A stretch of DNA of 60,486 nt from a virus, in the IMG/VR virus record IMGVR_UViG_3300012154_000001, positions 1 through 60,486 of that record. One strand, given 5' to 3'. Shown piece by piece: positions 1-60,486 of the stretch. Made by a program: the position numbers and the translations under genes. Below the pieces are notes generated by a model. That model ran no database searches, was not told where the DNA came from, and worked only from the letters and a program-made list of their open reading frames with translations. Positions within the stretch are counted from its first letter, which is position 1. Every line of letters starts with the position of its first letter.

Positions 1-123
1 GTGATCTTGCGGTTGGAGAAAAAGTGACCTTAATGTCATTCAACGCTGGCCAGCGCTACTTTGTCGAAAGGAGTGTGCTCGAATGATACCGCAGGTAAGC
101 GGAGTTACTATTGATCAAATTGA
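1..123. repeat. Terminal direct repeat, copy 1 (identical to 60364..60486)
   Basis: Bases 1-123 recur exactly at 60364-60486. The unique unit is 60363 bp, a typical circular-closure overlap. Confidence 0.95.
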
Positions 124-487
124 TGTAGTTCAATATCCGACATTCACGTACCGCGTCACTGATAATCAGATTTCTGGCAACGTGGACGGGATTGAAGCGA
201 TACAACAGGCGGTATATCATATTCTATCAACGGAGCGTTATGCGTACCCGATTTACAGTGACAATCGCGGGGTTGAATTTAAGAAATATATCGGCAGGCC
301 GTTCTCTTTTTTGCGCGATACAATACAAAAAACACTAAGAGACGCGCTATTGCAAGACGACCGAATTACGGCGGTTTCGGTCATAAATGTAAGTCGGACA
401 TCAAGAGACGGGGCACTGATTGAGTTTAAGGTAACAAGCGATAGAGGTACGTTTGGAAGCGAGGTGACGGTAAATGGCATCATTTGA
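83..487 (+). CDS. Baseplate protein, XkdS-like (DUF2634-type)
   Basis: 134 aa with AAAGGAG SD. Lies between the XkdR-like and baseplate-J-like genes, in PBSX gene order. Confidence 0.55.
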   Translation: MIPQVSGVTIDQIDVVQYPTFTYRVTDNQISGNVDGIEAIQQAVYHILSTERYAYPIYSDNRGVEFKKYIGRPFSFLRDTIQKTLRDALLQDDRITAVSVINVSRTSRDGALIEFKVTSDRGTFGSEVTVNGII

Positions 488-1568
488 CGAAACATTGACA
501 CGGATGCTTGCAAGAGTATCCACAGCACGGGACAAAAGGCAGGGATCAATCATATACGACACTCTTGCGCCGGTGGCTGCGGAATTAGCGCAACAGAGCA
601 TCGTGGCGACGATTTTTCAAGAGCAGGTGTCAATATTGTCCGCTGTCGGCGTCAATCTGGAAAATCTGGCCGCCAACCATGGTATCACGAGGAATCAGGC
701 GACCAGAGCAATCAGAATCGGCGAAATGGCCGATACGGACGGCAATCCCATTGATTTGACCATTGGGAGCCGCTTTTCCGTTCCTGCGCTTTCTGGTGGG
801 CAGATTTTCGTGTTAACCGAGAGATTTGAAGTCACCGGCCGCTGTCTTTTGGAATGCGAAACCGCCGGTACTGTCGGAAATACATATTTGGGTCCCGTTT
901 TGCCGCTGTTTACCATTAATAACCTGGGTTCCGCTGCCATCACCGGAACATACACGCCGGGGGAAGATACGGAAACCGACGAGGAACTAAGAAAGCGTAT
1001 AATCGAAAGAATTAACAATCGCGCATTCGGCGGCAATGTTTCCGATTACAAGCAGTTCACAACAGCTATTCCGGGTGTCGGGGCGGCCAAAATTTTTCCG
1101 GTCTGGGATGGTGGCGGCACGGTGATGGTATCCATCATTGATGCAGAATATAACCCTGCCACAAGCGAGTTTATTGGCGTTGTGCAGACTGCAATAGACC
1201 CCGTTCCGAACAGCGGAGAAGGGCTTGGAATAGCCCCAATTGGGCATCGGGTGACGGTTGTAACGCCTGATAAATTAAGCATTAATATAACCGCTTCCGT
1301 GAATCTGCAAACCGGCTACACGATTGGTCAGTTACAATCATTGATCGAAGATGCTTTGCTTGAATACATACTGGAAGTGCGGAAACAGTGGTCTGATTCC
1401 GATGGCTTGTCAATATTTGTCGCACGCATAACATCCGCTATAATCAGTCTGCCGGGAATCAACAATGTTACAAATGTATTAATTAATGGTTCGCCGATGG
1501 ATTTAAACATTCAGCAATCGCCCTTGTCCCAGCGCCTGCCGGTACTCGAAAGTGTGGTGATCAATTAA
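474..1568 (+). CDS. Baseplate J-like protein (XkdT-like)
   Basis: 364 aa with GAGGTGA SD. Size, position and an ETDEELRKRI-type segment are typical of baseplate J. Overlaps its neighbours. Confidence 0.75.
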   Translation: MASFDETLTRMLARVSTARDKRQGSIIYDTLAPVAAELAQQSIVATIFQEQVSILSAVGVNLENLAANHGITRNQATRAIRIGEMADTDGNPIDLTIGSRFSVPALSGGQIFVLTERFEVTGRCLLECETAGTVGNTYLGPVLPLFTINNLGSAAITGTYTPGEDTETDEELRKRIIERINNRAFGGNVSDYKQFTTAIPGVGAAKIFPVWDGGGTVMVSIIDAEYNPATSEFIGVVQTAIDPVPNSGEGLGIAPIGHRVTVVTPDKLSINITASVNLQTGYTIGQLQSLIEDALLEYILEVRKQWSDSDGLSIFVARITSAIISLPGINNVTNVLINGSPMDLNIQQSPLSQRLPVLESVVIN

Positions 1569-2104
1569 TGTTAAGAGATTTTTATAATCGCATCTATGAT
1601 GACAACATAGATATTCAGGAAATCATAAATGCGATTCAGCCAGAATTGGATATATTGGCTGAATCTGTTGAAAATTCATTCCGTGATGCGTTTCCGGTAA
1701 TAGCTACGGAACGGGGTGTTTTGCAGTGGGAAAATGCCTTAAGCATAATTTCCGATCCACTGACCGAAACGCTGGACTTTAGGCGTGGCCGAATATTGAA
1801 CAGGTTGATTAGTGATATCCCGTATACAGAAACAGCATTGCGGGATATTATGAACAACATTATGGGTTCCGGTGGCTGGTCTTACGAATTGAATTATCGT
1901 GCCCATACATTAAATATCTCCAGCCTGCGACACGGAAAAAACTGGGTAAATGAAGTGAAAATAACGATTGACAAGATTATTCCGGCAAATCTGGTGTATA
2001 CACTCACTATCAGATACAATCAGCACCAAGCACTAAGCGATTACACACATGGATTTTTGGGGCAATTTACGCATCTTAAAATCAGAGAGGAGGACTTGGG
2101 ATAA
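1568..2104 (+). CDS. Tail/baseplate protein, XkdU-like (DUF2313-type)
   Basis: 178 aa, TAATG coupling to the baseplate J gene. Position is conserved in PBSX-like tails. Confidence 0.55.
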   Translation: MLRDFYNRIYDDNIDIQEIINAIQPELDILAESVENSFRDAFPVIATERGVLQWENALSIISDPLTETLDFRRGRILNRLISDIPYTETALRDIMNNIMGSGGWSYELNYRAHTLNISSLRHGKNWVNEVKITIDKIIPANLVYTLTIRYNQHQALSDYTHGFLGQFTHLKIREEDLG

Positions 2105-3024
2105 TGGCAAGTTTTACGGAGAATTACAATTTGATCAAACCAAGCCCAGAGGACGTTTATAATATCGGTGATTTTAATGGTAATGCCGATATTATTGATG
2201 CAGAATTGAAAGATAGGGTGCCGAGAACCGGTGATATTTCCAATACACAAATAATGACATTCGACACAATCACTGGAGATTTTCCCGTGCCGGCGGCGGG
2301 CGAAACAACAAGAACGGTCATCGGTAAAATTCGAAAATTCATTCAAGATTTTAACAATTTCAAAACCGGCATTCTTACCGTGGGTATGCTGGTCAATAAT
2401 GCTGTTACTAATAACTCGCAGTTGCCAGTGTCGGCAGCGGTGGCCAAAGTACTGCAAGATCAAATCACACAAACAAATAGCGATTTAACCGCGGGATTAA
2501 GCGGCAAGGCACCCGTCGGGCATGCTAGCAGTGCAACAACTTATGGCATCGGAAATGCCAGCAATTATGGACACGTCAGGATATCTGATAGCTATACCAG
2601 TTCCAGTGGAGCTGCAAGTGCAGGAATGACAGCTAGCAGCGCAGCGGTATATAATGCATATTCATCACTTCTGAACAGTATGGGGACATGGTTTAGTAGT
2701 TCAGTTGCGAACGCCGGAAATATGAATGTTATCATAAACTACAGCGGCCTTGATTTAATTGGTTTTCAGATACAATTTTACACTGATGTTTATATTATCA
2801 CGGCAGTACCATCACAAATGGCGACAGGCTCAATTGGTCAAGCGGGTTTTAATTATACTTCCATAATATCTTCGAGTAATATATTACAAGGAATCAGTGC
2901 CATCAACAACGGAGATGGGACAGTGAGAATAAAGCTGATCCTATCCACGGGAGTTATCGGCGGAAACATAAAACTTTTTTACCCGAGACAAAGCGTTTCA
3001 AGCATAGCTTTTTCTGCGGTTTAA
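2104..3024 (+). CDS. Tail fibre / receptor-binding protein
   Basis: N-terminus is YNLIKPSPEDVYNIGDFNGNADIID, a conserved fibre N-terminal type. The C-terminal half is Ser/Ala/Gly-rich. Confidence 0.6.
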   Translation: MASFTENYNLIKPSPEDVYNIGDFNGNADIIDAELKDRVPRTGDISNTQIMTFDTITGDFPVPAAGETTRTVIGKIRKFIQDFNNFKTGILTVGMLVNNAVTNNSQLPVSAAVAKVLQDQITQTNSDLTAGLSGKAPVGHASSATTYGIGNASNYGHVRISDSYTSSSGAASAGMTASSAAVYNAYSSLLNSMGTWFSSSVANAGNMNVIINYSGLDLIGFQIQFYTDVYIITAVPSQMATGSIGQAGFNYTSIISSSNILQGISAINNGDGTVRIKLILSTGVIGGNIKLFYPRQSVSSIAFSAV

Positions 3025-3096
3025 TAATTAATTGATTCATTGAAGAATAGTTTACAATAAATCTTAACACGAAAATCAAAGAAAAGGAGTGTGAAA

Positions 3097-3801
3097 ATGG
3101 AGGCAATTAAAATTGGAAACAATAAGAAATTATACAATATCGAGAGTATTCATCCGCAAACACCAAATATTATGCAGATCATCTTCGCCGACGAGGTTCC
3201 GACGAGCTGGGGAAAAATCACATTATACACATCCGGCGGCGAAGAGGCAACCACTATAACTGGATACGAAACAATATATCGGAACAAAGGCCGAACGATA
3301 TATCTTAGCAATGATGGCAGCACGTATCAAGCGCCGACCGATACGCCGCAGGAACCGCCAGAACCATACACACCAACCTTACCAGAACGGCGGCTATCCA
3401 AGTTACAAGAGATAGCAACGGCTTGCGCTATGGTTATTGCGGCCGGCTTTGATGTGCGATTATCTGACGGCGGTATAGAACACTACAGCCTGACCGAAAC
3501 AGACCAAATCAATCTATCGGCAGCGGTGGCAGCGGTACAAGCTGGCGCTGCGACATATCCTTATCACGCAGACGGTACATTGTGCAAATTGTACCAAGCG
3601 GCAGACATCATAAGTATCGGCATAGCTGCGACAGAACACAAACTATACCACACAACGTACTGTAATCACCTCAACGCATGGATTCGTCGCGCCGAATCAT
3701 TTGCGGAGCTTGACACTATCGGTTATGGCGTGGCTTTGCCGGCCGATCTGGCTGATAACATGGATGCCATTATTGCGGCGGTGTCCGGAGGGAACGCATG
3801 A
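3097..3801 (+). CDS. Tail-fibre-associated protein, DUF4376/XkdW-like
   Basis: AAGGAG lies 7 nt before ATG 3097; the ORF-track GTG 3091 is too close to the SD. The C-terminal half resembles DUF4376. Confidence 0.45.
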   Translation: MEAIKIGNNKKLYNIESIHPQTPNIMQIIFADEVPTSWGKITLYTSGGEEATTITGYETIYRNKGRTIYLSNDGSTYQAPTDTPQEPPEPYTPTLPERRLSKLQEIATACAMVIAAGFDVRLSDGGIEHYSLTETDQINLSAAVAAVQAGAATYPYHADGTLCKLYQAADIISIGIAATEHKLYHTTYCNHLNAWIRRAESFAELDTIGYGVALPADLADNMDAIIAAVSGGNA

Positions 3802-4214
3802 AACAATTGATCAAGTGCTTAACCCTGCTGCTTACCGGCGGCGGGCTGTATGTCGTGATTGAACTACTCTGGCGCGGATACAGCCACTGGACTATGTTTG
3901 TTTTGGGCGGCATCTGTTTTGTCTGTCTGGGGCTGATCAATGAGATCATGCCATGGGAAATGCCACTCTGGCGGCAGGTATTGATTGGAACATGCATCGT
4001 AACGGCCTTAGAGTTCCTGACTGGTTGTGTTGTTAATCTGTACCTCGGGTGGGCAATATGGGATTACAGCGGTATGTGGGGGAATATTCTCGGCCAAGTG
4101 TGTCCGCAATACATGATACTGTGGATGCCGGTATCACTGATCGGGATTATATTGGATGATTGGCTTAGATATTGGTGGTTCGGACAGAAGCGGCCGCATT
4201 ACAAATTGACATGA
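3798..4214 (+). CDS. Polytopic membrane protein (DUF1113 / putative ABC-transporter type IV-like) in the lysis cassette
   Basis: 138 aa with about 4 hydrophobic helices and a WDYS...G..C motif. Immediately upstream of the holin. Confidence 0.5.
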   Translation: MKQLIKCLTLLLTGGGLYVVIELLWRGYSHWTMFVLGGICFVCLGLINEIMPWEMPLWRQVLIGTCIVTALEFLTGCVVNLYLGWAIWDYSGMWGNILGQVCPQYMILWMPVSLIGIILDDWLRYWWFGQKRPHYKLT

Positions 4215-4273
4215 GCAACAATCCACCTGCGGGTGGTTATTTTATTTTACAAAACGAAAGCGAGGAATTAAGA

Positions 4274-4468
4274 ATGAGTAAAGAATGGGTAAAAGCAGCG
4301 GGCGTGAGAGCATTGAAGACCTTTTGCCAGACTGGCTTGACAATGATTACAGTCGGACAGGCGGTGTCCGATGTTGATTGGCTTGGAATGCTGTCTATTT
4401 CGGCAGTAGCGGCGGTGGCTTCCGTGATGACATCGGTACTTACTGGCATGCCGGAAGTGACGGAATAA
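4274..4468 (+). CDS. Holin (small, phi LC3-type by resemblance)
   Basis: Internal ATG 4274 with a GAGGAA SD. 64 aa with two hydrophobic segments and a charged C-terminus, directly upstream of the endolysin. Confidence 0.65.
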   Translation: MSKEWVKAAGVRALKTFCQTGLTMITVGQAVSDVDWLGMLSISAVAAVASVMTSVLTGMPEVTE

Positions 4469-4528
4469 TTGCGATATCGCAACACTGACTGGGTCGGGAA
4501 TGTTCCGGCCCTTTTTGATCGGAGGATT

Positions 4529-5917
4529 ATGTCACAGATATTTATAGGATTAATCGCCGAAGCTGCCCGAGCTGATATGAAGACATCCGGCATCCTTGCA
4601 AGCGTTACAATCGCTCAGGCCTGCTTGGAATCGGCATATGGAACCAGTGAACTGGCGGTCATGGCAAACAATCTATTCGGCATGAAAGCCGTGCTGTCCG
4701 GCAACACATGGGCATCGGAGTGGGATGGCAGAACATACGGCAAGGAAACTAAGGAGCAGGATTCCGCCGGCAATGAATACACGATCACGGCAGCCTTTCG
4801 CAAGTATCAATCGCTTGCGCAGTCCATCAAGGATCACGGTGATTACTTGTTGGGAGCCATGAACGGGAACAACTTGCGCTATGCTGGTCTTTCCGGCTGC
4901 ACGGATTACCGAACGGCAGCGCAGATCATCAAGGCGGGCGGTTATGCGACTGATACGGCCTACGTAGACAAGCTATGCTCGGTTATTGAGAGTAACAATC
5001 TAACCCAGTACGACGGAGGGAAAACGATGAAAATATGTCTTGATGCAGGGCATTATGGAAAATACAATCAGTCACCGGCAGACAGCCGGTATTATGAATC
5101 AGACATGGCGTGGAAACTGACAGAGTTACAAAAAAAGTACTTACAGCAACATGGATTTGAGGTCATTACCACGCGCCCTAATCAGGCAACTGACAGGGAT
5201 TTGTATGATCGCGGAGCAGCATCCAAAGGTTGTGATCTATTCATCTCCAATCACTCAAATGCTGTAGCAAGCACAGTCAATAATAGTGTCGACTATCCCG
5301 CTGCTTATTGCGCTATAAATCACTCTGCGGACGCTGTAGGGCTTTTGCTGGCACAAGTGGTGGAAAGTTACATCGGAACCAAACAGGTTGCCAGAATCCA
5401 AAATAGAAGCGGCAATAACGGTGATTATTATGCTGTGCTTCGAGGGGCTACGGCAGTAGGAACGCCGGGGTTAATCCTGGAGCATTCGTTTCATACCAAC
5501 GCAGCCTCCACGGCCTGGTTGCTTGATGATAATAACCTTGACCGGCTGGCACAGGCAGAAGCGTCCGCGATAGCAATGCATTACGGCGTTACCGTAACAG
5601 TGAAATCCGGATGGATCGAGGAGAATGGTGGCTGGCGCTATTACAATGGCGACACGGGCAGTTATGTAGCTAACGATTGGGTGCTTGATGGCGGCAAATG
5701 GTATTGGTTCGACGCTGCCGGGATGATGGTGGCAAACGTCTGGTACATGCATAACGGCCATTGGTATTATCTTGGTGCAGACGGGGTTATGCTGAAAGGC
5801 TTGCAGGATATTGGCGGGAAGTGGTACTATTTGAATGGAAATGGCGAAATGGCAACGGAGCCGGTCACGCTAACACCTGACAGAGATGGCGCATTGCAAT
5901 ACCCGGGCATTGGATAA
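4529..5917 (+). CDS. Modular endolysin: glucosaminidase + Amidase_3 + cell-wall-binding repeats
   Basis: GGAGG precedes ATG 4529. Glucosaminidase-type N-terminus (AQACLESAYGTS...NNLFGMKA). Amidase_3 core (MKICLDAGHYG...SNHSNA). C-terminal GW/YY repeats of CW_binding_1 type. Confidence 0.9.
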   Translation: MSQIFIGLIAEAARADMKTSGILASVTIAQACLESAYGTSELAVMANNLFGMKAVLSGNTWASEWDGRTYGKETKEQDSAGNEYTITAAFRKYQSLAQSIKDHGDYLLGAMNGNNLRYAGLSGCTDYRTAAQIIKAGGYATDTAYVDKLCSVIESNNLTQYDGGKTMKICLDAGHYGKYNQSPADSRYYESDMAWKLTELQKKYLQQHGFEVITTRPNQATDRDLYDRGAASKGCDLFISNHSNAVASTVNNSVDYPAAYCAINHSADAVGLLLAQVVESYIGTKQVARIQNRSGNNGDYYAVLRGATAVGTPGLILEHSFHTNAASTAWLLDDNNLDRLAQAEASAIAMHYGVTVTVKSGWIEENGGWRYYNGDTGSYVANDWVLDGGKWYWFDAAGMMVANVWYMHNGHWYYLGADGVMLKGLQDIGGKWYYLNGNGEMATEPVTLTPDRDGALQYPGIG

Positions 5918-6011
5918 CCTCTCGAATTCGATAGGTTTAAATAACCATTTTGTTGACATTAACAAAATGGTATGGACATATCAGATAAAATAATATGACG
6001 GTGGTGATTAA

Positions 6012-6293
6012 ATGGACACGAATACAATACAGCTAATGTGCACTATTGTTTGCTGCTGTCTTGCTGCTGCTTCCTTTTGGCGAAGCGGTAATACAGACAG
6101 TGCGAGAGAAAATGAACGCTGGGGAGCGTTCAATAAAGAAATGGAGTATGTGCGCAAGGATTTGGACGAGATCAAGAATCTGGTCGGGCAAAATTCCAGA
6201 GATACAAAAGATTCTATCAGGCGCGTGCATGACCGTCTGGACGAACACTTAAGAAAAGAACACAATCAGACCGTGCCTAAACGCTCTGGTTAA
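6012..6293 (+). CDS. Membrane-anchored coiled-coil protein
   Basis: 93 aa with an N-terminal Cys-rich TM helix followed by a charged helix. Lysis-proximal. Confidence 0.45.
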   Translation: MDTNTIQLMCTIVCCCLAAASFWRSGNTDSARENERWGAFNKEMEYVRKDLDEIKNLVGQNSRDTKDSIRRVHDRLDEHLRKEHNQTVPKRSG

Positions 6294-6305
6294 CAAGGAG
6301 GGATT

Positions 6306-6602
6306 GTGGATATTAACAAAAGAATTGTGGACGTGGAAGAAAGAGTGGAACATCTCAACTTCGCCACGGAAATATTGCAGGAATTGAAGTCGACAATCAA
6401 GCGACTGTGGATAATTTTGATTATAATATTATCGCTATGGGCTGCCACTATTGGTGGATTTGTCTGGTACATTTCGCAATACGACTATATAGGTTACTCG
6501 CAGGATGGAAACGGTTACAACAACGTAAATGTCAACAATGGAGGATCGGTGCAGAATAACAATGGGACAAAAAGTCAAAACGAGACTCAAGAAGAGCGGT
6601 AA
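6306..6602 (+). CDS. XhlA-like membrane protein (coiled coil then TM)
   Basis: GTG start after AAGGAGGG. Architecture matches PBSX XhlA: an N-terminal helix, a TM segment (IILIIILSLWAATIGGFVWYI), then an Asn/Gly-rich tail. Confidence 0.4.
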   Translation: MDINKRIVDVEERVEHLNFATEILQELKSTIKRLWIILIIILSLWAATIGGFVWYISQYDYIGYSQDGNGYNNVNVNNGGSVQNNNGTKSQNETQEER

Positions 6603-6688
6603 CAAAAAAGGCACGGCGGTTAGAAAAACGAAAAAGAAATAAAATCGAGGATGTCACCCAGGGCATTCTTTTTGATTGGAGCAATTTA

Positions 6689-6901
6689 ATGGCCCAGCAG
6701 CTTAAAGTATGCGATTTTACAATGCCGGAAATTGAGCGGTTCCGTGCTCTTTGCAATTTCACATCGGAGGAAATGGAGTTTTTCAACCTTCGGAGCCGGA
6801 ACAAAAGTATCATAGAGATCACTTTCGCCATGAATATATCCAAATCCAAGGCAGATATTTTGTCTAAAAAAGTAAAATCGAAGATTATAAGAGTTTTATA
6901 A
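6689..6901 (+). CDS. Small HTH regulator (sigma-70 region 4 / LuxR-like)
   Basis: 70 aa. The segment FTSEEMEFFNLRSRNKSIIEITFAMNISKSKADILSKKVKSKI fits a region-4-type HTH. Confidence 0.45.
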   Translation: MAQQLKVCDFTMPEIERFRALCNFTSEEMEFFNLRSRNKSIIEITFAMNISKSKADILSKKVKSKIIRVL

Positions 6902-6941
6902 AAAGATAGCGGGTTCCAGATGTCCGGTTCCCGCTATCTTT
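6902..6941. terminator. Bidirectional hairpin terminator between convergent genes
   Basis: AAAGATAGCGGG (6902-6913) pairs with CCCGCTATCTTT (6930-6941), with A/T runs on both sides. Confidence 0.6.
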
Positions 6942-6957
6942 AAGGTTTTGCATGATT

Positions 6958-7155
6958 TTATTTGCTGTTATCAGCAAAGACCAACAGATACTCTTCAACG
7001 TCTTCCAAAGTTCCAAGTTCCCACGGACCAGCCGAACTATTGTCGGTCACATAAAAAGTATCGCCCGATTTATAAAAAGCAAAACTACTATCGCTATAAA
7101 CCCGAAACGCTTCTTCGCTCAATTCGTGCGAATCTGTAAATTCATATCTTTTCAT
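6958..7155 (-). CDS. Hypothetical acidic protein
   Basis: 65 aa, last gene of the minus-strand block. No recognisable family. Confidence 0.45.
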   Translation of the reverse strand: MKRYEFTDSHELSEEAFRVYSDSSFAFYKSGDTFYVTDNSSAGPWELGTLEDVEEYLLVFADNSK

Positions 7156-7200
7156 ATTTGCGCCTCCTTTTCTCCCGGTGATGAGCCGAAGTCAATTTGT

Positions 7201-7698
7201 CTAATCTTTGCGAAACCCCAGGTATTTCATTATTGTATCAGTTTCGTCATTAATTTTTTTATCCGTATATTCATCGGTTCCCCGACATCCGAATTGATCA
7301 GCAAGAGCTTTATGTATGTCATGTCTAAGCGTTTCGCCGGAAGTCAGCGCTGCACGTCGCTCCTTAGCGGCTGCTTCTCGCTGCCGTTCCAAGAGCTCCT
7401 CCTCTTCTTGCTCAGTCCTGAAAACGTTGTCTAATTCGGACTTGCGCCATGACTCCACCTCTTCGAAACGCATATAATCATGATTGTCAAAATTCTGATC
7501 CGCACCATCCTTAAATTCTACCTGCGTAATTTCCTCAATCGGATCATCAAATCCATCGACCATAATATAATAGCCTTTTTCGTCCTTTTTCAAGCAGGAC
7601 TCAATGGCTTCTTTCAGAGAATCAAATACTCCATACACATCGTCACGCTCCTTGCCAAATGATGCCTCATAACGCCCGATGGCTAAAAATTTTCTCAT
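7201..7698 (-). CDS. Hypothetical acidic protein
   Basis: Start moved to MRKFLAIG (GGGAGAAGGG SD), which avoids overlap with the upstream gene. Strongly D/E-rich. Confidence 0.5.
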   Translation of the reverse strand: MRKFLAIGRYEASFGKERDDVYGVFDSLKEAIESCLKKDEKGYYIMVDGFDDPIEEITQVEFKDGADQNFDNHDYMRFEEVESWRKSELDNVFRTEQEEEELLERQREAAAKERRAALTSGETLRHDIHKALADQFGCRGTDEYTDKKINDETDTIMKYLGFRKD

Positions 7699-7702
7699 AT
7701 TA

Positions 7703-7891
7703 TTATTTCCCTTCTCCCGGCGAAGCGGGTTTCCTCGCGCGGTTGTCCGCATTGGGCTCATCTTCATCGACCAGCCAAAATTTACCGCTTTTTTCAGCAG
7801 TTTTCAGAAAGCCTTTTTGTGCTTTCTGTCTGGCTGTGACATCGCTGATGCCGTTTTTACGTGCCCATTCCGATAATAATATTTTGCTCAT
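7703..7891 (-). CDS. MerR/excisionase-like HTH protein (possible Xis)
   Basis: 62 aa. LSEWARKNGISDVTARQKAQKG...FWLVDED resembles excisionase/IS607-type N-terminal HTH domains. Confidence 0.4.
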   Translation of the reverse strand: MSKILLSEWARKNGISDVTARQKAQKGFLKTAEKSGKFWLVDEDEPNADNRARKPASPGEGK

Positions 7892-7894
7892 ATT

Positions 7895-8515
7895 TTACGC
7901 CTCTCCTTTCAATCCTTCCAGTTTAAATTTTGCATTTTCAAGCGCTTCTTTGGTGATACATGAAGGGATATAGCCCTCGCCGCCCTCATTTATCACATTG
8001 TTATAATTCTTGCGCCAAGCTGCATATTCCGCATTGGTCGGCAGCCATTTTTGCCCTTCTGCTTTTTCGATAAACTTGACCAGTTCTGCTTTTTCGGTTT
8101 CGAGCTTCTTCGCTTTTCGCTCTACGATATCCGTAAAGCTATTTTCAAAATCACTCATTGTCTGCGCGATACTATTGTAGATGTCTTCTGGCATTGTTAT
8201 TATGCAAAACTGGCCATCGCTTCTGTGGCCTGCAACATAGTATCTTTCCCCGTTGGCGGTAACGTCTTCATCGGTCATAGTTATATATCCCGTTGCCGCG
8301 TCGCGCAGAACATTCCCACCGCAGTCTATTTCAAATAACCGGGAGCCATTAGCAGAGACCCTGGCGGTGAAAACGATTTTTGATTCGTGGGAAATGGTTC
8401 CACCCCAGCCATCGTCAATCACTTCATCGTAGGCAGCGCGGTATTCACATCCGAGAATATACTCGATCTTGCTCCCCCTTTTGGTTGTCCATGTAAATGT
8501 TTTGTCCTTTTTCAT
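7895..8515 (-). CDS. Hypothetical protein
   Basis: Start at MKKDKTF (AAGGAG SD). 206 aa with a C-terminal coiled coil. Confidence 0.5.
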   Translation of the reverse strand: MKKDKTFTWTTKRGSKIEYILGCEYRAAYDEVIDDGWGGTISHESKIVFTARVSANGSRLFEIDCGGNVLRDAATGYITMTDEDVTANGERYYVAGHRSDGQFCIITMPEDIYNSIAQTMSDFENSFTDIVERKAKKLETEKAELVKFIEKAEGQKWLPTNAEYAAWRKNYNNVINEGGEGYIPSCITKEALENAKFKLEGLKGEA

Positions 8516-8538
8516 TTTTTCTTTCTCCTTTATATTTT

Positions 8539-8844
8539 TTAACACCATGACAATCTGTATTTTTTTATGTCCGTTACCCTGCTGATGTCGATGCAAGTCT
8601 CCTTGCATTCGCCGCCAACTATTTCGCACCAGTACAATTCATCTTCTTCCAGTTCAGCGGTGCCATACATGTAGCTGGTGTAGTCCTGCCAGCCCATGGA
8701 TGATATTCTACTTAGCAGCCAATCAAGCGGATATTCAATATCGTCGAAGTATTCATAATTTTCGGGAAGAACAACGAAGCATTTTTCTCCTTGCAGGCTT
8801 GTTGTTTCGTTTCTATCATATACCCTCAATACCGTTCTTTTCAT
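8539..8844 (-). CDS. Hypothetical protein
   Basis: 101 aa with GGAGGG SD. First gene downstream of the 8877-8906 promoter. Confidence 0.5.
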   Translation of the reverse strand: MKRTVLRVYDRNETTSLQGEKCFVVLPENYEYFDDIEYPLDWLLSRISSMGWQDYTSYMYGTAELEEDELYWCEIVGGECKETCIDISRVTDIKKYRLSWC

Positions 8845-8876
8845 CGCTGTTCCCTCCGTTCTTTATCTTATACCTT

Positions 8877-8906
8877 ATTATACCATCGATGCCGATGGTT
8901 TGTCAA
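8877..8906 (-). promoter_or_regulatory. Sigma-70-type promoter (TTGACA, 18 nt spacer, TGGTATAAT) with a palindromic spacer
   Basis: Minus-strand read: TTGACA-AACCATCGGCATCGATGG-TATAAT. The spacer carries inverted CCATCG/CGATGG arms. Confidence 0.6.
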
Positions 8907-8924
8907 GGGGTTTTTACGAATATT

Positions 8925-9686
8925 TCAAACTTTTTCACATCTGCCCTTGGTTATTTTGTCAAAGCGCTCCGGGTAAGCCTCTTTATACCATTCGAGAAAA
9001 GGCCCGTGCAGTTTTTCTTCCCCTGCTTCCCTCGCTGCCTTTGCCTCATCAAACGTGCCGAATGTTCCGAGGGAATACCACTTTCCTTTGAATCCAATTC
9101 CCGCACGATACTTCCCGGTCTTTTTATTCAGATACACGCCTCTTGCTCCGGTCGTGTTATTTTTGAACATTTTCTTTGACATGATTCTTGTCGCATTCGT
9201 ATTATTCTCTAAGCCAAATGTCTCGACCGCCCTCATCGATGCCTTTTCGTTTTTTAAACATCCACAACTAAGCACGCGTCCTTTTTCCAAGCCCTGCCGT
9301 GCAATGGCCTTAGTTTTGCCACAGTCACATCTGCATTCCCACTTGTCTCGATATCCCCGCTCCCCCGTGGATGCCTTTTTTAGCACCGTCAGCCTGCCGA
9401 AACGTCTCCCTGTCAGGTCTTGATTGTGTACGACTTTTTTCTCGCCAGCTTTGTGTAATGCTTCTTTATGCAAGCAACCGCATGAGCGTGTATCTCCAAT
9501 CAGCAGACTTCTTTCCCTGACGTTTATGGGTGGTTTTCCACATTCACATTCACATTGCCACATTCTTTTATAGTCTTTCGTTTTTTCATTCACCATCCCA
9601 ATCACAGTCAATCTTCCGAATTTTTTGCCTGTCAAATCATTTTTGCAGTTTTGGGGGTGCCTGATAATTTCATTCTTCACTTTCAT
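8925..9686 (-). CDS. AP2-domain DNA-binding protein with duplicated Cys-rich modules
   Basis: Two repeats of FGRLTV...W.C.C.CG...SCGC. C-terminal AP2 signature: ARGVYLNKKTGKYRAGIGFKGKWYSLGTFGTFDEA. Confidence 0.75.
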   Translation of the reverse strand: MKVKNEIIRHPQNCKNDLTGKKFGRLTVIGMVNEKTKDYKRMWQCECECGKPPINVRERSLLIGDTRSCGCLHKEALHKAGEKKVVHNQDLTGRRFGRLTVLKKASTGERGYRDKWECRCDCGKTKAIARQGLEKGRVLSCGCLKNEKASMRAVETFGLENNTNATRIMSKKMFKNNTTGARGVYLNKKTGKYRAGIGFKGKWYSLGTFGTFDEAKAAREAGEEKLHGPFLEWYKEAYPERFDKITKGRCEKV

Positions 9687-10117
9687 CCCTCGCTGGAATA
9701 TATTACTGCGTCATCACTAATCATGACCTCACCGCCTACAACTTTTCCGGGCACCGAAAACGGGTATACGGAAAGATCAATAGTGCATTCGCCATCGTCC
9801 GTTATGTTATTCCCGGTTCTTCCGTCAACTGCATTCGCGCCGTCAAGAAGCATTTTTTGTTCCTCTGTCCGCAGGCTTCCCCATGTCAATCCTGCGTAAT
9901 TCTTTGCGACTTCTCGCAAAAGATTGTCCGTATCAAGAAAATCCTCCATGCGGCATCCCAGCACCAGCGCAAGTTTATACAGCTTTTCGCCTGACATTCC
10001 CTCGATACGTTTCTGGCCTTGTTCAATATTGCGGATCAGGGAATAGGATACCCCTGCCGCTTTTGCAAGTCCGGACTGGGAGTATCCGGCCCGGATTCTT
10101 AACTCTTGTAATTTCAT
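9683..10117 (-). CDS. XRE-family HTH transcriptional regulator
   Basis: Start at MKLQELR (GAGGTG SD). HTH segment is LRIRAGYSQSGLAKAAGVSYSLIRNIEQG. ATGA overlap with the AP2 gene. Confidence 0.8.
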   Translation of the reverse strand: MKLQELRIRAGYSQSGLAKAAGVSYSLIRNIEQGQKRIEGMSGEKLYKLALVLGCRMEDFLDTDNLLREVAKNYAGLTWGSLRTEEQKMLLDGANAVDGRTGNNITDDGECTIDLSVYPFSVPGKVVGGEVMISDDAVIYSSEG

Positions 10118-10118
10118 A

Positions 10119-10301
10119 TTACACCTCAACCGTTCCGTGAGTGTAATTATTAGTTACACGATCATGATTTGTAGCGAAATACTTATAACCGATTACGCTG
10201 GCACTGTAAGACGTGATTTCGATGTCTTTCATGTTCCTCCCGGTTGCTTTCTTAACAATTCTTTTCATTTCGGTAATTTCTTTTGCTGTTGGTGTTCTCA
10301 T
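10119..10301 (-). CDS. Hypothetical small protein
   Basis: 60 aa with AAAGGAGAA SD. First gene downstream of the 10351-10379 promoter. Confidence 0.45.
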   Translation of the reverse strand: MRTPTAKEITEMKRIVKKATGRNMKDIEITSYSASVIGYKYFATNHDRVTNNYTHGTVEV

Positions 10302-10350
10302 AGTTTTATTCTCCTTTTATTGTGTGTTTTGTGCTCCTTAACTTAATACT

Positions 10351-10379
10351 AGTATAACACTATAGTGTTAGAATGTCAA
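10351..10379 (-). promoter_or_regulatory. Sigma-70-type promoter (TTGACA, 17 nt spacer, TATACT) with a 16-bp perfect palindrome
   Basis: Minus-strand read: TTGACA-TTCTAACACTATAGTGT-TATACT. The palindrome TAACACTATAGTGTTA lies at 10355-10370. Confidence 0.6.
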
Positions 10380-10458
10380 GGGGTTTTTACAAATATTTTA
10401 AACTTTTTTGCATTGAGAAAGAAGAAAAAGACGGGATCGCTTTCCCATCTCCCACCTA

Positions 10459-10487
10459 TCGACAATTTTTCCGCAATCTGTTATAAT
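10459..10487 (+). promoter_or_regulatory. Promoter (TCGACA, 17 nt spacer, TGtTATAAT)
   Basis: Read directly. Extended -10 element, 30 nt upstream of the 10517 gene. Confidence 0.55.
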
Positions 10488-10516
10488 TAGAAAAAAAGAA
10501 AAGGAGAATGCGAAGT

Positions 10517-11158
10517 ATGAAGAAATTAGGAACTATTTTTATTTTGGCATTTGTTTTATTATCAACGCCAGTTATGAATGCGTTTGCCGGATGGGAGAAC
10601 ATTGGTTCTGATTCGTATTACCGCAATGCAGACGGCGAATTGCTCACGGGATGGGTGCTTTTTACGATGGGATGGTTTTATTTTTACGATGATGGAAAAA
10701 TGGCGCATGATACCACTATTGGTGAATATCAAATAGGAAGCAACGGCGTATGGAAAGATCCGAACACACCGCCGCCATTATATTCGGAAATGGGCGTTAA
10801 ATGGGAAATATGCAATGCTGACGGGCAGGATGCGATAAATAAAGGAAAGGCAAACGGAACCGTGGTCTATTATGGCGGGTATTATTGGAAAGCCCATACT
10901 GCCAGTCCAGCAGAAACCGCTTCATCCGTTGGCGCGCCGCCTTATGGGGGAACGTGGTATCGGTGCGGATCGATTGAATTATCCAAACTCTTAAAAGGTC
11001 TATCAGATGGAACAATTGTATATTGTGAAGGGGAATATTGGACAAATGTGCATATCACTGGCGAGGATGTTTATGTGTTGGAGGATTTAGCAACAGTCGA
11101 ATATCAGAAAACATATCAGACATTAACGCCAGAACTATCCCTGTCCCTAAGCAAATAA
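10517..11158 (+). CDS. Secreted protein with wall-binding-type repeats (moron)
   Basis: ATG 10517 lies 10 nt after GGAG. Signal peptide is KKLGTIFILAFVLLSTPVMNAFA. Has GW/YY repeats and an internal duplication (NGTVVYYGGYYW / DGTIVYCEGEYW). Carries its own promoter and terminator. Confidence 0.65.
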   Translation: MKKLGTIFILAFVLLSTPVMNAFAGWENIGSDSYYRNADGELLTGWVLFTMGWFYFYDDGKMAHDTTIGEYQIGSNGVWKDPNTPPPLYSEMGVKWEICNADGQDAINKGKANGTVVYYGGYYWKAHTASPAETASSVGAPPYGGTWYRCGSIELSKLLKGLSDGTIVYCEGEYWTNVHITGEDVYVLEDLATVEYQKTYQTLTPELSLSLSK

Positions 11159-11211
11159 TAGAAAAATAAAGGTATGTTACATATAATAGACCCAAAATTA
11201 TGATAATACAA

Positions 11212-11244
11212 GAGCCGGTGATTAAATTCACTGGCTCATTTTTT
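11212..11244 (+). terminator. Rho-independent terminator
   Basis: GAGCCGGTGA pairs with TCACTGGCTC (one G-U pair), followed by ATTTTTT. Confidence 0.6.
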
Positions 11245-11253
11245 AAAAAGGTA

Positions 11254-11295
11254 TTGACAAGTACTTATAAAGGTGTATAATAGTACTTATAAAGG
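11254..11295 (+). promoter_or_regulatory. Promoter (TTGACA, 16 nt spacer, TATAAT) bracketed by a 14-bp direct-repeat operator
   Basis: AGTACTTATAAAGG occurs at 11260-11273 and again at 11282-11295, 22 bp apart, flanking the -10 element. Confidence 0.6.
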
Positions 11296-11305
11296 AGGTG
11301 ATAAT

Positions 11306-11461
11306 ATGTCGCCAAAGCAGATAGAGAACACCGAAAGAGTGAGTACTTATATCAGAAAGGAGCATTTGGAATCCTTAAAGATTAAGGCAATGGAGAGGGG
11401 GTTAAATGTATCAAGCTTGATCAGAATGCTGATCGTAGAGTATTTGAATGAAAAGAAATAG
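11306..11461 (+). CDS. Ribbon-helix-helix (Arc/CopG-like) repressor
   Basis: 51 aa, AAAGGAGGTG SD. RVSTYIRKEHLESLKIKAMERGLNVSSLIRMLIVEYL fits a strand-helix-helix pattern. Confidence 0.65.
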   Translation: MSPKQIENTERVSTYIRKEHLESLKIKAMERGLNVSSLIRMLIVEYLNEKK

Positions 11462-11579
11462 GACACTTGTCGCCTGGTAAGCATAAACAAATGTCCCGAT
11501 GTGAGATCTCTCTCGTAAATATTATAACACGAGCAGGGATCTCCTGTCAAAGCACAAATTTGAAAGGAGATTTTTTATT

Positions 11580-12398
11580 ATGAACGAGCTACAGATTTTT
11601 AACAATCCGGAGTTTGGAGAAGTGAGAACAGTGGAAATTGATAATGAGGCATGGTTTGTCGGCAGGGATATCGCGTTGGCCTTGGGTTACGTAAAGCCTT
11701 ATGATGCTGTGGTGCGGCATGTGGATTCAGAGGATACCCTGAAACGGGGTATACCTCATCCGCAGAGTATCAGTAAAACAATCGATACAATTCTCATTAA
11801 TGAATCCGGCATGTATGCCCTTATCATCATGAGTGAATTGCCCAGCGCCAAGAAATTCAAGCGTTGGGTCACCGCCGAAGTACTTCCGGCCATCCGCAAA
11901 CAAGGAGGCTATAATCTCCCGCAGCTTACACAAGCCGAAATGATGTTGCAAATGGCGCGGAACACGGTAGAACTTGAACGAAAGTTAGAAGCACAGGGGC
12001 AACTGCTGGAAATCCAAGATCAGCGCCTTGCCGTCATTGAGCAGACAGCGCAGGAATCAGCGACGAAGCTGGAAACCACATTGAAAGTGTTTGCAAACCC
12101 GAGTATTGACCACTGGAGCGCTGATATGAACGGCGCAATCAATGTGATGGTAGCGACATATCATTTAAGCCCGGTCAAGTTTCGGGGAATGATATACAAA
12201 GAACTGGAGGAAAGCTCCGGCATCCTGTTGGGCAGCCGCTTAATCCGTCGCAGAAAAGATATGGTGAGGCGAGGAGCTACTAAAACCGAAGCGAAAACAT
12301 TGACAAAAATGGATGTTATCAGCAAGGATAAACAATTGCGGCAGATTTTTGAGGGAATAGTTAAAAAACATCAAGCCATACATGGCGTGCAGAGATGA
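11580..12398 (+). CDS. Bro-N domain antirepressor
   Basis: N-terminal motifs ELQIFNNPEFGEVRTVEIDNEAWFVGRDIALALGY and KRWVTAEVLPAIRKQG. Confidence 0.85.
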   Translation: MNELQIFNNPEFGEVRTVEIDNEAWFVGRDIALALGYVKPYDAVVRHVDSEDTLKRGIPHPQSISKTIDTILINESGMYALIIMSELPSAKKFKRWVTAEVLPAIRKQGGYNLPQLTQAEMMLQMARNTVELERKLEAQGQLLEIQDQRLAVIEQTAQESATKLETTLKVFANPSIDHWSADMNGAINVMVATYHLSPVKFRGMIYKELEESSGILLGSRLIRRRKDMVRRGATKTEAKTLTKMDVISKDKQLRQIFEGIVKKHQAIHGVQR

Positions 12399-12413
12399 AG
12401 GGAGATATAAATC

Positions 12414-12539
12414 ATGGCAGAACATAAGGAGTACATCAAGTTAATTATGGAAATATTAGAGAGAACTAATAATGTGACACTGACAAGGTGCGCGTACTAC
12501 TTTGTGAGAAGCATGTGCGGAGGAGGTAAAAAATTATGA
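12414..12539 (+). CDS. Micro-protein (41 aa), paralog A
   Basis: Not in the ORF track. GGAG SD. MAEHKEYIKLIMEILERTNNVTLTRCAYYFVRSMCGGGKKL. ATGA coupling to the next gene. Confidence 0.45.
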   Translation: MAEHKEYIKLIMEILERTNNVTLTRCAYYFVRSMCGGGKKL

Positions 12540-12667
12540 CCGAACGCGAAACGTACATTAAATCAATCGTGAATTACTTAGAAAGAATTGGCAGCGATAC
12601 ATTCGTGAGGCGCGTATATGTTCTTGTAAAAAGCGTATACACACAGAAGAGCAGTAAGGTGTCATGA
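12536..12667 (+). CDS. Micro-protein (43 aa), paralog B
   Basis: Not in the ORF track. GGAGGAGG SD. MTERETYIKSIVNYLERIGSDTFVRRVYVLVKSVYTQKSSKVS. Shares YIK.I...LER...T..R..Y..V.S with paralog A. Confidence 0.45.
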   Translation: MTERETYIKSIVNYLERIGSDTFVRRVYVLVKSVYTQKSSKVS

Positions 12668-12987
12668 AAAATAAGAGCGAAGCGAAAGGAGACAAAATGA
12701 CAAGGATGGAAAAATTAGAGATGGAGAATCTGGTATTAAAAAACATTCTGGATTGCATTTCAGAAAGTCTTGACGAATTAAAGAGCGCTGATTACGACAA
12801 AGATGGATATATTCTTTTTGCCGGTAGGGTAACAGCACACATTGAAAAGTATCCCGACTGCGCCAAGTTCGCCCTTGATAATGGGTATACCCTGGATTAT
12901 AGAAATTCTGCCTTTTTTAAGAATCAGCCGGACGGTCTGCCCGTTGTACTGTATCCGGTGAGTGCTGGCAAGAGAAAAACGAAATAG
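12664..12987 (+). CDS. Hypothetical protein
   Basis: 107 aa, ATGA-coupled. An alternative start at 12697 has an AAAGGAG SD. Confidence 0.5.
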   Translation: MKNKSEAKGDKMTRMEKLEMENLVLKNILDCISESLDELKSADYDKDGYILFAGRVTAHIEKYPDCAKFALDNGYTLDYRNSAFFKNQPDGLPVVLYPVSAGKRKTK

Positions 12988-13147
12988 ATTCAGACGCAAG
13001 AGGCTTCCTTGATATAGGAGGTCTCTTTTTTTATTGCATTTTTCTAACGCTTTTTCCAAACTTTATAAGCATTATTCAAATGCTTTTCTTTCCCCGAAAT
13101 CCCTTAAAATTACCATATAAGAAATGAACGTGACGGGAGGTTTCAGC

Positions 13148-13306
13148 GTGATTGACAAATTAGACGAAGCCTTGACAGATTTAACAGAAATGACACTTGA
13201 TGCAATCAAAGAAGCCAAGGAAAAGAAGCATTTCAGCAAGGATTTTATTGAAGCTGCATGCATCGTTTTGTCAATGAGCTACGGGAGGTTTGGAGATGGT
13301 AAGTAA
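13148..13306 (+). CDS. Hypothetical small protein (cargo operon gene 1)
   Basis: GTG 13148 lies 7 nt after GGGAGG. ATG 13124 is an alternative start. Confidence 0.4.
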   Translation: MIDKLDEALTDLTEMTLDAIKEAKEKKHFSKDFIEAACIVLSMSYGRFGDGK

Positions 13307-13541
13307 CTTGATTCAGCCGCCAGCACCCAAGAATGCAACTGCCGGCAAAAAAGAGAATAGCGACAGCCATTCAGTCACCGCCGGGAACTGCGCCAGGCTT
13401 TTTGTAAATGGGATGGGCGATGCGCAGCGGGAACGCTTCAAATTAATGCTGCAAAGCGGTGTTCAGTGCGGCGAGAGTGTTGCCAGAAGCTACGGCGTGC
13501 CGCTGGGCGACTTTATGGCGGAGGTACGGAAAATTATATGA
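13296..13541 (+). CDS. Hypothetical protein (cargo operon)
   Basis: ATG 13296 lies 7 nt after GGGAGG and overlaps the previous gene. Confidence 0.45.
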   Translation: MVSNLIQPPAPKNATAGKKENSDSHSVTAGNCARLFVNGMGDAQRERFKLMLQSGVQCGESVARSYGVPLGDFMAEVRKII

Positions 13542-13702
13542 GTGAAAAGCAGTTTGTTGACCGGATGATGCGAATCGGATACAAAGAAGCAGAGGCGGAG
13601 GATATGTTTGATTTCTATCTATCTATTGATTGCGCGGACAATCTAAATGTTTTTGCATTGATTGGAGAAATATCTATGGGATTACAGGAGGGGCATGAAT
13701 GA
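13538..13702 (+). CDS. Hypothetical small protein (cargo operon)
   Basis: ATGA coupling; 54 aa. Confidence 0.4.
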   Translation: MSEKQFVDRMMRIGYKEAEAEDMFDFYLSIDCADNLNVFALIGEISMGLQEGHE

Positions 13703-14121
13703 ATTATTCTTTTGAAAATGGGACCATAAACAGTTATCCAACCCGCGTTATCGCCGGGAGGGATATCCTGGAATTTCAATCAAATCAGCAGGTCCTGATA
13801 GGTCACACACTTGAGTATTGCAACGAACTCGAATCAACGCTAAATGAGGCCATATCAAAGGCAGAGGGGTTCTATAATCGCCTTGTGGAGCTGGGCGACA
13901 TTATACCGCCGAAGTCAGCAGAAGAGTTGTTGCAGGAGCAGGCAATACAGCAACAGGAAATCAATGCAACCCTTCTGGCAACCATTCAAAAACTATCTGA
14001 CAAAATAACTAAAATGGAGGAAAAAGATGGACTTAAATTCATTGGTGAGGACAGTAAGCAAAGTGAGCAAAAACGCAGCAGCAAGGATACAGTCAAACCC
14101 CGAAAGCAAACAGATGCTTGA
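13699..14121 (+). CDS. Hypothetical coiled-coil protein (cargo operon)
   Basis: 140 aa, ATGA coupling. The 3' end overlaps the next ORF by 95 nt. Confidence 0.45.
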   Translation: MNYSFENGTINSYPTRVIAGRDILEFQSNQQVLIGHTLEYCNELESTLNEAISKAEGFYNRLVELGDIIPPKSAEELLQEQAIQQQEINATLLATIQKLSDKITKMEEKDGLKFIGEDSKQSEQKRSSKDTVKPRKQTDA

Positions 14122-14431
14122 TCAGGCGATCCAGGGAGCAAAGCAGTTCGGGAGTAGCGAAGAGGGATTGTATAGGGCCATTGATGCCGTTGGTGGTGCA
14201 CCCATGGTCAACAGGATATCAACTATACTGGATCGCAATCCCGCCGTCAAAATAGCTGTTAATGGCATTTTATCGAGTAACGGCCTAAGTCTTAACAAGA
14301 TAAAAGATCGATTCCAGGAATCGCAATATAGACAAGCGCCATCTAATTTCAGCACGAACCAGTCTTTTCCCACTCGGCAGGCAGGTGCTCCAGCAAATTC
14401 GTATCGCGAGAAGCTTGACAGAATGAAATGA
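14027..14431 (+). CDS. Hypothetical protein (cargo operon)
   Basis: 134 aa, with a strong GGAGGAAAAAG SD just before the ATG. Confidence 0.45.
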   Translation: MDLNSLVRTVSKVSKNAAARIQSNPESKQMLDQAIQGAKQFGSSEEGLYRAIDAVGGAPMVNRISTILDRNPAVKIAVNGILSSNGLSLNKIKDRFQESQYRQAPSNFSTNQSFPTRQAGAPANSYREKLDRMK

Positions 14432-14490
14432 AACAAATGTTTATAGGCTTTTGCCTTTAACATATAAAATCATGAAAGGAGATAAAAAAC

Positions 14491-15057
14491 ATGGCAAGTT
14501 ATAGTATTGAAAATGACTCCATTGGCGGAGGTGGCCTCGGTTGGGGACTCGGCGGCGGTGGTGGTCTGGGATTTCTGATCATTATTTTGTTATTCTTCGC
14601 TTGCTTTTCCGGCGGTGGGTTATTTGGCGGCCGTTGCGGCGAAGGACATAATCATGATCGCGACTTCGATGAAGTTCGCAGCCGGTTTACGAACCCATGC
14701 TGCTGCGTAAGCAATTGTCAGATTGATAAGGATGTTGTCACGTCCAGGGATGCCGGTATCATCGAGCAGAACAAAATTTACGAAAAGAATCTGGAAAGAA
14801 AGCTGCTTGAAAAAGACATGGTTATCCAGGAGCAGAAGAATCAGCTGTTTGTCAGCGGCATGTTCGCAGAGCTTCAGGAGAATCTGAACGCTAAATTCGG
14901 CTGTCTGGAAAAGGAGATCGAACGTAAACCAAACGCAGTGCCGCATTTTGTAAAAACGGTCGATTCTTGTGTACAACCACAGATGAATTGCTTTGATCGA
15001 TTCCGTGAATTTAACGGGCGCGATAGAGGCAGGGATGATGACTGCGGCTGGTGCTAA
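14491..15057 (+). CDS. Gly-rich membrane protein with Cys-rich coiled-coil tail (YjcZ-like N-terminus)
   Basis: The N-terminus GGGGLGWGLGGGGGLGFLIIILLFFACFSGGGLFGG resembles YjcZ-type sporulation peptides. Has a CCC cluster and a C-terminal CGWC. Confidence 0.5.
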   Translation: MASYSIENDSIGGGGLGWGLGGGGGLGFLIIILLFFACFSGGGLFGGRCGEGHNHDRDFDEVRSRFTNPCCCVSNCQIDKDVVTSRDAGIIEQNKIYEKNLERKLLEKDMVIQEQKNQLFVSGMFAELQENLNAKFGCLEKEIERKPNAVPHFVKTVDSCVQPQMNCFDRFREFNGRDRGRDDDCGWC

Positions 15058-15143
15058 TACCGGAAATTAAATAATTCGTTTTGCCGTCGTAAAGGCTTCA
15101 CAGGGCGGCATGATGTCGCTCTGTTTTTTTAGGAGGTGAATAA

Positions 15144-15341
15144 ATGCCATTGCTTCAAGTTTTAGGGTTGTTATACGCCGGAACACTAATTGAGAATCCG
15201 GAAAAAAGAAAGAAATTTATAGGAATCATAAACGGCGCAAGCGTAAGTATTGAAAAAGCTGTGAATGGATTCATGGGCAAAGGCGGTGTTGCGGATGAGC
15301 CGACCGTGGTTTCAGGCGAAGAAACAACCGATTACCGATAA
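15144..15341 (+). CDS. Hypothetical small protein (cargo operon)
   Basis: 65 aa with a GGAGGTGA SD. Confidence 0.45.
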   Translation: MPLLQVLGLLYAGTLIENPEKRKKFIGIINGASVSIEKAVNGFMGKGGVADEPTVVSGEETTDYR

Positions 15342-15543
15342 CGAGATTGCTATACGCAGCTCTGTGGGCGCCTGGTGGGGATCTCTTTTGACCGCCGCAA
15401 TTCTAACCGTCGCGGTGAATAATCTGTTGATTAACATGAGAACCCTTGAATTAACAAAAGAAAATCTTGAAAACACAAGGCGTAACGCTTTAAATACTGC
15501 CGAAATGATTGAACAACTTAAACAAATAAATCAAAAAATTTAA
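15265..15543 (+). CDS. Hypothetical TM + coiled-coil protein, start uncertain
   Basis: TM segment is WWGSLLTAAILTVAVNNLLI. Candidate starts are 15295 (ATG) and 15364 (GTG). Overlaps the previous ORF. Confidence 0.3.
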   Translation: MDSWAKAVLRMSRPWFQAKKQPITDNEIAIRSSVGAWWGSLLTAAILTVAVNNLLINMRTLELTKENLENTRRNALNTAEMIEQLKQINQKI

Positions 15544-15555
15544 AGGAGAATAAAA

Positions 15556-15951
15556 ATGAGTGCATGCAAAAATTGCTTTACGAAACTTGTATCAACCGCT
15601 ATCGCTGTAGTCGGTACAAATTTACAAATCACCGTAACCGGCCCCACGGCCTTGGAACCAAGCACAAAATACTGTCTGGTATTGACATCCCCATTACCGG
15701 AAGCCGGAGAAAACCTCCCGGTCACGATATTATTGGCGGGGGGAACCGTCGCCATCCCGCTGCTCAAAACTGTTTGTAGAATCACAACGAGCTGCGGAAA
15801 AACAGCCCAATGCACATTTGGCGATCAGGAATTCGGGATTGATCTGCCGGAGCGTGGCCGCACAAGAATCCCGCTGTACTTGAATAACAACATGGCCGAT
15901 TTCTTCGACCTTCGCGGAGTGGAACATTTGCGCAGATGCCGGGAGGTGTAA
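15556..15951 (+). CDS. Hypothetical Cys-bearing, probably beta-rich protein (cargo operon)
   Basis: 131 aa with AAAGGAGAA SD and an N-terminal CKNC pair. No recognisable family. Confidence 0.5.
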   Translation: MSACKNCFTKLVSTAIAVVGTNLQITVTGPTALEPSTKYCLVLTSPLPEAGENLPVTILLAGGTVAIPLLKTVCRITTSCGKTAQCTFGDQEFGIDLPERGRTRIPLYLNNNMADFFDLRGVEHLRRCREV

Positions 15952-15954
15952 ACT

Positions 15955-16155
15955 ATGTACACGCAGAAATATATCGAAAAATTAGATATGGCCATTGATG
16001 AATTGGTTAGGTCGGAGTCCAAGGGGCTTACCAAGGCGGAACACGATCTGCACGTGTTGTTAGAAAACAGAAAGCATATCGAGAGATGGAAAGAGATGCA
16101 GAGCGGCACACATAAAGAGATGATGGACGGCAACCCGCGGACATCTTATTTCTAA
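15955..16155 (+). CDS. Hypothetical helical protein (cargo operon)
   Basis: 66 aa, tightly packed after the previous gene. Confidence 0.45.
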   Translation: MYTQKYIEKLDMAIDELVRSESKGLTKAEHDLHVLLENRKHIERWKEMQSGTHKEMMDGNPRTSYF

Positions 16156-16167
16156 GGAGGTAGAAAA

Positions 16168-16716
16168 ATGGTCAATAAAGCCGACTGCATAAGACAGATT
16201 CAGAATACCGTGAATTATCTGTATGCATTTGAAGAATTTGAAAATACAGCGTTTGTCAAGGCCTTATCCTTGGGAATTCAGGGTAAGAAACGAGAGGCAC
16301 GCATGGAAGGTACCAATGATGAAAACATTCGAAAATACCTGCAATCAGAAGCGTTCGATTTGTTCGAGGTTGAGATTTATCCTCAGAAATCAAATGCGTC
16401 GTTTCCGAACGTCAATAGTGTCGAAACATTTCTGGCGGAATACCGGAATGGGCTGTGGGATATGTACTGGAAGATCACGGAGAGCGCGAATATGTTTGCG
16501 GCCCCGCTCTGTCTTAGGGATTTGGCCTGCCCATTATATGAGCGCGCCAGCTGCATCAAGTGCGCCATTGTGGACCTGAACCGCAAGATCAAGAGATATG
16601 CCGATATGAAAGCACAGGGGACTGCCCTGCATGATCTCTACATCTACGAGACAACAGAATACAATAATCACGATGCAGCAGAGAAAAAAGAAGCAAAAAT
16701 GGGATACAAATATTAA
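16168..16716 (+). CDS. Hypothetical protein (last gene of cargo operon)
   Basis: 182 aa with a GGAGGT SD. Followed by a hairpin. Confidence 0.5.
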   Translation: MVNKADCIRQIQNTVNYLYAFEEFENTAFVKALSLGIQGKKREARMEGTNDENIRKYLQSEAFDLFEVEIYPQKSNASFPNVNSVETFLAEYRNGLWDMYWKITESANMFAAPLCLRDLACPLYERASCIKCAIVDLNRKIKRYADMKAQGTALHDLYIYETTEYNNHDAAEKKEAKMGYKY

Positions 16717-16721
16717 AAAAT

Positions 16722-16749
16722 CCCCGGTGGCAAGCCGGGGTTAATCTTT
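16722..16749 (+). terminator. Hairpin terminator (weak U-tract)
   Basis: CCCCGG-TGGCAAG-CCGGGG followed by TTAATCTTT. Confidence 0.45.
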
Positions 16750-16961
16750 GTATCTTGCCGGCAATATAATGCGTAGCATGATACGAAAATGATACGTTTT
16801 ATTTTGGTATATACTGTGAAAATCATTTTTTCGGATACTAAGCATTAAAATATATACCAAAAATATGTAAATTATGTAAAAATATAAAATCATCGATTCC
16901 GGCGGAATCATTCAAAAAAGGCTGGAAAGTGATGATTTTACGCCATTTTTTGCATTTAGAT
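16750..16961. other. Probable attP region (AT-rich, repeat-dense, 3' of int)
   Basis: Palindrome TTGCCGGCAA at 16755-16764. ATGATACG at 16778 and 16789. 12-bp inverted repeat TTTTGGTATATA / TATATACCAAAA at 16802-16813 and 16851-16862. Confidence 0.4.
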
Positions 16962-18029
16962 TTAGCTCGTGATACTATTTTGATACGATTGTGCCAATGC
17001 ATCGGCCACGTCCTTGTGCTTGTTTGGATATAGATGCCCGTAGGTGCTGTTAACTATCTCAACAGTATCTCCAATTCTTTCGGCTATCAACAAGGGGGAA
17101 AAACCCAGCTCTATAAGAAGGGAAACATGACTATGTCTAATATCATGTACTCGAATTTGCTTGATGCCGGATTGCTGACAACCCATGTTCATTGTTCTTC
17201 TTAATTTCGAACGCGAGAACAAAAATAACCTTTCTCTGGACTGAACGTCATAAATATGGCTCATGTAATCTTCGATTAGATCGATCAAAAAAGGCGGCAA
17301 CGTAACAACACGATTGCTGTTATCTGTTTTTGGCGGCGTAATTATGTCTTTGCCATCGTCTCGATAGTGAGTCTTCGACACGGTTAAGGTTTTGTTTTTC
17401 AAATCAATATCTTTGCTTGGATTAATAGCCATCATCTCGCCAAAACGCAAACCTGTGTAAAAAAGTATCTGAAAGGCCAGCCTGGTTTCCGGCTTTTTAA
17501 TATATTCGAGAAAAGTTATAAATTCTGATTGTGTCCAAAATTCCATGCGCCCTGCCTTTGATTTGCCTATAGTTTTTACCGGCGCACATGGATCAGTGTT
17601 CATTTTATAGTACCTCTTTGCAAAATTAAAAATAGCATTAAGGTCTTTGTTTATCAGCCTCTGGTATGTTGGACTAAATTCCTTTGTCATTATAATCCCC
17701 TGCCATTTTCGGATATCAGCGGGCGTTATTTCGTTTGCACGTTTTTCCTCAAAGTAAGGCAGTATATGATTCTTGATACGGCTTTCCTTGCCCTTAACCG
17801 TAGATGCTTTGATATGTAAGGCGATATCTTCCCTGTAGAGTGCGCAGAGGGCACGAAAGGTCATATCAGGGCTTCCTTGCTGCCGTTCCAGAAAATCCCG
17901 CTCCCAAGCGGCAGCCTCTTTCTTTGTGGAAAAACCGCGCTTCATTTTCTGATCAGACTTTCCCGTCCAATCGGTGTATGAGAATTTGCAGTACCACGTT
18001 TTTCTGGCTTCATCTTTGTATGCTGGCAT
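16962..18029 (-). CDS. int: Tyrosine integrase
   Basis: 355 aa. N-terminal arm/SAM-like domain (WYCKFSYTDWTGK...). C-terminal HDIRHSHVSLLIELG and GHLY catalytic region. Confidence 0.9.
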   Translation of the reverse strand: MPAYKDEARKTWYCKFSYTDWTGKSDQKMKRGFSTKKEAAAWERDFLERQQGSPDMTFRALCALYREDIALHIKASTVKGKESRIKNHILPYFEEKRANEITPADIRKWQGIIMTKEFSPTYQRLINKDLNAIFNFAKRYYKMNTDPCAPVKTIGKSKAGRMEFWTQSEFITFLEYIKKPETRLAFQILFYTGLRFGEMMAINPSKDIDLKNKTLTVSKTHYRDDGKDIITPPKTDNSNRVVTLPPFLIDLIEDYMSHIYDVQSRERLFLFSRSKLRRTMNMGCQQSGIKQIRVHDIRHSHVSLLIELGFSPLLIAERIGDTVEIVNSTYGHLYPNKHKDVADALAQSYQNSITS

Positions 18030-18099
18030 TGTTTTGATTACCTCCTTTTCTATTTGTCGAATAAATCAAAAAAAAGTCGAACTTATGTTCTTATTTTTA

Positions 18100-18128
18100 T
18101 TGACACGGCGTTATATCAAAGCTATAAT
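18100..18128 (+). promoter_or_regulatory. Perfect-consensus sigma-70 promoter (TTGACA, 17 nt spacer, TATAAT) facing the 3' end of the repressor gene
   Basis: Read directly. T-rich UP-like stretch upstream. No terminator before the convergent repressor gene. Confidence 0.6.
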
Positions 18129-18190
18129 ATACACATCAGCAAATTTGTAAGGAATATCTGATTTGCCGGCAATGAAAGGGGTGTATCAAT

Positions 18191-18301
18191 GTGGAAAGTC
18201 TCAAAAATGAACTACATGGATTAATCGACAAAATACATAGCGCAAAATTCCTGAAAAGTCTCATTAGTTTAATAAGGAGTGTTTTAGAGAGCGAGGATTA
18301 G
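18191..18301 (+). CDS. Possible micro-ORF (36 aa, GTG), 3' end overlapping the repressor gene
   Basis: VESLKNELHGLIDKIHSAKFLKSLISLIRSVLESED. A competing 11-codon ORF starts at ATG 18189. Coding status uncertain. Confidence 0.25.
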   Translation: MESLKNELHGLIDKIHSAKFLKSLISLIRSVLESED

Positions 18302-18699
18302 TCTTCGCTCTCTTTTTCTACCCTTTCTACTCTGTCGATACAAGCCTTGAATTCCTCATAGATACTTTCCCATTGTTCGTCCGGAAGTGTTTCTACTATC
18401 TTTAGAAGCATTGTAGCCATATTCTTCTTAATGGGACTTCCCACTTCCATTATCTTCCCGAAGCGTCCATATGTTTCTTCTTCTATGGAAAGATCTTTTT
18501 TCATATTGCCCTTGCCGGTCCGCAACCAAACTTCGCTTATACTTAATTTTTCGCATATTTTCGAAATGTGTATGTCCTTGGGGCTCCTTGTTCCCAACTC
18601 CCACATTGCTACCGTGGACGAACCGACCAATATTTCCTTGCTAAATTCCGCCTGGCTCATATTGAGGCTTTCCCTTACTTTTTTTATACGTTCTTTCAA
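18298..18699 (-). CDS. cI-like repressor (XRE HTH, no peptidase domain), TTG start
   Basis: HTH segment is LNMSQAEFSKEILVGSSTVAMWELG. AAGGAGGTG lies 7 nt before the TTG. Divergent from the early promoter. Confidence 0.75.
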   Translation of the reverse strand: MKERIKKVRESLNMSQAEFSKEILVGSSTVAMWELGTRSPKDIHISKICEKLSISEVWLRTGKGNMKKDLSIEEETYGRFGKIMEVGSPIKKNMATMLLKIVETLPDEQWESIYEEFKACIDRVERVEKESED

Positions 18700-18721
18700 A
18701 TCAACACCTCCTTATAAATAT

Positions 18722-18750
18722 AATATATCATATTTTCGCTCACTAAGCAA
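18722..18750 (-). promoter_or_regulatory. Repressor-maintenance-type promoter (TTGCTT, 17 nt spacer, TATATT)
   Basis: Minus-strand read. The -35 element overlaps the first AAGCAAGTA repeat (18745-18753). Confidence 0.5.
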
Positions 18751-18770
18751 GTAAAAAATTAAAAAAAGTG

Positions 18771-18799
18771 TTGACATCTCACTCACGCAGTGGTAATAT
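18771..18799 (+). promoter_or_regulatory. Early rightward promoter (TTGACA, 17 nt spacer, TGgTAATAT)
   Basis: Read directly. Flanked by AAGCAAGTA at 18745 and 18809 and by CTCAC/GTGAG motifs that could be operators. Confidence 0.6.
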
Positions 18800-18874
18800 A
18801 TACTTACAAAGCAAGTAGAAAGTGAGGTGAGACACATAATATTGAAAATCAAAGATGTTGAGAGAAAGGAGATT

Positions 18875-19627
18875 ATGAACGAGTTAATTAGAATCAATTA
18901 TGAAACAGAACAGCCGACAGTATCGGCAAGGGATTTACACGAAGCATTAGAAATTAATACACCATACACAATGTGGTTTGAGCGAATGACAGGTTATGGT
19001 TTTGAAGAAGGAAAAGACTTTCTCACAAAAATGTTAGAAAGTACTGGCGGTCGTCCAATGACCGATAATGACATATCAGTCAATATGGCAAAAGAAATTT
19101 GCATGATTCAGCGTTCCGAAAAAGGCAAACAATACCGCCAGTATTTTCTTGACTTGGAAGATGCTTGGAATACTCCCGAGCAGGTCATGGCCAGAGCATT
19201 AAAGATGGCCGAGCAATCCATGGCTAGCCTGAAAGACCGCTGTCGGTTCTTGGGTGGGCAGGTAGTGGAGCAACAAAAAGTGATCGAGGAGTTGCAACCA
19301 AAAGCATCGTATTATGATTTGATTCTCCAGTGCAAGGATTTGATTGCGACAACGATTATCGCCAAGGATTATGGGATGTCAGCAATAGCATTCAATAAAA
19401 TGCTTCACGAAATGGGAATTCAGTATCAACAGAGCGGAACTTGGGTTCTATATGCAAAATACCAGGGACAAGGGTATTTGAAGCCAAAGACTCATAATTA
19501 CGCCGATACCGCAGGCATTCAACATTCAAGAGAGCATTCCTATTGGACGCAGAAGGGCAGATTGTTTCTTTACGATTTATTGAAACAAGAATGTATATTG
19601 CCCTTGATGGAAAGGAAGATTGCTTGA
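18875..19627 (+). CDS. Antirepressor (AntA N-terminal domain + KilAC/ANT C-terminal domain)
   Basis: Start at MNELIRINY (AAAGGAG SD). Motifs VSARDLHEALEINTPYTMWFERM and YYDLILQCKDLIATTIIAKDYGMSA. Confidence 0.8.
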   Translation: MNELIRINYETEQPTVSARDLHEALEINTPYTMWFERMTGYGFEEGKDFLTKMLESTGGRPMTDNDISVNMAKEICMIQRSEKGKQYRQYFLDLEDAWNTPEQVMARALKMAEQSMASLKDRCRFLGGQVVEQQKVIEELQPKASYYDLILQCKDLIATTIIAKDYGMSAIAFNKMLHEMGIQYQQSGTWVLYAKYQGQGYLKPKTHNYADTAGIQHSREHSYWTQKGRLFLYDLLKQECILPLMERKIA

Positions 19628-19655
19628 AAATAAAAAAAGAAAGCGAGGTGAGTAA

Positions 19656-19814
19656 GTGAAAAAGTCCAAAAAATTGAAAGAGCGTCTTGATCAGATTGAA
19701 GAAATCTTGAACGGAACGGATGAATTGTCCCCTAAGGAGAAACAGATGTTGTTTACGACAATATCTACTATATTTAATCTGCATACCATTGCAAGTGATG
19801 AAAAAGTTGGATAA
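19656..19814 (+). CDS. Hypothetical small protein (52 aa, GTG)
   Basis: Not in the ORF track. GAGGTGAG SD. Confidence 0.35.
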   Translation: MKKSKKLKERLDQIEEILNGTDELSPKEKQMLFTTISTIFNLHTIASDEKVG

Positions 19815-19830
19815 GAAAAGGAGAAAAACT

Positions 19831-19986
19831 ATGAAAGCAACAATCAAGGCAACACCCAAAGAAATTGCCGCCCTCATAATTGAATTACAAGGGCGGCAGG
19901 CAGCCCCGGCTTATGAGACATTTGCGCCGGAGTTAAAGCTTTCGCTTAATCCGAAAGCCACTCGTGATACTGCCGAAGAATCTTAA
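19831..19986 (+). CDS. Hypothetical small protein (51 aa)
   Basis: Internal ATG with an AAAGGAGAA SD. Confidence 0.4.
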   Translation: MKATIKATPKEIAALIIELQGRQAAPAYETFAPELKLSLNPKATRDTAEES

Positions 19987-20149
19987 ACGTCATTTCAATA
20001 TTGGAATTCAATACAAATGACAAGAATTCTTCAACGGTTTCATCTGTGAGGGGTAGCCGGATTTGAAGCATCCGTGCATTTAATTCCCTCGACCATTCAT
20101 CCTGATGTTCTTGGGTGATTGACTGACAGAAATCGTCAAATGATTTCAT
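19946..20149 (-). CDS. Hypothetical protein on the opposite strand within the early region
   Basis: 67 aa with a GAAGGGA SD and its own promoter. Its 3' end overlaps 19831-19986 by 41 nt. Confidence 0.5.
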   Translation of the reverse strand: MKSFDDFCQSITQEHQDEWSRELNARMLQIRLPLTDETVEEFLSFVLNSNIEMTFKILRQYHEWLSD

Positions 20150-20199
20150 TGTGATTTTTTCCCTTCTTTTGTACTCGGCATGCCAGTGCCTGTACTTAG

Positions 20200-20228
20200 A
20201 TTATAGAAGGACTTGGAGAAAATAGCAA
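20200..20228 (-). promoter_or_regulatory. Promoter (TTGCTA, 17 nt spacer, TATAAT) for 19946-20149
   Basis: Minus-strand read of 20200-20228. Confidence 0.5.
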
Positions 20229-20253
20229 CAATTGTCAAAAAGGAGGTTACGAT

Positions 20254-20457
20254 ATGCAATCGCCAATCATGCGGGCGACAGAGGTCGCGGAACTAATGAA
20301 CGTATCACCGAATACGGCTTACAAGATTATTAAGCAGTTTAATGAAGAATTGAAGGCGAAAGGGTTTTACATTGTGGCCGGACGGATATCACGGAAGTAC
20401 TTTTATGAGCGCACCGGTTTGGAGTTGCCGGATGCCGGAGGCAAAGGCAATGATTAG
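20254..20457 (+). CDS. Excisionase-family / HTH_17-like DNA-binding protein
   Basis: ATEVAELMNVSPNTAYKIIKQFNEELKAKGFYIVAGRISRKYFYERTG is typical of Xis-like proteins from phages and conjugative transposons. Confidence 0.65.
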   Translation: MQSPIMRATEVAELMNVSPNTAYKIIKQFNEELKAKGFYIVAGRISRKYFYERTGLELPDAGGKGND

Positions 20458-20790
20458 CAATGCGCCGATTCGCGGCGCTAGGAGTGGCAAAGGAAGTGCG
20501 AGGCTCAGCATAGCATGGCAAAGGATTGGCAAGGCCAGGATGAGCGCGGCAAGGGAATTGCAGGGCATGGAGCGGCGGAGGAATGGCACTTCAATGCAAT
20601 GGAATTGAGCAGCGGAGAGTTGCAGTGATTGGCAAGGGAATGGCAACGCAATGAGATGCGATGGCAAAGCTGCGCGACACAACGCTTAGCAATGGCAGAG
20701 CAAGGCGCTACGGGGCATTGATTAGCGAAGGCAAGGCGAAGGGTGGTATTGCAAAGGAAACGCAGCGCGTTGCAAAGGCACGGCACAGGA
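20435..20790 (+). repeat. Non-coding array of same-orientation GGCAARG(G/C) motifs
   Basis: GGCAA starts at 20440, 20446, 20486, 20517, 20528, 20548, 20631, 20642, 20663 and 20730. TGCAAAGG at 20750 and 20771. No SD-led ORF; stop-poor in several frames on both strands. Confidence 0.8.
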
Positions 20791-20829
20791 TTCAAAAGCT
20801 AAAACATCAAAAAGAAGAGGAGAGCAGAA

Positions 20830-21471
20830 ATGAAGGAATTGAAAGTAAGAGTAACATTTACGGAGGAAATTTTGGGAACAGCAAGCAGTGACCCAGAGAT
20901 TCACAGCACATTCATTGCATCTAACGCACCTGACGCACCAACACGGGCCGAAGAAGTCGCGGCAATCGGAGTTGATGAAGTGATTGAAAAATCAATGACC
21001 ATCTTCCCGCGCAACAAAGAAGGGCATCCCATTATGTGGGATTATCAGGTGAAGGGATTTTTCAAGGATGCATGCGGCTGTTTGCGAAAAGTGCCAAATT
21101 CGGCATCATCAAAAATCAAGGCTTATAAAAAGGAAATTGATGGATTGATTTTCGTAAAAGAGCGGATGATACCAATCGTTTTTACCGGAGAGATCGGAAA
21201 CTGCCAGCGTCCGCTAAGAGGGCAGACAGCGCAGGGCGAACGAATTGCCCTAGCAAACAGCGAAACTATTCCGGCGGGTGCCTACATCGATTTTACGATC
21301 TCGTGCCTGTGTGATGCGCATGTTAATGCCGTGAGGGAATGGCTTGATTACGGAGAACTGAGGGGCATGGGACAGTGGCGGAACAGCGGGAAAGGCCGCT
21401 ATTTGTGGGACGAGATGGATGATTTGGGCAATGTGATTGGAGGAAACCGTGACTTTGGAGCAAGAAAATAA
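20830..21471 (+). CDS. Hypothetical early protein with C-terminal GxGxxxxxGxG loop
   Basis: 213 aa with a GAGGAG SD. GMGQWRNSGKG near the C-terminus resembles a RAMP-type glycine-rich loop. Family not established. Confidence 0.5.
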   Translation: MKELKVRVTFTEEILGTASSDPEIHSTFIASNAPDAPTRAEEVAAIGVDEVIEKSMTIFPRNKEGHPIMWDYQVKGFFKDACGCLRKVPNSASSKIKAYKKEIDGLIFVKERMIPIVFTGEIGNCQRPLRGQTAQGERIALANSETIPAGAYIDFTISCLCDAHVNAVREWLDYGELRGMGQWRNSGKGRYLWDEMDDLGNVIGGNRDFGARK

Positions 21472-21589
21472 GAAAATCGATTCGGAGTACTGTTACATCG
21501 TCAATGACGGCGCACTCAATCCCTTCGTGGTGAGGACTAATCCCGCCCGTGTGCGGCCGGAGAGGGAGCCGGAAGTAATCAGCGAATAA
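21449..21589 (+). CDS. Possible micro-ORF (46 aa, GTG)
   Basis: GGAGG lies 5 nt upstream. Overlaps the end of the previous gene. Weak support. Confidence 0.2.
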   Translation: MTLEQENKKIDSEYCYIVNDGALNPFVVRTNPARVRPEREPEVISE

Positions 21590-21607
21590 AGAATAGGAGA
21601 GAAGACA

Positions 21608-22231
21608 ATGAAGCTTAATCAGATTATCAAAACATGCAATGTCACAGTATTCGGATTTCCAGCATTCAAGGAACTCGAAAACATGGGAAACGAAATCGGA
21701 AATCAAGATGCTGTATCCACGGTTATATCCACGTTACCAGCGGCAGTCATGCTACATATCTATGATATTGGCGAATATTTTGCTCCTATCATACCGCGCG
21801 GTACAATCTTCGGGAACACAAGTGAGATTATCGAAGCTGACCTGGATGTTAATCACGTATCTGTATTTACGGCCCCCGGCCTTGACACATATGGCCCGGA
21901 CGAATTATTGATAGTAACGCAGCACAAGGCCACTATAGATATTTTGTCTGGCATGCACCCAGGAGCACCTGTTATAACGGCATCCGTATCCGCTGATGAC
22001 ATTAGGGACAAGGTGGTTATCGGAGTGTTGCCGCCGCACTTGATTCAGTTTTGCAAAGCCTTTTCAGCCGCCACAATCAAGGATTATAACGTGGCTGTGG
22101 ATGGGGATATATCTGCGGATGACTTGGGGGATAGGCTGGAGGTAATGTCGCCCATTACCGTCAAGATAAACCGAGAAGGGAGATCAATGATATGGAATGG
22201 GGAGAAGTTACAGAAAAGATTGCGCGGTTAG
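21608..22231 (+). CDS. Hypothetical early protein; C-terminal half Csx16/VVA1548-like
   Basis: LLIVTQHKATIDIL...ADDIRDKVVIGVLPPHLIQFC...GDISADDL resembles the Csx16 pattern (RHpGA..W, GDvViGtLPvhL, RG.eLs). Resemblance judged by eye only. Confidence 0.5.
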   Translation: MKLNQIIKTCNVTVFGFPAFKELENMGNEIGNQDAVSTVISTLPAAVMLHIYDIGEYFAPIIPRGTIFGNTSEIIEADLDVNHVSVFTAPGLDTYGPDELLIVTQHKATIDILSGMHPGAPVITASVSADDIRDKVVIGVLPPHLIQFCKAFSAATIKDYNVAVDGDISADDLGDRLEVMSPITVKINREGRSMIWNGEKLQKRLRG

Positions 22232-22377
22232 AAAAAGAGAATCACGAGTTGAAAAAGGAAGCTCAGAAATATCGAGAAAAAAGCTACTCCTTAAGCACTA
22301 CGGTTCACGAATTGGGCCGCCAGAATGACAAGCTACTGGCAATCATTGAACACTTAGCTAAAGGCGTAGGAAGGTAA
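22192..22377 (+). CDS. Hypothetical coiled-coil protein
   Basis: 61 aa. Overlaps the upstream gene by 40 nt. Confidence 0.4.
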   Translation: MEWGEVTEKIARLEKENHELKKEAQKYREKSYSLSTTVHELGRQNDKLLAIIEHLAKGVGR

Positions 22378-22399
22378 AAACAGTAAAGGAGGCAGAAAT

Positions 22400-22669
22400 A
22401 TGAAATTGAGAGAATTAGCCGGAGTGTTGACTTGTACAAAGACACTTAAATTAAATTTTTACGACGGAAACGAGACAGGCGAACCGGTTGAAGTAAAGAC
22501 GGGAGATAGCGATGCGGACTGTGTGAAACTATGTGAGACATATGGCGGTTATCGCGTGTTTGTAATACATGAAGTGTCTATGGGAAGCGTGCACATAACA
22601 TTAGAGACGCTTAACTACGGCAAAAGCAAAACCCCAGCTGCGGAGTCAGCCGGGGAATCGAGTAACTGA
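22400..22669 (+). CDS. Hypothetical protein
   Basis: 89 aa with an AAAGGAGG SD. Confidence 0.5.
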   Translation: MKLRELAGVLTCTKTLKLNFYDGNETGEPVEVKTGDSDADCVKLCETYGGYRVFVIHEVSMGSVHITLETLNYGKSKTPAAESAGESSN

Positions 22670-22718
22670 AAATTATTATACACCCTTTATTATAGGGAGA
22701 AAGAAAGAGGTTGTCAAG

Positions 22719-23264
22719 ATGGTAGCAAAAAAAGATGTGGTTATGTTTGTAGAGAAAAAGCATTCGGCGGCACTCAAGGCCGTCAAAGAGGAATACATGA
22801 GTGCGGTAAAAGCAGAAGAAGGCCGCATTGCATCAGAAAGCGGCGTTGTTGCTTGTGCACACAGGATTGAGAGGGCATTGTGTAAAGTACATCAAGAACA
22901 TGCTGTGTTTGCAGATCGGGTTGGAGAATCTGCGGAAATGTCCTATTCGAATGATTATCGGACGCTGGGTGCGCAATTGAATAGGCTTGGAAGCGTGGAG
23001 GAGGGTACCATCAAATGTATTAATTTCGAGAATGGGGTTCTGACAAAACTGGAAAAGATGCACAACGAGGTAACGAGGGGCGTCAACGCTAACTATGCGG
23101 CGGTGCTCGAAGAGGTCAAAAACAAGACGAACGCCAAAAGAGCTATCGCCTATTTGAAAGAAATTGGTTTCGATGTTTCGGAGCTGGAGCAGATGGAGCA
23201 CACGGAGATCGCAACCAAGCTTGATACCCGGTATCTGTTTGTGGGAGGAAACAAGGATGCGTGA
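22719..23264 (+). CDS. Hypothetical protein
   Basis: 181 aa with an AGAGG SD. Confidence 0.5.
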   Translation: MVAKKDVVMFVEKKHSAALKAVKEEYMSAVKAEEGRIASESGVVACAHRIERALCKVHQEHAVFADRVGESAEMSYSNDYRTLGAQLNRLGSVEEGTIKCINFENGVLTKLEKMHNEVTRGVNANYAAVLEEVKNKTNAKRAIAYLKEIGFDVSELEQMEHTEIATKLDTRYLFVGGNKDA

Positions 23265-23454
23265 TGATGATGTAATCAGAATACCGGCCAGAAAAAAGGA
23301 GCCGGTACAGGGACAGCAGGTGATCCGCGTGTCAGAAGAGGCATACAACGCGCTGGTGGACATCTACAATGAATCAACGCTGCCGATGAAGGAATTGGCG
23401 TCTATATTAATTTTGAACGCGTCCAAGCGCGTGGTTTTCGATAAGGAGGGATGA
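23257..23454 (+). CDS. Hypothetical small protein
   Basis: Internal ATG 8 nt after GGAGG; 65 aa. Confidence 0.45.
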   Translation: MRDDDVIRIPARKKEPVQGQQVIRVSEEAYNALVDIYNESTLPMKELASILILNASKRVVFDKEG

Positions 23455-23455
23455 A

Positions 23456-25378
23456 ATGAATATAAAACTGAAAGAAATACGTATTGAAAACTTCAAAGGC
23501 ATCAGGGAACTGACCGTGAATTTTCAGGACAGGACATATATTTTCGGTCAAAACGCCACGGGTAAAACGACCATCATGGACGGTTTTATGTGGCTGTTAT
23601 TCGGCAAAGACAGTCTGGGTAGGGCAGATTTTAGTATCCGGCCAAACGACACGGACGGCAAAGTCATCAATAATGTTGTTATCAAGGTTACAGCCGCCTT
23701 GGATATTGATGGATGGGAACTTATCCTAACCAAGACCCAAGAACAAAATTGGGTAAAGAAGCGCGGGAGTGATGTGACAGAGCTTCAGGGCAATATTAAC
23801 AGCTATGAAGTCAACGAAATTCCCAAATCCGAGAAGGATTACAAGGCGTACATAAGCGAGTTGATTAATGAGGAGCTTTTCAAGCTAATAACCAGTCCAC
23901 GGGCGTTCACCTCCTTGAAATGGAAAGATCAACGAGATATTCTGCTGAAACTGGTTTCGAATGTGACCGATCTGGATGTGGCTGAAACCGACGAAAAGTT
24001 TGCCGCGCTGGCGCCGATGTTAAAAGATGCGTCCGTAGATGACTTGACCGCCAAAACAAAAAAGGCGCTGAAAGAACTGAACAAGAAACAGGCAGAACTG
24101 CCGGCACGAATCGACGAAGCCAACAAGGGCCTGGTGGATGCCGACTTTGCGGCATGCGAAGCCCAAAAAACAGATTTGGAAAGCCAGATCAAGGAGTTGG
24201 AGAGTCAGGAGGCTGACGCGTCTAAGGTCGGCGAGGCCATGGAAAACCTACAGCGGGACATTGTCCGCAAGCAGTCCGAAATAGGGGAACTCCAGCGGCG
24301 GGAAAATGAAACGTTGATCAATCAGCGCCGGGAAATCCAAAAGCGGATAGACGGCGCAGAGGCGGTATTTACGCGGGCTTTTAGATTTCAAACCGAGATC
24401 GAGAACGATATACAGCACAAGAGCGAACTCATTGAGGGATACAGGACGCTTAAGGAGTCATTGCTCAAAAAGTACAAAGAAACAGCGGCTATTGACATGG
24501 ACATCAATGATTGTAACTGTCCCATGTGCGGCCAAGTCCTTCCTGCCGATCAGCAAGAAGAAAAGGTTGCGGAATTCCGCGAAAGCAAACAGAAATCTAT
24601 CGACGATACTGTGAGTACTGGCAAGAAGGTTGCTGCCGACATCCTCACACTGGAATCGGACATCAAAGAGTTACAAGGGCAGCTGGAAGAATGCAAGGCT
24701 GACAAGATCAAACAGAATGCCCTGAAAACGGCAGCCATGAAAGAGCTTGGAGCCTTGCCGCAGGAGGTGGATTTGACCACGAATGGCGAGTATCTGGTCT
24801 TGTGGGAAGAGGTTATGCAGCTACAGGCGAGAGCCAAGGACATGGAAAGCGGTTCGGGCTATCTTGATCAGATCAGACGGCAAAAAGCTGGCTTAGTGGC
24901 AGAACTGGATAGCGTCAAGACCATTCTTGCCGGAAAAGACAATAATCAGCGGGTTAAGGATCGCATTGCAGAGCTACAACAAGAACAGCGATCTGTAGCG
25001 CAGAAAATTGCCAATCAGGAAAAGGGATTGTTTCTTTTGGAGGAATTCACAAGGGCCAAAATGGATATGTTATCATCCCGGATCAATGAAAAATTCAAGC
25101 TGGTTAACTTCCGGTTGTTTGAAGATCAGCTGAATGGCGGGTGCAAGGAAACCTGTGAGTGCACGATTTACGGTGTGCCTTTTGAATCTTTGAGTTTTGC
25201 ATTTAAAACAGTCGCCGGACTGGACATTATAATCGCCTTGCAAGACATTTATGGCACGACTGCCCCGATCTTTGTTGACAACGCGGAGTCTATTAATGGC
25301 TTTAATATCCCGGATGTGGCTGGTCAGTTAATTTTATTAATAGTGTCCGAAGACGAAAAATTGAAAGTTGAGGTATAG
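23456..25378 (+). CDS. SbcC/Rad50-like AAA ATPase with zinc hook
   Basis: Walker A GQNATGKTT. Long coiled coils with a central CPMCGQ hook. C-terminal IFVDNAES (Walker B / D-loop). Confidence 0.8.
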   Translation: MNIKLKEIRIENFKGIRELTVNFQDRTYIFGQNATGKTTIMDGFMWLLFGKDSLGRADFSIRPNDTDGKVINNVVIKVTAALDIDGWELILTKTQEQNWVKKRGSDVTELQGNINSYEVNEIPKSEKDYKAYISELINEELFKLITSPRAFTSLKWKDQRDILLKLVSNVTDLDVAETDEKFAALAPMLKDASVDDLTAKTKKALKELNKKQAELPARIDEANKGLVDADFAACEAQKTDLESQIKELESQEADASKVGEAMENLQRDIVRKQSEIGELQRRENETLINQRREIQKRIDGAEAVFTRAFRFQTEIENDIQHKSELIEGYRTLKESLLKKYKETAAIDMDINDCNCPMCGQVLPADQQEEKVAEFRESKQKSIDDTVSTGKKVAADILTLESDIKELQGQLEECKADKIKQNALKTAAMKELGALPQEVDLTTNGEYLVLWEEVMQLQARAKDMESGSGYLDQIRRQKAGLVAELDSVKTILAGKDNNQRVKDRIAELQQEQRSVAQKIANQEKGLFLLEEFTRAKMDMLSSRINEKFKLVNFRLFEDQLNGGCKETCECTIYGVPFESLSFAFKTVAGLDIIIALQDIYGTTAPIFVDNAESINGFNIPDVAGQLILLIVSEDEKLKVEV

Positions 25379-25382
25379 GAAG

Positions 25383-26303
25383 ATGGCAAATGAGATACAG
25401 GAAGTCAAGATGGGAATCACCCAAGCTGGTATCGACTACGTGGTCGGGGAGCTGGACAAAAAGAAGGAAAAAGGACTTAAGTTTCCAGTCAACTACAGCA
25501 TTACAAATGCAATGCAGTCCGCATTTTTGATGTTGCGGGAAGCGGAAAACAAAGAGGGGAAGCCGTTATTGTCTGTCTGTACCCAAGATTCCGTTGTCCA
25601 ATCACTGATGCAGATGGCAACGCAAGGACTTAACCCGGTGAAAAAACAATGCTATTTCGTTGCTTACGGGAAAAAGTGTTCATTGGTTCCGTCCTATTTT
25701 GGGACGCTGGCCATCCTTAAAAGGGTTGTTAATGTAGTTGGAGAGCCAGTAGCGAACATTATCTATAAGGGTGATATTTTCGAATATTCCTTTGATCTAG
25801 ACACAGGCGAAACCGTTATTACGAAGCACGAGCAGAAGTTAGATAATATGGATAATGCCAATATTGGGGGTGCATATGCCATCGTTAGGACTGAAAATCA
25901 GAAGATTATTGAAATCATGAATATTAATCAACTGAAAAAGGCATGGGCGCAGGGAAGATCATGGCAAGCAGCAGAAAAGGGTGGCTATGACTCCAAAACA
26001 CATACTAATTTCACGGAAGAAATGGCGAAAAAAACGGTGCTGAACCGGGCCTGTAAAAAACTGATCAATTCCACTGACGACAGTTCATTGATGGGACATG
26101 AGTTCCTGGAGGCATACAACGACACAGAATCCAACGACACCTTGGATGTCGTAGCCGAACAAGTGGCGGTTACGATTGAGGAAAACGCAAACAGCGTTGA
26201 TTTTGTCGAGGACGATCAGGCACCGGCAGCGGATGCGACACCAACGACACCGGCAGCACCGGAGCCAGCCGAAGAAGTGACCGAGGAAAAAGACCCATTT
26301 TAA
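25383..26303 (+). CDS. recT: RecT-family single-strand annealing protein
   Basis: Start at MANEIQ. QCYFVAYGKKCSLVPSYFGTLAILKRV fits the RecT core. Acidic, Pro/Ala-rich tail. Confidence 0.75.
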   Translation: MANEIQEVKMGITQAGIDYVVGELDKKKEKGLKFPVNYSITNAMQSAFLMLREAENKEGKPLLSVCTQDSVVQSLMQMATQGLNPVKKQCYFVAYGKKCSLVPSYFGTLAILKRVVNVVGEPVANIIYKGDIFEYSFDLDTGETVITKHEQKLDNMDNANIGGAYAIVRTENQKIIEIMNINQLKKAWAQGRSWQAAEKGGYDSKTHTNFTEEMAKKTVLNRACKKLINSTDDSSLMGHEFLEAYNDTESNDTLDVVAEQVAVTIEENANSVDFVEDDQAPAADATPTTPAAPEPAEEVTEEKDPF

Positions 26304-26312
26304 GGAGAGCGC

Positions 26313-27008
26313 ATGAAAGTAACATGTTTAGGGAGCGGATCGGCGGGTAACTGCTATCTGCTCCACAACGAAACAGAGTGTTTGGTCATAGAGGCCGGAA
26401 TATCGTTTAAAGAAGTAAAAAAGGCGTTGAACTTTGATGTCGACAAGATTCACGGCGTGATAGTGACCCACGAACACGGAGATCATGCCGCGTATATCAA
26501 TCAATATTTGCAAGCAGGTATACCGGTTTTGAGACCGTGGCATGAGTCCGGCATAGATGCCTTGTCATATCCACTTACGGCTGGGTTCTTGCCGTTTACG
26601 GTCAAAGTTTTTGATCAAGTGCATGACGTTCCCTGTTATGGCTTTCTGATTTCCCACAGGGAAATGGGGCGGCTGCTTTTTGCAACTGATACCGAGTACG
26701 TAAAGTATCGGTTCAAAAGCTTGAACCACATCATGATTGAATGTAACTACAGCGTCCGTCTACTACGGAGTGCCTACCATGAGGGTTTGCGGGATCGTGT
26801 CCGAATGACTCACATGGAGTTAGAGACATGTAAAGACTTCATCCGAGCCAATCAGAGCAATGACTTGAAATCGGTCTGTTTGATGCACTTGTCCAACCAG
26901 ACAAGCGACGAAGAGGGATTCCGGCGAGAGATAGAGGACTTGGTGACGTGTCCGGTCTACGTGGCGGATAAGGGTTTAGAATATGAATTACAAGGAGGGA
27001 ACAAATGA
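26313..27008 (+). CDS. MBL-fold metallo-hydrolase (likely recombination exonuclease)
   Basis: Has the THEHGDH (HxHxDH) motif. Sits between the RecT and SSB genes. Confidence 0.75.
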   Translation: MKVTCLGSGSAGNCYLLHNETECLVIEAGISFKEVKKALNFDVDKIHGVIVTHEHGDHAAYINQYLQAGIPVLRPWHESGIDALSYPLTAGFLPFTVKVFDQVHDVPCYGFLISHREMGRLLFATDTEYVKYRFKSLNHIMIECNYSVRLLRSAYHEGLRDRVRMTHMELETCKDFIRANQSNDLKSVCLMHLSNQTSDEEGFRREIEDLVTCPVYVADKGLEYELQGGNK

Positions 27009-27442
27009 ATAAAGTAATTTTAATCGGGCGCTTAACCGATGACCCGGACGTGCGTTATTCAGATTCGGGTACCACGGTAGCCAAATTCAGCGTGGCAGTT
27101 GACCGTAGGTATAAAAAAGATGGGGAGCAGAGCGCAGACTTTCCCCGCATAGTAGCATTTGGAAAGACGGCTGAATTTATCGAAAAATATTTCAGAAAGG
27201 GAAACCGGATTGTGCTTGAGGGAAGATTGCAAACCAGCTCTTACACGAACAAGGATGGGCAGAAGGTCTACACCACTGATGTGATTGTTGACCAGGTGGA
27301 ATTTGGTGAAAGCAAAGCCCCTTCTGCCAATAACGGAGGCGATTATCAGCCAACCAGCCGACCGGTTCCAGCAACCGTGATCAACGACGGATTCATGAAC
27401 ATTCCGGACGGCGTAGAAGACGAAAGTTTACCATTTAATTAA
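27005..27442 (+). CDS. ssb: Single-stranded DNA-binding protein
   Basis: OB-fold N-terminus (MNKVILIGRLTDDPDVRY). Acidic C-terminal tip DESLPF. Confidence 0.9.
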   Translation: MNKVILIGRLTDDPDVRYSDSGTTVAKFSVAVDRRYKKDGEQSADFPRIVAFGKTAEFIEKYFRKGNRIVLEGRLQTSSYTNKDGQKVYTTDVIVDQVEFGESKAPSANNGGDYQPTSRPVPATVINDGFMNIPDGVEDESLPFN

Positions 27443-27457
27443 ACAGGAGGTCAGCAG

Positions 27458-27925
27458 ATGGTAATACAAATTGATTCACGCGAAAAGGCTCGTGCAATCC
27501 GCAAGATTGTGGAGACTTTTGATAAGCAGGGAGTACAGCACTTTATAAGCAAGCTTCACGTTGGTGATTACATGAATTTTGATAACCCGCGGCTGATCAT
27601 TGACCGCAAACAAAATCTGACGGAACTGACAAGCAACGTCTGCCAGGGCCACAGGCGGTTCACGGACGAACTGCGGAGGGCGCAAGAAATCGGTGTAAAG
27701 GTGATTGTTTTGGTCGAGCATAGCAATCAGATCAAGAGCATTGACGATGTGCACAAATGGACTAATCCCCGCCTAAAATCATCCCCTAAAGCCGTCACCG
27801 GCGAGAAGCTGGAAAAGATACTGAAAACCATGGAACGGAAGTATAACACGGAATTTCTGTTTTGTGACAAGCTACACACAGGAACGCGGATAATTGAACT
27901 CTTAGAAGGGCGTGAGGCAACTTGA
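27458..27925 (+). CDS. ERCC4-type nuclease (structure-specific / resolvase-like)
   Basis: IDSREK, GDY and IIDRKQNLTELTSNV fit the ERCC4 GDY...ERK..DL..S pattern. Confidence 0.6.
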   Translation: MVIQIDSREKARAIRKIVETFDKQGVQHFISKLHVGDYMNFDNPRLIIDRKQNLTELTSNVCQGHRRFTDELRRAQEIGVKVIVLVEHSNQIKSIDDVHKWTNPRLKSSPKAVTGEKLEKILKTMERKYNTEFLFCDKLHTGTRIIELLEGREAT

Positions 27926-28203
27926 CCAGCCGAAAAATGGAAGCAATCAAAAAGGCAGAGTCAAAGCAAAAGCATGCCTTAATCGAGGCAGAGAACAGGT
28001 CTTTTATGGCCTGGCGCAAAACGCGACTCTTTCAAGTGTGTAGATTGTTGCGGCTCTTGGATCAGTTGATTCCGTTGTATCCTCCTTTTTCGGACGAACA
28101 ATGTGTAGCTGTTGAAATGATGATTCAAAATGAACAAAAATACCAAGTCCTTGCAAGCGGGACAAGGGAGGAGCAGGAGGAAATGAGACGACAGGATGAA
28201 TGA
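27922..28203 (+). CDS. Hypothetical protein
   Basis: TTG 27922 or ATG 27937 as start. Overlaps both neighbours. Confidence 0.4.
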   Translation: MTSRKMEAIKKAESKQKHALIEAENRSFMAWRKTRLFQVCRLLRLLDQLIPLYPPFSDEQCVAVEMMIQNEQKYQVLASGTREEQEEMRRQDE

Positions 28204-30031
28204 GCCGTGGAAAGAATTTACAAAAGACGAATTTAATACGGAAGCGCCCTATGCCCTCTTATTCAGCCACAAGGACGATGGTTTTGCCCACATGCAGTTA
28301 TTTAATACGTTATCGGCCAATGCCGAACGGGTGGGATTTAAACGCTTTAGCATGATGGTTAAGGCTTACTTTGCCCAGCATGAGGACCGTAAAGGGGGAA
28401 TAAGTAGCGTTGTCAACAACCTGACCAACTTTCGGGATCAGTCAATTGAGCTTTTTACCGGCGATTGGATGGCCGACGATCATGGCATTGTCCGGCGAAA
28501 CGATAACCAAGGCATGGACGTGGCCTGTATCCATCCGATCCTGCCGGTGCAGCGGCTGGTCAATATCGACGATGGAACCGTGCGCTTGAAACTGATGTTT
28601 CGCCGGGATTTCAGGGATTGGAAAGAAGTAGTGGCCGACAAGAGTATGTTATTCAGTGCAAGGGAGATAAAAAAATTGGCTGACAGGGATGTGTCGGTTT
28701 CCGACAAGAACGCATCATATTTGGTGGAATACCTCCAGGATATTGACGATCTGAACCACAACACAATTCCCGAGGTGCAGTCAGTAAGTCACCTTGGGTG
28801 GACATCCAACGGGATGTTTAGCCCTTACATGAAAAACTTGGAATTTGATGGGCTGGACAATTTCCGCAGTATTTTTCAGGCCGTTCGAACGCATGGAACG
28901 TTTGAGGAATGGCTTGAGATCGCGAGAGAAGTGCGAAAGACTAACACACCGGCCCGGATTGCTCTGGCTTCGAGTTTTGCGTCGGTGATTCTTAAGACGA
29001 TTGGAAAACTGAATTTTATGGTCCATTTCTGGGGTGGATCGGGAACCGGTAAAACAGTTGCCCAGCTGCTTGCCGTATCCGTGTGGGCAGACCCCGGCGA
29101 CGGCGCGGGCTATATGCAGACGTTCAATGGGACCCTTGTGGGGCTGGAACAACAGGCGAGTTTTGTCAACAACCTACCGCTGGTCCTGGATGAATTCCAG
29201 CTGGTAAAAGACAAGAAATCTTTTGAGCAAGCCGTCTATATGCTGTGCGAGGGAGTGGGCAAGACAAGGGGAGCTAAGACCGGTGGACTGCAAAAGACAC
29301 CTGTATGGAAGAATTGTATTATCACGTCCGGAGAAAGCCCGATCACCCATGCGGCATCCGGTGCCGGAGCTATGAACCGAATTATAGAGATTGAATGCCG
29401 GGATAACCTGTTTGCGGACGCACCGACGCTATTGGATGGTATCCGGCACAATTACGGACATGCCGGAAAGCTGTTTATGGGCTTCATGACCGCAGAGGCG
29501 GCGAGAGAAAAGGCGGTAGGACTGTACAAGAGCTATTATCAGGCTCTTGGTACGGCCAGCACGGAAAAACAGACCATGGCGGCGGCTGCCATCCTTACAG
29601 CGGACGCTCTGGCCACGGAATGGCTGTTTTGCGACGGTAGAGGGCTCACAGTAGAGGATATTGAAAAATACCTGCACAGCAAGGATAACGTGGACGCTGG
29701 GCTTCGAGGGTACGAGTACATACAAGAGTACTACGTGAGCAACTCAGCCAAATTTGAGGCTGATTTTGATCCCTGTTTCGGTACTGTCATGGGTGACGAA
29801 TTGCGGTTCATCAAGCGCAATTTTGAGCAAGTATGCGAAGAGGGCGGGTATAATCCCAAAGCGCTTCTGTCATGGCTTGATCAGGCGGGCAGATTAGACA
29901 AGGGAAAAGACAGTCTGTATAAGTCGACTAAGATTAACGGGACTGCTACTCGCTGCGCTTGTATTAACATGGCGGAGTCCCTACAAATAGAGTTTGATCC
30001 GGTCGGAAACACGGATTTGCCGTTTAAATAG
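28196..30031 (+). CDS. Replicative primase/helicase-like protein (DUF927 / SF3-type NTPase)
   Basis: 611 aa. Walker A FWGGSGTGKT and Walker B LVLDEF. The iteron array lies immediately downstream. Confidence 0.65.
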   Translation: MNEPWKEFTKDEFNTEAPYALLFSHKDDGFAHMQLFNTLSANAERVGFKRFSMMVKAYFAQHEDRKGGISSVVNNLTNFRDQSIELFTGDWMADDHGIVRRNDNQGMDVACIHPILPVQRLVNIDDGTVRLKLMFRRDFRDWKEVVADKSMLFSAREIKKLADRDVSVSDKNASYLVEYLQDIDDLNHNTIPEVQSVSHLGWTSNGMFSPYMKNLEFDGLDNFRSIFQAVRTHGTFEEWLEIAREVRKTNTPARIALASSFASVILKTIGKLNFMVHFWGGSGTGKTVAQLLAVSVWADPGDGAGYMQTFNGTLVGLEQQASFVNNLPLVLDEFQLVKDKKSFEQAVYMLCEGVGKTRGAKTGGLQKTPVWKNCIITSGESPITHAASGAGAMNRIIEIECRDNLFADAPTLLDGIRHNYGHAGKLFMGFMTAEAAREKAVGLYKSYYQALGTASTEKQTMAAAAILTADALATEWLFCDGRGLTVEDIEKYLHSKDNVDAGLRGYEYIQEYYVSNSAKFEADFDPCFGTVMGDELRFIKRNFEQVCEEGGYNPKALLSWLDQAGRLDKGKDSLYKSTKINGTATRCACINMAESLQIEFDPVGNTDLPFK

Positions 30032-30333
30032 GCATCCGTTACAGGAAAAACGCAAAAAGTTACGGGATTTTTAGCAGTTCTGTAACCGAAGAATGTAGCA
30101 TTTATGCGGGTTTGAGGGGCATGGTTACAGGGTTACAGAAGTTACAGACTTTTTATAAGCTTATAGGGAGGCACACTGAGAGAGAAAAAAAACAGGTTTT
30201 ACACATACCCCGCGCACGTGAGGAAAAAACGTTGTAACCCTGTAACCCTGTAACCGCACCCTCTAAAGCCAGTAAAATCAAGGGTTTTACGGTTACAGAC
30301 AGTTGTAACCCTTTGTAACGGAAAGGAGGCAGC
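30032..30333. repeat. Iteron array, probable replication origin
   Basis: GTTACAG at 30038, 30124, 30132, 30141 and 30292. CTGTAAC at 30080, 30240 and 30248. TTGTAAC at 30232, 30303 and 30313. GTTACGG at 30059. A-rich spacer around 30150-30230. Confidence 0.7.
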
Positions 30334-30579
30334 ATGACGGATAAAGAGGCTCAAAACAGTTTCAATGATGTCTGGTTGAATTTATGGAACAAGTACAAAG
30401 ACCTTTCGTCAAAAGATGATTACGCTAAAATATGGGAAGCACTCCACGAGGAATCTACCAACATGAAAAAGAAGTATCCACTGATGGAAGAAGCGATCAG
30501 TCGGATGACATCCGAAATTATTGAGCGGGCCAGAGGTCGGGGAAGGATTTCCGGCGATTACCACCGGCCGCCGACTTAG
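30334..30579 (+). CDS. Hypothetical protein
   Basis: 81 aa with an AAAGGAGG SD. Confidence 0.5.
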   Translation: MTDKEAQNSFNDVWLNLWNKYKDLSSKDDYAKIWEALHEESTNMKKKYPLMEEAISRMTSEIIERARGRGRISGDYHRPPT

Positions 30580-30604
30580 ATAATTATTTACAGGAGGATA
30601 AATA

Positions 30605-31072
30605 ATGGGACATCCGGAGCAAAGAGTACTAGACCTTGTGCCGCAGATGACAGAGCTTTTTAAACAAGGCGAAGATATATATACCATAGCCCGTCATCTG
30701 GGCGTAAGGTACGAGACAGTGGCGCGCTACCTGGAAAGATGTGAATTAATCGCAGAACAGCGCAAGAATAGCCGGAGACAACGGGAGGAGCGGATGGAGA
30801 ACGAAGCCATAACCAAAGCTGACATAGCGAGGTTACGCTCCTGCATCCGCATAGGTGACACGGTTCCGGTGGTGATGGAAGTGGCCGACCGCGAGAGCGC
30901 CAACCTCGCACCAATTGAGGTTCGCAAAGATATGTATGTCACGAAGATTTTAGACGGCGGCAGGGGTGTTTTGGTTAGCGAGGACATGGGTGAACGGTCC
31001 GTGAGGATGGTAACGTATGTGGATATTTTACAAGAATTAGAGGGGGTAAGACGTGAAAAACATATTATTTAG
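30605..31072 (+). CDS. Hypothetical HTH-containing protein
   Basis: IYTIARHLGVRYETVARYLERC looks like an HTH segment. Confidence 0.45.
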   Translation: MGHPEQRVLDLVPQMTELFKQGEDIYTIARHLGVRYETVARYLERCELIAEQRKNSRRQREERMENEAITKADIARLRSCIRIGDTVPVVMEVADRESANLAPIEVRKDMYVTKILDGGRGVLVSEDMGERSVRMVTYVDILQELEGVRREKHII

Positions 31073-31670
31073 GGCGAAGCGAAAAGATACGGGCGAAATG
31101 GTGCAGGGTTCCGTGGTTAAATACGGGCCGGGTGAAGGGAAATACTATATTGTTCCTTCATACGCGTCTGCCCTGTATGGGTTTGAGGTGGAACCGGAAA
31201 CTATACGCCATTTCAACGAATCACATGATAGGGGATGGATACCAGTTGGGGAGCGGCTGCCGGAAAATGAAAAAGAGGTTGAGGTTAGCATCGAACGCCG
31301 CCTGGAGAATGGCACGCGGAGACTTACGTGTAGAGCCATTTACGAAGACGGGACTATCTGGTCGGAAAGCAGCCGTTTCAACTGGAACGACTTTGACGGC
31401 CTTGACAGTGATCTTGAGTACAGCAAGGAGCTTGACGACTGGAAGGTACCGCAAGGATGGTTTGAGGCTGCTACTTACGCGGAGGAATTTGCGGCTATAG
31501 GTGATTTTGTTGTAGCATGGCGGCCACTGCCGGAACCGTATGTGGTAGAAAACAACCAGCAAAAGAAATGCCCGTTTTTGGGATTTGACGGGCATGCGAT
31601 ATGTTTTAGCGAAGGTGAATGCCTACAGGAATATTTGGCTGGCTGCCCGGTATATGTTCCGACCGATTGA
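31053..31670 (+). CDS. YopX-like N-terminal domain + DUF551-like C-terminal domain protein
   Basis: Motifs ILFRAKRKDTGEMVQG and WIPVGERLPENEKEV. Confidence 0.55.
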   Translation: MKNILFRAKRKDTGEMVQGSVVKYGPGEGKYYIVPSYASALYGFEVEPETIRHFNESHDRGWIPVGERLPENEKEVEVSIERRLENGTRRLTCRAIYEDGTIWSESSRFNWNDFDGLDSDLEYSKELDDWKVPQGWFEAATYAEEFAAIGDFVVAWRPLPEPYVVENNQQKKCPFLGFDGHAICFSEGECLQEYLAGCPVYVPTD

Positions 31671-31690
31671 TCAGAAAAGGAGGTACAAAA

Positions 31691-31909
31691 ATGAGACAAT
31701 ATTGCCGGTACTGTTCCTTCTGTGTCACCGGGAACGGTATCTATTGCAGCGAAAAGAAAAAGACAATGAGCGAGGCAAGCGCAAAGTCAGTTAATCACTG
31801 TAAGTCATTCGATCTCAATCCGATGGACGCATTTGATCTGGACAAGGTGTATAAGCCGCGGGAAGTGAAGCAGCGGCAGTGCGACGGACAAATTGAAATG
31901 TTCGGGTGA
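31691..31909 (+). CDS. Cys-rich small protein (CxxCxxC N-terminus)
   Basis: Internal ATG after AAAGGAGGT. Begins MRQYCRYCSFC. Confidence 0.45.
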   Translation: MRQYCRYCSFCVTGNGIYCSEKKKTMSEASAKSVNHCKSFDLNPMDAFDLDKVYKPREVKQRQCDGQIEMFG

Positions 31910-31936
31910 ATTAATTTTTGGCGGAGGAAAACTATA

Positions 31937-32092
31937 ATGTCTAAAGCATGCGAAAACTGCGGTGAATGTCAATGTCTGTCCTGCCTACTAAGAGATAGCA
32001 ATATATATAATGAGGCACTTGCTTGCAATAGATGTAGCTACTGTGAGGATAATCCGGTGCATGGTTGTACAGATTTTGTTTATGAAAATTAA
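31937..32092 (+). CDS. Cys-rich micro-protein (51 aa, 9 Cys)
   Basis: Not in the ORF track. GGAGG lies 9 nt upstream. MSKACENCGECQCLSCLLRDSNIYNEALACNRCSYCEDNPVHGCTDFVYEN. Confidence 0.4.
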   Translation: MSKACENCGECQCLSCLLRDSNIYNEALACNRCSYCEDNPVHGCTDFVYEN

Positions 32093-32122
32093 AGTTAGAT
32101 TGATCAGAAAGGCGGTGAGGAT

Positions 32123-33049
32123 ATCAAGATAGGATTGATAGACGTGGACGGCCATAATTTTCCTAATTTGCCCTTAATGAAGCTATCAGCATGGCATAAG
32201 CAGCAAGGGGACAGGGTTGAGTGGTACGATCCGATGTTTTCTAATCATTGTGACCGGGTGTATATGAGCAAGGTGTTTTCTTTCTCACCGGACTATGACG
32301 ATTGTATTGATGCCAATGAGGTCATCCGGTGTGGTAGTGGTTATTGTATTGACCTGGTTGACGGCAAAGAGGTTTACCGGTCAGACCGTGATACTTCGCT
32401 GCCGGAAGAGATTGAACACATCTATCCGGATTACAGCATATACCCGGACTTGACCAAGGACACGGCGTTCGGATTCCTAACCCGCGGATGCCCAAGGGGG
32501 TGCAGCTTCTGCCACGTTGCCGCCAAAGAGGGCCGGTGCAGTATCAAGGTTGCTGATCTACGGGCGTTCTGGGACGGACAGGGGCATGTAACACTATGCG
32601 ACCCTAACATATTAGCTTGTCGGGATAGGGACGACCTATTAAGGCAGCTGGTGGAGTCAAGGGCGATTATAGATTTCACCCAAGGCATTGATGTCAGACT
32701 TGCAACACCGGAGCGCATAGAAATGCTTAACCGGATGCGAATCAAGAGGATACATATGGCTTGGGACCATCCCGATCAGGACTTGACAGAGGATTTCAAA
32801 CGGTTTTCGGAGTGTTACAACCGGAAGTCGGAAAGCGGCAAAGTGGTCTACGTGCTGACAAATTATAACAGCACGATAGAGCAAGACCTGCACCGGATAT
32901 ATACCTTGCGTGATCTCAAATATGATCCCTACGTGATGTTATACGACAAGGAGCATGCTGATCAGCAGCACAGGGACCTACAGCGATGGGTTAACAATCG
33001 AATCATCTGGCGAAAGTGCCGGAGATTTGAGGATTATGAAAAAGTATAA
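32123..33049 (+). CDS. Radical SAM enzyme with N-terminal B12-binding-like domain; start probably ATC 32123 (ORF-track TTG 32135)
   Basis: CPRGCSFC is a CxxxCxxC cluster. In-frame IKIGLIDVDGHNF lies upstream of the TTG. GGCGG SD is 7 nt before the ATC. Confidence 0.75.
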   Translation: MKIGLIDVDGHNFPNLPLMKLSAWHKQQGDRVEWYDPMFSNHCDRVYMSKVFSFSPDYDDCIDANEVIRCGSGYCIDLVDGKEVYRSDRDTSLPEEIEHIYPDYSIYPDLTKDTAFGFLTRGCPRGCSFCHVAAKEGRCSIKVADLRAFWDGQGHVTLCDPNILACRDRDDLLRQLVESRAIIDFTQGIDVRLATPERIEMLNRMRIKRIHMAWDHPDQDLTEDFKRFSECYNRKSESGKVVYVLTNYNSTIEQDLHRIYTLRDLKYDPYVMLYDKEHADQQHRDLQRWVNNRIIWRKCRRFEDYEKV

Positions 33050-33080
33050 GTACAAAACAGAGAGGCGGTGAGAATCAAGC

Positions 33081-33854
33081 ATGGCAAAGACAAACATAAT
33101 AGTGCCAGAGGGGCTACATAGCGACTATACAAGTATAATTGTAAGTTACTCAAACGGTATTGATAGTGCCGGGGCGCTATATTGGGCATTGCAGAATTTT
33201 GACAGAAAAAAGATATTTCTGTTATATTGTGACACCGGATTTGAGTACCCGGAGAACATCCAAATGTTTTACCGGACAGCGGCTTTCATGCGGGTTAAGC
33301 CTGTTTTGCTGGAACATCCAAAAGGATTCTTGGGATTGCTGTTAGAAGAACGGCTCATGTGGCCGGACATGAAAAACCGGTGGTGTACAGCATATTTAAA
33401 AACCGGTATCACCGATAAGTGGATTCGGGCAAATAGGCATATCCTTGGTAAAAAATGTCTATTCGTTTCAGGAGAGCGCCGGGACGAAAGCAAAAGCCGG
33501 GCGAAGCTGCCGGAGATTGAGTATCACAGCACAACGCTGAAAACAAAACGGGTAGCAGATTTTACCTGCCACTGGTACCGCCCTTGCTTGGATTATGAAA
33601 AAGGAAAGATGTTTGAGCAGGGAAGAGAGTTAAAGCTTGAACCACATTTTTGCTATGAATATCTTGGTAGATGCAGTTGCATGGGATGTATGTTCATGTC
33701 AGATGTCCATGCTATTGAAAATATAAAAAGATATCCCGAGCAAATGAAGAAGTTTGTGGATGCAGAAATAAAGTTATCCCACACATGGAAATCCAAAAAA
33801 GGATTGAAAGAAATATGGGACCAGTGCCACGATATTGACGATGTAGACAAATAA
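33081..33854 (+). CDS. PAPS-reductase/DndC-like PP-loop ATPase
   Basis: SYSNGIDS (PP-loop variant), RWCT..LK, GERRDESKSR and a C-terminal CSCMGC cluster. Confidence 0.8.
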   Translation: MAKTNIIVPEGLHSDYTSIIVSYSNGIDSAGALYWALQNFDRKKIFLLYCDTGFEYPENIQMFYRTAAFMRVKPVLLEHPKGFLGLLLEERLMWPDMKNRWCTAYLKTGITDKWIRANRHILGKKCLFVSGERRDESKSRAKLPEIEYHSTTLKTKRVADFTCHWYRPCLDYEKGKMFEQGRELKLEPHFCYEYLGRCSCMGCMFMSDVHAIENIKRYPEQMKKFVDAEIKLSHTWKSKKGLKEIWDQCHDIDDVDK

Positions 33855-33916
33855 AGAAAAGGGGAAAAGGGGTTTGCTGGCCAGCATGAAAGAACGTTCT
33901 TTACTCCTGACGAAAA

Positions 33917-34531
33917 ATGAATAATGCGATATATACAGTACATACCGGGAACAACGCCGGTTTGCTATCCCAGGTGGTTGATCTCTATTTCAAGGCCGGG
34001 GATACAGTGGCAGACGTCACATACGGCAAAGGGGCATTTTGGAGGGAAGTTGACCAGGGCAAATATACAATTGTTGGGACTGACATAAAAACAGGAACCG
34101 ATTTCCGGTGTCTGCCTTACGAAAATGAGCTATTTGATCACGGGGTTTTAGACCCGCCATATGCCAGGACCGAGCTGGGGGACATGGTTAAATGTTATAA
34201 CACATCGAAGAGTAGCAGCCACGCCGGGATAATGGATTTGTACAGAGGCGGCTTGAAAGAGCTTTACAGGGTTATCAAGCCGGGCGGCTACATCCTTGTC
34301 AAATGTCAAGACGAAGTGTACGGAGGTAAGCAGCATTGGAGCCACATCGAGATCAAGGACATGGCGGAAGACTTGGGATTATACGCAAAAGACATGTTCG
34401 TTCTCGTAAATACCAAAACGCCGAAAGTGCATCACAATCAAAAGCATGCACGGAAAAACCATAGCTATTTGTGGGTGTTTGAAAAAACCAAAGCGAAGCA
34501 GTCAGAAGGTGAAAAAAATGTACTCACATGA
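33917..34531 (+). CDS. DNA methyltransferase (N6A/N4C type)
   Basis: SAM motif DVTYGKG followed by the catalytic DPPY motif; 204 aa. Confidence 0.75.
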   Translation: MNNAIYTVHTGNNAGLLSQVVDLYFKAGDTVADVTYGKGAFWREVDQGKYTIVGTDIKTGTDFRCLPYENELFDHGVLDPPYARTELGDMVKCYNTSKSSSHAGIMDLYRGGLKELYRVIKPGGYILVKCQDEVYGGKQHWSHIEIKDMAEDLGLYAKDMFVLVNTKTPKVHHNQKHARKNHSYLWVFEKTKAKQSEGEKNVLT

Positions 34532-34727
34532 AATACAAGCACTGCTCGATCGCAACAGCCACACCATTAGCTCTGATATGTACCGCGACATCGTGATCAG
34601 TTCCCGCCAGATCGATCACGTGCGGTATGATCCTTATCAGGAGTTCTTCCAGGCGTGGACCAGCGACGGGTATAGTTGGGAATTCAGGGTGGTGCCGGCG
34701 GGGCAGCCATCGAAAGGAAAAAAATGA
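34518..34727 (+). CDS. Hypothetical small protein
   Basis: Internal ATG overlapping the end of the MTase gene; 69 aa. Confidence 0.4.
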   Translation: MYSHEIQALLDRNSHTISSDMYRDIVISSRQIDHVRYDPYQEFFQAWTSDGYSWEFRVVPAGQPSKGKK

Positions 34728-34747
34728 GCATAACAGGAGGGAATTTT

Positions 34748-35062
34748 ATGGATAACAGAATTATAAAAATAGCAGAGGAATACGGACACAAGCCACAACT
34801 GCAAATGTTGATTGAAGAAATGGCAGAATTGACACAAGCAATCTGTAAATTTATCAGAGTAGACGACAGGGCGAAACGTGAGCCGGTGCAGGCGGCTGAA
34901 TGTACGGAAGTTATCGAAAACATTATTGAAGAAATGGCAGACGTGCAAATAATGATATTGCAGCTACAACATTTTACAAACTTGTCAGATGAAAGCTTTA
35001 AAGAGCAGATGAATAAGAAACTTGACAGGCAGATAGAGCGCATAAATTTAAAAAAAGGATAG
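34748..35062 (+). CDS. MazG-like nucleotide pyrophosphohydrolase
   Basis: AGGAGGG SD. EEMAEL...EEMADV paired EExxE/D helices in a 104-aa all-helical protein. Confidence 0.55.
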   Translation: MDNRIIKIAEEYGHKPQLQMLIEEMAELTQAICKFIRVDDRAKREPVQAAECTEVIENIIEEMADVQIMILQLQHFTNLSDESFKEQMNKKLDRQIERINLKKG

Positions 35063-35135
35063 ACCGCTTACTCAAAATGAACTTGAAAAGATGTTTGAAG
35101 CAAAGGGAATGTAAATTAGTTTCAGGAGGAGTAAA

Positions 35136-35324
35136 ATGCAAAGGTTAACAGCAACTATTATCAGAAAATATCAGAAAAGAAAAGAAGGAATTGCAACTAT
35201 TGGAGAATTCAAGGAGCTGGGAAGAGAGTTGAGAGATCAATTTGGGTTGTCTGATCGTGACGCTATTGATTTGTTGAATAACAACAATATTGTAGACATC
35301 ATGAGTCGGCATGAAGCAGATTAA
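35136..35324 (+). CDS. Hypothetical protein
   Basis: 62 aa with an AGGAGGAG SD. Confidence 0.45.
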   Translation: MQRLTATIIRKYQKRKEGIATIGEFKELGRELRDQFGLSDRDAIDLLNNNNIVDIMSRHEAD

Positions 35325-35344
35325 ATTTTAAAGGAGGTATTGGT

Positions 35345-35617
35345 ATGGAGTGGAAAGAGATAAATCCGCAGCAAAATAACTGGAAGAAGCAATGGGATTT
35401 GACAGCATATTATGGCGAACATGTAATAGGCAGCATTGTTTTGGACAATGATAATTGGGGCGTGTTTTACTCGGTAATAGACGGAGATGTTGAATTTATA
35501 CCCACGTCAGACTTGGAGGAAGCGAAAGGGATATTTTACGAAAGCCTTGATTGTTTCTTTGAGGGTGAAATCAATTATTATAACGAGCTGAGGAAAATGC
35601 TTGGTGAAATAAATTAA
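35345..35617 (+). CDS. Hypothetical protein
   Basis: 90 aa with an AAGGAGGT SD. Confidence 0.5.
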   Translation: MEWKEINPQQNNWKKQWDLTAYYGEHVIGSIVLDNDNWGVFYSVIDGDVEFIPTSDLEEAKGIFYESLDCFFEGEINYYNELRKMLGEIN

Positions 35618-35637
35618 GCTTAACGGAGGTGAAAACA

Positions 35638-35838
35638 ATGGACAGGTACACAGCGATAGATAAGGAATATATAACCTATCGTGAAGCCAAGGACAAAGGC
35701 TGGAATGAATACGCCTGCCGCGAAGAAGAATTGAAGCGGCGGTTAAAGCTTTACGAGGATACCGGGCTGGAGCCGGAAGAGGTGGCGCGGCAGGTGGAAG
35801 CGCTTAAACTGATAACGGGCATTGTGAAAAAGATATGA
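35638..35838 (+). CDS. Hypothetical protein
   Basis: ATG 35638 lies 8 nt after GGAGG. Confidence 0.45.
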   Translation: MDRYTAIDKEYITYREAKDKGWNEYACREEELKRRLKLYEDTGLEPEEVARQVEALKLITGIVKKI

Positions 35839-35856
35839 TTAATGGAGGTGGAAAAG

Positions 35857-36366
35857 ATGGATTTAGCCAAATTGCATGATGATGCACTTGATTATGAAAA
35901 CGATATTGAAATGGACGTTGAAATGTTGTGTGAAGTACGCATGAGAATGTACAGCAAGAGGGATTGCAGGATACTGGAAGAAATACTGCCGGCGCTTAAT
36001 GCCCTTGTGCGTGACATTGATGCATACAGGACTTGGGTTATGGAGCAGCAGGACAAATTGAAATTAGAGGCAGAGAAGGTGGAGCGGCGGGATGATATTG
36101 CCCTCCTGTCGGATGATCATTGTGAATGTGGCATGGCAATTGATGATGGGTGGAAGTGCTGCCCAGGTTGCGGCAGACGGTTGGTATGTTCCAATAGAGA
36201 AAGCGGGTTGCTCGTAAAATTCAATGACGGCCGCAAGATGATTATGTCAGAAGATGCTTACAAATGGTTTTCGGATACCCGAGAAAGGGATTATACAATA
36301 GAGCATTGGTTTAAGTTGAATGATGCCATTGAAAAAAATCCCGGTGTGGAAATTTTGGTGATGTAG
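35857..36366 (+). CDS. Hypothetical zinc-ribbon protein
   Basis: ATG 35857 lies 8 nt after GGAGG. Contains CECG...CCPGCG. Confidence 0.5.
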   Translation: MDLAKLHDDALDYENDIEMDVEMLCEVRMRMYSKRDCRILEEILPALNALVRDIDAYRTWVMEQQDKLKLEAEKVERRDDIALLSDDHCECGMAIDDGWKCCPGCGRRLVCSNRESGLLVKFNDGRKMIMSEDAYKWFSDTRERDYTIEHWFKLNDAIEKNPGVEILVM

Positions 36367-36390
36367 ATTAATTTTAGGAGGTGAAACAAT

Positions 36391-36726
36391 ATGAATGTCA
36401 CGAAAGCTAATGAATATTTAAAAAAATGCATGGATAATTGCTCAGATAAACTTTCTGATCCTTCATTTTTCGCAGGAAATAAACTTCAAAGCAATGCCCT
36501 TAGAGGCGAAGGGTTACGGGATATTAGTCCTCGGTGTGGGTGTAAAATGCCTGCGCAATGGAGCGATGGAGCAAAAAGACGCGGATGGGGGATGTGGATT
36601 TTTTCAGGCGGTACAGCCGAAGTGTTCGGACATTGCAGATATACTGATTGTCCACGTCGCAATGAGTTTTTAAGAACGGCACCCAGAAAAGAAATTCGGA
36701 AACTGGCGGATATTCAATGTGACTAA
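36391..36726 (+). CDS. Hypothetical protein
   Basis: 111 aa with an AGGAGGTGA SD. Confidence 0.45.
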   Translation: MNVTKANEYLKKCMDNCSDKLSDPSFFAGNKLQSNALRGEGLRDISPRCGCKMPAQWSDGAKRRGWGMWIFSGGTAEVFGHCRYTDCPRRNEFLRTAPRKEIRKLADIQCD

Positions 36727-36750
36727 ATTTAAATCTAGGAGGTGCGAAAC

Positions 36751-37008
36751 ATGGTTTTCCTAACAGAAAAAGAAGCAGAGGAGCTGGAACGCTTTCGCAA
36801 AAGGAGGCAGCATTTCGGCGGCGATCTGGAAATAGCCAATATCCACAATGCACCAAGCTCTTTCCCGGAAATGTACAAAAGGGTTTTCGAGACAGAATCA
36901 ACGGAAAACTGCCTTTTCGGGCGGCCTTGGTATTCCGACAAAAAAGATGATGTGATCAAGATGTATGAAACGGCGTTATCTAATGGTTATGTGGTGGCAC
37001 AAAATTGA
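36751..37008 (+). CDS. Hypothetical protein
   Basis: ATG 36751 lies 8 nt after GGAGG. Confidence 0.45.
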   Translation: MVFLTEKEAEELERFRKRRQHFGGDLEIANIHNAPSSFPEMYKRVFETESTENCLFGRPWYSDKKDDVIKMYETALSNGYVVAQN

Positions 37009-37026
37009 TTTCAGGAGGAATAAAAA

Positions 37027-37278
37027 ATGGGCATTGACCTAAGCAGATTCAAAGTGATTCATGGCGACAAAGTATTAAACGCGGTTACATTGCAGTGCAT
37101 ACAACTGCCGGAAGGAACGGACTTTCCGCTTAAAACCAGTGTGATAAAGCCGAGGTTTTTGGAAGTTCTGGCGATAAATGAGGATGGCAATATAATCGTA
37201 ATTCATGACGAAGCGTGGCGTTTTCAGTTCTTGCCTATAGTACATAATTGCGGAGGATGTAAAAATGGATCTGAATAA
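37027..37278 (+). CDS. Hypothetical protein
   Basis: 83 aa with an AGGAGGA SD. Confidence 0.45.
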   Translation: MGIDLSRFKVIHGDKVLNAVTLQCIQLPEGTDFPLKTSVIKPRFLEVLAINEDGNIIVIHDEAWRFQFLPIVHNCGGCKNGSE

Positions 37279-37555
37279 AAATCAGCAGATTATCAAGAGG
37301 ATGTACGAACCTAGGGTATTGTCGGCTGCGAGAAATGAGGCAGAACATAATAAATTAGAACAGGTAAGACAAGAGACCGTGGCTAGCATGATGGAAAAGC
37401 TGGAAAAGATGCAGAAAGATGCATTATACCAAGCTTTTGACAAAGAACTGGCCAAAAATGACACTAAGGCAGCTAAGCGCCCGTGTTTCAAGGGTCTGGA
37501 TAAATATACTACCCAGCAGCTCAAGGAAGAATTGCGGCGTAGGAAAGGCAAGTAA
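37265..37555 (+). CDS. Hypothetical charged helical protein
   Basis: 96 aa with a GGAGGA SD. Confidence 0.45.
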   Translation: MDLNKNQQIIKRMYEPRVLSAARNEAEHNKLEQVRQETVASMMEKLEKMQKDALYQAFDKELAKNDTKAAKRPCFKGLDKYTTQQLKEELRRRKGK

Positions 37556-37581
37556 ATTTAATTTGATGAAGGTGGTGAAAA

Positions 37582-37836
37582 ATGATGAAGTGTGGCGATA
37601 TAGTCAGAAACTATTGGGCGGGGGATGAAAATCCGACACGATATTTTATTTATCTCAAAAACGAGGGTAAATATACGAGTGCGATCAGCTTCGACGGAAA
37701 AAAACTACGGAAAGCCCAATATTACACCAACGACATAAAAAAAGAGCCTGACAAATTTGTCGTTGTTGGACATATTGATTTGATTGACTATATAAAAGTT
37801 CCATTATTGGAACTTATTCAATCGGATTGTTTGTAA
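37582..37836 (+). CDS. Hypothetical protein
   Basis: 84 aa with a GGTGGTGA SD. Confidence 0.45.
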   Translation: MMKCGDIVRNYWAGDENPTRYFIYLKNEGKYTSAISFDGKKLRKAQYYTNDIKKEPDKFVVVGHIDLIDYIKVPLLELIQSDCL

Positions 37837-37879
37837 TTAGATCAACTTGGGTTAATATTTTTGAGAAAGAAGGGAAGAT

Positions 37880-38173
37880 ATGAAGATAGAAAAGGCAATC
37901 GAGATAATAAACCGGAAAACATCAATCCCGGAACAAGGAGAAAGCTTTGATGATATTGTAGAAGCTTTTGATATGGCGGCAGAAGCCTTGAAAAGACAGA
38001 TACCAAAGAAGATGGAAGCAAGGGAGTTTTTCAGAAAAACAAATGAGATATGCAAAGATAACGACTGCCACGTATGCCCAATATGCGAGCATTGCAGTGA
38101 CGGCATATTTATAGGCGCAGACGATGCCGAAGGGCTGGTGGCGATTGTAGAGGGATACCAGAACGGGAGGTGA
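37880..38173 (+). CDS. Hypothetical Cys-containing protein
   Basis: 97 aa. Contains CKDNDCHVCPICEHC. Confidence 0.45.
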   Translation: MKIEKAIEIINRKTSIPEQGESFDDIVEAFDMAAEALKRQIPKKMEAREFFRKTNEICKDNDCHVCPICEHCSDGIFIGADDAEGLVAIVEGYQNGR

Positions 38174-38178
38174 AAAAG

Positions 38179-38301
38179 ATGAAAAAAATCTTGATTCTGT
38201 TAAATGTTTTTTCGCTATGTGGCATATTTTATATGCAGAAATGGAGTGTAATACCGTACGTCTGTGTATCGTTACTTGCAATTGCAGTTTCTGGAGATTA
38301 G
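38179..38301 (+). CDS. Possible membrane micro-protein (40 aa)
   Basis: Not in the ORF track. MKKILILLNVFSLCGIFYMQKWSVIPYVCVSLLAIAVSGD. Confidence 0.3.
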   Translation: MKKILILLNVFSLCGIFYMQKWSVIPYVCVSLLAIAVSGD

Positions 38302-38314
38302 AGGAGGTGATAAC

Positions 38315-38533
38315 ATGGCGCATCATTACAAAAGCCACTGTAAGCAGTGTTACGCTTATAAGCATTGCAGCAAAGTAGAAGAGAGGATGGCCTACATTGC
38401 ATGGTGGAACAAGAACGGCCAGCCTATAGGAATGGGAAATCATGATTGTTTTGCATCGCCGGAAGAATTCGAAAAAGACTTAAAAAACAAACAGAATATT
38501 AGAATCTCGTATTGTAAAAAATGGAGGAATTAG
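38315..38533 (+). CDS. Hypothetical protein
   Basis: ATG follows GAGGAGGTGA; 72 aa. Confidence 0.45.
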   Translation: MAHHYKSHCKQCYAYKHCSKVEERMAYIAWWNKNGQPIGMGNHDCFASPEEFEKDLKNKQNIRISYCKKWRN

Positions 38534-38534
38534 A

Positions 38535-38888
38535 ATGGGACGAAGCGCTGAGGTTAAAAGTTATGACTATGAGCAGTTGGTAAAAGAGATTAAGGCATAT
38601 TACAAAACTACTGATAGTGCCCTGATTGAAAAGATATTGCTTGCCGGTGGCGATAAGATAGGAGACAGATACATAATCCTAAACAATGAGTTCTGGGAGA
38701 CTTATGATAGTTATTATAATGTGACATCAGTACTGGACGAATATTTGGGCAATGAAGAATTGGAGAATGTATTTGGCAAAGTATTCTGTACATTTGATAA
38801 AAAAGCTGATTGCCGCAGTGTTGCACCAAGCGCGAGCAAGGAGGAAATATATCAAGCTTGCAAACTTGGCGAGTATGCGGAAAATTAA
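38535..38888 (+). CDS. Hypothetical protein
   Basis: 117 aa. Confidence 0.45.
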   Translation: MGRSAEVKSYDYEQLVKEIKAYYKTTDSALIEKILLAGGDKIGDRYIILNNEFWETYDSYYNVTSVLDEYLGNEELENVFGKVFCTFDKKADCRSVAPSASKEEIYQACKLGEYAEN

Positions 38889-38899
38889 AGTGTTAGGAG

Positions 38900-39238
38900 G
38901 TGGAAATTTTGGAGCTGAAAGAATTACTAAGAACAGAGGTCAATAGTGCCCTAATAACAATAAAAAATCATGATAGAGATAATGGTTTTTTCCGAGATAC
39001 TGTAACGGAAATTGAAAGAGATCTGAGAAGTAGAAATTATGAGCCTATTGGAATTTGTAAAAATGTCCCTTTTAAATGTGGGGTATCAAGTGAATCAGTG
39101 GCATTTGTTTATAAGTACGATGGTGAAATATATTGGTGTCATATGCCAGCAACATACTGGCATCACCTGTTGACGGACTGTTTTGGACGCAAAGAAGCAG
39201 AGAAAATTTATTGTGAGATTTTATATTCAATAAATTAA
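38900..39238 (+). CDS. Hypothetical protein (start GTG 38900 or TTG 38909)
   Basis: The AGGAGGTG SD overlaps the GTG, so TTG 9 nt downstream is equally plausible. Confidence 0.4.
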   Translation: MEILELKELLRTEVNSALITIKNHDRDNGFFRDTVTEIERDLRSRNYEPIGICKNVPFKCGVSSESVAFVYKYDGEIYWCHMPATYWHHLLTDCFGRKEAEKIYCEILYSIN

Positions 39239-39257
39239 AATTTGAGGAGAAAAGACA

Positions 39258-39422
39258 ATGGACAAAAAAGACGGAAGCGCCCGCCGGGCCGGATATATGG
39301 ATATGCTTGAGAGGTCGCCGGTGAAGACATGGCCGCCGTATTGCTTCACGGAGTTATGTCCAGATCGGCGGTATCGGCTGGGTGGGGAGTGGTATGGAAA
39401 AGTAATTATGAGGAGATCGTAA
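39258..39422 (+). CDS. Possible small protein (54 aa)
   Basis: Not in the ORF track. GAGGAG SD. Locally GC-rich. Confidence 0.3.
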   Translation: MDKKDGSARRAGYMDMLERSPVKTWPPYCFTELCPDRRYRLGGEWYGKVIMRRS

Positions 39423-39424
39423 AA

Positions 39425-39859
39425 ATGAACAAAAGAGTGCGCGACTTGAATTGGGATGATTACGGCATCTCAAAGGACAGATACGACGAGCTTAGAGCGT
39501 TCTGCCGGCAGTATGAGGAAAAAAAGAAAAAAATAAAATACGGACTACCAGCCGTGAAGTTTGACGGGATGCCGCGGGGAACCGGTGTGAGCAATCAGAC
39601 AGAGGGGACAGCCATCCAGAACGAAGAACTGCGAAGAGACTGCCAGCTAATAGAGGAGGCGGCGATCCGCGCGAATCCGAGCATATACAGACATATTTTA
39701 AAGAGTGTGACCAAGAACATACCGTACGAGATGGTTGAATACGATCACGAATACGGACGGATACCGGTGGGAAAGACGGATTTCAACGGATATCGCCGAT
39801 TATTTTACTTTAATTTACATCTTTTGAAAAATGGGTTCAAATTGAGCGACATAATGTGA
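39425..39859 (+). CDS. Putative late-gene transcriptional regulator (ArpU/RinA-like by position)
   Basis: Start at MNKRVRDL (GAGGAG SD). Last gene before terminase. DGMPRG-type motif. Weak assignment. Confidence 0.35.
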   Translation: MNKRVRDLNWDDYGISKDRYDELRAFCRQYEEKKKKIKYGLPAVKFDGMPRGTGVSNQTEGTAIQNEELRRDCQLIEEAAIRANPSIYRHILKSVTKNIPYEMVEYDHEYGRIPVGKTDFNGYRRLFYFNLHLLKNGFKLSDIM

Positions 39860-40132
39860 TATAACTGTATTATCGATATTTGGGAACAATATTAACTCCC
39901 TGATAATGTTCCTAAATTTCCGGTCCTCCTCTCCAATTTTATATACGGTTTCCGGGTGTCACAGCCCGGTAGCTGATTGTTTCATGACACTCTCCTTTGA
40001 AAGAGGCATTTGTTGCTTAGCGCGGTAGGTGTCTCTTTTTGTGAGGGAAAAATAGGTGGGTATCCTCTGATGAGGTAGGCAAGCGGCGCAAGAGGCAAGC
40101 GCAAATAATTATATACGGAATGGGTGATAGAT

Positions 40133-40684
40133 ATGGCCTTAACTGAAAAACAAAAGCGGTTTGTGGATGAATACCTGATTGACTTGAATGCCACTCGCGC
40201 TTATAAGGCAGCGTATCCAAGTTGTAAGAAGGATGAAGCTGCAAGGGTTAACGGAAGCAAGGCACTAACAAATACTAACATCGTAGAATACATTGAGCAA
40301 CGCATGGAGGACAGAGAACAGCGAACGAAGATCACCCAGGACGCGGTATTGCGCGAATTGGGACGGCTTGGATTCTTTGACCCGAGAAAACTATTTCACG
40401 CCGATGGAAAACCGAAAGATATTACGGAGCTTGATGATGATACGGCAGCATGTATTGCCGGTCTGGATGTGCAGGAGGTATATGAGGGGTACGGTGAAGA
40501 TAGGGAGTTTGTCGGCTATGTTAAGAAATATAAGCTGACTGATAAAAAGGGATCACTGGAACTGATTGGCCGGCACCTGGGTATGTTCAAGGATAGGGTG
40601 GAAATGTCTGGCGGAATGGAAATAAATAATCCCTTTGCCGGTCTGTCAACTGAAAATTTAAAGAAGCTGATAGACGATGGATAA
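40133..40684 (+). CDS. Terminase small subunit
   Basis: LTEKQKRFVDEYLIDLNATRAYKAAY is the classic Terminase_2 N-terminus. Confidence 0.85.
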   Translation: MALTEKQKRFVDEYLIDLNATRAYKAAYPSCKKDEAARVNGSKALTNTNIVEYIEQRMEDREQRTKITQDAVLRELGRLGFFDPRKLFHADGKPKDITELDDDTAACIAGLDVQEVYEGYGEDREFVGYVKKYKLTDKKGSLELIGRHLGMFKDRVEMSGGMEINNPFAGLSTENLKKLIDDG

Positions 40685-42080
40685 GAAGTTGATACAATTA
40701 GGCGCAAAAATAGAGCTTGCCCGGCGGGAGTTCTTTTTTTATTGTAACTTAAAAGCACCCAGTTTCTATAAGAGAGATCGCCGTTATCTAATCGACCTCT
40801 GTAATGAATTCCAAGATTTCATCCAATCCGATGAAGACGTAATGATTGTTAACGAGCCACCCAGACACGGAAAATCGCGCACCGCCGGACTTTTGGTTGA
40901 GTGGGTGTTGGGCAATGACCCAAAACAAAAAATCATGACCGGTTCCTATAACGAAACATTGTCGACCATGTTTTCGAAAAACGTGAGGAATGATATACAG
41001 GAAATAAAAGCCGATATATACAAGCCGGTGTTTTCAGATGTGTTTCCTGGCATCCGGATTAAGTGTGGTGACGGCGCCATGAACCTGTGGAGCCTGGATG
41101 GAGGATATAATAATTACCTGGCCACATCTCCCACCGGTACGGCCACTGGTTTCGGCGCGACGCTGTTAATTATAGATGATCTTATCAAAAATGCCGAAGA
41201 GGCCAATAATGAGTTGACAAAAGAAAAGCACTGGACTTGGTTTACGGATACCATGTTGTCCCGCTTGGAAGAGGGCGGGAAGATTATCATCATCATGACC
41301 CGTTGGGCATCAGATGACCTCGCAGGACGGGCGCTGGAGCATTTCAAAGAAGCCGGTGCGAAGATGCGCCACATTAGCATGAAGGCCCTCCAGGACGACG
41401 GCACCATGCTTTGTGACGAAATCCTGTCCCGGAAGTCCTATGATGCCAAAGTGAGAGCAATGGGTGATAATATAGCCAGTGCAAATTATCAGCAGGAACC
41501 AATTGATTTGAAAGGGCGGCTTTATACTTCTCTCAAGACTTATACCGAACTGCCGAAAGACCAGAGCGGTAATATGCTCTATTCATCAGTCAAAAATTAT
41601 ACAGATACAGCAGATACCGGCGACGATTATCTTTGCAGTATTAACTATGTAGTGTACAACAACGAAGCTTACGTCATTAATGTTCTATACACCAAAGCGG
41701 GCATGGAGATCACAGAACCAGCCACTGCAAAGATGCTTTATGAAGATGGTGTAAATACAGCAGACATCGAATCAAACAATGGCGGCAGAGGATTTGCGAG
41801 AAATGTGCAGACTGAATTAAAAAATAGATATGGATCAAACAAATGTCATGTTGCCACTTTTCATCAGTCAAAAAATAAGCAATCCAGAATTCTGTCAAAC
41901 AGCACATGGGTAATGAATCATATTTACTTCCCTGTCAACTGGGCGGATAAGTGGCCAGAATATTACAAAGCAATGACAAGGTATCAAAAGGAAGGCAAGA
42001 ACGCGCACGACGACGCCCCCGATGCCACTACGGGAATTGCAGAAAAGAACAACAGAGGCAAGCGCGAAAGTTTAATATAA
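40677..42080 (+). CDS. Terminase large subunit
   Basis: 467 aa. ATPase motifs PPRHGKSR and LLIIDD, with a C-terminal nuclease region. Overlaps the small subunit gene. Confidence 0.9.
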   Translation: MDKKLIQLGAKIELARREFFFYCNLKAPSFYKRDRRYLIDLCNEFQDFIQSDEDVMIVNEPPRHGKSRTAGLLVEWVLGNDPKQKIMTGSYNETLSTMFSKNVRNDIQEIKADIYKPVFSDVFPGIRIKCGDGAMNLWSLDGGYNNYLATSPTGTATGFGATLLIIDDLIKNAEEANNELTKEKHWTWFTDTMLSRLEEGGKIIIIMTRWASDDLAGRALEHFKEAGAKMRHISMKALQDDGTMLCDEILSRKSYDAKVRAMGDNIASANYQQEPIDLKGRLYTSLKTYTELPKDQSGNMLYSSVKNYTDTADTGDDYLCSINYVVYNNEAYVINVLYTKAGMEITEPATAKMLYEDGVNTADIESNNGGRGFARNVQTELKNRYGSNKCHVATFHQSKNKQSRILSNSTWVMNHIYFPVNWADKWPEYYKAMTRYQKEGKNAHDDAPDATTGIAEKNNRGKRESLI

Positions 42081-42185
42081 GATATTAATTGTGCAATTTG
42101 CCATTCGAGTGCCAGAAAATGCGAACTTAGACAAAACAGAATGGTTTGAAATTGTACAATATATACAAAATATAACATTCGTCCT

Positions 42186-43655
42186 TTGACGGATGCTTTT
42201 TATACCAAGAGGGGCGGTGATATTATCAAAACAGCACAGGATTTCTACGCCGCAGATGACAAAGCGGCATTTATTTCCATAGCGATAGCAGAATACAAGG
42301 CCTCAGCAGAGTTCAAGCACATGCTGGAAGCCGAGGCATATTTCCACGGTGACAACACTGCTATTGCCAACCGCCCCAAATGGAAAATGACCAAATCGGG
42401 GAAGGAAATAACGTTTAGTCAGAATATTGCAATATCAAATTTCTTCTTCCGGTTTACCGTTCAATTGAATCAATTTCTATTGGCGAATGGCGTACAACTT
42501 GACGATGGGATCAAAGAAAAGCTGGGTTTTGGTTTCGATAATTCATTCGAAGAAGCGGGGGAAATGGCACTAATAAACAGCGTGAGCTATCTATTTTTCG
42601 ATCTCGACCATGTGGAAAAATTTGAGGCCGCAGGGGATAAAGGCGGCAAAGGGTTTTTGATGCTATTTGACGAGCGCACGTCAGAACCTACAGTTGGCAT
42701 AAGATTCTGGCAAATAGATGATATGCGGCCGATGTATGTTGAATTATTTGAGATCAGTGGGATAACGGAGTTTGACACGAGCGATAATAACCAGCTTAAA
42801 ATGACACAGCCGAAGCGCTCCTACAAGCGCAAAACCACAAATTATCCGGGCGGGATACTTCCGGCAGAGGTGAAAGAGGCCGGAGATTACGGCGTACTTC
42901 CGATCGTGCCATTTTACGCAAACCGGCACCACCGCAGCGAGTTCACTAAGCCAATCAAAACCAAGATCGATATGTACGATAAAATATTTTCTGATTTCGG
43001 GGATAACCTTGAGCGCACAAATGATATTTTGTGGGTAATCAGTAATTTCGGCGGCACAACAGACGAAATCAAAGAAATGATCGCCGAAATCAATGAACTA
43101 GGGGCTACATACTCACAATCTGACGGAAGCGGAAACTCTTCGATAATGCCGCACACAATCGAGGTTCCATATGCCGCCAGACAGATAGCCTTGAAAATAC
43201 TGGAAGATTCTCTGTATGCTGATTACATGGCTATGAACTTTTCGGAAATATCTGGCGGATCACTGACCAACGTTGCTATTGATACAGCAAAATTCAATCT
43301 GAATACAAAATGTAACCGATTCGAATATCAGGCATTTCAGGCGGTCAGAAAGCTGTTGCAAATCGCTGGCGTCGAAACGGAAAACATCAAGTTCCGGCGA
43401 CAAGCAGTATCCAACCAGACAGAGAATATCAATAACGTGTTGGCTATATATGACCGGCAGTTGATTGATAAGCAAACAGCACTGGAGAAGTTGGACAATA
43501 TCGACATTGACGAAGTAAAAACTATACTGGAGCGGCTAAAAGAAGAGGAAGCGGCCGCCCTATCCGACATGAGCGCAGAGCGCGAACTCGCAAGGCTGCG
43601 GGAAGAAAATGAGCGGTTGACGCAGGAGGGGGAAGAAACGGTAAATAGCCAATAG
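42186..43655 (+). CDS. Portal protein (SPP1 gp6-like); true start probably ATC 42225
   Basis: 489-aa ORF. TTG 42186 has no SD, whereas GGCGG at 42213 lies 7 nt before the in-frame ATC 42225. Confidence 0.8.
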   Translation: MTDAFYTKRGGDIIKTAQDFYAADDKAAFISIAIAEYKASAEFKHMLEAEAYFHGDNTAIANRPKWKMTKSGKEITFSQNIAISNFFFRFTVQLNQFLLANGVQLDDGIKEKLGFGFDNSFEEAGEMALINSVSYLFFDLDHVEKFEAAGDKGGKGFLMLFDERTSEPTVGIRFWQIDDMRPMYVELFEISGITEFDTSDNNQLKMTQPKRSYKRKTTNYPGGILPAEVKEAGDYGVLPIVPFYANRHHRSEFTKPIKTKIDMYDKIFSDFGDNLERTNDILWVISNFGGTTDEIKEMIAEINELGATYSQSDGSGNSSIMPHTIEVPYAARQIALKILEDSLYADYMAMNFSEISGGSLTNVAIDTAKFNLNTKCNRFEYQAFQAVRKLLQIAGVETENIKFRRQAVSNQTENINNVLAIYDRQLIDKQTALEKLDNIDIDEVKTILERLKEEEAAALSDMSAERELARLREENERLTQEGEETVNSQ

Positions 43656-43688
43656 GCTTTTACGGTATAAGGCGATATGTACAATCGT

Positions 43689-43720
43689 AGAGCGGGAACC
43701 AGTCCCCCGCTCTTTTCTTA
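43689..43720 (+). terminator. Rho-independent terminator (cassette copy 1)
   Basis: AGAGCGGG pairs with CCCGCTCT, then TTTTCTT. Sequence is related to 51588-51616. Confidence 0.65.
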
Positions 43721-43762
43721 TGCTTATTTTGGACTGGAATAATAATTTAGGAGGACTGGAAC

Positions 43763-44281
43763 ATGCAACTGAACAAAAAGGCTTTACAGGAAGAAAACGA
43801 AGAATTGAGGCATGATATTGAGCAACTCAGGTGCGATATTGAGCAATGGAAACAAGACGCGCAAAAGTACAAACGCGATAAAGAGGGCGCCCTAGACCGC
43901 ATTAATAGCCTAAACATTGTGATTGATGGAATAAAGAAAGAACAGGACGAAACCAAGAAGCAAGCCGCTGGATATAAGCAGGAGCTTGACGGACTTACCG
44001 ATATCAAATCTATCCTGCGAGATATTAAATTCCGTCTTGACGGTCCTGCCGTTTCGCTCAATAAGCAAATCGAGGAATTAATGGCGCGGCTTGCCGATGA
44101 ACAGGATAGAGCAAATAATTTGGAGCGCGACCTTTGCAATAGATATGAAGATAGCCAGCGCATTCAATTCCTAGAGGGCAAAGTACAGGCGTACGAAGCT
44201 ATGTTTCGAGTGAATCCGGTCAGGATTGCATGGGGTGAAATTGAACAGGGCGAAATGCCGGAAAGCCGTTTTCCTCTTTAA
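43763..44281 (+). CDS. Hypothetical coiled-coil protein (moron)
   Basis: 172 aa with a TAGGAGGA SD and heptad-rich sequence. Confidence 0.5.
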   Translation: MQLNKKALQEENEELRHDIEQLRCDIEQWKQDAQKYKRDKEGALDRINSLNIVIDGIKKEQDETKKQAAGYKQELDGLTDIKSILRDIKFRLDGPAVSLNKQIEELMARLADEQDRANNLERDLCNRYEDSQRIQFLEGKVQAYEAMFRVNPVRIAWGEIEQGEMPESRFPL

Positions 44282-44327
44282 CATTCGTTCTTCGGCGGCA
44301 TAGCTTCGAAAGGATGAAGAGAAATGC

Positions 44328-44356
44328 TTGCGCATGAGTTTTGCAAATGATATACT
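44328..44356 (+). promoter_or_regulatory. Promoter (TTGCGC, 17 nt spacer, TATACT)
   Basis: Read directly, upstream of the 44382 gene. Confidence 0.45.
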
Positions 44357-44381
44357 CTATGTGTAAGGATGGTGAAATATT

Positions 44382-44615
44382 ATGTTAGAGCCGAGAAACC
44401 CAAACGAAACAGCGCAAGAACATTATGAGAGACACGAGCGGGCGAAAGAATACCTTAAAAGGCAAGAGCAGGAATTGGAATTATGGGAAAATCCACTATA
44501 TAGAGAAATGAAATACACGCAAGGAATTGTTGGGGCTTATGGCGGATCGCCCAAGGCCGAACAAAATAAAACAGTACTACAGACTATTATTGAATCATTT
44601 AAACCGTCCAGATAG
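44382..44615 (+). CDS. Hypothetical protein (moron)
   Basis: 77 aa, followed by a small hairpin and a T-run. Confidence 0.45.
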   Translation: MLEPRNPNETAQEHYERHERAKEYLKRQEQELELWENPLYREMKYTQGIVGAYGGSPKAEQNKTVLQTIIESFKPSR

Positions 44616-44648
44616 GGCGGTTTTTACGTACCATGAAAGGCGGAGAGA

Positions 44649-45053
44649 ATGGACAGATTTAAATTTAGAGCGTGGGACAAAGAGGCTGAGAAGATGATTA
44701 GCTTCGAATCATTAAAAAACATGACTAGCCTTGTCGGCAACGAAGCTGTAACGCGCAAGGGTGTGTTTTACCCGTTTTTAATGGAAGAATTGGAATTTAT
44801 GCAGTGTGTCGACCGGAAGAGCAAGGGTGGAAACTTGATATACGAGGGTGATATCGTCTCATGGCGGCAGTTCTGCACAGGGGTAGTCGTTTTTTCTTGT
44901 TGTGGATTTTTCATAGAGTGGGATTCCGAAGGGTTCGGCAGAGAAATTTATGCGTGGCTGGGCGAACTTGAAATTATCGGAAACATATACGAAAATCCAG
45001 GATTGCTTGAGGAGATTGAAAGGAAAAGAAAGATAGGAGGGAATAGTCTATGA
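44649..45053 (+). CDS. YopX-like protein
   Basis: FKFRAWDKEAEKM ... GNIYENPGLLE. Confidence 0.6.
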   Translation: MDRFKFRAWDKEAEKMISFESLKNMTSLVGNEAVTRKGVFYPFLMEELEFMQCVDRKSKGGNLIYEGDIVSWRQFCTGVVVFSCCGFFIEWDSEGFGREIYAWLGELEIIGNIYENPGLLEEIERKRKIGGNSL

Positions 45054-45226
45054 CGCGTAATAAAGTAATAATGGACATACAAGATATTTTAAATTCCGTT
45101 GATAAAATCAAGGATATTTCAGAATTAAATATAAAAATTATCGCAGAAGGTGATCGTGGTATTTATACAATAAACGCAAAATTGACCGAACGGGATGGCC
45201 CAACTCAACCAGACGAAGCACCTTAG
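45050..45226 (+). CDS. Possible small protein (58 aa)
   Basis: Not in the ORF track; ATGA coupling. Confidence 0.3.
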   Translation: MTRNKVIMDIQDILNSVDKIKDISELNIKIIAEGDRGIYTINAKLTERDGPTQPDEAP

Positions 45227-45247
45227 CGCTTATCATCCGGAGGGAAA

Positions 45248-45514
45248 ATGAAAGCATATCAAATTATCGCACTGCAAAAACAATACGGGAACATAACGCT
45301 GGATGAAGTAATAGCTATATTAAACAGAAAATATATTTGCCCCAAATGCGCCGGAAAAGGATTGGAAAAGGTTATTGTGAGATATGGTTCGTATGGTTAT
45401 TCGGAAGACGAATACGAAAATAGAGATTGCGATATTTGCGATGGTCACGGATATACCGAAAAAGAAATGATTCCCGATGTGATAACAAAAGTAGTTGGTT
45501 ATGAATTAAAATAA
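45248..45514 (+). CDS. Zinc-finger small protein (DnaJ-type CxxCxGxG)
   Basis: Contains CPKCAGKG and CDICDGHG. Confidence 0.5.
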   Translation: MKAYQIIALQKQYGNITLDEVIAILNRKYICPKCAGKGLEKVIVRYGSYGYSEDEYENRDCDICDGHGYTEKEMIPDVITKVVGYELK

Positions 45515-45547
45515 AACATCAAAACTATTTTCGATAGGGGCATGTGA

Positions 45548-45763
45548 ATGAAAGAACACTTTGAGTCACTCAACAAAGAAATAAAACATTGGAGCGGACG
45601 CAAATTTAACTTTTCAAAGGAGCACATTTGCGAAGAGGCGAAAGAAAGCTCATGTAATTTACTTTATGACACATTGAGCAAGAAGTGGCTTTATGTTGAC
45701 GAATATATAGAGGAATTTAGCTATTGCCCACATTGCGGGGTAAAATTGCAGGATTTGTTATGA
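45548..45763 (+). CDS. Hypothetical zinc-ribbon protein
   Basis: Contains CPHCG. Followed by the hairpin AGACATC/GATGTCT and a T-run. Confidence 0.45.
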   Translation: MKEHFESLNKEIKHWSGRKFNFSKEHICEEAKESSCNLLYDTLSKKWLYVDEYIEEFSYCPHCGVKLQDLL

Positions 45764-45842
45764 TAAAAATATAAAACAGCAATATCAACATTAAGACATC
45801 CGAGGAGATGTCTTTTTCTGTGTCATGAAGGGCGGTGATGTT

Positions 45843-46064
45843 ATGAAGAACATTGAAGTGTTTTGCAATGTCGGAGACTATGTATATATACCCACATACA
45901 GGGTGCCGATAAAGGCCAAGATACGACAAATAAGCATAAGCGAAAATGAAATCACCTATTATACCAACGGCCCCGTACTGGCTTATTTTACTGAAAGAGA
46001 CATCGGAATTGCGGTATTTAACACAAAAGATGAATGCGAAAAACGTTGCACGATTAATCGTTGA
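45843..46064 (+). CDS. Hypothetical protein
   Basis: ATG 45843 lies 7 nt after GGCGG. Confidence 0.45.
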   Translation: MKNIEVFCNVGDYVYIPTYRVPIKAKIRQISISENEITYYTNGPVLAYFTERDIGIAVFNTKDECEKRCTINR

Positions 46065-46091
46065 TTCACTATCCCGAAAGGCGGTGATGTC

Positions 46092-47450
46092 ATTTCAATA
46101 TTCAGCAAATCAAAAGAAGCACAAGAACGCTATTGGTCGCAGAGAGCAGAGAGGGTTATACTGGCTTCGGAAAAGACCGCCGCCGAAATGACAACCGATC
46201 TCGCGAAAACATACAGGGAAGCGCAAAAAGCCATACAAAAGGAAATTGAAAGCTTTTACGGAAAATATTCACGCGATACCGGAGTGACATTGGAAGAGGC
46301 CCGCCAAGCCCTCAGCAAATCAGAGATGAAGTCCTATCTTGAACAGACGCAGGAATACTACGACGCGATCAAGGAGACGGGATATGCATTCGATCCGGCC
46401 TATCGGCAGAAACTACACCGGCGGCTGTCATTGAAGTCTGCGGTGAGCCGTCTGGAGGCGCTACAGGATAACATACAATTCCAGGTTGAGAAATTGTATG
46501 CACAGGAGCAGGACGCGTTCAGGGAGGGTTTAGGTGTTGCATACGAGGATGCGTACTACCGGACGATCTTCAATATCCAGCAAGGATTAGGCTTCGGTTC
46601 TCCATTTTCTTCGTTGGATACGAAAACGATAGAAAAAGCCGTATCGCAAAAGTGGCTTGGAGAGAACTATTCTGACCGGATATGGACGGACAAAGACCGG
46701 CTGACTATTGCGATGGGGCAGATCATACCGCGCGGAATTGCGCTTGGTAATAATCCCCGGATTATCGGTAATGATGTAGCCGACCAGCTGGGCGTTCGGC
46801 GGTCTTATGGTGAGAGATTGGCGAGGACGGAAACAAATTTCATCGCTAATGCCGCAACGTACGACACTTACGAAGAAGCCGGTATTGAGCGATATCAGTT
46901 TTTGGCCACGCTTGACAATCGAACATCGGATATCTGTCAGAGCCTTGATTTGAGGATATTCAATTTGTCGGAAAAGATAGTGGGAGTAACTTACCCGCCC
47001 ACACATCCGAATTGCCGAAGCACCACAGTCGCGTACTGGCCTCCCGATGAGATTGACGCTATGTTCGATGATGTGGCAACCAGAATTGCCCGTGATCCCG
47101 TTACAGGAAAAAACTATTACGTTCCCGCAGACATGCCGTACAAAGAATGGCGTGCGAGTTTGACGGAAGATCAGGGGAAGGAATTTTTATCTACCCAAAA
47201 ACGTGAAAAGTATTACGAGAACGACAAGGAGCAGCTGGCAAACTATAAACGGTTTATCGCCGCTGCCAAAAAAGAGCACGGTAGCGATCTCGTGTCCGGC
47301 CTGTTTGAAGGAATGCCGAAAACCATTGCTGAATTCCAAGAAATGAAATATTTGGATTCAAAGAAGTGGGAAATCATCAAAGACAACAGGAAACAATTGA
47401 CCGGTAGCTGGTGGAAAGAAGAGCTTGAAAAGAAGAAAGCGCAGGGATAA
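46092..47450 (+). CDS. Head morphogenesis protein (SPP1 gp7 / Mu F-like); probable ATT start
   Basis: NRTSDICQSLD...HPNCRST core. A family-typical N-terminal helix (ERYWSQRAERV) is encoded in frame upstream of ATG 46188. GGCGG lies 7 nt before ATT 46092. Confidence 0.75.
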   Translation: MSIFSKSKEAQERYWSQRAERVILASEKTAAEMTTDLAKTYREAQKAIQKEIESFYGKYSRDTGVTLEEARQALSKSEMKSYLEQTQEYYDAIKETGYAFDPAYRQKLHRRLSLKSAVSRLEALQDNIQFQVEKLYAQEQDAFREGLGVAYEDAYYRTIFNIQQGLGFGSPFSSLDTKTIEKAVSQKWLGENYSDRIWTDKDRLTIAMGQIIPRGIALGNNPRIIGNDVADQLGVRRSYGERLARTETNFIANAATYDTYEEAGIERYQFLATLDNRTSDICQSLDLRIFNLSEKIVGVTYPPTHPNCRSTTVAYWPPDEIDAMFDDVATRIARDPVTGKNYYVPADMPYKEWRASLTEDQGKEFLSTQKREKYYENDKEQLANYKRFIAAAKKEHGSDLVSGLFEGMPKTIAEFQEMKYLDSKKWEIIKDNRKQLTGSWWKEELEKKKAQG

Positions 47451-47453
47451 TCA

Positions 47454-47921
47454 ATGGCGAAAGAAGCTGATTTCAGAGAGTTGGAGAAGTTTTTAGAGAA
47501 TTGGACGGATGCCTATAATGATTTTGACGATTTTTTAAGAAAGTTTTTGCTCGAAATGGCCTTGCGGGCAATCGCCAAGATCAAACCGAGAACGCCAGTC
47601 GATACCGGAGCATTAAGAAACACGTGGGGAGTTGGCAACCAGTCCTTGCAAGTCGGCCGGAAAACAGGCGAAGCGTTGAGTGCGTTCGAACAAGCAGCAA
47701 CGATAGATAGTGTGGAAATAGTCGGTGACAGCGTTCAAATCTCAATCTGGAATATAATGGACTATGCGTCGTTTGTTGAGTATGGGCATAGGCTCACCAA
47801 TGGCGCATGGCAAGACGGACGGTTCATGATGACTTTGAGTGTAGACGAAATCAGTCGCCAGATTCCGGCCCGCTGGAACAAGGCGTTCAAAGCTTATTTG
47901 CAGAGCAAGGGGGCAACCTAA
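47454..47921 (+). CDS. HK97 gp10-like protein
   Basis: Motifs PVDTGALRNTW and DYASFVEYG. Confidence 0.55.
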   Translation: MAKEADFRELEKFLENWTDAYNDFDDFLRKFLLEMALRAIAKIKPRTPVDTGALRNTWGVGNQSLQVGRKTGEALSAFEQAATIDSVEIVGDSVQISIWNIMDYASFVEYGHRLTNGAWQDGRFMMTLSVDEISRQIPARWNKAFKAYLQSKGAT

Positions 47922-47968
47922 TCTCGCGGCGCGGAATTATGCGCTCAATAAAATTAAGGAGAATTGAT

Positions 47969-48160
47969 ATGAAACGACAAGTAACTACAATTACCAAAGA
48001 ATACGATAAGGACGGAAATCTTATCAATGAAATCACCGAAACTACTCTGGAAGAAGATGACGGCTATATTTATCCACAACAACCCTATCAGTGGTGTCCA
48101 CCAACCGGAAATCCGCTTGTGTCAACGTGCGAAGGTGCATGTAATTGCAATAAGGAGTAG
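47969..48160 (+). CDS. Hypothetical small protein
   Basis: Internal ATG after AAGGAG; 63 aa. Confidence 0.4.
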   Translation: MKRQVTTITKEYDKDGNLINEITETTLEEDDGYIYPQQPYQWCPPTGNPLVSTCEGACNCNKE

Positions 48161-48207
48161 CCCTGCGCTTCATCATTGCGCGTAATTTAAATAAGGAGAA
48201 TTGAATT

Positions 48208-48369
48208 ATGAATGAAAAACAGAAAGAATTTGAGGCATTAGCAAAGCCGTTGATTAAGTTCCTAAATAACAATTATTGTCCGCATGTATCAGTCATCATA
48301 ACGCCAGATAGTGCAGAGTTGTTAAGCGGCGAAATGGCGTTTTACACGGACGAATTTATAAAAGATTGA
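48208..48369 (+). CDS. Possible small protein (53 aa)
   Basis: Not in the ORF track. AAGGAGAATTGA leader like that of the previous gene. Confidence 0.35.
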   Translation: MNEKQKEFEALAKPLIKFLNNNYCPHVSVIITPDSAELLSGEMAFYTDEFIKD

Positions 48370-48414
48370 ATTCGCCATCTGACTGATAGTTGTGTTTGGG
48401 GGGAACGAAAAGCA

Positions 48415-48621
48415 ATGGAAATATATAAGATTATTGCAGACAGAAAACCAAAAGAATGTCTATTGTGTCCTATTCGAAATACCGTTGAGGGACAATGTGG
48501 AAAGCGAAAATTTGAAAAGCTTACAGGCGGTTGGGAAACAGAATATTTAGCACCAGACGATAGGTGCAAATTCGAAATATTCGAAGGGCGTTTCATAAAG
48601 GCGGTGAAAAATGAAACATGA
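48415..48621 (+). CDS. Hypothetical Cys-containing protein
   Basis: 68 aa. Confidence 0.4.
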   Translation: MEIYKIIADRKPKECLLCPIRNTVEGQCGKRKFEKLTGGWETEYLAPDDRCKFEIFEGRFIKAVKNET

Positions 48622-49012
48622 TTACTTGTGCCCCGATTGTGGGAAACGAATAGCGACATACAACGACGATGCCGAGAGCGAAGGTGTTTTCTGTTGGTGC
48701 AAATCTTGCCGGGGTGAGAAAGAAATTAAAATTAAAAACAATACCCGCGTTAATAATTGGCCGACAAAGATTCCGGAGCATGTGCCGGAATCAGCGAAAA
48801 CATATTGGGATAGATGTCCGCTCTGTCAAATGATCACAGAATCAACGCACCCGACACTCAAAATGAAGTATCGCTGTGTACCTGGCGGTGTCAATATTTT
48901 TTTGTCATTGTTAGAAATAACACATCTGAGCAACGAAGAATTTTTAAGAATTATTAATTTAAAAATGGAAGAGGCATGTCACTATTGCCAGTGTGAAAGA
49001 GAAGAGGAATAA
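48611..49012 (+). CDS. Hypothetical zinc-ribbon protein
   Basis: Contains CPDCG...CWCKSC. Confidence 0.45.
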   Translation: MKHDYLCPDCGKRIATYNDDAESEGVFCWCKSCRGEKEIKIKNNTRVNNWPTKIPEHVPESAKTYWDRCPLCQMITESTHPTLKMKYRCVPGGVNIFLSLLEITHLSNEEFLRIINLKMEEACHYCQCEREEE

Positions 49013-49035
49013 GAGCCAAAAGGAGAGCCAAGAGG

Positions 49036-49323
49036 ATGAAAGAGTATAAAAGAGTTGAGCGAGTCGTGTTCAAGGATATTCCATCTGGAATCTATTGCGA
49101 TAAATGCGGCAAAACGATAGGAATGGAACAATGCGGGCAGGCGGGAAAAAGATATTACGAAGTAATCACCGGTCACAATGATTGGGGAAATAGCAGCCAC
49201 GAAAGCATAAAGAATCTTGATTTCTGCTCATACGAATGCTTGACAGAGCATCAAAATGATTACTTTTCAAAAGCCTCGGGATCAGCGTATTATGAAATAA
49301 AGCTAAACTATGCAAAACAATAA
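49036..49323 (+). CDS. Hypothetical zinc-ribbon protein
   Basis: Contains CDKCG...CSYEC. Confidence 0.45.
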   Translation: MKEYKRVERVVFKDIPSGIYCDKCGKTIGMEQCGQAGKRYYEVITGHNDWGNSSHESIKNLDFCSYECLTEHQNDYFSKASGSAYYEIKLNYAKQ

Positions 49324-49341
49324 AATAATTAGAGCCATCGA

Positions 49342-49378
49342 GCCATTCATTTCCTAACGGAAGTGGGTGGCTTTTTTT
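49342..49378 (+). terminator. Rho-independent terminator
   Basis: 13-bp stem GCCATTCATTTCC / GGAAGTGGGTGGC (3 G-U pairs), TAAC loop, then seven T. Confidence 0.7.
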
Positions 49379-49394
49379 ATTGTCAAAATTCGCT

Positions 49395-49490
49395 TAGCGT
49401 GGAACCGCTATAAAAGCCAGGAGCGAGAATTACAAAACGGCAACCAAAAAACCAAATACTCTAGCGTGGAACCGCTATAAAAGCCAGGAG
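49395..49490 (+). repeat. Two exact 29-bp direct repeats upstream of the head operon
   Basis: TAGCGTGGAACCGCTATAAAAGCCAGGAG occurs at 49395-49423 and 49462-49490. Each copy contains a TAGCG/CGCTA inverted pair. Confidence 0.85.
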
Positions 49491-49500
49491 GAGTACGCAC

Positions 49501-49677
49501 ATGAAAGCTACGATTACATTAAGCGATGGCACTACCATTGTCCTTGAAGAATTTCATCACTACGAAGAAAATGGCGACACAACAATTGATTTTCTTGATG
49601 AACAGGGAAGATTACTTGCATCTGTGAATAAAAACCATTTTGTTCATGTGACTAGATTTCAAGAGGGGGATAAATAA
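49501..49677 (+). CDS. Possible small protein (58 aa)
   Basis: Not in the ORF track. The AGGAGGAG SD is supplied by the second repeat copy. TAATG coupling to the scaffold gene. Confidence 0.4.
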   Translation: MKATITLSDGTTIVLEEFHHYEENGDTTIDFLDEQGRLLASVNKNHFVHVTRFQEGDK

Positions 49678-50330
49678 TGGATATTTTAGCAATCATCAAA
49701 GACAACTTGCCGGACGACGTAGAGATTACGGACAAGACCTTGAAGGCAATCGAAAAAGAAATTAAGGCCGAACAGGGCAAGGAGTTCGTGCCAAAAGAGC
49801 AGTACAGCAAAAAAACGGACAGGATCATCGAGCTGGAAGCCGAAAACAAAGACCTGCAAGGGAAGTCTGCTGATGCGGATACGTATAAGCAGAAATTTGA
49901 AGATTTGCAAACCAAGTACGATGCTGATATCGCGGCCAAGGAAAAAGAATACAGCGATTACAAAACCAATGTCGAATCGGAAAAAACCACATCGGCAATC
50001 ACGGCAGATATCGAAACGCGATTACTCAAAGACGGCGCAAATCAGAAACTTGTCAAGCTGCTGCTGAAAGAGGTTGATGTAACAAAAGCCGAGTACAAAG
50101 ATGGCGCTGTGTCCAATTATGACGATCTGACGAAATCGGTCAAGGAAAGCTATGCCGACGTATTCGGGACAACCACCACTACCGGAGCGGGAGTGGCTAC
50201 GCCGCCAGCAGGAGCCGGTGAAAAGCCGGATTATGTAAGCCAGCTTACTGCCGCAAGAAAAGCAGGAAGCACACAGGATGCGATAAGGATTAAAACAGAA
50301 GCCGCCGAAAACGGGGTTTATTTAATTTAA
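49677..50330 (+). CDS. Capsid scaffolding protein (GP20-like)
   Basis: 217 aa, helical and charged (KEFVPKEQYSKKTDRIIELEAENKDL). Directly upstream of the capsid gene. Confidence 0.75.
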   Translation: MDILAIIKDNLPDDVEITDKTLKAIEKEIKAEQGKEFVPKEQYSKKTDRIIELEAENKDLQGKSADADTYKQKFEDLQTKYDADIAAKEKEYSDYKTNVESEKTTSAITADIETRLLKDGANQKLVKLLLKEVDVTKAEYKDGAVSNYDDLTKSVKESYADVFGTTTTTGAGVATPPAGAGEKPDYVSQLTAARKAGSTQDAIRIKTEAAENGVYLI

Positions 50331-50348
50331 GAAAAGGAGATATAAAAT

Positions 50349-51308
50349 ATGCCAGTAGTAGCAGGAATTGGAACAACTTGGAACCTTCCGAACTATGCGG
50401 GGGAATTATTTACAGCAGCACCGACTGCCACGCCGCTTTTATCGATGATCGGCGGTTTGTCAGGAGGAATTACGACCACTAACGCAGAATTCCCAACCGC
50501 GCAGCTTTTTGATTATCCGGATGCAGAGCAGCCAGGGATATCGGAAGCAGCTTCGGCGACCGCACCAACAGCAAGGCACATTGAGCGCAACCAGGAAACC
50601 AACGTAGTACAGATTCACCAGGACACCACGGACTTGACTTACCACAAGCTTGCCAATACGGGCAGGATGGCCGGACTCAACACGGCGGGCCAGACACCGA
50701 ACCCGGCCGGGGAATTGGCTTGGCAGATTCAGCACAGCCTGCTTGTTCCGGCAGCCCGAAATATCGAATATTCGTTCATTGCCGGAAGATACCAGTTAGC
50801 CACAGGGGTGAGCGTGCCAAATAAGACAAGAGGAATGCTCCAATTGTGTGAGGATGGTACCAATATCGCCGCAGCGGGCGCGGAATTGACTTTTGATATG
50901 CTACAGTCATTGTATCAGGAGATGGCTGATAATGGGGCTTATTTTGAGAATATGGTTATGTTTGTTCCGGCGAAACTCAAGCAAAAGATTTCATCCATTT
51001 ACGCAAGTCTCCCTGGTGGCAATTTGCCGCCATCGAGAAACGAGGGTGGTATCAATATCACAGATATCGAAACGGATTTTACGAAAATTGGCGTAGTGTG
51101 GAATCGGTTTATGCCGAACGGTACTATCTTGCTTTGCGATATCGCATATATGGCACCGGTATTTCTGGAAGTTCCGGGCAAGGGCGTATTCTTTGTGGAA
51201 GAGCTGGCAAAAGTAGGAGCCAGCGAGAAGCGTCAGTTGTATGGAGAGGTAGGACTTGACCACGGCCCCGCGTTCCTGCATGGCTCAATAACAGGTCTGG
51301 CGGTGTAA
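50349..51308 (+). CDS. Major capsid protein (DUF5309 / SU10-type by resemblance)
   Basis: 319 aa with N-terminal NLPNYAGELF. Position after the scaffold gene. Confidence 0.8.
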   Translation: MPVVAGIGTTWNLPNYAGELFTAAPTATPLLSMIGGLSGGITTTNAEFPTAQLFDYPDAEQPGISEAASATAPTARHIERNQETNVVQIHQDTTDLTYHKLANTGRMAGLNTAGQTPNPAGELAWQIQHSLLVPAARNIEYSFIAGRYQLATGVSVPNKTRGMLQLCEDGTNIAAAGAELTFDMLQSLYQEMADNGAYFENMVMFVPAKLKQKISSIYASLPGGNLPPSRNEGGINITDIETDFTKIGVVWNRFMPNGTILLCDIAYMAPVFLEVPGKGVFFVEELAKVGASEKRQLYGEVGLDHGPAFLHGSITGLAV

Positions 51309-51309
51309 T

Positions 51310-51546
51310 ATGGGCCGGTTTGTTTGGGATGCAGGGAAAAACAAAGCCATCCCGCTATCGGAAATAAGTATTGAACCGGAGCAGGGGGAAACCTTTGCTC
51401 CAGCCGTTCCGGAGGAATCCACGGATTACAACGACATGAACGACGAGGCCCTTGCTGCCCTTGCCACTGAAAGGCACATTGATACCACAGGAAAAACCCG
51501 TAGGCAGGTGATAAACGCGCTTCGCAAGGCCGACGAACAAGGTTAA
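51310..51546 (+). CDS. Small head-associated protein with Rho_N/SAP-like C-terminus
   Basis: MNDEALAALATERHIDTTGKTRRQVINALRKA. Confidence 0.4.
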   Translation: MGRFVWDAGKNKAIPLSEISIEPEQGETFAPAVPEESTDYNDMNDEALAALATERHIDTTGKTRRQVINALRKADEQG

Positions 51547-51587
51547 ATGCCATTGGCTTTAACAGCATAGAACGGTATCATGAACCG

Positions 51588-51616
51588 TAGGCGGGTTACG
51601 CTCCCCCGCCTTTTTC
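51588..51616 (+). terminator. Rho-independent terminator (cassette copy 2)
   Basis: AGGCGGG pairs with CCCGCCT, then TTTTTCT. Related to 43689-43720. Confidence 0.65.
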
Positions 51617-51658
51617 TATGCTTATAACCAGGAGCGGATAAGAAAAGGAGCGTTTATT

Positions 51659-52054
51659 ATGTTATTATGGATTTTTGTTATTCTTCTTATCGGAGGAATA
51701 ATATATTGGAAATTTATTGATGACAATGGTTTTGCTTTTGCTGCGATGGTAATCGGCGTGGGTGGATTGATGGTCTGTGTTCCGATTGCGATTGGCGCTC
51801 ATGCTTTGGTTGATGGGGACTTGTTGGAATTTCAAAACTACCGACAATCTATTGAATATAAACTGGACAGCGGTTTGTATGAAGACGAATTTGGAGTAAA
51901 TGACAAGGAGATCATCAACGAGATCAGATTTTATAATGAATGCGTAATTAACAGACAACGGTATATCGGGAATTTTTGGATAGGGATATTTAATCCTGAT
52001 GATTTCGCGGAATTAGAAATCATTGATTACGATATTGTTCCCGCCAGAGAATAA
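51659..52054 (+). CDS. Two-TM membrane protein (moron inside the structural module)
   Basis: TM segments LLWIFVILLIGGIIYW and FAFAAMVIGVGGLMVCVPIAIGA. Confidence 0.5.
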   Translation: MLLWIFVILLIGGIIYWKFIDDNGFAFAAMVIGVGGLMVCVPIAIGAHALVDGDLLEFQNYRQSIEYKLDSGLYEDEFGVNDKEIINEIRFYNECVINRQRYIGNFWIGIFNPDDFAELEIIDYDIVPARE

Positions 52055-52069
52055 AGGACGGTGATACAT

Positions 52070-52219
52070 ATGCTGACAGAACTTTCACGACAACAGATAA
52101 TCAACAAACGACAGGAGCGGGCAGAAAAGAAGGCTGAGCCTGAAAAAACGGCTGCGAAAAAATCGAAGAAGGAAAGCATATTTGCGCCGGAAAGCGAGGC
52201 GGTTGCGGATGAGTTGTAA
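52070..52219 (+). CDS. Possible small basic protein (49 aa)
   Basis: Not in the ORF track. GACGGTGA SD. Confidence 0.3.
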   Translation: MLTELSRQQIINKRQERAEKKAEPEKTAAKKSKKESIFAPESEAVADEL

Positions 52220-52619
52220 ATATTGTTCAAAGTCAATAGGCGCAGATATTGAAATTAATAAAGGTACAGCAGAGGGTAATTGTCCGCAAATCGCAATAAT
52301 TCATCAGATAGAAACGGATACACCGGGCATTGTCCTAATTAAGAATAACATGGCAAACGGATATTTTGAAATCAATTACTGTCCTATATGCGGCAGAAAA
52401 TTGACAACAGCGGCGGCGACGGATGGAATAATCAAAGAGGGTGATAGGGCAAGAGTATTTCCCGCACACCGCTTTGAATGTTGCGACTGTGGCTGTATTT
52501 TTAAACGCGAAGCCGGGGAATGCAGGCAACTATCCATCATCGGCGGTTCCATAGCTTTGATTGCGAGATGCCCGACATGTAATAACGATGTGGAGGTGAT
52601 GACTCGTGAGTCTGCTTGA
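52209..52619 (+). CDS. Hypothetical double zinc-ribbon protein
   Basis: Start at MSCKYC. Contains CPICG, CCDCGC and CPTCN. Confidence 0.45.
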   Translation: MSCKYCSKSIGADIEINKGTAEGNCPQIAIIHQIETDTPGIVLIKNNMANGYFEINYCPICGRKLTTAAATDGIIKEGDRARVFPAHRFECCDCGCIFKREAGECRQLSIIGGSIALIARCPTCNNDVEVMTRESA

Positions 52620-52950
52620 TATAGTCAAAACCCTGCTGGGGATAACGGACACTTCCAAGGACACAATCTTGACGCTGTATGTCGACATGACCATACAGCA
52701 GATATTGAACTACATCAATCGCGCAGAATTGCCGAATGAATTGACTTACGTCGCAGCACAGATGGTTGTTGATACGTACAATGAAATGCTGGACGCAAGC
52801 AAAACAACAACCGGAAAAGCAACGAGCGTTTCGGAAGCCGGTCGGTCGGTATCATTCGATTCTTCGCTGGCAACAATGGCGATTGAGCGCCGGATCGGGG
52901 ATAGGCAAAAGCAGTTAAACAGTTTCAGGCTGCCGTTTAGGAGGGGATAG
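52606..52950 (+). CDS. Head-tail connector protein (gp6/QLRG-like)
   Basis: GTG start 9 nt after GGAGG. LLGITDTSKDTILTLYVDMTIQQILNY. Confidence 0.65.
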   Translation: MSLLDIVKTLLGITDTSKDTILTLYVDMTIQQILNYINRAELPNELTYVAAQMVVDTYNEMLDASKTTTGKATSVSEAGRSVSFDSSLATMAIERRIGDRQKQLNSFRLPFRRG

Positions 52951-52951
52951 C

Positions 52952-53347
52952 ATGGATAGTTTTGATTTCGGCATCATAGGCGGCATCATAGGCGAGTATG
53001 TGGATAGCGACGAAATTGATGTATACAGAGCGGGAATGGTTGAATTACCCGATGGCTCCTTTGCTCCAATTGACCCGAATGTGCCATACTACCCCAGCCT
53101 CAAGGCCCACATATCTTTTTCGGATGTTGACAACCCTGATCCCGTGGTAGTGGGCGCTGTGCCCATTATTCACGCTTTGCGCATTAGCTGTGCCGTGTGG
53201 ATAGACCTGCAAAACGACGACAGAATTGTAGCGCGCAAAATGTCGGCAGACGGTACGGTGCTTGAAATTTATGAAGGTGTTATTGGCGCGCCCGTGGTCA
53301 ATCAATCGCGGCAAGAGGCCACAATGAGCGTTAGGCAGGGGGTGTAA
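52952..53347 (+). CDS. Head closure / head-tail adaptor protein
   Basis: 131 aa; assigned by position. Confidence 0.45.
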   Translation: MDSFDFGIIGGIIGEYVDSDEIDVYRAGMVELPDGSFAPIDPNVPYYPSLKAHISFSDVDNPDPVVVGAVPIIHALRISCAVWIDLQNDDRIVARKMSADGTVLEIYEGVIGAPVVNQSRQEATMSVRQGV

Positions 53348-53351
53348 TAAT

Positions 53352-53549
53352 ATGGCGAAGATGCCTTGCAATATTGTGAATGGTGGAATTTCTGTTCGCA
53401 TTGAGGATACGGACTTGTTCCGTGATATTGTCGAACTTTTAAAGGATGCCGCAGAAAAAGATACAACCATATTACCACGATTGGCTAAAATTATGTCAAA
53501 ACACAGTACGGAACACGAATATTCCGTAAAGGGTGATGCCGATGGCTAA
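53352..53549 (+). CDS. Hypothetical small structural-module protein
   Basis: 65 aa. Confidence 0.4.
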   Translation: MAKMPCNIVNGGISVRIEDTDLFRDIVELLKDAAEKDTTILPRLAKIMSKHSTEHEYSVKGDADG

Positions 53550-53997
53550 TCTGTATGAACTCACAGCAACCAGCGTCACCAGCGGTCTTGTAATAGCTCT
53601 GGGTGAGGCATTCCCGGGTGTAATGCGGTTTCGGGAAACAGCGCCGGTTCAGTTGCTTACATACCCCCACTTTTTTGTCAATCAGTTGACACTTGACATA
53701 CAACCGGAACGCCGCAACCACTGGATGGTTTCTTATTTTGTGACAATTCGTTATCATGTCGCTGCCGATCCAAGTAGCGTCAACCTTTTGCAGCAGCAGC
53801 TTGATGATATAAGTATCCGGATGCTGTCGGACTTGGAATATATCACGTGGAACGGCATGCCAGTGCGATTAACTGGCCGCAGGACGGAAAAAGTTGACGG
53901 CGTACTCCACTTTTTTTGCAATATATCCGTCATGGCGACGAAGCCGGTTGAACTCGGACCGTTGCAGGAACAGATTGAATCAGACATTAAGATTTGA
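53533..53997 (+). CDS. Tail completion / neck protein (XkdJ-like by position)
   Basis: 154 aa. Start could be 53533, 53536 or 53542. Confidence 0.45.
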   Translation: MMPMANLYELTATSVTSGLVIALGEAFPGVMRFRETAPVQLLTYPHFFVNQLTLDIQPERRNHWMVSYFVTIRYHVAADPSSVNLLQQQLDDISIRMLSDLEYITWNGMPVRLTGRRTEKVDGVLHFFCNISVMATKPVELGPLQEQIESDIKI

Positions 53998-54056
53998 CGG
54001 CATCTGCCAAAGGCGGCAGGTGCTTTTATTATACATAATTTTAAGGAGGTAATTAT

Positions 54057-55376
54057 ATGGGTGGACGGTGGACGTCTCAGAACAAGCGTATACCGGATAC
54101 ATATCTAAATTTTACCGCCGTGGCGCAGCCATTAATGGTTGTGGGCGACCGCGGAATTGGCACACTTGCCATACCGCTTTCGTGGGGCCCGGAAGGTGAA
54201 TTGATAGAAGTATTCAGTACAGATTTAATCGATGGTAACAGTCTTTCAAAGGTTGGATTCACGGCGTTTGATGAAGAATCAAAAGTGCTCAATCTCATGT
54301 TGTCCAATTGCTACAAGGCCCTTGTTTACAGGCTTAATAGCGGCGGTGTAAAAGCCACGGCGACAAGCGGCGGACTGACGGCGCGGGCCGTTTATCCTGG
54401 TACAAAGGGCAATCAGATTACAATTATGGTTACGGAAACGGATGGTGTTTTTACCGTCACAACCTTTGTTGCCGGAATAAGTCGGGATGCACAACCCGTA
54501 TCTACTGTGCAGGAACTCAAAAATAACGCTTATGTGGAATTTAGCGGTTTTGGAGCATTGACGGTCAATGCAGGAATTTCACTTACCGGCGGCACGGACG
54601 GTACGGTAAACACAGCAACGGCATACCCGAGCTATTTGGCGCTTGCGCGCAAAGCCCGCTGGCAAACAATGGCGCTTACCCAAGACAATGAGGCATTTGC
54701 GGCGCAGTTTGCTTCTTTCGCAAATCAAATGTGGAATGACGAAGGAAGATATGTCCAGGTTGTGGTTGCTAATTATCCCAGCGCAGACGATCGCGCCGTG
54801 CTTAACTCTGATGTTGGCGCCATGATGGGTAGCGTGGAAGTTACAGCAGAAGAAGCTACCGCATGGGCAGCCGGTATCACAGCGGGGGCCTCTATTGTGC
54901 AATCCAATGTGGGCAAAGTATTTGCTGGTGCTACGAGGATATTGAATGAGCGCACGCGCAGCGAAATCGAGGACGCTCTGGAAAGAGGAATGTTTATTTT
55001 GTCTACCAACCAGAGCGGCGAAATTGCTGTTGTTAATGACATCAACAGTCTTCACACGTTTACAAGCGAACTATCCGAAGGTATGCAACTGAACCAAGTT
55101 GTTAGGGTTATGTCAGAGGTTGGAACAACCGTAACGGATACATGGGAGCGATCGTTTAAGGGCAAGGTTCAGAACAATGCTGATGGCCGTTCTACGCTTA
55201 AATCTGTATTACTGACTTATTTTAACGAGTTGCAAAGGTTGGGCGCTATTGAGGATTTTGACAGCGAAACTCTTATAGTCGGAGCCGGAACGGCAAAGGA
55301 TGCTGTTGTTGTGGAAGTTGCTATTGATCCGGTCGCAGCAATGGCGATTTTATATATGACCGTATATGTTTCGTAA
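54057..55376 (+). CDS. Contractile tail sheath protein (XkdK-like)
   Basis: 439 aa with the N-terminus GRWTSQNKRIPDTYLNF. Confidence 0.85.
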   Translation: MGGRWTSQNKRIPDTYLNFTAVAQPLMVVGDRGIGTLAIPLSWGPEGELIEVFSTDLIDGNSLSKVGFTAFDEESKVLNLMLSNCYKALVYRLNSGGVKATATSGGLTARAVYPGTKGNQITIMVTETDGVFTVTTFVAGISRDAQPVSTVQELKNNAYVEFSGFGALTVNAGISLTGGTDGTVNTATAYPSYLALARKARWQTMALTQDNEAFAAQFASFANQMWNDEGRYVQVVVANYPSADDRAVLNSDVGAMMGSVEVTAEEATAWAAGITAGASIVQSNVGKVFAGATRILNERTRSEIEDALERGMFILSTNQSGEIAVVNDINSLHTFTSELSEGMQLNQVVRVMSEVGTTVTDTWERSFKGKVQNNADGRSTLKSVLLTYFNELQRLGAIEDFDSETLIVGAGTAKDAVVVEVAIDPVAAMAILYMTVYVS

Positions 55377-55389
55377 AGGAGGAAAGTAA

Positions 55390-55848
55390 ATGGCATTAGC
55401 ATTTGAGGCGGTTCCCGTCCATGGAAGAGAAGGAACAGTTACCGCAGTTATCAGCGGAAACGTTGTAACATTGGGCGAAATTAAGACTTTAACCGGTTCT
55501 ATAGAATTTAATAAAAGCGAGTACAATGTGCTCGGGGACAGAGCAACAAGACATAAGTATGCAGGATGGACAGGAACGGGATCATGCACCTATCACTGGC
55601 TGTCGCCGGTTTTTACCGCAATGATTATCAGAGGGGCAAAGACGGGAGTTATGCCGTTTTTCACAATTACCGCCACCAATGACGATCCGGCCAGTTCCGC
55701 AGGACGGCAAACTATAAAGTTAGGGCAGGTAAGTATTAATGGTGGCGATATCGTTCAGCTTGACGTGGACAGTGAATCGTTGGAAGGAAGTTTTGATTTT
55801 ACGTTCAGCGAAGTAGACGGTCTGGAATATTTCAATACACCAGTTTAA
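55390..55848 (+). CDS. Tail tube protein (XkdM-like)
   Basis: 152 aa with a KYAGWTGTGSCTYHW motif. Follows the sheath gene. Confidence 0.8.
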   Translation: MALAFEAVPVHGREGTVTAVISGNVVTLGEIKTLTGSIEFNKSEYNVLGDRATRHKYAGWTGTGSCTYHWLSPVFTAMIIRGAKTGVMPFFTITATNDDPASSAGRQTIKLGQVSINGGDIVQLDVDSESLEGSFDFTFSEVDGLEYFNTPV

Positions 55849-55860
55849 GGAGGATTTTTT

Positions 55861-56238
55861 ATGAGTAGATTACAGGATTTATTGTTATTGCCGGACGTGT
55901 CAGAAATCAAAAAAGATATATATATTAGCAAACAACTTGGTTCGTTTGTGGTTGAACCATTAACCGAGAAGCAGTTGCAAGGATATCGTATACGGAGCAA
56001 AAAAAAAGATAACGATATTGATGTTAATAAGTTAAATTGCTTGGTTATTGAAAATCATGTAATAGATCCAAATCTTAAGGATGCGGATTTTTTGGAAAAA
56101 GCAAAGTGCGATACCGTTGCGGATTTTATTAACAGGAAATTTACTGCCGGAACGACCGCAAGGATTGTCAATAAAATCATGGAAATAAGCGATTTGAGCG
56201 ATATTGACAAGGATATAGAAGAAGCAAAAAACTTATAG
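55861..56238 (+). CDS. Tail assembly chaperone, short form (XkdN-like)
   Basis: 125 aa, between the tube and tape-measure genes. Confidence 0.7.
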   Translation: MSRLQDLLLLPDVSEIKKDIYISKQLGSFVVEPLTEKQLQGYRIRSKKKDNDIDVNKLNCLVIENHVIDPNLKDADFLEKAKCDTVADFINRKFTAGTTARIVNKIMEISDLSDIDKDIEEAKNL

Positions 56239-56447
56239 CGTCCGACGGCGAGGCGGCATATTGCCAATATGCCGTCCTTAACATGGGCTATAAGCCGCAT
56301 GAGTTTGTCGGACTTTCCAAAGAATGCATCGATCCGCGAAAAGAAGAGGCTTTTGTAATTGCTTGTATAGGAAATAAAATAGATGATACAAAACGTCGGC
56401 AAAAAGAAGTACAAACAAAGCCGAGGATAAGGAAGAGGGGCAGGTGA
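55861..56447 (+). CDS. Tail assembly chaperone, -1 frameshift-extended form
   Basis: The -1 frame is open from 56232 to the TGA at 56445-56447, checked codon by codon. It ends 10 nt before the tape-measure ATG. Confidence 0.6.
56226..56232 (+). promoter_or_regulatory. Slippery heptamer A_AAA_AAC for programmed -1 frameshift
   Basis: Zero-frame codons are GCA AAA AAC TTA TAG. The X_XXY_YYZ pattern sits 4 nt before the stop. Confidence 0.6.
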
Positions 56448-56457
56448 ACATTATATC

Positions 56458-58503
56458 ATGAGTACGATCAGTAGCACATTGGCGCTTGAGGATCAAATGA
56501 GCGCCGTCCTTGCTAGTATTACTAATGCGATGACAGGCACTACATCAGCAACGAATGACCTTGTTCAAAAAATTGAACAATTAAGTTCGGTTTTTGCTCC
56601 GGTAGCAACTGATGCAGAAACAGCAGGAGATGCTGTAGATCAAATGAATCAGAGCTTGGCGGACACATCAGTTGTCGCACAAGATGCTGCTGATCCTATT
56701 GATGCCGTAGTCGATAGTATGTCGGCGGCCGAAGCTGCAATAAATACAACAAGCCAGGCCGTTGATGATGTATCTTCGTCTGCACAATCAGCGACCGAAT
56801 CAATAACAGATACAGAAGACGCATTACAAGTAATAAATCAAGCAACAACAAATACATCCGCAGCTATGCAATCAACATCATCATCAATATTAGCGGTGGA
56901 AAATGCACTTCAAAAAGCTTATGATGCCATGAATATCGCTTCGCAGAGCGCGGCCAATTACCAGAGTGAATTGGATAGGATCACGGAGGCCATGGATAGA
57001 AATGAAGCAAAAATACACGAATTAAATGCAGCACAGGAACTCGCGTATTCGGAAAAACGGCAATCCGTGATAGACAAACTCATAGCGGCGCAAGATAAGC
57101 TTAACGGAACCTACGGAAGGACAGAGGTTGCATTAATGAAAGCAAATGCGGCCTATGGACAACAAAAAAGTAAGGTTGAGCAACTGGAGCAAAAAATAAA
57201 GGAAATGTCAGGAAGCAAAGAAGCCGAAGAATGGAACAAGGAAATGCTCAAATCGGAACGCCAGCTTGCAAAGATACAAGATGGGCTTTCTGGAATTGCG
57301 CAAAAAATAAAAGGAGCAGCAAATCCGTTCGGCGGTTGGTTATCGAAAGCTGCCGGAGTATATAGCACCATGCGCCTGATCAACCGGATAACCAACTCTA
57401 TCAAAGGTTCCGTTGTTTCAGTTCTTGACGCCACTGGAAAATGGGGGACGACCACTGACGGAACGGCGACGGTCATGAACAAATTTAATCAATCAATCGA
57501 AAAATCACAAAAGGCGATTGGTGACCAACTTCTCCCACTCATGGCGATAGGATCAGAAATGGCGGCGAGTGCATTTGACTGGATGGCGCAGAAGGCTGTA
57601 GCTGCCGTCACCTGGATTAATGAAAATATTGACAAGGTCGTGATGGGATTAACGATACTTAGCGTGGTTGTGTTGGCGGCTGCGGCAGTATGGGGCATAT
57701 CGTGGGCACTTGCGAACCTGCCGCTGCTTCTGATTATCGGATTGATAGTGGCCGTATCCTCCGCGCTGGTTGATGCCGGGGTAACGGTAACAGATGTTTT
57801 GAGCGTTGCAGGTGCGGGGTTTGGGGCGCTATATGCCGTTGTAGATAATGTTGTAACATTGGCATGGAATGCGATAGCGTCATTTGTGAATTTTATTGGC
57901 AATGCATTCAAGGACCCCATAGGAGCTGTAAAGGTTTTGTTCTACGATATGTCAATAGGAGTCATTGAAGTTATTGATGGTATGGTTACTGCTATCTTAA
58001 ATCTTATCAAAATAATACCAGGCGTTAGTAGCGACATTGGCTCTGGGGTATCCGGGTATCTTCAAAGCAAGGTGGAAGAACTTGGTATTGCCCGCGAGGC
58101 GGCGAAGGAAGCCATGAATTGGGAAGAGTTCGTTGCACCCAGGGAATATAAAGACATCGGCGATACAATGAATGAATTTTCCGAAAAGTTTGCAGGCATC
58201 GGCGACAAGCTGGGCGGCATCGGAGATAAACTTACCAATTTTGATTTAAGCAAATACACCGCTGCGGGCCCAGGCGGCGGAAAAGCATTAAAAACCACTG
58301 GCGAAGTCAAAATTTCCGGCGAAGACATTAAATTGCTGATGGACTTGGCAACTATTGATTATCAAGTGACCTTTCAAACACTGGAACCGCAAATGACTGT
58401 GACTATTGGTACAGTCCGGGAAACTGTAGATGTTGACTACGTTGTCGAAGAGATAGCGGCAGTGCTTGAAGAAGCTGCGGATTCGAGGGTGGTGCTGGCA
58501 TGA
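56458..58503 (+). CDS. Tape measure protein
   Basis: 681 aa with Ala/Ser-rich helices and a central hydrophobic block. Assigned by position. Confidence 0.85.
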   Translation: MSTISSTLALEDQMSAVLASITNAMTGTTSATNDLVQKIEQLSSVFAPVATDAETAGDAVDQMNQSLADTSVVAQDAADPIDAVVDSMSAAEAAINTTSQAVDDVSSSAQSATESITDTEDALQVINQATTNTSAAMQSTSSSILAVENALQKAYDAMNIASQSAANYQSELDRITEAMDRNEAKIHELNAAQELAYSEKRQSVIDKLIAAQDKLNGTYGRTEVALMKANAAYGQQKSKVEQLEQKIKEMSGSKEAEEWNKEMLKSERQLAKIQDGLSGIAQKIKGAANPFGGWLSKAAGVYSTMRLINRITNSIKGSVVSVLDATGKWGTTTDGTATVMNKFNQSIEKSQKAIGDQLLPLMAIGSEMAASAFDWMAQKAVAAVTWINENIDKVVMGLTILSVVVLAAAAVWGISWALANLPLLLIIGLIVAVSSALVDAGVTVTDVLSVAGAGFGALYAVVDNVVTLAWNAIASFVNFIGNAFKDPIGAVKVLFYDMSIGVIEVIDGMVTAILNLIKIIPGVSSDIGSGVSGYLQSKVEELGIAREAAKEAMNWEEFVAPREYKDIGDTMNEFSEKFAGIGDKLGGIGDKLTNFDLSKYTAAGPGGGKALKTTGEVKISGEDIKLLMDLATIDYQVTFQTLEPQMTVTIGTVRETVDVDYVVEEIAAVLEEAADSRVVLA

Positions 58504-59129
58504 TAGATATCATTATTGAAACGAGCGACGGTGACTATGAATTGCCGATCGCGCCGGAAGAAATCGAAATATCAATACCCGGGAACAACGAGACAGTTAA
58601 TATTATCGGGACCGGCGAGGTTGTAATTCCGCGCAAGCCGGGCCTTGCCACTTTTGTGATCGAAAGTTTTATCGAAGATGATGGCGACGAGTTCATTGAA
58701 TTTATTGAAGACTGGCGGGATTCCGAGCGGGCCGGTGAATTCACGGCAAGTGACATTGACATTAACATGGATGTGGTTGTTGATGATTTTAAGCATACCC
58801 GTAAGGCAGGAGAAGAACACAGAGTGTATTATACCTTGTCATTGTCGGAATACCGCCCTTATGGTGCCAAGATTATCGTTATACAAGCGGTGGAAGAGAC
58901 TACCAGCGCGACGGTGCCGGAAGAGCCGAGAAAAGATAACACCGAATCGGTTCCGCAGACTTACACAGTCAAAAGCGGTGATAATTTATGGGCAATCACA
59001 AGGCGGCTGTCCGGGAATGGTGCAAACTGGCCGGAGCTGTACGCGGCGAATAAAGCGGTGGTCGGTAGTAATCCGAATCTTATCTATCCCGGACAGGTCT
59101 ACGTGATTCCGCAAGGGTGGGTGACTTAA
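58500..59129 (+). CDS. LysM-domain tail protein (XkdP-like)
   Basis: C-terminal LysM: YTVKSGDNLWAITRRL...LIYPGQVYVIP. Confidence 0.8.
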   Translation: MIDIIIETSDGDYELPIAPEEIEISIPGNNETVNIIGTGEVVIPRKPGLATFVIESFIEDDGDEFIEFIEDWRDSERAGEFTASDIDINMDVVVDDFKHTRKAGEEHRVYYTLSLSEYRPYGAKIIVIQAVEETTSATVPEEPRKDNTESVPQTYTVKSGDNLWAITRRLSGNGANWPELYAANKAVVGSNPNLIYPGQVYVIPQGWVT

Positions 59130-60145
59130 TGCAATACACTATTCAATGCCAGAATACATTGACCGGCACGATGTACGATATTACAACCTTGGTGGATTCC
59201 ATAACACACGATACTTTTATTAGCGGCCAGCCGGGCAAATGTACATTTACGGTGCGCGACGATCCGGGCAACCGGCTGCAAATCGTCAATGGCAGCATCA
59301 TCAAGTTTTCCGTCAATGGCCGTGGCGTATTCTACGGCTATGTATTTTCGATGGAAACATCCAGAGATGGAGATAACAAGATAACAGCTTATGACCAGAT
59401 TCGATATCTGCAAAACAAGGAAGTCTATATTACCGAGGGCGTGACCGCCAGCCAAATATTCGAGCTGGTTTGCAGTGAAAACTTCGGCGAATCTGCCGGG
59501 CGCAAAACTGATTCACAATATAAGGTCGTCACGCCGTCAGTGTGGATTCCGGAATACAAAATACATAACGGCACACTGTACGAGGTCATTCAGTACGGTA
59601 TTGAGCAGTCAATCGTTCATGAGGCTGGGAAGTATTATTTCATCCGGGATAATTACGGAACACTTGAATTCACAGAGCTGGCGCAGTGCAAGACAAATTA
59701 TATCATCGGCGACGGCTCATTACTGACGGACTATACGTACAAGCTTAGCATTGACAAGGATGTCTACAACCGAATCAAGATAACGCGGACAGACAAGGAT
59801 ATCGGAAGAATAATATCCCACGTATCGCCCTACACGGAATCACAAAAGCAGTGGGGCGTGTTGCAAATGGTCGAGGAAATTGACACACCCATGACCATCG
59901 AGCAAATGACGGATTTGGCCGCCAAATATCTGAAAAGATACAACAGAGAAGCGCAGACCTTGAAGCTGAATGCGCTTGGTGTGCCGGAACTGATAGCCGG
60001 TAGCGGGTTTACACTGTCAATCACTAAGTTGGGCATCAAACAGGACATGTGGATAGTATCCGCATCACACAACTATCAACAGGGGCTTCACACGATGCAG
60101 TTGGAAGTTTCTATCATGGGAGGCGTATATGGGAATATCAGCTAA
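59129..60145 (+). CDS. XkdQ-like baseplate hub / late-control-D-like protein
   Basis: TAATG-coupled start at MQYTIQC; about 338 aa. PBSX gene order. Confidence 0.6.
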   Translation: MQYTIQCQNTLTGTMYDITTLVDSITHDTFISGQPGKCTFTVRDDPGNRLQIVNGSIIKFSVNGRGVFYGYVFSMETSRDGDNKITAYDQIRYLQNKEVYITEGVTASQIFELVCSENFGESAGRKTDSQYKVVTPSVWIPEYKIHNGTLYEVIQYGIEQSIVHEAGKYYFIRDNYGTLEFTELAQCKTNYIIGDGSLLTDYTYKLSIDKDVYNRIKITRTDKDIGRIISHVSPYTESQKQWGVLQMVEEIDTPMTIEQMTDLAAKYLKRYNREAQTLKLNALGVPELIAGSGFTLSITKLGIKQDMWIVSASHNYQQGLHTMQLEVSIMGGVYGNIS

Positions 60146-60449
60146 CAGATTGGCCGGAGTGGTGACCAAAATAGGCAATGACAGCGCAAGCGTAATACGG
60201 TCGGAGATATTTGACGGAACCGTTGCCAGCGTATCACCACTACAAATACTGATCATGGCATCGGAAAGCCGAGAATTGCCATTACCGGCGGGTGCGCTTG
60301 TCCTGTCTCCACTTTGCAAAGCGAAAACAATTACAGTCGCCGGGGAAACCGTTCGGCTGTGGGGTGATCTTGCGGTTGGAGAAAAAGTGACCTTAATGTC
60401 ATTCAACGCTGGCCAGCGCTACTTTGTCGAAAGGAGTGTGCTCGAATGA
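60129..60449 (+). CDS. XkdR-like small baseplate protein (DUF2577-type)
   Basis: 106 aa with a GGGAGG SD. Its 3' end lies in the terminal repeat (= bases 1-86). Confidence 0.5.
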   Translation: MGISANRLAGVVTKIGNDSASVIRSEIFDGTVASVSPLQILIMASESRELPLPAGALVLSPLCKAKTITVAGETVRLWGDLAVGEKVTLMSFNAGQRYFVERSVLE

Positions 60450-60486
60450 TACCGCAGGTAAGCGGAGTTACTATTGATCAAATTGA
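60364..60486. repeat. Terminal direct repeat, copy 2 (identical to 1..123)
   Basis: See copy 1. Confidence 0.95.

Follow-up and report, generated by a model that had tools for sequence, protein, structure and literature searches.

Gene content of the region

The window, that is, the whole 60,486-nt viral sequence that was analysed, carries a closely packed group of genes between positions 31691 and 35062, and all features described below lie on its plus strand. An ORF reading confirmed the six co-directional genes listed in the initial annotation, separated by gaps of 20-62 nt, and the motifs quoted for them (MRQYCRYCSFC, CPRGCSFC, SYSNGIDS, RWCT, RRDES, CSCMGC, and DVTYGKG followed by DPPY) can be read in the translations. 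The assigned identities (radical SAM enzyme, PP-loop enzyme, DNA methyltransferase and MazG) agree with Pfam and phrog profile matches, but a seventh gene at 34518-34727 had been overlooked. The proposed location between replication and late genes is also correct, with a primase/helicase gene at 28196-30031 and the small terminase gene from 40124. No promoter-like or terminator-like signal rises above chance in 30000-36500, so the genes could be co-transcribed. The element that hosts this island is a gut prophage, a temperate contractile-tailed phage, and the host of the phage is probably a Lachnospiraceae bacterium.

The first gene, micro1 (31691-31909), encodes a 72-aa, 4-Cys small protein matching phrog_31107 (E 8.8e-18). 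Family alignment shows an invariant MRQYCRYC and four conserved cysteines (C5, C8, C20 and C38); the MRQYCRYCSFC opening is present in the window, but its CxxCxxC pattern is not conserved across the family. Homology around micro1 begins at 31678, and the block retains 82-92% nucleotide identity in sister phages whatever comes next. Its left edge falls directly after the first copy of a 13-mer, GATTGATCAGAAA (31665-31677), located 14 nt ahead of the start codon of micro1. Two exact copies of this 13-mer occur in the window, where 0.19 matches are expected at ≤1 mismatch; two copies were reached in 2 of 100 shuffles. The second copy is held in a leader and ribosome-binding segment, GATTGATCAGAAAGGCGGTGAGGA (32098-32121). 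A 20-mer, GATCAGAAAGGCGGTGAGGA, leads into a PP-loop gene in 5 loci and into the radical SAM gene in 7, among them L106, a 3.6-kb contig bearing the window's own genes. These sequence comparisons mark micro1 as part of the conserved backbone, bordering a variable cassette hot spot on its left side, and GATTGATCAGAAAGGCGGTGAGGA as a conserved segment at the left junction of whichever cassette fills it.

The second gene, micro2 (31937-32092; MSKACENCGECQCLSC), is an ORF of 51 aa with 9 Cys and gave no family match in the profile collections searched for the window's proteins. Three loci that have no radical SAM gene carry it: L152, where it follows the 34518 gene (98.9% nucleotide identity), and L085 and L087, where it follows a PP-loop gene (94-96%). 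In L005 and L006, whose radical SAM gene is 96% identical, the place upstream of that gene is taken by an unrelated, acidic, Cys-free 51-aa ORF. This pattern points to micro2 being an independently mobile small cassette.

The radical SAM enzyme (32135-33049) matches phrog_9298 (E 8e-100) and scores 25 bits against Pfam PF04055, below the cut-off of 29.5. Of the two starts previously offered, 32135 is the first canonical one (TTG), while 32123 is a non-canonical ATC; homologues show ATG at the latter position, and translation may begin there. The protein combines an N-terminal Rossmann-like, B12-binding-like domain with a CxxxCxxC core (C119, C123, C126). These cysteines and C162 are the only ones conserved among homologues, with C71 nearly invariant. 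An AlphaFold2 model (pLDDT 82.5) gave weak fold and profile matches only, the best being MtaB, RimO, MiaB and AprD4 (9a6d, 6fd2, 4jc0 and 7mjv; TM-scores <0.5, E 0.003 or weaker). These enzymes, of which AprD4 is a B12-domain radical SAM enzyme, share its architecture, in which the radical SAM core comes after a Rossmann/flavodoxin-like N-terminal domain. Unlike the methylthiotransferases, however, the window protein lacks an N-terminal three-cysteine auxiliary cluster and a TRAM domain, and at about 300 aa it is roughly 150 residues shorter. Profile and fold searches placed it in no characterised family.

The next gene (33081-33854; phrog_424) encodes a PAPS-reductase-like PP-loop ATP pyrophosphatase (PAPS_reduct, PF01507, 36 bits against a cut-off of 22.5). 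The best folds for its AlphaFold2 model (pLDDT 85.9) are APS reductase 2goy, CysH 6vpu and TtuA. More broadly, its best structural matches (2goy, 6vpu, 5mkq, 6scy and 8cnz, at 14-19% sequence identity) are assimilatory APS reductase and the [4Fe-4S] PP-loop thiolases TtuA, TtcA, NcsA and LarE. Unlike TtuA, it has no zinc-finger domains, and no sulfur-carrier partner is encoded. Phage PP-loop types share a CC...GCxxC pattern, of which the window protein is a variant (C102 and CSCMGC), with a probable [4Fe-4S] site predicted at C102, C198, C200 and C203.

Downstream lies an orphan DNA methyltransferase of the N6-adenine/N4-cytosine type (33917-34531; PF01555, 50.6 bits against a cut-off of 26.7; phrog_24333, E 1.2e-46), in which motif I (DVTYGKG) precedes motif IV (DPPY). 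It is followed by the additional small conserved gene at 34518-34727, whose ORF opens at 34446, and by a MazG-like nucleoside triphosphate pyrophosphohydrolase (34748-35062; phrog_2245, E 2.6e-25) that scores 20.1 bits against Pfam MazG, just below the cut-off of 22.

Mosaic structure of the locus

Comparison with related phages resolved separate homology blocks for micro1, micro2, the radical SAM gene (32086-33050), the PP-loop gene (33078-33844), the methyltransferase and the 34518 gene. The blocks break at gene boundaries, and each has its own set of relatives. Nearest to the window in the radical SAM gene (95-98% identity) are L004 and L005, which carry a different PP-loop gene of 392-412 aa, and L006, which has none; micro2, the window's methyltransferase and MazG are absent from all three. 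The same methyltransferase gene (94% nucleotide identity) follows a different PP-loop type in L117. The block containing the 34518 gene (34504/34511-34698/34738) has 87-96% nucleotide identity in L004, L006, L142-L144, L147 and L152, and this gene marks the right border of the variable region. MazG homologues were found only in L001, L085 and L087, at 43-46% identity and in other gene orders, and MazG lies beyond the cassette region as an accessory gene in its own right.

In sister phages, the position of the PP-loop gene, preceded by a shared 20-nt leader, is filled by any of six unrelated PP-loop types, whose pairwise identities do not exceed about 25% over any long alignment. The remainder of the hot spot is occupied by DNA methyltransferases of several classes. 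The initial annotation had proposed a single six-gene module headed by the two micro-proteins. That proposal is not supported, because every gene is a separate recombination block in related phages; the suggested co-conservation of the radical SAM, PP-loop and micro-protein trio was checked in relatives and did not hold.

Relationship between the radical SAM and PP-loop genes

The obligatory partners of known pathways had been noted as missing, and DpdA/TGT, QueD, FolE, DndA/D/E and ParB/IbrB were indeed not found in the whole 60-kb window, nor were SspB/C and BrxC/Z/L. DndC, SspD and BrxP share the PAPS_reduct PP-loop fold and Fe-S-suited cysteines of the window's PP-loop protein, and SspD is its best PADLOC match (E 4.9e-13, near full length). 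Phosphorothioation reportedly requires a PAPS-reductase protein and a dedicated P-loop NTPase (PMC12914056). Unlike these systems, the window has no DndD/E, SspB/C or BrxC/Z/L partner, and its PP-loop protein lacks a DUF4007 domain and scores 24.7 bits against the DndC equivalog cut-off of 290. The QueC/QueE 7-deazaguanine (Dpd) pathway of phages likewise pairs a PP-loop with a radical SAM enzyme, but DpdA/TGT, FolE and QueD are missing here. The PP-loop protein is a member of the PAPS-reductase family rather than a QueC, its match to phrog_1550 spanning only 38 residues (E 7e-4), and the radical SAM protein has no QueE match. A radical SAM and DUF483 module with a proposed DNA-modification role is known from Thermus phages Cumys and phiMa (PMC11437467). 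The window resembles it in having a phage radical SAM gene for which such a role is proposed. That module, however, is a conserved three-gene set, whereas the window's radical SAM gene has no conserved partner and no DUF483 protein was detected in the window.

A facultative two-enzyme pathway, which is a reduced version of the initial proposal, is unlikely, although several observations favour it. In such a pathway the radical SAM enzyme and the PP-loop enzyme, whether or not joined by the Cys-rich micro-proteins, would perform an undescribed phage DNA modification yielding, for example, a thio- or alkyl-modified base. The two genes adjoin not only in the window but in several independent lineages, in both orders and with differing PP-loop subfamilies (L001, L004/L005, L033/L034, L104, L165, L166, L174, L189 and L217), and both lie among DNA methyltransferases. 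Among solved structures, the radical SAM core comes nearest to the sulfur-inserting methylthiotransferases, and the PP-loop enzyme is similar to Fe-S thiolases and to APS reductase. The missing three cysteines and TRAM domain, which define methylthiotransferases, count against this pathway, as does the fact that neither micro1 nor micro2 is co-inherited with the radical SAM gene.

Co-occurrence counts, which cover ±8-10 kb around each anchor gene, bear on the same question. About 20% of radical SAM loci have a PP-loop gene within 8 kb (17/83 from IMG/VR and GenBank; 16/80 GTDB species genomes), leaving about 80% without one. Such a gene is no commoner there than in control phages that lack the radical SAM gene and were anchored on the primase/helicase, of which 4 of 25 (16%) carry a PP-loop gene (Fisher p 0.78), the control set being small and from a single lineage. 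Pointing the other way, GenBank phages with the radical SAM gene also have a PAPS-reductase gene in 4 of about 10 lineages. Close homologues of the PP-loop gene (71-88% identity) occur at 22 loci; the radical SAM gene adjoins them only in L104 and is missing nearby in 19. Sister phages have or lack the two genes independently: of the radical SAM carriers in this clade with contig sequence beyond that gene, 3 of 4 also have a PP-loop gene, as do 8 of the 9 phages without the radical SAM gene. Where the two genes do lie within 8 kb, they are ≤3 genes apart in 10 of 16 species genomes. This closeness is attributed to a common accessory sub-region, and a facultative partnership would look alike.

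Phage PAPS reductases are often annotated as auxiliary metabolic CysH. That the PP-loop gene serves to boost host assimilatory sulfate reduction in this way is highly improbable. The PAPS_reduct match and the APS and PAPS reductase folds agree with such a role, and virome papers name cysH an auxiliary metabolic gene (PMC12713726, PMC12323421), although the label is marked 'Not validated' in PMC12713726. The protein nevertheless stays far under the cut-offs of curated sulfate-assimilation models (14-18 bits against 154-254 for the NCBIfam CysH and APS-reductase models), and the ECGLH-type C-terminal motif is not seen in its sequence. In addition, its gene sits in a hot spot where unrelated PP-loop types swap amid DNA methyltransferases, which indicates arms-race rather than metabolic behaviour.

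It is hardly credible that the Cys-rich micro-proteins are SCIFF/ranthipeptide-like precursor peptides matured by the radical SAM enzyme, even though micro2, with 9 Cys in 51 residues and a CGECQC stretch that may resemble SCIFF peptides, lies directly upstream of its gene, since that enzyme lacks a SPASM or twitch cysteine-rich C-terminal domain, micro2 occurs without it in L085-L087 and L152, L005 and L006 have the Cys-free ORF instead, and no small Cys-rich ORF recurs beside the radical SAM gene across 160 loci.

A probable hot spot of stand-alone cassettes

The locus is probably best explained as a hypervariable accessory hot spot of a temperate phage, filled by independent, stand-alone DNA-modification or anti-restriction cassettes that may be co-transcribed. 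It resembles the 'moron' or nin-like variable regions of phages in its position between replication and late genes, in its gene-boundary breakpoints and conserved junction sequence, and in its content of orphan methyltransferases, MazG and small unknown genes. It differs in its main occupants, which are the six PP-loop types and sometimes the phrog_9298 radical SAM gene.

Within such a hot spot, neighbouring cassettes would be transcribed together and each would act on its own. The methyltransferase, a member of its family by profile match, would methylate phage DNA against host restriction, and MazG, going by its family, would hydrolyse (d)NTPs. The fold, PP-loop and four-cysteine site of the PP-loop protein suggest that it most likely activates a nucleic acid or nucleotide by adenylation, the activated position then being substituted, probably with sulfur. 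The radical SAM protein is expected to use a 5'-deoxyadenosyl radical for chemistry on a substrate. This substrate is probably also nucleic acid because in prophages and conjugative elements the gene so often neighbours DNA methyltransferases; methyltransferase-like genes occur ≤3 genes away in 21 of 79 species genomes. Of the small proteins, micro1 would belong to the backbone at the hot-spot border and micro2 would be an unrelated mobile gene.

The radical SAM family, which spans 1496 50%-identity clusters at E≤1e-10, and the PP-loop family are both widespread. The stand-alone reading leaves room for an undescribed nucleic-acid modification carried out by either enzyme acting alone.

Gene content and setting of the island

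The six ORFs described in the initial annotation lie exactly where it placed them, on one strand and with spacers of 20-62 nt, and all of the motifs it quoted are readable in the translations. The radical SAM protein (32135-33049) matches phrog_9298 (E 8e-100) and scores 25.3 bits on PF04055 (cut-off 29.5), while the adjacent PAPS_reduct PP-loop protein (33081-33854) scores 36.1 bits on PF01507 (cut-off 22.5) and matches phrog_424. The product of 33917-34531 is a predicted member of the N6/N4 DNA methyltransferases (N6_N4, PF01555), satisfying both the cut-off (50.6 bits vs 26.7) and the catalytic motif, a DPPY of the (D/N/S)PP(Y/F) type at residues 79-82; it also matches phrog_24333 (E 1.2e-46). 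The MazG-like protein (34748-35062) matches phrog_2245 (E 2.6e-25), which is annotated as a nucleoside triphosphate pyrophosphohydrolase, and reaches 20.1 bits on Pfam MazG (cut-off 22). The small protein micro1 (31691-31909, 72 aa) belongs to phrog_31107, and the ORF of micro2 (31937-32092, 51 aa, nine cysteines) had no match in the profile searches of the island proteins. One gene had been overlooked. It occupies 34518-34727, in an ORF that opens at 34446, and is conserved in relatives; this 34518 gene is the right border of the variable region. It overlaps the 3' end of the methyltransferase gene by 14 nt and is 87-96% identical in sister phages.

By its gene complement, the window looks like a whole temperate phage, with integrase, repressors, antirepressors, lysins and contractile-tail baseplate genes. 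The island was correctly placed between replication and late genes, because a recombination/replication module (SbcC-like ATPase, RecT, MBL hydrolase, SSB, ERCC4 nuclease, primase/helicase) lies upstream and the small terminase, large terminase and portal genes start at 40124. Among named homologues of the radical SAM protein, the closest come from Lachnospiraceae, for example Murimonas and Enterocloster. A scan of the gene stretch gave no promoter-like or terminator-like signals beyond shuffled expectation, and no Rfam elements, including cobalamin or SAM riboswitches, were found around the genes. A single-copy CRISPR-DR25 match within the PP-loop gene (33788-33810, minus strand; 24.6 bits vs 36, E 0.19) is probably a chance hit.

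Co-conservation and exchange of the island genes

Comparison loci (L numbers) were collected from viral, GenBank and bacterial genomes. The radical SAM set comprised 80 IMG/VR loci and three GenBank phages (53-98% identity) and was complemented by 22 PP-loop loci (71-88% identity), 24 micro1 loci, 25 controls anchored on the primase/helicase and 80 species-representative bacterial genomes. Loci were scanned by tblastn and an iteratively built PP-loop HMM; the co-occurrence counts cover ±8-10 kb per anchor gene, and many loci are interrelated. The radical SAM gene has a PP-loop ORF no more than 8 kb away in 17 of 83 viral loci and 16 of 80 species genomes. The controls, a small set from one lineage, contain a PP-loop ORF in 4/25 (Fisher p 0.78) and a radical SAM gene in 0/25. 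Among the 22 PP-loop loci, the radical SAM gene adjoins the PP-loop gene in one (L104), and L088 and L089 carry a distant radical SAM gene 6 kb off. None of the relatives was found to carry this methyltransferase, MazG or micro2 next to its radical SAM gene. Where the radical SAM gene is 95-98% identical to that of the window, it is accompanied by an unrelated PP-loop gene of 392-412 aa (L004, L005) or by none (L006). Within the sister clade, 3/4 radical-SAM-positive phages with contig sequence beyond that gene have a PP-loop gene, as do 8/9 radical-SAM-negative phages, and the two genes thus come and go independently.

A blastn comparison of the window with sister phages divides the region into distinct blocks of homology, each bounded by gene ends. 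The micro1 block (31678-31914) is common to the ten sister-clade loci compared, and the radical SAM block (32086-33050) to L004-L006. The micro2 block (31910-32092) is found downstream of the 34518 gene in L152 (98.9%) and downstream of a PP-loop gene in L085-L087. The PP-loop block (33078-33844) is 77% identical in L085; the methyltransferase block (33846-34116) is 94% identical in L117, behind a PP-loop gene of another type. The block of the 34518 gene (34508-34705) recurs in L004, L006, L142-L144, L147 and L152. The gene order of the clade, defined by micro1 at 77% identity or more, is HTH, DUF551, micro1, a variable small ORF, an optional radical SAM gene, PP-loop gene, methyltransferase(s) and the 34518 gene. 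The claim that the six genes form a single pathway therefore fails: a PP-loop gene is no commoner near the radical SAM gene than in the controls, and the six genes occupy separate blocks and are not co-conserved in relatives.

The PP-loop slot itself holds six types of 257, 261, 304, 322, 392 and 425 aa, which share at most about 25% identity over any long alignment (L142 5496-6407, L144 3077-4042, L005 3962-5140, L151 3147-3929, L153 5628-6902 and window 33081-33854). The flanking genes of the phages that carry them are 82-96% identical. This swapping is cassette replacement typical of arms-race loci. The region is probably a hot spot for accessory genes serving anti-restriction or DNA modification, each of which acts alone and is exchanged independently.

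The main rival reading holds that the radical SAM and PP-loop enzymes work together wherever a phage has the two. In its favour, a nearby PP-loop gene usually lies at most three genes from the radical SAM gene (10/16 species genomes), and several lineages have the two side by side, with either gene first and with various PP-loop types, but DNA methyltransferase-like genes cluster around the radical SAM gene likewise (three genes or fewer away in 21/79 genomes, within 8 kb in 35/79). Because of this, co-residence in one accessory sub-region suffices to explain the pattern without a joint pathway, and cooperation is considered very doubtful.

The PP-loop gene is split in L146 (2917-3869; 210+113 aa) and L147 (5397-6355; 185+136 aa), and these copies are probably pseudogenes. 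L142 carries a C5-cytosine methyltransferase (6494-7897) broken into two ORFs (222 and 238 aa), of which the first has an HNH-like Cys/His insert; the L143 orthologue is intact (331 aa).

In seven loci a 20-nt leader, GATCAGAAAGGCGGTGAGGA, stands ahead of the radical SAM gene; one of these (L106) is a short contig with the window's own genes. In five loci it stands ahead of a PP-loop gene. The conserved leader lies at 32098-32121 in the window and also occurs in L004-L006, L106, L117, L142, L144-L148 and L150. Its 13-nt core is present twice in the window, before micro1 (31665-31677) and before the radical SAM gene. The leader could act as a common translation signal, or it could mark a boundary of recombination.

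All micro1 homologues retain MRQYCRYC and share four cysteines (C5, C8, C20, C38); the third cysteine of the CxxCxxC originally pointed out is not conserved among them. A PP-loop gene is enriched near micro1 (13/24 vs 4/25 controls, p 0.007). A partnership of the two was nevertheless rejected, and micro1 is read as a flanking backbone gene bordering the hot spot, because close PP-loop homologues occur elsewhere without micro1, distant micro1 homologues mostly lack a PP-loop gene, and micro1 stays while the PP-loop type changes. In place of micro2, L005 and L006 have a 51-aa acidic ORF unrelated to it, and L004 has an insertion of two genes; micro2 is not co-inherited with the radical SAM gene. 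The micro2 copies in L085 (1201-1356) and L087 (1895-2050) are 95.5% identical to that of the window at the nucleotide level, and all six differing codons are non-synonymous, which could reflect diversifying selection or small numbers. A non-coding interpretation of this 6/6 pattern was set aside and micro2 retained as a gene, because the nine cysteines and the frame are kept and the ORF occurs in four contexts.

Family placement of the two enzymes

The cysteines of the CPRGCSFC motif in the radical SAM protein (C119, C123, C126) are invariant in homologues down to 34% identity. In the AF2 model (pLDDT 82.5), an N-terminal alpha/beta domain is combined with a radical SAM barrel, and the fold matches radical SAM enzymes. 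Together, the CxxxCxxC motif, phrog_9298 and the modeled fold identify the product as a predicted member of the radical SAM superfamily. A cobalamin-dependent (class B) radical SAM enzyme would have an N-terminal Rossmann domain that binds B12; the window protein has the predicted N-terminal domain and a TIGR04013 match at E 0.097 only, and the best-matching B12-like enzyme is AprD4, which is not known to use cobalamin.

In structure and profile comparisons, MtaB, RimO, MiaB and AprD4 come out best, all as weak matches (TM < 0.5, E 0.003 or worse). Unlike the methylthiotransferases MiaB, RimO and MtaB, the protein lacks the UPF0004 three-Cys auxiliary cluster and a TRAM domain (none by Pfam), and it stops about 170 residues past the motif. 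Unlike the SPASM/twitch maturases (SCIFF/ranthipeptide), it has neither a C-terminal Cys cluster nor a co-inherited precursor. The only conserved cysteines beyond the radical SAM motif are C71, which is nearly invariant, and C162. Sequence and profile searches of the PDB with the radical SAM and PP-loop proteins gave matches at E 0.002 or worse, so that neither can be assigned to a family by this route, and Foldseek against BFVD returned just uncharacterised phage radical SAM proteins. Because its matches are weak and the auxiliary cysteines, TRAM and SPASM are missing, the radical SAM protein is outside every characterised family, nucleic-acid-directed or other. It does not fall clearly into a characterised non-nucleic-acid family, the placement that the initial annotation had named as contrary to its reading.

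The phrog_9298 radical SAM family is large, with 1496 clusters (50% identity, E<=1e-10). Hosts in the loci examined are nearly all strict anaerobes and include Lachnospiraceae, Oscillospiraceae, Clostridium tetani, Bacteroides, Methanomassiliicoccales and Marinitoga. No conserved neighbour of the radical SAM gene was found across these loci. Prophage copies sit in early regions, and a VirB4-like ATPase gene, typical of conjugative elements, lies near the radical SAM gene in at least 8/79 species genomes. Conjugative-element contexts are seen among L165-L244, the bacterial genome loci (e.g., L194 1060-2898, L222 5156-10796). In some chimeric ORFs, radical SAM fragments are fused to TraG/TraD, topoisomerase or YodL/LPD26 domains (proteins P0255, P0280, P0308, P0317). 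Fusions of this type (TraG/TraD, TopA, YodL/LPD26, ERF, GH32) were discarded as Rosetta-stone evidence, being mostly partial segments; the long ORFs are treated as chimeric or frameshifted gene calls, informative for genomic context only. Two same-family paralogues lie about 0.4 kb apart in L007 (8001-8903 and 9281-10279), and two copies also occur in 2/80 of the species genomes (L165-L244). In the Bacteroides phage LoVEphage OY731433 (L113), a 5S rRNA-like gene (6143-6253, minus strand; 76.4 bits vs cut-off 38, E 4.8e-16), annotated as 5S rRNA in the record too, lies between a PAPS-reductase gene and a phrog_9298 radical SAM gene.

The 33081-33854 product is a putative PAPS_reduct PP-loop ATP pyrophosphatase in the sense of Pfam, passing the family cut-off with an invariant SxGxDS loop (S24, G26, D28, S29). 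Its AF2 model (pLDDT 85.9) is nearest to [4Fe-4S] APS reductase, CysH, CysD and the Fe-S tRNA thiolases TtuA and NcsA, with a fold matching 2goy and 6vpu. Conservation across phage types covers the PP-loop together with two cysteine motifs, CC(x3)K and a C-terminal GCxxC; the window protein has C102 and CSCMGC, and four cysteines are still provided. Its match to phrog_424 starts at profile position 148/460, and the window protein thus lacks the N-terminal extension of that family. Published work describes the role of phage PAPS reductases as unknown or unvalidated (PMC11437467, PMC12713726), and a literature search found no functional study of the radical SAM or PP-loop family in phages.

The DNA-modification systems that use a PP-loop enzyme differ from the island in their partners. 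DpdA/TGT, QueD, FolE, DndA/D/E, SspB/C, BrxC/Z/L and ParB were not found in the window, which bears out the absence of pathway partners initially claimed. The 7-deazaguanine pathway combines DpdA with FolE, QueD, QueE and QueC, whereas the window lacks transglycosylase and preQ0 synthesis genes: TGT, QueD and FolE were not detected by Pfam in non-structural ORFs of at least about 100 aa, the island genes and two upstream neighbours, nor in the PHROG annotation of replication and packaging genes, and neither the radical SAM protein nor the PP-loop protein is a match to QueE or QueC. Compared with DndABCDE, the PP-loop protein scores 24.7 bits on DndC TIGR03183 (cut-off 290.4), its PADLOC DndC matches reach E 2e-7 at best, and DndD and DndE were not found. 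Its best defence-profile match is SspD of SspABCD (E 4.9e-13), with no Ssp partner; the BrxP match of BREX type 4 (E 1.2e-7) covers the PP-loop domain only, and again the window has no partner. Besides SspD or BrxP, SspABCD and BREX-4 need SspB (DUF4007) and SspC or BrxC (DUF6079 NTPase), none of which was detected in the window. Phosphorothioation is reported to require a PAPS-reductase protein and a dedicated NTPase (PMC12914056). The sole ABC-type ATPase of the window (640 aa, 23456-25378), part of the RecT module, was rejected as DndD or SspC because it is closest to LmuB and SbcC. IbrA/IbrB pairs join a PAPS reductase to ParB, and Pfam gave no ParBc match in the window. Overall, the gene identities, the position and the partner absence stand, and the one joint module does not.

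Two further explanations are unlikely. A CysH auxiliary metabolic gene would be expected to score on curated CysH/APS-reductase models, and the PP-loop protein falls far below their cut-offs (TIGR02057, 15.1 vs 254.2; TIGR02055, 14 vs 235.3; NF002537, 18.4 vs 154), which argues against its membership in the assimilatory PAPS/APS reductase (CysH) equivalogs. That the micro-proteins are precursor peptides of the radical SAM enzyme is countered by the lack of a SPASM-type Cys cluster and of co-inheritance of micro2.

Implications for phage DNA modification

The region is a further example of an already known type of phage mosaic region, and it holds two widespread enzymes. Its significance would rise only if one of them proved to write a new nucleic-acid mark. 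It is conceivable, if rather unlikely, that the stand-alone PP-loop enzyme or the radical SAM enzyme, or the two of them, introduce a mark of novel chemistry into phage and conjugative-element DNA without a Dnd, Ssp, BREX or Dpd partner, for example a thiolated or radical-alkylated base or a backbone modification. If so, the rapid swapping of six unrelated PP-loop types at one locus would point to an arms race between these phages and modification-sensing defences of gut anaerobes.

The radical SAM family of phrog_9298 is large, resides in both prophages and conjugative elements, and in the loci examined has nearly only strict anaerobes as hosts. So-called 'phage PAPS reductases' abound in gut viromes and are as a rule entered as auxiliary genes of sulfur metabolism; the occurrence of PP-loop genes as interchangeable cassettes beside DNA methyltransferases argues instead for a role in nucleic-acid modification or counter-defence.
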